Below, in pieces: positions 1 through 32,000 of a stretch of 32,000 nucleotides of DNA. Where the stretch lies: the NCBI GenBank assembly GCA_027460535.1, contig JAPZAR010000007.1, positions 30,001 to 62,000 of the forward strand. The letters are read 5' to 3'. Position 1 is the first letter of the stretch, and every line of letters starts with the position of its first letter. Made by a program: the position numbers and the translations under genes. This DNA is from Candidatus Methanoperedens sp. Lineage in GTDB: Archaea; Halobacteriota; Methanosarcinia; Methanosarcinales; Methanoperedenaceae. The notes under the pieces are model-generated. The model was not told where the DNA came from. It ran no database searches and saw nothing but the letters and a program-made list of their open reading frames with translations.

Positions 1-1209
1 AACGTGAGTTCGATATACGACGATTCGGCTGCACTGAGAGATGACCTGAAATTCGTGGTCGATAATATCGATTCCACGGATGCCTCATTGTTTGCCATCC
101 AGACAAATTTGCAAGGGACTTATAATCTGACTTGTGGTGGTCCATCAGCGCCGCAGTGCGTTTCACTTGCCGGCACCATCAGGCAGGTACAGGATACAAG
201 AGCCCTACTGCTTGAAAGGACTGACCGTATCAGGTCTCTTTACAACGGTCTTGTGAATGTAGCCCAGAAAGGTGCGGAATTGCACCAAAAATTGAACGAG
301 ACTGACACGCGGCTTCAAAATATGCAGGGGTCTATAACCAATTACACGGCTGAGATCTCAGGTATATCTGGAAATATCACAAATATCGAATCTGCGGTCA
401 TCACCCTGGGAAATGTGAAGGACAGTTCAGCCAACCTCTCCCTCCAGATGGGAAACCTGACCTCTGAAATATCCAACGGAACATCCAATCTATCATCGGA
501 TATTGCCTGGACGAAAAGCGTTTTAAGCGAAGTGATCAAGAAGTCACCCGCTGCTATTGCCGCCCCAATTAAATTGGAAAGGGAGTCGGTTTTCAGCGAC
601 AGGTCATATCTTGACTTCCTGATGCCCGCAATTATTTCAATTGTGCTGATGTTCGTTTCATTCCTTCTTGCATCCATAACAATCGTCCAGGAGAAGTCGA
701 AGAAGACCCTGATCAGGACGCTTTTGACACCCCTATCTTTAGAAGAATTTATCCTCGCAAAGACATCTGCGCTCATCTTTATCGCCCTGCTGCAGGGAAT
801 TATCATGATCGTCGTGGCCTACGTGCTTTATGGAATAGCGATACCGGTCAACCAGCTCGGTCTCCTTTTCCTGGTGATACTCATATATTCGGCCTGCTTC
901 ATAGGGATCGGCATGGCAGTTGCAACGTTTGCGGAATCGGAGAATACGGCCATGCTCTCATCCCTGGTGCTGAGCATACCCATGCTTTTCCTCTGCGGCG
1001 TTTTCTTCCCGTTCGAGACCATGCCCCAGCTGATGGCTGCTCTTGGCGGCGCTCTTCCGATCACATTGGGCATCAAGGCGCTGGAATCTGTCCTGATTTA
1101 CCAGAAAGGGTTCGATGTACTCGCTGGATATCTTGTGCCACTCATTGCATACGGTTTAGCTGGATTGGGGTTGGCGTACCTGCTATTGAGAAAAGAGGTC
1201 AGGGATTGA
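1..1209 (+). CDS. ABC-2 type transporter permease with a large N-terminal extracytoplasmic region (YhgE/Pip-like), 5' truncated by the window edge
   Basis: The frame is open from nt 1, so the GTG at 4 is probably internal. The N-terminal ~190 aa are polar and N/S/T/L-rich. The C-terminal ~200 aa carry about 6 hydrophobic spans, as in ABC-2 permeases. An ABC ATPase gene follows after 24 nt. Confidence 0.6.
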   Translation, partial: NVSSIYDDSAALRDDLKFVVDNIDSTDASLFAIQTNLQGTYNLTCGGPSAPQCVSLAGTIRQVQDTRALLLERTDRIRSLYNGLVNVAQKGAELHQKLNETDTRLQNMQGSITNYTAEISGISGNITNIESAVITLGNVKDSSANLSLQMGNLTSEISNGTSNLSSDIAWTKSVLSEVIKKSPAAIAAPIKLERESVFSDRSYLDFLMPAIISIVLMFVSFLLASITIVQEKSKKTLIRTLLTPLSLEEFILAKTSALIFIALLQGIIMIVVAYVLYGIAIPVNQLGLLFLVILIYSACFIGIGMAVATFAESENTAMLSSLVLSIPMLFLCGVFFPFETMPQLMAALGGALPITLGIKALESVLIYQKGFDVLAGYLVPLIAYGLAGLGLAYLLLRKEVRD

Positions 1210-1233
1210 ATTTCCCTCTGTTACAAAAAAATT

Positions 1234-2106
1234 ATGGTTCTATACGCATATGAAGAAGCCATGGTCCCCAATCCCGTTGTCCGCATCAGTCACGTCTCTT
1301 TGGTACGGAACAATAAAACCGTCCTGCAGGATATCTCCTTCTGCATTAATCGAGGCGAGCACTGGTCGATATTGGGACCAAACGGCTCGGGAAAGACAAG
1401 CCTTGTAAGTATAATCAACGGCTATCACCAGCCCTCCGAAGGAGAAACATGGGTTCTGGGAAAAAAATTCGGATCTACCGACCTTCGGGAACTGCGCAGA
1501 AATATCGGAGAATGCAGTTCCGAGATACGGGATATGGTACATGATTGGGAATCTGTCAATGATATCGTGCTATCAGGCAGGTTCGGCAGTATAGGTCTTT
1601 ATGAATCCCCATCCATGGCAGACCTTGAACGCTCTTCCTTTCTGATGGAATTTTTTGGATTGTCGGGGGACAGGCAGTTCAGAACGCTTTCGTTCGGAGA
1701 ACAGCAGAAGACCCTGATCGCCAGGGCAATGATGCCTGAACCTGATTTACTGGTGCTGGACGAGCCATGCGCAGGGCTTGACCCCAGGGCAAGGGAAGAA
1801 CTTCTGGATGCGGTGCAGGAAATGTGTCTCATGCCAGGTGGCCCGACATTGATCTATGTCACTTACCATATTGAAGAGATAATGCCTGCCATAACCCATA
1901 CAATGGCGCTGCGGGATGGGAGTATTGTTGCATGCGGTCCAAAAAAGGAAGTGCTTACAGGTGAAGTATTGAGCAGGACTTTTGACCTGTCCATCTGCCT
2001 CAATGAAAATGGAGGACGCCTATGGCCTGTGATATTGAAAGGCCGGGTCGCGGCTAAAAATAGATCTCAGCGGTCTTTTTCAACATTATCGCAAAATCTT
2101 AAATAA
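1234..2106 (+). CDS. ABC transporter ATP-binding protein
   Basis: Walker A GPNGSGKTS, signature-like LSFGEQQK, Walker B LLVLDEP and an H-loop region TYHIEE. It lies directly downstream of the permease. An alternative start is ATG 1261. Confidence 0.85.
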   Translation: MVLYAYEEAMVPNPVVRISHVSLVRNNKTVLQDISFCINRGEHWSILGPNGSGKTSLVSIINGYHQPSEGETWVLGKKFGSTDLRELRRNIGECSSEIRDMVHDWESVNDIVLSGRFGSIGLYESPSMADLERSSFLMEFFGLSGDRQFRTLSFGEQQKTLIARAMMPEPDLLVLDEPCAGLDPRAREELLDAVQEMCLMPGGPTLIYVTYHIEEIMPAITHTMALRDGSIVACGPKKEVLTGEVLSRTFDLSICLNENGGRLWPVILKGRVAAKNRSQRSFSTLSQNLK

Positions 2107-2131
2107 ATCAGCTAATAATACCTGTCCACTT

Positions 2132-2485
2132 ATGGCATGGTTCGATGTGGATATATTCAGGAAATGCATCGAGGTAGACCTGCATTGCTATTCCCATAGA
2201 ACTGCGCTGATTGCTGCGCGCGAGAAAATACAGGAGGCCTATGAACACGGGTTCAGGCATATCAGGCTGATCCACGGCTCAACGAATATCAGGAATAACG
2301 GAGACGGGGGAAGTATAAAATTTGCGCTTCGCTCCATGTTGAAGAAAGGCGCGCTCGAAAAGTGGGTGGAGGAAAAGGATTCCAAGAACCACAGGGTAAG
2401 TGACGGGTCAATAATTCTTGCTCTTCGTAAAAACCCTGCACCGATGAATCAGGAATGGAAAGAGATGCCGTTGGATGAATATTAA
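2132..2485 (+). CDS. Smr-domain protein (small MutS-related nuclease family)
   Basis: The 117-aa protein reads EVDLHCYSHRTALIAAREKIQEAYEHGFRHIRLIHGSTN. This follows the Smr pattern DLHG...(A/G)xxx(I/V)IHGxG, with both motifs slightly variant (DLHC, HGST). Confidence 0.5.
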   Translation: MAWFDVDIFRKCIEVDLHCYSHRTALIAAREKIQEAYEHGFRHIRLIHGSTNIRNNGDGGSIKFALRSMLKKGALEKWVEEKDSKNHRVSDGSIILALRKNPAPMNQEWKEMPLDEY

Positions 2486-2596
2486 GGGGATTCAGATATG
2501 GTAAAGCTGACACAATGCGGCTTTTTATAATCATGTCAGAAGACCTGAAGGAAATCCAGGAATTTGTCAAGAAGATTTTAATTTATTTCTCATGAA

Positions 2597-3127
2597 TTAC
2601 TGATTTCTTACGAATTTGAATTCCCACAGGCTCCCGCCCTTTATCTCCTTTTGCTTCAGGTGCTCTATCTCATGGGCTATGTCGTAAGCAGTTGACCCGT
2701 CAAATACCAAATCCTTTTCTGCAAGTTCTTCTACATTTATTTCTTTTTTGAGTGGATGGACGGTCGCTTTAATGATGCGATCGCTCGTGACCTTGACCCT
2801 GTACGGGCGCCTGACCAGCAGCCTTACTTCCTCTTCGCCGCATTTCTCCAGCCTGTGGACGAGTCCCTCTTCTTCTTTTAGGACGGGATTTACGAACAGG
2901 TATATTTCCTCGAGGGAATAACCAAGTCTTTCTTCGTCATCGTAAATTGTGGTTTTGTCCAGGATGGCTATGGTCCTTATGTTCTCCGAGGAATAACTGT
3001 AATCGCCGCCGTCCCTAAGAGAGAGAAGGAGCGGTAGAAAGGCGTCGCTGGGGATGTCGAAGCTTGAAATGAGTTCTTTCTCGGCGCGGGTGAAGGCGAG
3101 TATTTGCCTGAGATTTTCGGTGTCCAT
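2597..3127 (-). CDS. Hypothetical cytoplasmic protein (176 aa), function not recognised
   Basis: A long ORF with normal composition, divergent from the GTPase gene across a 62-nt AT-rich spacer containing TTAATATAT. I could not assign any motif. Confidence 0.55.
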   Translation of the reverse strand: MDTENLRQILAFTRAEKELISSFDIPSDAFLPLLLSLRDGGDYSYSSENIRTIAILDKTTIYDDEERLGYSLEEIYLFVNPVLKEEEGLVHRLEKCGEEEVRLLVRRPYRVKVTSDRIIKATVHPLKKEINVEELAEKDLVFDGSTAYDIAHEIEHLKQKEIKGGSLWEFKFVRNQ

Positions 3128-3189
3128 TCATTAAGTTAATATATCTTATTACATAACCATTTTATCCCACCATCACCTCTTAAGCCTCA

Positions 3190-4155
3190 ATGATATTCGA
3201 AAAAATCCCCACAGTCCCCACCTCTGAAGAACTCCTGGACAAGTCCTTCCGCCGCGCCGCGCGCGCCAAGCATGGAAAGCGCATACTTGACCGCGCATCC
3301 AAGCTCAAAGCCGAGGAATCCATGCTTCTCACCGCGGCCAACATACTCAATGATAACCTGGTGAATGTTGTCAGGAAATTCCCGAGCCTGGACGGGATAC
3401 CGCCTTTCTATCTGGAACTTGCAGATATACTCGTGGGCGTGGAAGAGATGAAAATGAATCTCGCCTCGGTGCAGTGGGCGGGGACCAAGATAAATGAGCT
3501 GGCACGAAAGTACGTTGGGATGATGCGTGATGCCGAGGATGCGAAGGTGGTGCGAAAGCAGGCGTTCGGGCGCATCTCCTCTATCGTGGACAGCATAGAC
3601 GGAAACCTGCGATTCCTGAATAATGCAAGGAATAAGCTTCGGAAACTTCCCGCCATAGATGAGGGGCCTGCAATAGTCATTGCCGGTTATCCCAATGTGG
3701 GAAAATCCAGTTTTGTTGCGCTTGTGAGCAGCGCGCACCCTGAGATAGCCCCGTATCCCTTCACCACAAAAGGGCTGGCAGTAGGGCACTTTGAACGGAA
3801 AAGGGTGCGATACCAGGTAATAGACACCCCGGGGCTTCTTGACCGTCCCCTTGAAGAGAGGAATGAAATAGAACTTCAGGCAATTTCTGCGCTCAAGCAT
3901 GTTGGAAAAGTCATGCTCTACATAGTCGATCCCTCCGAGACCTGCGGCTATACTCTTGAAAAGCAGATGCATCTTCTGGAGGAGATAAAAAATGAGTTCA
4001 ATATCCCCATGATAGTCGTAGCGAACAAGACAGATATTTCCGCCCCGGCCGAGGGTGTGGATATGAGTATGTCCACGCTGACAGGAGAAGGAGTGGATAC
4101 GGTTCTTGAGCGGCTTATAGAAATGATCCCTGAAGCTCGTCAGGATAACATTTGA
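3190..4155 (+). CDS. NOG1-family GTP-binding protein (archaeal Nog1/Obg-like GTPase)
   Basis: G1 GYPNVGKSS, G3 DTPGLLDRP and G4 NKTD. The N-terminal helical region is as in NOG1 N-terminal domains. Length 321 aa. Confidence 0.8.
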   Translation: MIFEKIPTVPTSEELLDKSFRRAARAKHGKRILDRASKLKAEESMLLTAANILNDNLVNVVRKFPSLDGIPPFYLELADILVGVEEMKMNLASVQWAGTKINELARKYVGMMRDAEDAKVVRKQAFGRISSIVDSIDGNLRFLNNARNKLRKLPAIDEGPAIVIAGYPNVGKSSFVALVSSAHPEIAPYPFTTKGLAVGHFERKRVRYQVIDTPGLLDRPLEERNEIELQAISALKHVGKVMLYIVDPSETCGYTLEKQMHLLEEIKNEFNIPMIVVANKTDISAPAEGVDMSMSTLTGEGVDTVLERLIEMIPEARQDNI

Positions 4156-4399
4156 AGGAAACTTAATCGCTCAACTGGAGAAGCAGCATAAAAAAGCGAT
4201 AGGTGAAACACAAGCAAGGATTAAACGGTTGAAGGAATCAGGGAAATAATAAACCCCTATATTTCTACTGCAATTTATAAAAATCAATAATATACATTTG
4301 GATAATTCACATGTGTATGTAACGAGTTAAACTTTTATACTTTATTAGTATATTATTATATCCATTATTTAAAGGAATGAAAAGAAGGAGAAAAACTAA

Positions 4400-4564
4400 A
4401 TGATGACAAAAATAGTTCATGTCCAATCAGTATTACTATATGAAGATACCATTGCATTAAAGGAAAAAACAGGTGAGTCCTCCATTAAAGAGGCTATTTC
4501 AAAGGCAATTTACCATTATTTAAAATGCCAAAATTCTGATGGAGATAAAAGCAAAAATACTTAG
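4400..4564 (+). CDS. Small (54 aa) ribbon-helix-helix-like protein, absent from the ORF track
   Basis: Hand translation: MMTKIVHVQSVLLYEDTIALKEKTGESSIKEAISKAIYHYLKCQNSDGDKSKNT, stop TAG 4562-4564. GGAG at 4387-4390 lies 9 nt before the ATG. The strand-helix-helix pattern resembles CopG/RHH proteins. Confidence 0.4.
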   Translation: MMTKIVHVQSVLLYEDTIALKEKTGESSIKEAISKAIYHYLKCQNSDGDKSKNT

Positions 4565-4690
4565 GAAAACTTATCTTCTTTTATCATCCTTCTTTTTACT
4601 TCTACCGTTTTTGCATCTTTTAGGGCATTTCTCTCCTGCTATAGTCTCAATAAGATATATAAACAATCATTCGTTAATATACTAACAATT

Positions 4691-4846
4691 ATGCAAGGAA
4701 TATACGAAGGCTATCCAGTAATGCTTCATGATAGAGCTTGGACTGTAATCCTTACTTTATCGCAAGATAATACAGGCACAACTCATTTTGACAGAGCCAT
4801 AGAACTCATTAAACATTCTGGACAGGCATCTGTCGTGAGGAATTAA
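4691..4846 (+). CDS. Small (51 aa) hypothetical ORF, absent from the ORF track
   Basis: Hand translation: MQGIYEGYPVMLHDRAWTVILTLSQDNTGTTHFDRAIELIKHSGQASVVRN, stop TAA 4844-4846. There is no obvious SD. It is the only other open stretch in the AT-rich island. Confidence 0.2.
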   Translation: MQGIYEGYPVMLHDRAWTVILTLSQDNTGTTHFDRAIELIKHSGQASVVRN

Positions 4847-5068
4847 GGGATAATGACAATATTTTTTCAAAAATTTCCTTCCACAGATACCATATACTTT
4901 TATGCATTAAAAAGAATGTGAGAAGTTAATAAATGTCATTAAAGGCATTCAAGATAGAATATGATAAAAATGGTTTACAAAAGAGGGAAGTCGCGAGACC
5001 GAGACTGATACTAATATTAATAATGCTGTTAACGGTAAATTAGTATTCATTGAGAATCTGGAGCATTA

Positions 5069-7408
5069 ATGCCAATAGGTGTATATATCTGCCACTGCGG
5101 GTCGAACATAGCAGGAACCATTGATGTCGAGGACGTCAGGAAACATGCAGAAAAGCTGAAAGACGTAGTGGTAGCAAGGGACATACCTTTCGCGTGCGGC
5201 GACTCCGGGCAGGAGCAGGTCAAAAAAGACATCGAGGAGCTGAAGCTTGACAGGATAGTAGTGGCCGCATGTTCTCCACGCCTGCACGAAGTCACTTTCA
5301 GGCGCGTGCTTGAACAATCTGGCCTTAATCCCCATCTTCTTGAGATGGTCAATATCAGGGAGCAGGGTTCATGGGTACACTCAAATACCAACAGCATGGC
5401 GACGCAGAAAGCAAAAGATCTCGTAGCTATGGGCGTGGCAAAGGCCGCGCTTCTCTCCCCCCTCGAAAAAAAGACGCTTCCAGCGAACAAGGATGTGCTT
5501 GTTATCGGGGCAGGAGTTGCGGGTATAGAGGCAGCCCTTTCCCTGGCTGATATCGGAGTAAAAGTCCGACTGGTTGAAAAGGAACCGACCATCGGCGGCA
5601 AAATGGCGCTGATGAACGAGGTATTCCCTACCAACGACTGCTCGATGTGCGTTCTGGCTCCCAGGATGTCAGATGCACAGAACCATCCAAACATTACCCT
5701 GTATACCTATTCAGAGATAAAGAAAATCGAGGGCAGAGCGGGGAATTTCAAAGTAACAGGAATTAAAAAGCCGCGCTACATCGATGAGAAAAAATGCAAG
5801 GGCTGTATCGACATCTGCGCCCAGGTCTGCCCCATCGATGTACCAAACCAGTTCGATTTCGGGATAGGAAAGCGAAAGTCCATCTACATACCTTTTGCGC
5901 AGGCCGTGCCGCTGGTAGCATGCATAGACGAGCATTGCGTGGGCTGCGACCTGTGCAGGCTTGCATGCCCTGCCGAGGCAGTGGATTTCACACAGAAGCC
6001 GGAGGAGTTCGAGTTCAATGTAGGGGCGATAATCGTTGCAACAGGCTATCAGCCCTTTGATGCCGCGCGGAAGGAAGAGTATGGTTATGGCAGGTACAGG
6101 GATGTCATAACCAGCCTGGAGCTTGAGAGGATGCTGAACTCTGCAGGGCCAACACACGGCAGGGTGATCTCGCCATCCACGGGAAAGGATGTGAGAAGCG
6201 CCGCCTTCATCCTGTGCGTTGGTTCGCGTGACGAACAGGTGGGAAATCCCTATTGCTCCAAGGTGTGCTGCATGGCATCAATAAAGAACGCCGTCAAGAT
6301 CGCTGAAAAATATCCTGATGCGAAAGTCTCAGTGCATTACATTGATATCAGGGCAGGCGGCGAGATGTATGAGGAGTACTATAGACGCGCCCAGGAGATG
6401 GGCGTCTCGTTCGTACGCGGGCGCGTGGCTGAAGTAGAAGAATCCGACGGGAAAACGATAATCCATTATGAAGATACTCTTTCAGGAGAGAAATGCCATG
6501 AGGAATACGATCTCGTTGTGCTCGCCATCGGCATGGAGGCGAACAAAAACGCAGAGGCGCTGGGAAAGATGCTGAACCTCTCCACGCGACCTGACCGCTT
6601 CTTCCAGAGCTCCCATCCCAAGATGCGCCCGGTGCAAACACATACGAAGGGCGTATTTATTGCAGGTTGCGCCTCTGGTCCGAAGGAAATACAGGTATCC
6701 ATAGAGCAGGGGAGTGCGGCCGCAGCCAAAGCCGTTAGCCTTCTCCATACGGGGGAGATAGAGATCATGCCCATGAGTGCATATGTACTCCCTGAGCTTT
6801 GCGAGGGATGCGGGATATGTGAAAACGTATGCGAGCTGGGACGCATCAAGGTAATCGACGGGAAGGCAGTCGTGGACGAGGTGGCATGCAGGGGATGCGG
6901 CGCATGCAGTGCCGCATGCCCGAACGGTGCGATACAGCTTGGAAGTTATACGGACGAGCAGATAATGGCGCAGATACAGGAAGCCACCCGGGTGATCAGT
7001 GAGTATCCTCTGGTGATCGGGTTCCTGTGCCACTGGTGCAGTTACGCGGCTGCTGACCTTGCGGGTTCCCTGCGCCTTCAGTATCCCACGAACCTGCGCA
7101 GCATCAGGGTTCTTTGCGCGGGCAGGGTCAATCCCTCCTTTGTGCTTGAGGCGCTGCGGCGTGGGGCTGATGGTGTGCTTGTGGCAGGATGCAGGCTCGG
7201 GGAGTGTCACTACACCATAGGTAATACTTGCGCCCTGCAGAGGATGAACGTGCTTGGAAAACTGCTCGTTGACCTTGGATTTGATGAGCGGCGGCTTCGC
7301 GTTGAGTGGATCGCCGCAAGTGAAGGAGAGAAGTTCGCCGGGATAGTGAAGGACTATGTTCAGCAGCTAAAAGAACTCGGTCCGGTCGGCAGCGAGCTTA
7401 AGCGGTGA
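5069..7408 (+). CDS. hdrA: Heterodisulfide reductase subunit A fused to an MvhD-like domain (HdrA-MvhD)
   Basis: N-terminus MPIGVYICHCGSNIAGTIDV. FAD fold VLVIGAGVAGIEAALSLADIG. Four ferredoxin-type Cys motifs: CKGCIDICAQVCP, CVGCDLCRLACP, CEGCGICENVCE and CRGCGACSAACP. The C-terminal ~135 aa (nt 7001-7405, PLVIGFLCHWCSYAAADLAG...GCRLGECHY) are MvhD-like. GGAG lies 5 nt upstream of the ATG. Confidence 0.9.
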   Translation: MPIGVYICHCGSNIAGTIDVEDVRKHAEKLKDVVVARDIPFACGDSGQEQVKKDIEELKLDRIVVAACSPRLHEVTFRRVLEQSGLNPHLLEMVNIREQGSWVHSNTNSMATQKAKDLVAMGVAKAALLSPLEKKTLPANKDVLVIGAGVAGIEAALSLADIGVKVRLVEKEPTIGGKMALMNEVFPTNDCSMCVLAPRMSDAQNHPNITLYTYSEIKKIEGRAGNFKVTGIKKPRYIDEKKCKGCIDICAQVCPIDVPNQFDFGIGKRKSIYIPFAQAVPLVACIDEHCVGCDLCRLACPAEAVDFTQKPEEFEFNVGAIIVATGYQPFDAARKEEYGYGRYRDVITSLELERMLNSAGPTHGRVISPSTGKDVRSAAFILCVGSRDEQVGNPYCSKVCCMASIKNAVKIAEKYPDAKVSVHYIDIRAGGEMYEEYYRRAQEMGVSFVRGRVAEVEESDGKTIIHYEDTLSGEKCHEEYDLVVLAIGMEANKNAEALGKMLNLSTRPDRFFQSSHPKMRPVQTHTKGVFIAGCASGPKEIQVSIEQGSAAAAKAVSLLHTGEIEIMPMSAYVLPELCEGCGICENVCELGRIKVIDGKAVVDEVACRGCGACSAACPNGAIQLGSYTDEQIMAQIQEATRVISEYPLVIGFLCHWCSYAAADLAGSLRLQYPTNLRSIRVLCAGRVNPSFVLEALRRGADGVLVAGCRLGECHYTIGNTCALQRMNVLGKLLVDLGFDERRLRVEWIAASEGEKFAGIVKDYVQQLKELGPVGSELKR

Positions 7409-7412
7409 TTTC

Positions 7413-8711
7413 GTGAGCGAAGAAAAACTGGAAGTAGCAGTAGAGAGCGAAGTCAAAGACACTCATTTTCTCTTCACCCAGAGAACGGGGAAATCCAAGA
7501 AGCTCCTTGATTATGATTATAAACGATGCAACGGCTGCGGGATTTGCATTGATATCTGCCCAAAAAAAGCTATCGAACCCGGTCCGCTGATCGAAATAGC
7601 CACGGGACTGGACGCGCCGCCGGTTATCATCGACCATACCAAATGTTCATTCTGCGGCATGTGCGCCGCCTTCTGTCCCGTGAAGGCTGTCCGAATGTCT
7701 GTGAACGATAAGGACCTGCTTGGATTAACAGAGTTCCCGCATCTTGATTCAAGCGTTGTCTTTAATGATAAATGCCTCCCCTGCCTGCTCTGCAAGAAGG
7801 CATGCCCCGAGGAAGCTATCAGCGTTGATCTCACATTTGCGAAAAAAGAGACCGCTGCGCCGTTTCGGGCGGGCAGGAAGGGTCAGATCGAGGTGGACAT
7901 GGATAAGTGCACCCTGTGCGGCGCATGCGCGGAGCTTTGCCCTGCGTTCGTTCTCGTTGAGAAAAAGGCAAAAGCGGACGATCTCATGCCTTTTGAGAAC
8001 CTGCTGGTAGACCGGGAGAAGTGCGATTACTGCGGTATCTGCGTGCCTTTCTGCCCTGAGGATGCCATAAAGGTTAAGGGTGAGTTCTTCGGGGAGGAGC
8101 CGAAGCTCGCGGGCACGATCAAAGTGGATAATGATAAGTGTACCAGATGCGGCTGGTGCGAAGCCGTCTGCCCGTACGATGCTGCTGAGGTAAAAAAACC
8201 CTTCGAGGGCGAGATAGAACTCATTCCAGGCAAACTTGAAGGCTGCGATCCTGTGGGATGTCATGGCTGTTTCAATGTCTGTCCTTCAAAAGCATGGATC
8301 ATCCCGAAGGATAAGAAAATAGATGTTGTCCGGGATTTCTGCACCTACTGCGGCGCATGCGAGAAGGCGTGCCATGTAAAGGCTATCGGGGTGAAAAGGA
8401 CGGCAGCAAAACATACCGAAATAGCGGATACGCCTTGGGCGCCTGACTGGAAAAGCGCGATCTTAAGTCTCACCACGCAGCAGAGAGGACGGCCCGACAT
8501 CTCTCATACCTTGAGCGTGGAGAAAGTCGAGCGGAAGAACGGCCCTCCGAACGTCAGGCCGGAAGTTAACCTTGATTACAGGAAGTCAGCCTCTGAAAGG
8601 ATAGAGCGGATATCCTCGCTCCTGGGAAATAAACAGGTAAGGAGCGCATGGGAGAGAAAAGAGCCGGGGGCTGCGGTGAATGAGATAAAGAGAAAAATAA
8701 GGCACGAATGA
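7413..8711 (+). CDS. Polyferredoxin (MvhB-like), about 8 [4Fe-4S] binding motifs
   Basis: Eight CxxCxxCxxxC(P/H)-type motifs: CNGCGICIDICP, CSFCGMCAAFCP, CLPCLLCKKACP, CTLCGACAELCP, CDYCGICVPFCP, CTRCGWCEAVCP, CHGCFNVCP and CTYCGACEKACH. The GTG start is 4 nt after the hdrA stop, with GGTGA overlapping that stop. The Cys-free C-terminal tail is ~90 aa. Confidence 0.85.
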   Translation: MSEEKLEVAVESEVKDTHFLFTQRTGKSKKLLDYDYKRCNGCGICIDICPKKAIEPGPLIEIATGLDAPPVIIDHTKCSFCGMCAAFCPVKAVRMSVNDKDLLGLTEFPHLDSSVVFNDKCLPCLLCKKACPEEAISVDLTFAKKETAAPFRAGRKGQIEVDMDKCTLCGACAELCPAFVLVEKKAKADDLMPFENLLVDREKCDYCGICVPFCPEDAIKVKGEFFGEEPKLAGTIKVDNDKCTRCGWCEAVCPYDAAEVKKPFEGEIELIPGKLEGCDPVGCHGCFNVCPSKAWIIPKDKKIDVVRDFCTYCGACEKACHVKAIGVKRTAAKHTEIADTPWAPDWKSAILSLTTQQRGRPDISHTLSVEKVERKNGPPNVRPEVNLDYRKSASERIERISSLLGNKQVRSAWERKEPGAAVNEIKRKIRHE

Positions 8712-8931
8712 TAAGGCGCCTAAAGGAAGGAGTTATCGAAATAATATTGAAGCGAATGGAGGAAATAAAATAATCGATGAATATATCAAAATTGATGAAT
8801 TTGTTGAAGCTGTTAAAATATTATTAAAAACTGTTTAAAATTAGAGCTGATTGAATGACGAAATCTAAAGAGAGATCATTAATTGTCTCCCAGGACAAGA
8901 GTTTATTTCTCATTAAAAGAAGGTTGCATAA

Positions 8932-9219
8932 ATGAATGAGCAAATAATCGAAATAAAAGATAAAATCCTCAATGCACTCAGGCGGAATGATGTTAAACGT
9001 GCCTCCCTTTTTGGTTCTGTTGTAAGAGGAGAATTGACAGATGAGAGCGATATAGATCTTCTCGTTGAGTTTAGAGGCAGAAAAAGCCTACTTGATCTTG
9101 TAGGATTAAAATTAGAGCTCGAAGAGGTATTGAAAAGAAAGGTTGATGTCCTTACATACAATTCCCTGCATCCTCTTTTAAAGGATAGGATACTTCGCGA
9201 ACAGGAAGTGATACTATGA
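8932..9219 (+). CDS. mntA: Minimal nucleotidyltransferase (MNT) antitoxin of an MNT/HEPN pair
   Basis: LFGSVVRGELTDESDIDLLVEF matches the GSxxRG...DxD polymerase-beta-type NTase motif. Length 95 aa. The gene overlaps the next one by ATGA. Confidence 0.85.
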   Translation: MNEQIIEIKDKILNALRRNDVKRASLFGSVVRGELTDESDIDLLVEFRGRKSLLDLVGLKLELEEVLKRKVDVLTYNSLHPLLKDRILREQEVIL

Positions 9220-9581
9220 AAAAAGATCCGGAGGTATTTCTTGAGCATATTTTAGAAAGTATAGAACTTATTGAAAAATATACAGCAAATAAAACTATCA
9301 GCGATTTCATCAAATCTGTTCAACTTCAGGATTCGATCATTCGTAGAATAGAAATAATTGGGGAAGCGGTCAAGAATTTACCTGATGAGGTTAAGAACAA
9401 TTATCCTGACGTTCCATGGAAAAAGATAGCCGGAATGAGGGATGTCCTTATCCATGAATACTTCGGAATTGATCTGGAGTTGACATGGCAAGTAGTACAA
9501 AAGGACATTCCAGATTTGAAAAGGGAAATCATGAAAATAAAACATGATTTAAAAACAAGATCCTCGAAGTCAAGAAAGTAA
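9216..9581 (+). CDS. hepT: HEPN-domain (DUF86) toxin
   Basis: The Rx4H motif sits in GMRDVLIHEYFGIDLELTW. Length 121 aa. There is a 4-nt start/stop overlap with the MNT gene. Confidence 0.85.
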   Translation: MKKDPEVFLEHILESIELIEKYTANKTISDFIKSVQLQDSIIRRIEIIGEAVKNLPDEVKNNYPDVPWKKIAGMRDVLIHEYFGIDLELTWQVVQKDIPDLKREIMKIKHDLKTRSSKSRK

Positions 9582-9806
9582 GACCTGCGATGAATTATTT
9601 CAAAACATCAACAGAACCATAGAAGTTGCGCCCCCCTGAGATAATTATTTCAAGCCCCCATCTATTTTATTACAATGCCAAACTAACGGGCATACGATAG
9701 AAACCCTCATTCGCCACCGTTGATGCTGCCGAATTCTTTCGGCATTCCACTACGCTCCCTGAAACGCGTTTGTTAGCTTCTCCCGGTTTGCGAAAATTCA
9801 GGCGCT

Positions 9807-10007
9807 TTATATCGGTAGATTTTGTATAAAGATGGAAGATGAAAATACGAGCAGAAGGGATAGAGACGAAGATAGCAGGTTTCTTCCAAGTTTTCTCGAA
9901 TAAAAAAAGGAAATGAGCACACTGATTAAAAAAGAAAAGCCAAAAAGCGGTATCGAGCGTGCTATGCCCAGTTCATAAGCCAGCGTGAAAAGTGTAAGAA
10001 TTGTCAT
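9807..10007 (-). CDS. Small hydrophobic ORF (66 aa), possible membrane peptide or gene fragment
   Basis: Last of four same-strand hydrophobic ORFs. It has two predicted hydrophobic spans and no recognisable motif. Confidence 0.3.
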   Translation of the reverse strand: MTILTLFTLAYELGIARSIPLFGFSFLISVLISFFYSRKLGRNLLSSSLSLLLVFSSSIFIQNLPI

Positions 10008-10021
10008 TCTAATCTACCAGA

Positions 10022-10237
10022 CTAGCTATAGAAACAATAGAAGCATGATAAAACAATATACAGTCCTGTTAATAAAGTTAACAAAATCGTATAAGACACC
10101 CATATGCGATTTCTTAGAATTGACGCCGTCATCATGCCAGACGGAATAATTGGCACAAGTACTATAGCCGCATACATGCCAATATTTCCTATAATGCTTA
10201 CCACGTTAATAGAATCCAGAATAACGATCGAAAACAT
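10022..10237 (-). CDS. Small hydrophobic ORF (71 aa), possible fragment
   Basis: Nearly entirely hydrophobic. It overlaps the upstream ORF by 40 nt in another frame. Confidence 0.3.
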   Translation of the reverse strand: MFSIVILDSINVVSIIGNIGMYAAIVLVPIIPSGMMTASILRNRIWVSYTILLTLLTGLYIVLSCFYCFYS

Positions 10238-10413
10238 AGAAAAGACAATCTGTTCAGCACGGCCATGAATGCAGCAACTCCTGAAATGACGACCAGCTTT
10301 CTTTTTTCATGAGAATGCGCCATTTCCCTGAGTTTTAGTCTCTCTTTAAATATCCACACAATTAATAGGATTATGGCAAGTATAAATAAAATAACCTGGT
10401 TTTGTGCATCCAT
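10198..10413 (-). CDS. Small hydrophobic ORF (71 aa), possible fragment
   Basis: An N-terminal TM span (VILFILAIILLIVWIF) is followed by a basic linker and a second hydrophobic stretch. It starts 5 nt after the stop of the 99-aa ORF. Confidence 0.35.
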   Translation of the reverse strand: MDAQNQVILFILAIILLIVWIFKERLKLREMAHSHEKRKLVVISGVAAFMAVLNRLSFLCFRSLFWILLTW

Positions 10414-10418
10414 CTATA

Positions 10419-10718
10419 TCATTTTCTATCTTCATCATTCGAACGTAAACCTGGTTCAGTTATTTTCCCTATCGATTCCTGGTATCCTTCTTTGAACTTT
10501 TCAACAGATCCGTACAGGATAAGAATAAACCCGGCAGTTATCAGGAGACCTGATGCGACCACATATTCCTGGCTCAGGTCTGGCCTGTCCGGTCCTGGAT
10601 ATGTACCGCCGCTAAATATAGCCATCAAGAAATTCGGGATTGCGGCAATAATTGGAGTTATGACCAATGCTGTCCCGACTATCCTTACAGTGCGCGAACA
10701 ATCATTTGATTTATCCAT
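10419..10718 (-). CDS. Small two-TM membrane protein (99 aa)
   Basis: Two clear TM spans (VGTALVITPIIAAIPNFLMAIF and VVASGLLITAGFILILYG) and a charged C-terminal tail. It lies 84 nt downstream of the DUF4139-like gene on the same strand. Confidence 0.45.
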   Translation of the reverse strand: MDKSNDCSRTVRIVGTALVITPIIAAIPNFLMAIFSGGTYPGPDRPDLSQEYVVASGLLITAGFILILYGSVEKFKEGYQESIGKITEPGLRSNDEDRK

Positions 10719-10802
10719 AATTTCATCATCCTAATTTTGAGACTAGAAGCAATCTTGCAATCATTGTTATTTTTGATATTTACTATTTCTTCAGATCCTT
10801 TG

Positions 10803-12320
10803 TCAATACCTGATCTCAGCGGTGTAAGCTATGTTTTTAGTACCATCCTTTGAAACGTTAACCTCGAATTCGATGGTGTAGGCATCTTTCTTTTTGTACT
10901 GCTCCGAAGATTTCGTTATCTTCCAGTTGCCATTGAGGTGCTCGATCACTGTTACATTAATATCCTCAGTCTTATGGTTCTTCAGTTCGATGCTGTAACT
11001 CTCCCTGTTCCCATTGCTACCAAGGCCTTCTACATTTGTCACAAGGCGATTGCCTACGATATCGAAGGCATTGCCCACAGCAATCCTTAATTTCTCATCC
11101 TTTGGCGTATGGTCGATGCTGTCCTCCCCTAAGAACTGTAGCTGGCCGTCAGTGTCAGCCTTATATGCCCTGACCACGCCCTTTGGTAGCGGCATGCCCA
11201 GGCCATTTTCTTTTGAGTTGGTAATGTTAAGCACTACCTTTACTTTCTCTCCATCCCTCGTGCCATCATAAGAATACTCTTTCCTCGCAGGTACATTATC
11301 CGCGCTGAGAAGAGAAATTTGTTTAATCTCATTGTTGTTCAGGGTCGTAGTTCGCTGCAGTGTATACAGGTGGTATTCAAAGAGTCCTTCTTCACTGAAA
11401 CCTGATGGTGGTGCCCCTACCGCATAAGTGGCAGTAGCCCCCGCGTATACTTGAGGATAGTATTGTGGAACATAAACCCTGTTGATGTCTCCAGCCACCA
11501 GTTTAAGCTTTGCATCCGGATATGCCGTTCCCGCATTGTTCTCGATGGTGACCCATCCTTTGATGTTCGCCTTAGCGTCGTTCTGGTCTATGGTTGCGAT
11601 GTAGTTTGCCTTCCAGTTCATCCCTTCCGTGAGATATGTTGTCTCGACTTCCCGGCTACCCGAGGTATCAGTGTATATCTGCCAGATAAGAGTGGGTTTT
11701 GTAAGAAGACCTGCTGCATCGGGATATTCAATTTTCTTTACATCATTGAGAACCACTACCCCTTTCTGGGTCAAAAGCGCTATGCCACCGGAGCGGCCAA
11801 GAAGCCTGCCTGTGAAAGACTCATTGTCGGATGTGACTGTTATATCTTTATCAAGATATTTATCCAGGAGTTTATCCGAGCTGACAAGGTCATATTCATA
11901 GTTCTGCTCAACGACCATAGTGTTCTCGCTTTTTGGGTCCCTGAACATCACGGATGTTGGGTCTATCTTGGAGGCGACATCGACGTATTTAATGACATTG
12001 TTGCCGCTGTTGAGCTCCATCGTCCTGTATTCTTTTACGAGAGCAAGATTCTGGTTATAAACCGTTAATTCGCTCCTTATCTTCTCCTCACCAGCCGCCT
12101 TTGCAAGGGAGAGGAGGGCGATTTTCGGCCCATCCTTTGAAACCACAGTTGCCGAACCTTCGATGTTATTCCAATTTTTTCCTTCCCGGCCGCTCCACAC
12201 AACTGCAAGAGAAACCAGCAGCAATCCGATTATGATCAAAGAGATAATTTTACGAAGTTTCGCAGATTGTAGACCTAGATAGACGCACCTTATTTTTTCC
12301 AGCATTACACCACCATACAC
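10803..12320 (-). CDS. DUF4139/DUF4140-like (MuiA-family-like) membrane-anchored extracytoplasmic protein
   Basis: There is an N-terminal anchor (IISLIIIGLLLVSLAVVW). The N-terminal block LTVYNQNLALVKEYRTMELNSGNNVIKYVDVASKIDPTSV matches my recollection of this family. So does the C-terminal block VRAYKADTDGQLQFLGEDSIDHTPKDEKLRIAVG...YSIELKNHKTEDINVTVIEHL. Confidence 0.6.
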   Translation of the reverse strand: MYGGVMLEKIRCVYLGLQSAKLRKIISLIIIGLLLVSLAVVWSGREGKNWNNIEGSATVVSKDGPKIALLSLAKAAGEEKIRSELTVYNQNLALVKEYRTMELNSGNNVIKYVDVASKIDPTSVMFRDPKSENTMVVEQNYEYDLVSSDKLLDKYLDKDITVTSDNESFTGRLLGRSGGIALLTQKGVVVLNDVKKIEYPDAAGLLTKPTLIWQIYTDTSGSREVETTYLTEGMNWKANYIATIDQNDAKANIKGWVTIENNAGTAYPDAKLKLVAGDINRVYVPQYYPQVYAGATATYAVGAPPSGFSEEGLFEYHLYTLQRTTTLNNNEIKQISLLSADNVPARKEYSYDGTRDGEKVKVVLNITNSKENGLGMPLPKGVVRAYKADTDGQLQFLGEDSIDHTPKDEKLRIAVGNAFDIVGNRLVTNVEGLGSNGNRESYSIELKNHKTEDINVTVIEHLNGNWKITKSSEQYKKKDAYTIEFEVNVSKDGTKNIAYTAEIRY

Positions 12321-12476
12321 CTAAATCAAGATTGTAGTACTAATATTTTTCTGCCACCATTATTTACATGGCACTTATAAAATATTTTGTTAAACTACAA
12401 ATGGGATCATAATTTCATACCAACAAATTATATTGAAACCACAATAATATTCTCACTTGCCGCAGTATATGGAAAA

Positions 12477-13172
12477 TTAATGCTTCAGCTGCTGAGACCG
12501 CCTCTTTTTCCTGTCCTCAAGCGTTTTCTTGATCAGGTCATCAATATCGCTGTACTGCTTCCGCTCTCCATGAAAATGCTTATCCTCTGTCTCTTCGATC
12601 CTCTTCCCTGGTTTTTCAAAAACCAGCAGGTAATTATAAGGTCCCGCATCCGATTCTTCTTTGAGTTCAAAACCATTATCTTTGCAGATCGAAATAATTT
12701 CATCCGGGGTAAGCCGCTCTTCGACAGGCGGCCCGAAATCCATTTGCATTTTCTTCCAGTCGATGATCATCAGCTTTCCCCCGCTGAAAAGGATGCGTCT
12801 TCCTTCTCTCAATATGGCTTCCCTGTCTTCAAGTTCATGGAATACATTTACCATGAGCAGAACATGCGCGGAATTATCGGGCAGCGGGATGGAGGATTCT
12901 CCTGAAAGAATGGTCTCAATGTTCGTGATGTTCTCTTTTTTTATCTTATCACCGAGGCTATCCAGCATCTCCTGCTGGACATCGAGAGCAAACACCTTTT
13001 TGACCTTCATGGATGCGGGTATCGAAAAATAACCCGTTCCGCAGCCAAGATCGACAAGAATCATATCCCTGGTAAGCCTATCCAGAATGCTTTCGGGATT
13101 TAAAATCCGGATTCTATCCGGGCTGTCGAGTATTCCCGCATTCTGCGGATTGAATTTATGAGCCATCCACAT
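12477..13172 (-). CDS. Class I SAM-dependent methyltransferase
   Basis: Motif I is ILVDLGCGTGYFSIP. An acidic residue ends beta-2 (ALDVQ), and the post-I/II pattern is LLMVNVFHEL. There is a basic ~40-aa C-terminal extension. The true start may be ATG 13166 (MAHKF). Confidence 0.8.
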   Translation of the reverse strand: MWMAHKFNPQNAGILDSPDRIRILNPESILDRLTRDMILVDLGCGTGYFSIPASMKVKKVFALDVQQEMLDSLGDKIKKENITNIETILSGESSIPLPDNSAHVLLMVNVFHELEDREAILREGRRILFSGGKLMIIDWKKMQMDFGPPVEERLTPDEIISICKDNGFELKEESDAGPYNYLLVFEKPGKRIEETEDKHFHGERKQYSDIDDLIKKTLEDRKKRRSQQLKH

Positions 13173-13216
13173 GAATAAGATTTATTATAATAGCTTGATG
13201 GATTTAAAAATGATTT

Positions 13217-13372
13217 CTAAACTTTTTTGATGTTGGTCGATTCACATGACGGACAGCATATCTTTTTCCCCAGCCCTTTGAATCTGGTATTGCAGTCAAT
13301 GCATTTGTACTGGATTGCACTTATTTCTTCCGGGTCGATGTCCACACTCGCGGAGGTATCTACAAAACACAT
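13217..13372 (-). CDS. Small (51 aa) zinc-ribbon protein, absent from the ORF track
   Basis: Base-by-base hand translation of the minus strand: MCFVDTSASVDIDPEEISAIQYKCIDCNTRFKGLGKKICCPSCESTNIKKV, stop TAG (plus-strand cta 13217-13219). The Cys pattern is CxxC-x11-CCPxC. A strong SD (GAGGTGA) lies 5-11 nt upstream. It ends 44 nt upstream of the methyltransferase ORF. Confidence 0.6.
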   Translation of the reverse strand: MCFVDTSASVDIDPEEISAIQYKCIDCNTRFKGLGKKICCPSCESTNIKKV

Positions 13373-13478
13373 AGTTCTCACCTCGTTGATAATCAATGAT
13401 TTTTCATGCTCTTAATGCTTTTGACTGCATGGGAATTGAAAATGACAAAAACTGAAAGTTAATTATCCGCCGGACTTC

Positions 13479-13575
13479 ATTCGGTCGTATCCATCAGGTA
13501 AATATATGCGTTGGTTGAATAATGTCTGCATACGGACCAATGTGAATTTTATGCGCGTTCGAAGATTCGGTCGTA
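13479..13575. promoter_or_regulatory. Two perfect copies of ATTCGGTCGTA in the divergent intergenic region (candidate operator sites)
   Basis: The 11-mer occurs at 13479-13489 and 13565-13575. The second copy ends 7 nt before the ATG of the Cys-rich ORF. Confidence 0.35.
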
Positions 13576-13582
13576 GATCAAA

Positions 13583-13819
13583 ATGGTTATTGAAATATGT
13601 GAAGACATTATAAAAAAAACGTATAGATGTAAAAAAAACTTTTCCTGTTTGTCCGGTGAAAGGACCGACCTCTGCCAGGTGGAGTCATGCATAAACGGCG
13701 AGATAATATTCCTTAAATGCATGTACACGAGCCTCTGCAGCTACCAGATACCTTTTGGATATTCTTCCGTGTGCACCTGCCCTGTCAGAAAAGAACTCTA
13801 TAATCGCTATAAAATCTGA
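13583..13819 (+). CDS. Cysteine-rich small protein (78 aa)
   Basis: Ten Cys in 78 aa (CEDIIKKTYRCKKNFSCLSGERTDLCQVESC...CMYTSLCSYQ...VCTCP). It is divergent from the zinc-ribbon ORF. I did not recognise a family. Confidence 0.45.
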   Translation: MVIEICEDIIKKTYRCKKNFSCLSGERTDLCQVESCINGEIIFLKCMYTSLCSYQIPFGYSSVCTCPVRKELYNRYKI

Positions 13820-13855
13820 ACCCATGGCAAAATTAATGTAGTTTTGATTTAATAG

Positions 13856-15631
13856 ATGACTGGAAAAATGAAGGTAACTAGAAGGAAGTTTGTGGGAATG
13901 TGCGCGAAGGCAGGCATTCTGGCTTCAGGTATCGGGCTTGCAGGATGTCTTCAAAAACCACCGATTGAGCTGAATGCTACAGCTGCCCCAAAGCTCAAAG
14001 GTAATTTCATCGACGGGGCATCGGGCGGGGATGCAGAGACTGTTAACTGGATACTGGCCGGAGATGCCACTTCTTTTAGTTATATAGGCCTCACTATGGA
14101 TGGGCTTGGAACTTACGACAACAAGTTCAATTTCCTGCTCAGGTGGCTTAAAAAAGATGTTGAAGTCTCGGATGATGGTCTGATTTATACGCTGACGATC
14201 AGGGATGACCTTGAATGGAGCGACGGAAATCAGGTGACTTCGGATGACTTTGTCTATACCATGAAGAACCTGATGTTCGCTGACTGGATGGCATATACCT
14301 ATGCGGGAGACTGGCAGGAAGAAGTGGATGGTAAGAATGTTTTCATAATGCCAAGAATCGAGAATGAGACAACTTTCAGCATCACAAGGAAAACCGCATA
14401 CCCGGAATTTCTATACACTGTATATGGTTTATTGGCGTATCCGAAACATATCGTATCAAAATATGCAGGTAATATTAAAGAATTTACGCAGGCATCTGAA
14501 CTTAATAATCTCTCATATACGGGGAATTTAGGGCCTTACCGTTTTAAGGAATGGATACGAAGTGATAAATTTGTAGCTGAGCGAAATCCTGACTATTATC
14601 TGGGCAAGGATGAGGGCGAACCGTATTTTGAGACTTACACTGTAAAGCTTTTTGGCACATCTGCAGCAAGACATGCTGCCATGGAAGCCGGTGATGTTAC
14701 TTCTACATTAATTGAACCTGAACAGGCAAGGAAATTTAAGGAGATGAAAGGCATAGCAGTCTATACAGTTCCGACAAAACAATACCAGATAATGCAGTAC
14801 AATATGCGGGATAATGGTTGGCCTGGGTTGAAAGACAAAAGGATAAGGCAGGCCATTTCAATGGCTGTAAGCAAAGACGCAATAATCAACCAAATACGCC
14901 TAGGTTTTGGTGAGCCAGCATTCAGTTTTATACCGGAAGTCTCCCCATGGTATGCCGAAGATGGCCTCATGAAATTTGGAGTCGGAGACCTTTATGATAA
15001 GAATAAATCCAGAGAACTTTTCCTTGAAGCAGGTTACGGCGTAAAAAAAGAAGGAAAGATTGAATTGCGAAATAAAGATGGAAGCCAGATAAATTTAAAA
15101 CTCGTGACCAATACCGGAAGCAAAGTGGCTGAATCTACGGCTTTCCTTGTCAAACAAGAACTTGGAGAGCTGGGAATAGATGTTGAAATTAAGCTTGTCC
15201 CATGGGAAACCGAGCTTCGGAAATATTTCATGACCAAAGTACCAGGAAGTGATCAGGAGCCAAGACCTAATAACGGGCCAAAGGCCATAAGCGAGGAGAC
15301 TTGGGATTTCATTTTATCTGGTCAAGGAGTTGACCCACTTGCGCCTTCTAATAGTTGGGTCTGGTTTTCTTCGAATGGCGGTCAAAATAGCTATGGTTAT
15401 TCAAATAAGAAAATTGATGATTTGTTTGCGAAAGTCCGCACTAAGGAAGCACTTGGAAAAGATGTCAGGAAGGAGATATATAACGAAATATCCCGCATAT
15501 TATCAGAGGATCAGCCTGTCAACTTTATGAATTTTCCTACAATGAATTATGCTTATGACTCCAGAGTGAAAGGAATTGACCCTGGTATATCCATAGGTTA
15601 TAATTATAATGAATGGTACTTTAAGTCTTGA
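13856..15631 (+). CDS. ABC transporter substrate-binding protein, family 5 (peptide/nickel/opine type), Tat-signal lipoprotein
   Basis: The signal MKVTRRKFVGMCAKAGILASGIGLAGC combines a twin-arginine motif with a lipobox-like LAGC. The SBP_bac_5-like block is LLRWLKKDVEVSDDGLIYTLTIRDDLEWSDGNQVTSDDFVYT. Length 591 aa. Confidence 0.8.
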   Translation: MTGKMKVTRRKFVGMCAKAGILASGIGLAGCLQKPPIELNATAAPKLKGNFIDGASGGDAETVNWILAGDATSFSYIGLTMDGLGTYDNKFNFLLRWLKKDVEVSDDGLIYTLTIRDDLEWSDGNQVTSDDFVYTMKNLMFADWMAYTYAGDWQEEVDGKNVFIMPRIENETTFSITRKTAYPEFLYTVYGLLAYPKHIVSKYAGNIKEFTQASELNNLSYTGNLGPYRFKEWIRSDKFVAERNPDYYLGKDEGEPYFETYTVKLFGTSAARHAAMEAGDVTSTLIEPEQARKFKEMKGIAVYTVPTKQYQIMQYNMRDNGWPGLKDKRIRQAISMAVSKDAIINQIRLGFGEPAFSFIPEVSPWYAEDGLMKFGVGDLYDKNKSRELFLEAGYGVKKEGKIELRNKDGSQINLKLVTNTGSKVAESTAFLVKQELGELGIDVEIKLVPWETELRKYFMTKVPGSDQEPRPNNGPKAISEETWDFILSGQGVDPLAPSNSWVWFSSNGGQNSYGYSNKKIDDLFAKVRTKEALGKDVRKEIYNEISRILSEDQPVNFMNFPTMNYAYDSRVKGIDPGISIGYNYNEWYFKS

Positions 15632-16306
15632 CTACTGATGCTTCTTTCGCCTGTATGCTATCCCGAACTTGACCAGGGCATCTTCAAGATCAGGAAACGA
15701 ATAAGGAAGTTTTTCCTTTTTCAAAAGGCCTTCAAGTTCTCTGAGGATCTTTAACCTTTCATTTTCATTCTTTCCCTCCAATCCGGTCAATCCCAGAGCG
15801 CGTGCCGCTGAAATCATGACATCGACCGGCAGGGGTTCAGCTTTTTTCCATATCCCTCGAAGTTCCCTGAGGAAAATGTTCACGGTCACAGGGCCCACTC
15901 CCTTGAACTCCATGAGTCTTGATTCCAAATCCCTTGGATCCAGGGCTTCTTCATGCAGGCGGTTCAGGTCTCCGCCATATCTTTTATTCAGCATCTCCGA
16001 AATCTCCAGAAGTTTTGTCGCGGTCTTAAAGTCATAGCGCACATAACCGCCTGCGTCCAGGATTACCACAAGACCGTTCCAGCCTGTACTGAGAATGGCT
16101 TCAGGTGTGAGCACGTTCTGCCTTTGAAATTCGCGATAAGTTTGCATAGCTGCCTCCTGCCGTATCCTGGCACCGAAAAGGATCGAAGCAAGGAACCATT
16201 TGAATATCTCCTCTGACCTCTCCGAGTCAATATCAATGCCAAGCCTGGCAGAGAATCTGCCTCCCCACTCTTCCATGAGCCGGACGATACGATCCTTCTT
16301 GCTCAT
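15632..16306 (-). CDS. Helix-hairpin-helix DNA glycosylase-like protein (EndoIII/AlkA superfamily)
   Basis: The HhH-like segment is LMEFKGVGPVTVNIFLRELRG, within an all-helical 224-aa protein. Its stop codon abuts the stop of the convergent SBP gene. Confidence 0.45.
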   Translation of the reverse strand: MSKKDRIVRLMEEWGGRFSARLGIDIDSERSEEIFKWFLASILFGARIRQEAAMQTYREFQRQNVLTPEAILSTGWNGLVVILDAGGYVRYDFKTATKLLEISEMLNKRYGGDLNRLHEEALDPRDLESRLMEFKGVGPVTVNIFLRELRGIWKKAEPLPVDVMISAARALGLTGLEGKNENERLKILRELEGLLKKEKLPYSFPDLEDALVKFGIAYRRKKHQ

Positions 16307-16551
16307 TGCTTTACCATTATCCTCAGATCTGATTAGGTTATCGAAAAATATTTCTTCCCATCATAGCAGCATGGTTTGAATAAAATCGAAAAACTTACAC
16401 GATCATAAGAAAAACCTGATAAAATATCATCCACGTTTATAGCATTAGTGAAACCGGGATGATTTTCTTTTTGCCCTGATTTCATCCCTGGATATTTCAG
16501 AACCTATCCATAGATAGGCTTATGATACATGTGACAATTATTTGACTGCTT

Positions 16552-17055
16552 ATGCTAAAGGATGTCAAGGAAACTGCCTCATGGAAAAGGAGTAAAGGAG
16601 AGTTCTCAGTTATCGAAGTTCCGGCTATCATAGTGAGTATCAAGACCTTTGTGGATTTACAGAAGAGTGCTGAAAAGATATTAGGCTTTGATGGTGCAGC
16701 TGTGCTCTTTTACGAAGCCGGGAAAAACGCAGGTGAACGCTGGATAAATCGATTTTCCACGGACTGGGGTTTGAAGAATGAAAAGTTCATTGAGGCAGTT
16801 CAGAACTTCTACGCCGAACTTGGATGGGGCAAGTTTAATATTGATGATAGTGACGATGAGATTGTGATAAGGGTCGAGAACTCATTCATTGCAAGAGGTT
16901 ACGGGAATTCGAAGGTCGAAGTCTGTCATTTTTTAAGAGGTTACAACGCAGGTCTTGCAGAGGTACTGAAATGCAGGACCATTGATGCGGAGGAAGTAAA
17001 GTGTGCCGCGAAAGGAGATAACTTCTGCGAGTTTGTGATGAAATGTGTGGACTGA
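16552..17055 (+). CDS. V4R (4-vinyl reductase) domain protein
   Basis: The C-terminal pattern VCHFLRGYNAGLAEVL...EEVKCAAKGDNFCEFV is typical of V4R small-molecule-binding domains. Length 167 aa. Confidence 0.65.
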   Translation: MLKDVKETASWKRSKGEFSVIEVPAIIVSIKTFVDLQKSAEKILGFDGAAVLFYEAGKNAGERWINRFSTDWGLKNEKFIEAVQNFYAELGWGKFNIDDSDDEIVIRVENSFIARGYGNSKVEVCHFLRGYNAGLAEVLKCRTIDAEEVKCAAKGDNFCEFVMKCVD

Positions 17056-17128
17056 TTAATGAGGACTTTTTCATCAAGTCATGGAAACCAGCTATAAAGT
17101 TTATATTATCCTCCAATAAGTTAGAAGC

Positions 17129-17725
17129 ATGCGTATCGGTGTTATTGCGATCCAGGGAAACGTGGAAGAGCACGTCAGCGCAATCATGGAAGCTTCGAAG
17201 CAGGCAAAAAGAAAAGTAGAGGTCATAAAGATAAAACACAAAGGATCAGTTCCAGCATGCGATGCCCTCATTATCCCCGGAGGGGAGAGCACAACTATTG
17301 GCAGGCTTATGGAGCGGGAAGGGATATCCTCGGAGATAAAAAAGGCGGCTCATGCCGGAATCCCTATAATGGGAACATGTGCGGGACTTGTATTGCTTGC
17401 AAAACTGGGTGATGAACAGGTAGAAAAGACAAAGCAGAATCTTCTCGGTCTGATGGATACAAGAATTTGCAGGAACGCTTTCGGGAGGCAGAGAGAGTCG
17501 TTTGAAGCTCTGGTTGAGTTTAAAGGCCTTGATTCACCATTCAATGCGATTTTCATAAGGGCCCCCTGTATCACAGAAGCTGGCAAAGATGTGGAAATCC
17601 TGTCAAAACACAACGGTATAATCGTTGCTGCAAGGCAGAAAAATATAATTGCTCTGGCGTTTCATCCCGAATTGGCAGGAGATCTGAGAATACACCATTA
17701 TTTTTTGAAAATGATGGATAGCTAA
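17129..17725 (+). CDS. pdxT: Pyridoxal 5'-phosphate synthase glutaminase subunit PdxT
   Basis: MRIGVIAIQGNVEEHV, GGESTTIGRL, the catalytic Cys in MGTCAGLVLL, and AFHPELAGDLRIHHYFL. Length 198 aa. Confidence 0.9.
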   Translation: MRIGVIAIQGNVEEHVSAIMEASKQAKRKVEVIKIKHKGSVPACDALIIPGGESTTIGRLMEREGISSEIKKAAHAGIPIMGTCAGLVLLAKLGDEQVEKTKQNLLGLMDTRICRNAFGRQRESFEALVEFKGLDSPFNAIFIRAPCITEAGKDVEILSKHNGIIVAARQKNIIALAFHPELAGDLRIHHYFLKMMDS

Positions 17726-18852
17726 CTGAGCTTTTCTATCTTGGAGTCCAGCTTTTTAATTTTCCCCTGGTAGGATTTCTTCAAGTCTTCGTATTCTTCA
17801 TCCATCAAGTTTCCTGATGTGTAGTCCTTATTCAACATGTCGAGTTTTGAGGTTATCTCATTTTTTTCATCCAGCAATTCGTCTTTTGTTTTTCCTGTGA
17901 GTTCTTCATCTTCCCCGATTTCTTCGGCAGGAATTTCCCTTGTCTCTTCGATGACTTCCTCTTCGCTGCTCTTCTCCTCCCTCTTCAGCGAATTTCTTAT
18001 TTTCTCTTCAAATGCCCGGATCTTTTCACTATTTTTCCGAAGCACTGGATATGAAAGAGCAAGCAGGATAATGATCCCAAGGATCACGTACACTGCCAGA
18101 CTTCCTGAGGAAGCAATGGCGGATCTTGAGATTTCCACATTTATTTCTTTGAATACGGGAGAATAAAACCTGTTTATGACGGAATTGCCATCCTCTGTTA
18201 CCTCCGAAGGACTGATCTTATTTCCATTTTCATCCTGGAATGAAACCGAACTCCCTTCAGGTTTCATCACTTTGATTACGATAGCTGGCAGATCCGGCCT
18301 TTGACCATATTTATAATTTATCAATGTTGGATATGCCAGCATCTTGGAATATTTTTCAACATAAGAGAGCGTTCCTCCCGGTGTCTGATCAACTTTGTAT
18401 TCCACCACGTACAGGAAGGGCAGCCGGCTATTTTGCTCGATAAAATCCTGCCAGCTTATGATATTTCCTTTCATGTCAAAAGGAAGCGGCATGAGCCCTC
18501 CTCCGGTCATCATTTCAGATCTCCCCACAGCGATTCCAGATGATCCATCCGGGATCCAGGTCCGCAGATTTCCCGAAAAATTCTCAGCGCCGTTGTTCCT
18601 GAATATCAATGTTTCCCGGACGGATAATTTATTTTCCGATTGGAAACTGACTGCATCAAGTTCTATGAGATGCTGCACTAACACGATATCCTGATCGGAT
18701 TGTGTGGTATTGGCCAGGTCTATTATCTGGCCCTGTTGTGAATTGTTATCAACAGGTGATGTTGAATTTTGTACCATTCCAGGAAATCCGTAGGCTGTGC
18801 TTATCAAAAAAGTGATCAAAAATATTGAAAGAATGTATCGTGTCTTTTTCAT
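17722..18852 (-). CDS. Secreted, single-pass membrane-anchored protein with an acidic cytoplasmic tail ending in a SHOCT-like motif
   Basis: The signal peptide is MKKTRYILSIFLITFLISTAYG. A ~230-aa ectodomain and a TM span (LAVYVILGIIILLALSYPVL) follow. The E/K-rich tail ends ...LNKDYTSGNLMDEEYEDLKKSYQGKIKKL. Confidence 0.6.
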   Translation of the reverse strand: MKKTRYILSIFLITFLISTAYGFPGMVQNSTSPVDNNSQQGQIIDLANTTQSDQDIVLVQHLIELDAVSFQSENKLSVRETLIFRNNGAENFSGNLRTWIPDGSSGIAVGRSEMMTGGGLMPLPFDMKGNIISWQDFIEQNSRLPFLYVVEYKVDQTPGGTLSYVEKYSKMLAYPTLINYKYGQRPDLPAIVIKVMKPEGSSVSFQDENGNKISPSEVTEDGNSVINRFYSPVFKEINVEISRSAIASSGSLAVYVILGIIILLALSYPVLRKNSEKIRAFEEKIRNSLKREEKSSEEEVIEETREIPAEEIGEDEELTGKTKDELLDEKNEITSKLDMLNKDYTSGNLMDEEYEDLKKSYQGKIKKLDSKIEKLS

Positions 18853-18963
18853 GTATTCACTTCTGTTTAATAAGTATTTGTGTAGATAAATTTTGTTATT
18901 ATAACACCGGTTAACGTTAAATTAATAGAACAGGACAGCACTCTTGAGGCAAGTGATTCCCAA

Positions 18964-21414
18964 ATGCTTGAAGCTTATCTGCAACATATTGCGAAAAGGC
19001 AGGAACTGGGCATTCCCCCCTTGCCTTTAAATGCCGAACAGGCCAGGGCTCTTTCAAATCTGGTTTTTGATCCCCCATCCGGATATGAAAAACTTGTATT
19101 AAAACTGCTTAAGGATAACATTCCTCCAGGCGTAGATCCCGCAGCGCTTGAAAAAGCAAAACTTTTGAGACTCATTGCACTGGGCGAGCGGCGATCAGTG
19201 ATAGTCTCTCCCCGAGATGCCGTTGAGATGCTGGGCATGATGAAGGGTGGATACAATCTTGAGACGCTTATCGAATTGCTCGAGGATGATGAACTCGGCG
19301 AAACAGCGGCTCTTGCTCTCTCCAACACGATCCTTGTGTTTGGGTTCTTTGATAAAATAAAGGAGCTTTCGCATACGAATAACCGCGCCATGAAGGTTCT
19401 AGAGAGCTGGGCAAGGGCAGACTGGTTCATGTGTAAATCCGGATTTCCTGACTTTTTTAAGGTAACGGTATTCAAGGTGCAGGGCGAGGTCAATACAGAT
19501 GATCTTTCTCCCGCATCGCACGCGGGCACGCGCCCCGACATACCCCTTCATGCCCTTTCCATGCTTGAATCCCTTTATCCGAAAGCGCTTCCGGAAATAA
19601 GTGAACTCAAAAAGAAGGGGCACCCTGTGGCTTTTGTTGCTGACGTTGTTGGAACAGGAAGCAGCAGGAAATCGGCCATGAACTCTCTTCTTTGGTGGAT
19701 CGGCAAGGATATTCCCGGGGTCCCGAACAAAAGAAACGGAGGGGTGATAATCGGAGGCCAGATAGCCCCGATTTTCTTTAACACGGCGCGCGACAGCGGC
19801 GCCATTCCAATAAGGTGCGAGGTGTCGGCATTGAAAACCGGCATGGTGATCACGATTGATTTTTCGAAGGGGAGGATACTTGATGAAAAATCGCAAGAGA
19901 TCGTAAAATTTAATCTTGAGCCGGAGACACTGCCCGATGAATACAGGGCAGGGGGGAGGCTTGCGCTGATAATTGGAAAGGACCTGACCCGGAAGGCACA
20001 GGAAGCGACAGGAAAGCTATACGAGGTGTTCATTAAACCCAAGGAACCTGAGCCCTCAGAAAAAGGTTACACCCTTGCCCAGAAAATCGTGGGCAGGGCA
20101 TGCGGACTGGATGGTGTTCGGCCTGGTCAATCATGTCTCCCCAAGATCACAACCGTAGGTTCCCAGGACACTACAGGCCCCATGACCGCAGATGAGATAA
20201 TGGAGCTTGTCTGCCTCGAATTCGAAGCACCTTTAGTCATGCAGTCCTTCTGCCATACCGCAGCCTACCCCACACAGGAGGACAGGATGATGCACATTGA
20301 ACTTGCCCGATTTTTCAGGGAAAGGGGCGGCGTTGTGCTGAGACCCGGGGACGGAATTATCCATTCCTGGCTGAACCGGATGATCCTTCCTGACACCGTG
20401 GGGACGGGAGGCGATAGTCACACCCGTTTCCCGATAGGGATATCTTTTCCCGCTGGAAGCGGTCTTGTGGCATTTGCCGCTGCTCTTGGCATAATGCCAC
20501 TGGATATGCCCCAAAGTGTGCTTGTCCGGTTCAGGGGAAAACTCAGGAAAGGTATTTTTCTGCGCGATGCCGTCAATGCCATACCGTATTTTGCAGAAAA
20601 GCATGGGAAACTTACGATAGAAAAAAAGAATAAAAAGAATGTCTTCAATGGCAGGATAATTGAGATGGAAGGTATTCCCGATCTCACTGTGGAGCAGGCA
20701 TTTGAACTCACGGATGCCTCCGCCGAGCGCTCAGCCGAAGCTGCAGTAATAGCCCTGTCAAAAGAGCAGGTTTCCCGATTCCTGAGAACCGATATTTCCA
20801 TTCTAGGATCGCTCTTGAGCGAGGGGTACACATCGGCAGCACTGGAGAAGAGGATTCTTGCGATGGAGGAGTGGCTGACCAATCCGGTTCTTTTGGAGAA
20901 AGATGCGGATGCAGAGTACGCAGATATCCTGGAAATCGACCTGTCTGAGATAATCGAACCCCTTATCGCATGTCCCAACGACCCGGATCACATAAAACCT
21001 CTCTCAAAGGTCGGGGGGGAAAAAATCGACGAGGTTTTCATAGGTTCATGTATGACCGGTCTTGATCATTTCCAGAAAGCAGCCGCATTGATCTACAGGG
21101 AGGGTAGGATTTCATCAAAACTGTGGATAGCCCCGCCAACAAGGCTCGTTGAAAAGCGGCTGAAAGAGAATGGAGATTATGAGAGATTGAAAGGACTCGG
21201 GGCGAGGATGGAGATCCCTGGATGCAGCCTGTGCATGGGCAATCAGGCAAGAGTGGCTGATAATTCAGTCGTGTTCTCAACGAGCACCCGCAACTTTGAC
21301 AACCGTATGGGTAAGAATGCAAAGGTTTATCTCGGGTCAGCGGAACTTGCCGCAATAACCGCTGCGCTTGGAAGGATTCCTTCACCTGGGGAGTATTTCG
21401 ACCTGTTAAAATAG
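18964..21414 (+). CDS. acnB: Aconitate hydratase, AcnB type (aconitase 2 / 2-methylisocitrate dehydratase family)
   Basis: The N-terminus MLEAYLQHIAKRQELGIPPLPLNAEQARALSNLV...IPPGVDPAA is collinear with my recollection of the E. coli AcnB N-terminus (MLEEYRKHVAERAAEGIAPKPLDANQMAAL...VPPGVDEAA). Fe-S ligand contexts are IGSCMTG and PGCSLCMGNQARV. Length 816 aa. Confidence 0.8.
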   Translation: MLEAYLQHIAKRQELGIPPLPLNAEQARALSNLVFDPPSGYEKLVLKLLKDNIPPGVDPAALEKAKLLRLIALGERRSVIVSPRDAVEMLGMMKGGYNLETLIELLEDDELGETAALALSNTILVFGFFDKIKELSHTNNRAMKVLESWARADWFMCKSGFPDFFKVTVFKVQGEVNTDDLSPASHAGTRPDIPLHALSMLESLYPKALPEISELKKKGHPVAFVADVVGTGSSRKSAMNSLLWWIGKDIPGVPNKRNGGVIIGGQIAPIFFNTARDSGAIPIRCEVSALKTGMVITIDFSKGRILDEKSQEIVKFNLEPETLPDEYRAGGRLALIIGKDLTRKAQEATGKLYEVFIKPKEPEPSEKGYTLAQKIVGRACGLDGVRPGQSCLPKITTVGSQDTTGPMTADEIMELVCLEFEAPLVMQSFCHTAAYPTQEDRMMHIELARFFRERGGVVLRPGDGIIHSWLNRMILPDTVGTGGDSHTRFPIGISFPAGSGLVAFAAALGIMPLDMPQSVLVRFRGKLRKGIFLRDAVNAIPYFAEKHGKLTIEKKNKKNVFNGRIIEMEGIPDLTVEQAFELTDASAERSAEAAVIALSKEQVSRFLRTDISILGSLLSEGYTSAALEKRILAMEEWLTNPVLLEKDADAEYADILEIDLSEIIEPLIACPNDPDHIKPLSKVGGEKIDEVFIGSCMTGLDHFQKAAALIYREGRISSKLWIAPPTRLVEKRLKENGDYERLKGLGARMEIPGCSLCMGNQARVADNSVVFSTSTRNFDNRMGKNAKVYLGSAELAAITAALGRIPSPGEYFDLLK

Positions 21415-21491
21415 ATAATAATATTTTAATAGTTATCTTGTATCAACTTAAACTATATATAAGAGTAATAATTAATTATATATTAATATTT

Positions 21492-22439
21492 ATGGAGACC
21501 GTGGTATCGAGCAGTGCTGCTCTTCAACGCAAGATAAAAATTCAAAATGGTCTTTCTAAAAGTCGAAATATGGCATACGGCAAAAGGGATATCTCATTGA
21601 TAACAGGTGCGGCTTTTGAATTAGCCGATAAACTCAATGCTTCAGCCATTATTACCTTTTCTGAGGAGATCCCTAAAGTTCCCGCCCATATCCCCGTGCT
21701 TGTTTTTACCGGTCGAAAGTTGACAATGGTAAATGAGTTTACAAGGTGTATTGAGGAAAACGATAAAAATATTTATGAGAGGATGCAGGACAGGACAAAA
21801 AGCGCCGCTGAAGATGTGAGCGACGCGAGCGTGATCGCTTTTATCAATAATCTACTCGACACCAAAGGTTTAGTCGTTGGAATTACAAGGATGAAAGACA
21901 ACGATTCTATAATAATCTACGATCTCTCAACAAACAAGGCAATGAAAAAACTCATGGAATGTACAGAAAGTGCAGAGGCTCCGGTGTTGCGTGCTGTCTT
22001 GAATGTCTCTCTTCAGATAGCCTTCCAGGGAAGGGAAGGCAAGCCCTTCGGATCCGCTTTTATAATTGGTGATTCAGATGAGGTCTTGCGGCGTTCACAT
22101 CAACTTGTGCTCAATCCTTTTGAGGGACAGTCAAAAGATAACTGCGACATAGTCAACCCCAAAAGCTGGGAAACTGTTAAAAGTTTTGCCCAGTTGGATG
22201 GAGTTTTTGTGATCACGGGGGCTGGAATAATCCGGGCGGCAGGGAGATATCTTGATATCAATGCAAAGGACCTTCCGGTCGAAAAAGGTTTAGGGGGAAG
22301 ACATGCTTCCGCAGCGGCCATCACGCGGGATACTGAAACGATAGCGATAACGGTTTCTACCAGCGGAGGTATTATCAGGGTCTTCAAGGATGGAATGGAA
22401 ATGGTTAAGATTGAACCGGACATCATGCTGATACAGTGA
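21492..22439 (+). CDS. DisA_N/DAC-domain protein, DacZ-like (putative diadenylate cyclase)
   Basis: The C-terminal DAC-like blocks are GSAFIIGDSDEVL, QLDGVFVITGAGIIRAAGRYL and GLGGRHASAAAITRDTETIAITVSTSGGIIRVFKDG. The N-terminal part (ITGAAFELADKLNASAIITFSEE) resembles a pyruvate-kinase-C-like domain. The track ORF starts at TTG 21438, and the first ATG is 21492, just after the AT-rich TATA-like run CTATATATAAG. Confidence 0.6.
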   Translation: METVVSSSAALQRKIKIQNGLSKSRNMAYGKRDISLITGAAFELADKLNASAIITFSEEIPKVPAHIPVLVFTGRKLTMVNEFTRCIEENDKNIYERMQDRTKSAAEDVSDASVIAFINNLLDTKGLVVGITRMKDNDSIIIYDLSTNKAMKKLMECTESAEAPVLRAVLNVSLQIAFQGREGKPFGSAFIIGDSDEVLRRSHQLVLNPFEGQSKDNCDIVNPKSWETVKSFAQLDGVFVITGAGIIRAAGRYLDINAKDLPVEKGLGGRHASAAAITRDTETIAITVSTSGGIIRVFKDGMEMVKIEPDIMLIQ

Positions 22440-23128
22440 TGAAGTCTCGTTTGATCATGATTTTGCTTGCCGTTCTTTTCGCAGGATGCGTTAACCCGGA
22501 GTTCAAGGCCGGAACCCCTGGCGAATATGAACTCCCCGGCCTCAACAATACAACTATTTTTTATGCAAACATTTCATCAGTGCAGGTTGTGGATAATGTG
22601 ATCAACGTAACATCGGTCAGATTCCCCATCGGGGAAACCGGCGAAATGACCTTCGAAAATCCTGTTGCAGTGGATTATTCAGGGAAGAACATCAGTTTTA
22701 ATGTCTCAAAGGAAACCATCCTTGGACGGAGTTATGCAAATTTTGATTTCAAATATCCTTTCTCAGGATTCGTGGCATTTTCCCAGCCCGATGGCCAGGA
22801 TTTCACACGCATGCTCACAAAAAATGGAAGCGTCCGCATCGTCCTGCCAGTGAATTACACCACAGGTTCAAGGTTCCTTGGTATTGCATATCCAGAACCG
22901 GATAACATCACCCGGGATGCATCGGGAAGGGAGGTGCTTATCTGGAAAAATCCGTATCCCGAGCATACATCAATATCTGTAAAGTATTACGATAAAACTG
23001 CTCCAGCAATGCTTATCTATCTTTTTGTTCTCCTTATCCTGGCAGCGACAATGGCTATGGGTTATAATTATCTGACCCTTCGTTCCCTGAAGAAAAAACG
23101 CGAACGTATGGAAAAGGGTATTAAGTAA
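22436..23128 (+). CDS. Lipoprotein-like extracytoplasmic protein with a C-terminal TM anchor
   Basis: The N-terminus is MMKSRLIMILLAVLFAGC (lipobox-like). The C-terminal TM span MLIYLFVLLILAATMAMGY is followed by a basic tail. The ectodomain carries several N-x-S/T sequons. Its start overlaps the DAC gene stop (GTGATGA). Confidence 0.6.
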   Translation: MMKSRLIMILLAVLFAGCVNPEFKAGTPGEYELPGLNNTTIFYANISSVQVVDNVINVTSVRFPIGETGEMTFENPVAVDYSGKNISFNVSKETILGRSYANFDFKYPFSGFVAFSQPDGQDFTRMLTKNGSVRIVLPVNYTTGSRFLGIAYPEPDNITRDASGREVLIWKNPYPEHTSISVKYYDKTAPAMLIYLFVLLILAATMAMGYNYLTLRSLKKKRERMEKGIK

Positions 23129-23130
23129 CC

Positions 23131-23169
23131 TTATTTAAAAAAGAAAAAAATGGCTTGCCTAGGGCAAGC
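23131..23169 (-). terminator. Hairpin plus T-run between convergent genes (intrinsic-terminator-like)
   Basis: A perfect 7-bp stem, GCTTGCC (23153-23159) and GGCAAGC (23163-23169), has a 3-nt loop. Read on the minus strand it is followed by CATTTTTTTCTTTTTT. It lies 13 nt after the stop of the 23182-24771 gene. Confidence 0.5.
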
Positions 23170-23181
23170 ATTTCATCCTGT

Positions 23182-24771
23182 TCATTCATCGAGTATTGCT
23201 TCTGCGGTCTCTCGGTATGCGTTCATCACATAAGGTATACCTGAGATTTTTGAGGCTTCCTCGGTAAGTGCCATGACATCCTGGCGCCCGATAGCAGAGA
23301 CCCTGAACCTTCGTGAGCCTGCCATGAGCTGCTGCAATCCTGTCCTGAACTTCTGTGCATAGGTGTAAACGCCAACTGCTCCCAGCGGGATGTTCTTTAT
23401 GTCGTTCCCGAAGCGCTGGGCAAGTTCCTCATAGCAAACGAATATCTCCTCTGGCCTGGATCCGAACTCTGAAACCGTCTTTGGCAGGTCTCCGTCCTTT
23501 ATCCATTGACCGATGTTCTTGCCTACGAACCCGGGTATCATCAATGCCCTTCCCATGCATGCGGCCTTAAAGTATGGCGCGCCCATTGCGAGTGCTTTGT
23601 ACACGCCGTCCTCGCTTGAGAACCCTCCCGCCATGGCAAGGTCTGGTACTCTCATTCCCTTTTTGCTCAATTTTTCTGCGAACTCATACATCAGCGACTG
23701 GAAATAAAACGTCGGAATGCCCCACTCTTCCATCATTGGCCATGGACTCATGCCCGTTCCTCCCGGCGCGCCGTCGCATGTCAGGAGGTCTATTTTCGCC
23801 TCCGAGCAGTATTTCATTGCCATTGCGGCTTCTACCATGGAATAAGCACCTGTCTTCAATGTGACCCGCTTGAATCCCAGGTCGCGGAGACGGTCAACCT
23901 CTGCAAAGAAACCTTCTTTTGTGACAAAGCCAAGCCTGGAATGGCGCTCGAACTCTTTTATAGCCCCATCTTTATAAGCTGTTTTTATGGCAGGCTCTTC
24001 GGGGTCTGGTGTAACGATATATCCTCTTTTCTTAAGTTCTACTGCCCGTTCTATTGTATTTACCTTTATCTCACCGCCGATGCATTTTGCACCCTGGCCC
24101 CATTTGAGCTCTATTGTATCCAGGTCATGCTTGGATGAGACATATTCAGCCACGCCGAGCCTTGTATCTTCAACGTTCATCTGAACGAGGATCTCACCAA
24201 AACCTTCATGATATTTCTTGTATGTGGTGATCCTCCGATCCATCTCTGGTGATTTTTTTATCTTGTGGCTGCTGTCAAGTACAAGTCCGGGATCGATGCC
24301 ACACACGTTCTCTCCGCACACAAGCGTGATACCCGAGATCGCCGCGCCTACTGCAAAGTGTTCCCAGTTCTTTCTTGCGATTTCAGTCGAACCGAGGGCA
24401 CCTGTGAAGATCGGCAGTTTCATGCGAACCTTCTTGTCCCAGCCGTATTCGGTCTCCGTGTCCACTCTCGGGAAGATCGCAGTATCAGGATTTGCTTCCT
24501 CGCCTTCAGGAAGTCCCCATGCTCCTACTGCATAGCCCTGTATGTTCAGATGCGAGTAATCTACCGGGTAGTTTTTGTCTGCGCCCGCAGTTATTGTCCC
24601 GAAGGGACCCGGATATATGACTTCGCGTCCCCGGAACGAGGATTTGAATATCTCGCAGTTCCCGCGGCATCCGTCTAAACACCGGGTGCATATCCCTGAC
24701 ATGGGAGAGACACTCTTTGAGCGATTATAGGTTTGCGTCGCCTCATTCGCATTTGGTTGTCTAAGATTCAT
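23182..24771 (-). CDS. FMN-binding glutamate synthase family protein (GltB domain-2-like)
   Basis: The TIM-barrel FMN-region motifs are CDGAPGGTGMSP and MAGGFSSEDGVYKALAMGA. The N-terminal Cys cluster is CTRCLDGCRGNCEIF. AGGAGG lies upstream of the ATG. Length 529 aa. Confidence 0.75.
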   Translation of the reverse strand: MNLRQPNANEATQTYNRSKSVSPMSGICTRCLDGCRGNCEIFKSSFRGREVIYPGPFGTITAGADKNYPVDYSHLNIQGYAVGAWGLPEGEEANPDTAIFPRVDTETEYGWDKKVRMKLPIFTGALGSTEIARKNWEHFAVGAAISGITLVCGENVCGIDPGLVLDSSHKIKKSPEMDRRITTYKKYHEGFGEILVQMNVEDTRLGVAEYVSSKHDLDTIELKWGQGAKCIGGEIKVNTIERAVELKKRGYIVTPDPEEPAIKTAYKDGAIKEFERHSRLGFVTKEGFFAEVDRLRDLGFKRVTLKTGAYSMVEAAMAMKYCSEAKIDLLTCDGAPGGTGMSPWPMMEEWGIPTFYFQSLMYEFAEKLSKKGMRVPDLAMAGGFSSEDGVYKALAMGAPYFKAACMGRALMIPGFVGKNIGQWIKDGDLPKTVSEFGSRPEEIFVCYEELAQRFGNDIKNIPLGAVGVYTYAQKFRTGLQQLMAGSRRFRVSAIGRQDVMALTEEASKISGIPYVMNAYRETAEAILDE

Positions 24772-25069
24772 GTTGCCTCCTGATTGAAAGAAGTATCTAT
24801 GGTTGCTCTTCTTCTACATTGTAAACAAGTTGTGCGTGGTTGGTCACGCTCGGAAGCGGAAGGTAGCTTCCTTTATTTAAATATTGCGAAATCGATTCCA
24901 GGAAAAATTATGCGCTTCTCATCATTGGTTACTTTTGTATGCTCTTGGTCAATGTGAAGATAATTTTCAGCAGGTTCAAAGTTTGTTTGTTTGCTTTATT
25001 TCTTCCACAGCATTAATAAAATCCTCAAATTCCAATACAAATTAGAATGATTGCATTTCGAACCGTGGT

Positions 25070-28000
25070 TTATTTTCTTCTTGACAGTAGCGCTGAAAAT
25101 GTCGATGCAATAGCCAGGATGATGTCAAATCCCGGTATACCCTTGTCAATCGGAAGGGCAGCAGAAGGTGCGGTTGATGTGGCTGAAATTACCGGTTTGG
25201 CAGGGGTTATAGATGATACAGCTTCACCTTTCAATCCAGTTATTGCAAATGGCGAGAAGGCGTTCGTTTTTGCCTCGTAATATGTATACATATTGTCTTT
25301 AGTGATCTCTGCTGTTTCCAGCTGATCCCATTTGCTCCCGTCCCACCTCATGAGTCTGATATACGTGTCTGCGTTCTCGCTGATCCATGAATTCTCGACC
25401 CTGAACCTTATTATTGCCTCCTTTATATTCTTCGGAACGGCAAACATGTATGTTCCAACCCAGATATTGATGTTCTTGTAGACTAAACCCGACGCAGGGT
25501 TTCTCACGAGCGTGGACGTGTTCCGTAGAACTTCGACCGCCGCATTGATCTCCCCGGCACTGATATTACCCGTTATGTTGAGAAACATTATCGGATTGCT
25601 CCCATTGGTGAAAGCATAGGGCGTCACCATATCCTTAAAAATGAACAGGTCGTAATTCTCCTTCACCACGATATTCTTGAAGTCTTCACCCGAAGGGCCC
25701 CCTCCACCGCCACCTCCCCCACCGCCACCGCCGCCCGAGGATTTCTGTTGGGGTGGAACGAATATTTCTCCAGCAATCGCAAACTCGCTTAATGTCGTCA
25801 GGTTCGCCCACACGAAATTATTTACGGTATCTACACCCGCATCGTTCACATAGGGGTAAGATCCAGCGCCAGAGAGTTTATCCCAACTCGATGATGTAAT
25901 ATTCCATCTATATAATCGAAGTGAACTCTCAACAAAAGAACTTATCTCGGTATCAGTATAATTTACGCTGATGACCACATAGGACAGGTTGCTTTTTATG
26001 CTGTCACTTGCGTTTATATATACATATATGCCGGGATTTGTGATATTCAGTTCCTCCGAGGTAATATTTACTCGGGATTGGGAGATGTTTATTGCGCCAT
26101 CGCTTGTGTTATTGGTGAACAAACGCAGGGTGGTGTTGGACAGGGGAGCACTGACAACTGTTGAATTATTTGCCTGAGCAACCACACTTACATTATTTGT
26201 AATGAATGCAGTAGCAAATTGTATTCTTTGAGTGCTGTTTGTATTCCCTGTGGTATCGTTTGCGAGTATGGTTACATTGAAGCGACCGTATTGTGCTGTA
26301 TCGGTGAAATTATAATAGAATAAACTGCCACCACCCACGTTCATGCCATAATTTATTGAAGAACCGTTTGGATACGTCACCCGTGCAAACACTTCACTTT
26401 GATTCACAGGCGACACTGTATCGAGCGAGGTGATATTAGCCGAGATATTTGTAAAGCTGCTTACGTTTATGAACTGAGATGACACAATGACATCAGTTAC
26501 TGATGGTGGTGTGTTGTCAATGGAAACATTGATTTGCACACTGTTATTTATGTTTCCTGCATTGTCAAAGAAGGTCACATTCAATGAATAATTGCCGTCG
26601 GGTACGAATTTGTCAAAGGTTACATTGCTCTTCCAGAAACCGGATAAATTGGTGAGTTCGATAATTCCCGTATTATTAATAATGGATGCATTTACGGATC
26701 CATTCCTCAATCCTGCTAAATTATCTGAGGCTGAAACATTGCACTTTATGATGCTGCCGTTGTTTGCAGCGTTTCCTCGCTGATAGGATGCGGGGTTTAT
26801 GTGAACTTGAGGTGGCGTATTGTCCACGATCACGGAGAGCTGCACGCTATTGTTCACATTGCTCACATTATCGTAGGCTGTAATATTGAGAAGATAGAAG
26901 CTGTCGCTTGTATTGATAATGACACTGCTGTTTATCCAGAATCCCAAAACGTTTGCGAGGAAAACAGTTGCAATGGATGAATTAAGTGGAAAGGCATTTA
27001 CGCTGGCGTTCCTGATGCCAAAGCCCATATCTCTTATTGTGCCATTGAGGGTGATGACCGTGCCGTTCCTGGCTGCACCCAGTCCCCCCTGGTATCCAGT
27101 GGGGTTTGCGGTTACAATGGGTGGAGATGTGACCGCAGCATAAGCATCGATCCTGCCGGCGCCGTAGTCATTGTCCTTTCCGGGGCTGCCAACGTCCACA
27201 GATGTGTTTTCAAGGATGGATTTTACCTGGGCCGGTGAAAGTGTTGAACCGACTCTTCGTGCGGTCTGCAGTATGAGCGCAGCAGTGCCAGAAACATGTG
27301 GAGTTGCCATGGAGGTGCCTGAATAAGCGTTTGTGTATCCAGATGAGTTTAGACGAAGTGAGTTAATACTTACACCCGGTGCGCTGACGTCTGGTTTTGT
27401 TAAAACTTCTCCATCGACGGTAATCGGCCCTCTGCTGCTGAAATATGCAATTACGTCAGAACCATCCACAGCCCCGACGGCAATTACATTTTTTTCGCCT
27501 GCAGGAAAGTTTATAGTGTCAGCAGAAGGACCATCATTTCCAGCGGCTGCAACAACCACCACGCCTGAGCTTATTGCATTATTAACCGCTGTGGTTATTA
27601 CCGGATCGCGATCGCCCCCAAGAGAGAGGCTGATTATATTGGCCCCATTATCCACAGACCACTGGATAGCGTTTATTATATAGCTTACATTGCATCCCCC
27701 TGCGCTGTCACAAACTTTTGCGGCAAGGATGCTTACGTTAGGAGCAACACCCGTAGTCGTTCCAGCGCTCCCGTTTCCTCCGACAGTGCCGGCGACATGC
27801 GTCCCGTGGCCGTTATCGTCATAAGGTGAAACACCGCCATTCACATAATCCACCCATTTCAAAACCCGCCCTGCGATGTCCGGGTGTGAAGCGTACACCC
27901 CGGTATCGATAACTGAAACATTTATGCCGCTGCCGTCAATCCCGAGCCCCCAGACCTTCGTGGCATTTATGCGGGTTATATTAGGGGTTGCATTATCAAT

Positions 28001-28522
28001 CTGCCCCTGTGAAACAAGGGCTGAGTAATTCTCCAATATATAATATTCATGATCAGGCTCTATGAAAGCCACGTCATCCCATTGTGAGATTTCCTCGATA
28101 ACTTCAGGCGTCAATTCTGCAGCCATGGCATTCGCTATCCAGAGCTGTTTTATTTTATCTGCATTCCCCCCCTTTTTTTCTTGTTCCAATGCGAAGGCAA
28201 GTTTTTGCTGGCTGCCTGATGCATGGCTCTTTAGCGAAGAGACCATATTCTCTTTAGAAAGGGAATTAAATGAAGTGTTATCCTTCAGAATTATTATCAC
28301 GGGAACATGCTCCCCTGAAGACATCCTGATTTTGATTTCAGGAGATATTTTATCGGGGGAAGCTATGGAATTTGCCACAAGCATGCTGAACACGACTGTG
28401 ACAAGCAGAACCCCTGTCGCGAATCTCAAAAATCCTTTCACCTTTTTCGACTGCGTTAAACCGGCCTTTGGCTTAATTGTATGTATATTATAAAAGCTCA
28501 TGCTACCAGAATTATTTTTCAT
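25070..28522 (-). CDS. Secreted S8 (subtilisin-like) serine protease with three Ig-like repeats, two beta-sandwich (PGF-pre-PGF-like) domains, a poly-Gly linker and a PGF-CTERM anchor signal
   Basis: The catalytic triad contexts are VSVIDTGV (D206), HGTHVAGT (H239) and GTSMATPHV (S404), with an oxyanion Asn in AAAGND. There is a signal/TM at aa 30-55 and a propeptide-like region at aa 60-160. Three ~100-aa repeats end in DNTPP. The C-terminus is GIPGFDIILAIASTFSALLSRRK. Confidence 0.9.
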   Translation of the reverse strand: MKNNSGSMSFYNIHTIKPKAGLTQSKKVKGFLRFATGVLLVTVVFSMLVANSIASPDKISPEIKIRMSSGEHVPVIIILKDNTSFNSLSKENMVSSLKSHASGSQQKLAFALEQEKKGGNADKIKQLWIANAMAAELTPEVIEEISQWDDVAFIEPDHEYYILENYSALVSQGQIDNATPNITRINATKVWGLGIDGSGINVSVIDTGVYASHPDIAGRVLKWVDYVNGGVSPYDDNGHGTHVAGTVGGNGSAGTTTGVAPNVSILAAKVCDSAGGCNVSYIINAIQWSVDNGANIISLSLGGDRDPVITTAVNNAISSGVVVVAAAGNDGPSADTINFPAGEKNVIAVGAVDGSDVIAYFSSRGPITVDGEVLTKPDVSAPGVSINSLRLNSSGYTNAYSGTSMATPHVSGTAALILQTARRVGSTLSPAQVKSILENTSVDVGSPGKDNDYGAGRIDAYAAVTSPPIVTANPTGYQGGLGAARNGTVITLNGTIRDMGFGIRNASVNAFPLNSSIATVFLANVLGFWINSSVIINTSDSFYLLNITAYDNVSNVNNSVQLSVIVDNTPPQVHINPASYQRGNAANNGSIIKCNVSASDNLAGLRNGSVNASIINNTGIIELTNLSGFWKSNVTFDKFVPDGNYSLNVTFFDNAGNINNSVQINVSIDNTPPSVTDVIVSSQFINVSSFTNISANITSLDTVSPVNQSEVFARVTYPNGSSINYGMNVGGGSLFYYNFTDTAQYGRFNVTILANDTTGNTNSTQRIQFATAFITNNVSVVAQANNSTVVSAPLSNTTLRLFTNNTSDGAINISQSRVNITSEELNITNPGIYVYINASDSIKSNLSYVVISVNYTDTEISSFVESSLRLYRWNITSSSWDKLSGAGSYPYVNDAGVDTVNNFVWANLTTLSEFAIAGEIFVPPQQKSSGGGGGGGGGGGGGPSGEDFKNIVVKENYDLFIFKDMVTPYAFTNGSNPIMFLNITGNISAGEINAAVEVLRNTSTLVRNPASGLVYKNINIWVGTYMFAVPKNIKEAIIRFRVENSWISENADTYIRLMRWDGSKWDQLETAEITKDNMYTYYEAKTNAFSPFAITGLKGEAVSSITPAKPVISATSTAPSAALPIDKGIPGFDIILAIASTFSALLSRRK
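25697..25735 (-). repeat. Run of 13 consecutive Gly codons (GGN) inside the protease gene
   Basis: The minus strand reads GGC GGC GGT GGC GGT GGG GGA GGT GGC GGT GGA GGG GGC. This encodes SSGGGGGGGGGGGGGPSGE at residues 928-946, between two beta-sandwich domains. Confidence 0.95.
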
Positions 28523-28758
28523 CGCAGATCTTTTTATATAATTACAGGGTTATACCTTTTTCCATGATGAAATAATTGTAATAGGTCATTCCAGACGCCA
28601 TCTTTAGTAAGCTTTATTAATGAGTTTGTTTATATCAGCTTTTTAGTGAAAGCCTTGATAGGGGAAATAAATTTTAGAAAGACCAAATTAAATTTGTTTT
28701 GTCTTATAGAAAATTTTAAATACTAATATGTCTAAAAATCTTTTTTGGAGGATGAATC

Positions 28759-28905
28759 TTGAAGTATTGTGTTGATTGCAGATACTTCTCAACAAAAGTA
28801 AAAGGAAGCAACCGAGAACAATACGATGGTTCGTGCACCCTGGCTAAGAAAAATGTGTACGAAACCAATCGAATGTGCAAAGAATTCAAAGAAGAACGCT
28901 TATAG
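28759..28905 (+). CDS. Small (48 aa) four-Cys protein, absent from the ORF track
   Basis: Hand translation from TTG 28759: (M)KYCVDCRYFSTKVKGSNREQYDGSCTLAKKNVYETNRMCKEFKEERL, stop TAG 28903-28905. GGAGG at 28747-28751 lies 7 nt upstream. It ends 6 nt before the permease start. Confidence 0.4.
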   Translation: MKYCVDCRYFSTKVKGSNREQYDGSCTLAKKNVYETNRMCKEFKEERL

Positions 28906-28911
28906 GCACAA

Positions 28912-30201
28912 TTGATTCAGATCCTGGCAATTGCTGTTTTTTTCTTAACCTACGCACTTATAGTTGTAAAGCCTAAAAGAATCAATGAAGCTCAGGCGGC
29001 TTTAATCGGAGCGGTACTAACCATTATTCTTTTGCTCAAGCCGCAGCATGTACTTGAGGCATTGGGCATTTCGACCCCCGAGATGCCGCAGCCTCTTGTG
29101 ACAACGTGGAACGTGGTAATAATACTTGCAACGCTAATGGTTATTTCTACGCTCCTTGATGATTATGGCTTCTTCGAGTACTGCGCATCACGCGCGATAC
29201 ATGCGTCAAAAAACAGCGGTAAGCGGCTTTTTTTATATACTTTTGTTGTGGTTTCCATAATATCGCTTTTTGCGGGCAATGATGTGGTGATCCTGACCAC
29301 AACTCCCATAATCCTGATCTTCTGTACGAAAGCAGGAATTAACCCGAAGCCCTTTATGTATGTCTCCTTTTTTGCAGCAAATACGTTTTCGATGCCTCTG
29401 TACATCGGGAACCTCACCAATATTCTTATAGGGGATAGTTTCAGGCTGGATTATTTCGGCTTCACGAAATACATGCTAATTCCGACTCTTGCTGCTGCAC
29501 TTGTGAACTATTATCTGATTATGTACATATTCAGGAAGCAGATACCGGAGCACTTCAAATCACAGGATAACGGCAGAACTGCAATAAAGAACGGATTCCT
29601 GGTAGCTCTCGGTCTTGCAGTGCTGTTTGCGGTCATTGTGCTTGGAGGCGTCGCAAATTATTACAAACTGCCTCTCTCGGTCGTGACCCTTGGAGGCGCT
29701 TTGATCCTTCTCATATTCGAGCGCCGCCCTTCATATAGGCTTAAAAGGGTTTCCTGGAATGTGGTATTGTTCGTTATCGGGCTCTTTATAGTGGTAAAGG
29801 GCCTTGAGGTGAGCGGTGTCGCAGATTATGCAGGTGAGGTTCTGTTCGCAAATATGAGCGGAAACATATTGGCAGCAACTTTCTCTCTTTCATTGATATC
29901 GGCCTTTGTATGCAATCTCATCAATAATATTCCCATGACCGCAATGATGCTCTCGATAGTCCAGCACGCAGGTCTTACTTCCCAGATGAACACGGCGATG
30001 GCGTATTCACTCGTAATAGGCTCAAATCTAGGCGCCAATTTTACAACCTTCGGGGCGCTTGCCGGGATACTCTGGCTTGAGAGCGCGCGTCGCTATGGCT
30101 GGAGCACGAAAATGACTGATCTATTAAAGATAGGCCTTTTCGTGACCCCAATAGCGATACTTGGATCGAGCATAGTGCTGGCGATTGAATTAATGCTTTG
30201 A
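28912..30201 (+). CDS. ArsB/NhaD-superfamily anion permease (arsenical pump / citrate-transporter-like)
   Basis: A 429-aa polytopic membrane protein. The N-terminus IQILAIAVFFLTYALIVVKPKRINEAQAALIGAVL and the internal repeat architecture are typical of ArsB/NhaD permeases. The start is TTG. Confidence 0.65.
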   Translation: MIQILAIAVFFLTYALIVVKPKRINEAQAALIGAVLTIILLLKPQHVLEALGISTPEMPQPLVTTWNVVIILATLMVISTLLDDYGFFEYCASRAIHASKNSGKRLFLYTFVVVSIISLFAGNDVVILTTTPIILIFCTKAGINPKPFMYVSFFAANTFSMPLYIGNLTNILIGDSFRLDYFGFTKYMLIPTLAAALVNYYLIMYIFRKQIPEHFKSQDNGRTAIKNGFLVALGLAVLFAVIVLGGVANYYKLPLSVVTLGGALILLIFERRPSYRLKRVSWNVVLFVIGLFIVVKGLEVSGVADYAGEVLFANMSGNILAATFSLSLISAFVCNLINNIPMTAMMLSIVQHAGLTSQMNTAMAYSLVIGSNLGANFTTFGALAGILWLESARRYGWSTKMTDLLKIGLFVTPIAILGSSIVLAIELML

Positions 30202-30253
30202 CCATAAACGATATATCGATTAATAAATAATCTAAGTCCAATTGTCAATAATT

Positions 30254-30312
30254 TGTGCGGCTGAACGGCCAGAGTCGCGCCTCGAAACCCTGCGGGTTCT
30301 CGACTCCGCACA
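30254..30312 (+). pseudogene. GC-rich structured element with collinear similarity to the downstream tRNA-Gly (decayed tRNA copy, hypothesis)
   Basis: It shares, in the same order as the tRNA, GCGGCTG (30257-30263), GGCCAG versus GGTCCAG, GCCTC (30279-30283), GGGTTC (30294-30299) and CCGCA (30306-30310). The ends pair as TGTGCGG/CCGCACA. It lacks an anticodon arm. Confidence 0.3.
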
Positions 30313-30335
30313 CACGTATGGCTGCGCCATACGTG
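30313..30335 (+). other. Perfect 9-bp hairpin
   Basis: CACGTATGG (30313-30321), loop CTGCG, CCATACGTG (30327-30335). Confidence 0.7.
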
Positions 30336-30384
30336 GATATATCTCCGGCTCGATTGGACAATGAACATTGAAAAAATACGATAT

Positions 30385-30498
30385 GCGGCTGTGGTCCAGC
30401 GGCTATGACAGGGGCTTCCCAACAGCCTTTTGCAGGCAAAAGCTTGATCAAAAGGAGGGAAATAGCCTCTAACCCGGGTTCGAATCCCGGCAGCCGCA
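30385..30498 (+). tRNA. tRNA-Gly(CCC) with a 42-nt intron at the canonical 37/38 position
   Basis: Hand-folded cloverleaf. The acceptor GCGGCTG/CAGCCGC pairs 7/7. The D arm is GTCC...TGAC (3 bp plus C.U). The anticodon stem is GGGGC/GCCTC with one G.U. The loop is TTCCCA|A once the intron (30422-30463) is removed. The T arm is CCGGG-TTCGAAT-CCCGG. The discriminator is A and no CCA is encoded. Confidence 0.8.
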
Positions 30499-30531
30499 CT
30501 TAATATTCGGGGATACATACACAACATACGT

Positions 30532-30554
30532 AATGTCACCTCAAAATGTCACCT
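30532..30554 (+). repeat. Tandem direct repeat AATGTCACCT x2 (13-nt period), 34 nt after the tRNA 3' end
   Basis: Perfect 10-mers at 30532-30541 and 30545-30554. Confidence 0.8.
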
Positions 30555-30602
30555 ATTCCGTAACGGGAATTTTTTAAGATAACCTTTGTGTTATAAAACC
30601 CA

Positions 30603-31029
30603 AATTTGACAGTTCTAATTATTACTGAATGATTTTACAATTTTTATTATCAACGATAAAACGTGGTTTTGAATTTTTCACCATTTTTTCAAGCATAAAT
30701 TTGACAGTTCTATTTCTGTTTGTTGAATGCGATTTCTTTGATTTTTCACTTGTTTTTAGATCAACAATTTGACAGTTCCTTTATCTTTGATAGAATTTGG
30801 TTTTGATGATTTTTGACTTTTTTTATTGACCTGTTATTTGACAGGTGAGACAAGTATATCTAAACAGAAAATTACCAAAAAATACAACATGGAATTTGAC
30901 AGTTGCTGTAGATTTTCGAAAAAAATAAACAAGAATGGTATATTTTTGTTATTTTCACTCAAATAATAAGGAAAATTTGTTGTTAAAAGAGAATATTCTC
31001 TTTTAAGAAGACTGCCATCTGTCAAACTT
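30603..31029. repeat. Array of AATTTGACAGTTC motifs (5 direct, 1 inverted) in very AT-rich DNA; iteron-like
   Basis: Direct copies sit at 30603-30616, 30698-30711, 30766-30779, 30835-30847 (TATTTGACAGGTG) and 30893-30906. An inverted copy, TCTGTCAAACTT, sits at 31018-31029. Copies 2-4 lie in longer ~45-nt degenerate units (GGTTTTGA-ATTTTTCAC-N-TTTTT-N-AATTTGACAGTTC) spaced 68-69 nt apart. Confidence 0.75.
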
Positions 31030-31208
31030 AGGATAAAAGCATCATATATGGTGGATACTCTCGGCAAGCTCCTGTCTTGGCTCATATACAATAATTGGTA
31101 GATGGATTTTTTTATGAGAGTAGTATAAAATCCAAAAAATTACTTGATTATCAGAAATTATTAGATATAAAAACATTTATGCATTGTTAAATTAACGGAA
31201 TAGTAAAC

Positions 31209-32000
31209 ATGCCAAGGAAATTATCTGACTTTCGTTTAGCATCGCAAGAAGAAATAGAAAGTGTGGGTTATGGTGGCGCAGGAATATTTACAGGGGCCCC
31301 TGGTGGATTCCACAGAACAATTATTTATAAATTAATGAACGAAACTTTTGGTCCGCCAAATACTTATGCAGGAGACAAATCTACTTGGGAATGGATTATT
31401 TATACTAACGCTGGTCTTTTGACAATATATGATTATAAGGGAGATTGGTCAATCGGATATGCTAGTACAAATCTAAAGCTATCTATTGAATTATTAAATG
31501 AAGCATCTGCATTACAGGATGCTCTGCTAATAGAGGCAGATAAAATTCATTTTTCAAAAATGCAAATTCAGAAACTAAAGGTTGGAGGAGCTATCTTAAA
31601 TCCTTATTCTTTGTATCGTAATACAACAGAGGATTTGATAAGACAGACTAGCGAGATAATTAAAGAGATAGAGAGTTTACAAAAAGAAAGAGATATTAAT
31701 AAAACTCTTGACTCTTTTGCTAAATCTCAATTTGTGTCATCCTTAAATAGGTCAGCATTTATGACTACATTTTTGAGTTTAGAAGGCTTTATAAACCTTG
31801 TATATACACTGTTCCTAAAAAATAGATATCGGAATGATATATACGACAAACGGCTTAGAAATGAAATGCTTCCGATAAAAATTTTAGAAATGGATGTATA
31901 TTGCCATTCATTCAAAAGCTCTCCACTAGAAAAAAATGGTGAATTATTTGGTGCGATTCAACATTTTATAAATACAAGAAATCTAATATTACATGCAAAT
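31209..32000 (+). CDS. Hypothetical protein with a C-terminal HEPN-like R-N-x3-H motif, 3' truncated by the window edge (not in the ORF track)
   Basis: I translated 264 codons by hand without a stop, from ATG 31209 to nt 32000, in AT-rich DNA. An in-frame TAA at 31188-31190 bounds it upstream. It begins MPRKLSDFRLASQEEIESVGYGGAGIFTGAPGGFHRTIIY. It ends ...SAFMTTFLSLEGFINLVYTLFLKNRY...GELFGAIQHFINTRNLILHAN. Confidence 0.7.
   Translation, partial: MPRKLSDFRLASQEEIESVGYGGAGIFTGAPGGFHRTIIYKLMNETFGPPNTYAGDKSTWEWIIYTNAGLLTIYDYKGDWSIGYASTNLKLSIELLNEASALQDALLIEADKIHFSKMQIQKLKVGGAILNPYSLYRNTTEDLIRQTSEIIKEIESLQKERDINKTLDSFAKSQFVSSLNRSAFMTTFLSLEGFINLVYTLFLKNRYRNDIYDKRLRNEMLPIKILEMDVYCHSFKSSPLEKNGELFGAIQHFINTRNLILHAN

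Follow-up and report, generated by a model that had tools for sequence, protein, structure and literature searches.

The open reading frame that starts at ATG 31209 and runs off the right end of the window (the whole stretch of 32,000 nucleotides analysed here) is the 5′ part of a real gene, and its product, P0001, is, with moderate probability, a stand-alone two-domain HEPN-type RNase effector for defence or toxin action that was acquired horizontally as a single-gene cassette. HEPN denotes the higher eukaryote/prokaryote nucleotide-binding RNase superfamily.

Direct translation of the forward strand from ATG 31209 gives 264 sense codons without a stop up to the last base of the window, 32000, and the readable product ends in ...FINTRNLILHAN (the same end is also given as ...FGAIQHFINTRNLILHAN), which reproduces the hand translation of the earlier note, terminal residues included. 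The nearest in-frame stop upstream of the ATG is at 31188. The frame is absent from the supplied list of open reading frames because it runs off the window, as the earlier note had presumed. Its further argument, that a frame of this length is improbable by chance in AT-rich DNA, also holds: at the local composition (32% GC) the stop probability is 0.083 per codon, or about one stop per 12 codons, giving P of about 1e-10 for 264 open codons, and the longest open run in any frame among 2000 shuffles was 147 codons. The other five frames across 31209–32000 carry 10–26 stops apiece, and GC by codon position in the same interval is 0.40/0.35/0.22, matching the expectation for a coding frame. The recovery of the full frame, which the earlier note had called for, was achieved with P0001, a database protein of 388 residues from a Candidatus Methanoperedens metagenome-assembled genome (MAG), which is identical over all 264 readable residues and labelled ‘hypothetical protein’; the complete gene is present on two ENA contigs (L001 and L002). 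The features of this part of the window are collected in Table 1.

Table 1. Features at the right end of the window
Feature	Position	Strand	Basis or remark
tRNA-Gly(CCC) with a 42-nt intron at position 37/38, left edge of the islet	30385..30499	+	Rfam, ARAGORN intron mode
Low-GC islet	30500..32000	.	28–32% GC; most of the window has roughly 38–52%
ATTTGACAGTT, five copies on one strand (one of them with a single mismatch)	30604..30904	+	Motif count in the upstream intergenic region
A/T-rich TATA-like element TTAGATATAAAAAC	31160..31175	+	Read from the sequence, 35–48 bases upstream of the ATG
P0001 gene, codons 1–264 of 388	31209..32000	+	Translation, P0001, ENA contigs; stop ~375 bases past the window end
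N-terminal alpha/beta domain, residues 1 to ~125	31209..31583	+	Alignment, predicted secondary structure
Start of the helical HEPN-like domain, residues ~126–340 (covered to 264)	31584..32000	+	Model, survey layout
Codons E192-G-F-I-N196, candidate second active-site element	31782..31796	+	Alignment of 130 relatives
Codons R257-N-L-I-L-H262, Rx4H motif ending helix 245–261	31977..31994	+	Translation, alignment, model

P0001 belongs to a rare family, patchily distributed across archaea and bacteria, that carries no informative name. A word-index search returned 27 homologues, 24 of them full length (388–451 residues, 39–86% identical to P0001), while an exhaustive profile search against a database of 1.84 billion cluster representatives returned 246 representatives at E ≤ 1e-3, of which 153 passed E ≤ 1e-10. 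Across 130 diverse representatives, which share 13–49% identity with P0001, the only alignment columns conserved to at least 90% are N131, E192, N196, C232, F235, R257, N258 and H262. Specifically, E192 and N196 are each present in 127 of the 130 relatives, and, among relatives with a residue at the position, R257 is retained in 122 of 127, N258 in 118 of 127 and H262 in 123 of 125. The R/H pair, proposed in the earlier note as the catalytic signature, is therefore kept in at least 96% of non-gap residues across the 130 relatives (in the window, R257 is encoded at 31977–31979, followed directly by N258, and H262 at 31992–31994), and the family consensus reads [SA]-[LF]-E-[GA]-[FL]-x-N-L-x-Y ... 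R-N-[DN]-[FL]-[IV]-H-[ASG]-N. Conservation of R-N-x3-H across these relatives indicates that the motif defines the family and is not a chance match. Every member that has a name is called ‘hypothetical protein’, and the hosts, known from metagenomes, are archaea and bacteria of scattered, unrelated lineages. Repeating the word-index search with the profile of 130 sequences recovered the same close family only and no HEPN-labelled proteins; a pattern-limited search of 185,579 species genomes found three loci. No homologue was detected in IMG/VR viral contigs, nor, by tblastn with P0001, P0046 and P0095, in plasmid and phage records.

The AlphaFold2 model of whole P0001 is confident (pLDDT 88.9, pTM 0.78) and places an alpha/beta domain at residues 1 to about 125, in which F47, N51, W60, W62, G78, W80 and S81 are conserved in the alignment of close homologues. 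This domain has no match in Pfam or the PDB, in keeping with the earlier statement that the N-terminal ~100 residues could not be assigned to any family, and it is specific to the P0001 family. The helical part that follows is predicted to open with helix 132–159 and helix 163–202, which make up the first hairpin, the latter helix carrying E192 and N196. Short helices at 210–231 form an insert between these long helices and the motif helix (245–261), which contains R257 and is followed immediately by H262 as the first residue past its end; a beta-hairpin (272–283) and a further helix (303–322) come after the motif. A model of the domain alone has the same layout, with the motif helix at 120–136 in domain numbering. 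The segment ahead of the motif that had been read as helical from the letters is accordingly modelled as a helix (SxEGFxNLxY), and it contributes a second near-invariant pair, E192/N196.

In the HEPN survey of Anantharaman et al. (PMC3710099), the fold is built from two alpha-hairpins, an insert separates helices 2 and 3, Rx4-6H is located at the end of helix 3 with a polar residue after R, and a conserved acidic residue lies upstream, typically within E-x3-[KR]. The helix order of the P0001 model fits this two-hairpin bundle with its insert between helices 2 and 3. Furthermore, R257-N-L-I-L-H262 conforms to Rx4-6H with a polar residue (N/D/H) after R, and in both predicted models it sits at the C-terminal end of core helix 3, so that spacing, conservation and helix-end position all support the identification of R-N-L-I-L-H as a HEPN signature made from the window alone. 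The upstream acidic residue is found in E192 of the second long helix, but in the form E-x3-N, not E-x3-[KR].

Profile searches with P0001 itself gave no HEPN match in Pfam even at E ≤ 10, no match in NCBIfam and none of the families of PADLOC-DB v2.0, and PDB sequence-profile searches with two family alignments (A1 and A2) returned no HEPN protein. When the fragment, P0001 and the 24 close homologues were scanned against Pfam, PADLOC and NCBIfam, only DUF5055 came up, and it was discarded as coiled-coil-like noise (E ≥ 0.012). Among the relatives, 17 of 130 have sub-threshold matches to HEPN_RiboL-PSP (PF18735), the best with an E value of 1.9e-5. These matches sit in the ~340-residue subfamily, not in the ~430-residue one, and are collinear, with the long E/N helix on profile positions 6–101 and the RNxxxH region on 144–165; the four relatives inspected score 16–17.6 bits, below the gathering threshold of 28.4. 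Single relatives match NCBIfam HepT_toxin (1.8e-5) and Pfam HepT-like (3.7e-4), HEPN_Swt1 (below threshold), and the PADLOC Csx1/Csm6 model (CARF plus HEPN; 1.4e-4). Structural comparison was non-significant throughout. Foldseek of the whole model against the PDB had a best E value of 0.11, with long-helix and profilin-like noise. With the domain model, Csm6 (6tug) ranked first (E 0.47, TM about 0.3), and HepT toxins (7ae6/7ae8/7ae9; E about 2) and YutE (1ylm) were among the top 50, while designed helical bundles scored as well as HEPN proteins. A Foldseek search of BFVD returned one uncharacterised siphovirus protein (E 0.06) and nothing usable. P0001 belongs neither to PF18735 nor to another curated family, and the assignment of its family to HEPN comes from motif, topology and converging weak homology, with no single significant match; on this evidence we consider it likely that residues ~126–340 form a HEPN-type domain.

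Comparison with known systems places P0001 near several of them and inside none. PF18735, a HEPN clade that Anantharaman et al. reportedly defined in 2013, is the one curated family that the relatives match repeatedly and has the same R-N-x3-H spelling, whereas an N-terminal alpha/beta domain of its own and a beta-hairpin inserted after the motif set the P0001 family apart. HepT, the toxin of type VII HEPN-MNT toxin-antitoxin systems (for example PDB 7ae6/7ae8), shares a small helical RNase domain with Rx4H. HepT proteins are about 130–150 residues long and have as partner an MNT antitoxin, which AMPylates them; P0001, in contrast, has 388 residues with an extra domain, and no MNT gene neighbours it at any locus examined. 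AbiJ/Abi_C, AbiV, AbiU2, AbiD/F and Csm6/Csx1 combine a HEPN RNase with a second sensor or regulator domain and occur in defence islands, and there are particular points of contact in the first-ranked Csm6 hit and the one Csx1/Csm6 profile match described above, and in one homologue whose gene adjoins an Abi_C gene. However, P0001 lies outside the sequence families of these effectors and its N-terminal domain is unrelated to theirs; unlike Csm6/Csx1, it has no CARF domain and no CRISPR-Cas neighbourhood.

Homologues of P0001 occur in defence contexts, a check that the earlier note had put forward, with TIR, GmrSD, Abi_C, AAA_15, SLFN-helicase, PIN and HicA genes as neighbours. By plain count, defence or toxin genes lie no more than a few kb away at 7 of the 10 full-length loci examined, the window copy being one of the ten. 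The neighbours are a TIR-TM/ThsB-like protein (L006); an AAA_15/AAA_23 ATPase, vWA and MoxR proteins and a PDDEXK nuclease (L008/L009); HNH_2, MazG-like and SLFN-type helicase proteins (L010); ThsB_TIR and GmrSD (L012); a PIN toxin and a frameshifted DUF4238 gene (L014); HicA (L031); and Abi_C with a weak rve integrase-like gene (L032). Nothing recognisable was seen at L035. In L003, from a bacterium of 65% GC, the gene lies in an islet of ~5 kb and 39–47% GC immediately after tRNA-Leu(CAA). The neighbours differ at each independent locus and are mostly defence or toxin genes, which is not the conserved housekeeping synteny that would have spoken for an ordinary cellular gene. All-against-all BLASTP of the neighbours at eight loci detected no partner gene conserved across independent loci; the only shared neighbours were those of L003 and L004, which are the same locus. 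Since no neighbour is conserved, the family behaves as a single-gene unit.

Several individual members deserve description. P0021 (L008/L009) has lost R-N-x3-H (IVELFKNTN) and gained an insertion of ~50 residues in the helical domain; its gene lies directly upstream of the AAA_15/AAA_23 ATPase gene, which is followed by the vWA-MoxR and PDDEXK genes, and P0021 may represent a HEPN domain that has lost its activity and now serves as one subunit of a multi-gene system. In a Eubacteriales MAG (L015, 10001–10492), a homologue beside a caspase-domain (Peptidase_C14) protein is reduced to the N-terminal ~120 residues with a truncated 96-residue frame, a remnant which shows gene decay within the family. 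P0027, from a second Candidatus Methanoperedens MAG, is a 213-residue ‘partial’ protein whose C-terminal 160 residues are identical to P0001 and whose first ~50 residues are unrelated to it and rich in Pro and Arg, a pattern that points to a frameshifted, rearranged or chimerically assembled locus in the sister genome. Finally, the L003 islet, which carries homologue P0015, contains a 73-nt direct repeat (4746–4818 and 5167–5239, 85% identical) just after tRNA-Leu(CAA); these repeats could be att-like or nested integration scars, and no integrase was seen in the islet.

The window is chromosomal archaeal DNA with genes for aconitase, a PdxT/SNO amidotransferase, a DacZ-type diadenylate cyclase, an S8 protease and a CitMHS transporter. 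The description of the gene as tRNA-flanked proved accurate: ARAGORN in its default mode reports no tRNA in the window, while Rfam places one at 30385–30498 whose anticodon loop carries a long insertion, and the intron mode (-i) resolves this insertion as an intron at the canonical 37/38 site of a tRNA-Gly(CCC). The intron identifies the contig as archaeal. Some metagenomic relatives have the same tRNA-Gly exons, with the intron region absent from the alignment. The tRNA lies 710 bases upstream of ATG 31209, and between it and the window end the GC content is ~15 points below that of the flanks. On L001 the islet extends ~2.3 kb past the window end, to a total of ~3.8 kb over which GC stays at 28–33%, and sequence beyond it is about 44–50% GC. 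Besides the P0001 gene, the islet holds genes for a convergent 209-residue membrane-like protein and a DUF5658 protein; housekeeping genes (ACT-domain protein, homoserine dehydrogenase, TRM5/TYW2) follow. Thus both tRNA adjacency and a composition contrast with the flanks are present, and the tRNA-Gly and low-GC islet behind the earlier island remark are real, but no integrase was found among the islet genes and no copy of at least 11 nt of the tRNA region occurs downstream of the islet as an att-type repeat. A related metagenomic contig (L018) retains the transporter at 77% identity and the tRNA at 95%, and has no islet at this place: a gene of ~52% GC, which we take to be an FBP aldolase/phosphatase from its sequence rather than from a family search, starts 153 bp after the tRNA. 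Downstream synteny on L018 also differs from that of the window, and no clean empty site is defined by the comparison.

By analogy with characterised HEPN systems, we infer the HEPN fold, RNase activity, dimerisation, N-terminal sensor role and defence phenotype of P0001. In the proposed mechanism, E192, N196, R257, N258 and H262 would make up a metal-independent RNase site. Two P0001 subunits would juxtapose their Rx4H motifs in a homodimer, as in characterised HEPN RNases, E192 and N196 would complete the active site, and RNA would be cleaved to 2′,3′-cyclic phosphate ends, again as in those enzymes. The N-terminal domain would restrain the nuclease until a trigger such as virus infection, and the RNA cleavage then released would arrest the cell, by abortive infection or toxin action. 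The gene would have arrived horizontally as a single-gene cassette, now seen as the low-GC islet beside tRNA-Gly. The suggestion that this is an undescribed defence or abortive-infection gene is supported: the family is uncatalogued and its homologues lie among defence genes, but PADLOC and family scans of the islet genes detected no recognisable known defence neighbour of the window copy, whose defence role is therefore read from its homologues' contexts only. A more specific proposal, which we regard as tentative and on balance doubtful, is that the family constitutes an uncatalogued single-gene abortive-infection system of archaea and bacteria in which the N-terminal domain, as a new kind of sensor, would directly recognise a virus or mobile-element component and set the HEPN RNase free. 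Archaeal viruses or other extrachromosomal elements could be the targets of such a system in Methanoperedens.

Other accounts of the same observations were weighed against a HEPN-type effector. The helical domain might not be HEPN at all, with R-N-x3-H and E-x3-N serving ligand or nucleic-acid binding or a different catalysis. The absence of a significant match between P0001 itself and any HEPN model or structure would agree with this, as would Foldseek scores for de novo helical bundles as high as those for HEPN proteins and an acidic motif that departs from the usual E-x3-[KR]. Nevertheless, the weak matches converge on four different HEPN families, nothing else is recurrent, and the motif has HEPN spacing, a polar residue after R and a helix-end position, all of which make a non-HEPN protein unlikely. 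A second account keeps the HEPN-like RNase and changes its purpose to that of a selfish toxin or addiction module, or to mobile-element upkeep, with neutralisation by an unrecognised small antitoxin or by its own N-terminal domain. Here the classic toxin-antitoxin neighbours (HicA, PIN/VapC), the rve integrase-like gene beside one copy and the location of the gene in tRNA-adjacent low-GC islets would be expected, and the L015 remnant and the motif-less P0021 fit a gene that is costly to keep. Yet no conserved adjacent gene is available to act as antitoxin, the examined loci offer no MNT-type nucleotidyltransferase partner, and no copy is carried by the plasmids, phages and viral contigs searched, so that we assign this account a rather low probability.

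The prospect that P0001 is a housekeeping gene of the Methanoperedens core genome is slighter by far. It would suit a chromosomal contig on which the gene stands among aconitase, PdxT/SNO and CitMHS transporter genes, with homoserine dehydrogenase downstream. However, the GC content is about 15 points under that of the flanks, the gene is absent from the syntenic relative L018 that retains the transporter-tRNA pair, the pattern-limited search of the species genomes yielded just the three loci, and homologues are scattered over unrelated archaea and bacteria with no shared synteny. On the grounds of composition, rarity and lack of synteny, housekeeping identity was rejected.

If the assignment of P0001 as a stand-alone HEPN-type effector is correct, a HEPN RNase family with a new partner domain would be added to the catalogue of defence and toxin effectors, one that is missed by Pfam, NCBIfam and PADLOC and is ‘hypothetical’ in every source. 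Very few immune genes of Methanoperedens, which are methane-oxidising archaea, have been tested so far, and the existence of bacterial homologues makes standard phage assays feasible. The advance would be incremental and not surprising, since there are many HEPN families already and specialists expect defence islands to yield more.

The region between the tRNA and the gene has features of its own. The ATTTGACAGTT copies listed in Table 1 are spaced 58–95 bases apart, and none of 100 shuffles reaches five matches; an imperfect inverted copy lies at 31016–31026, and the motif occurs nowhere else in the window. These copies might serve as operators, iterons or arm-type sites, or be what is left of a small decayed element. 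A search of viral contigs for the array gave five matches, all of them unrelated tandem arrays and uninformative. In two other samples, the contigs L001 and L002 start exactly inside one ATTTGACAGTT copy (positions 1–165 against window 30894–30972) and differ from the window by a 108-nt insertion after ~30972 that ends in the inverted motif AACTGTCAAAT. These contig starts and the insertion indicate that the upstream region is strain-variable and breaks assemblies; the 108-nt difference may be a MITE-like insertion or deletion. Closer to the gene, the TATA-like element may be an archaeal promoter.

Three minor observations concern other parts of the window. Archaea encode C/D-box sRNAs, and a weak C/D-box snoRNA-like Rfam match (SNORD11B, 30795–30880, forward strand) contains a UGAUGA box and overlaps the ATTTGACAGTT array; it scores 23.9 bits (E 0.24), the gathering score being 50, and is probably a chance match. 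At 21438–22439 on the forward strand, the DacZ-type diadenylate cyclase gene (DacZ_A sensor domain plus DAC domain) encodes an archaeal c-di-AMP synthase and is unrelated to the P0001 gene. Just upstream of the tRNA, a GC-rich stretch at 30257–30340, which matches no Rfam family, opens with GCGGCTG like the tRNA 5′ end and includes a perfect 10-bp hairpin at 30313–30335 (CACGTATGGC/GCCATACGTG); this stretch may be what remains of a tRNA, or else a small RNA.
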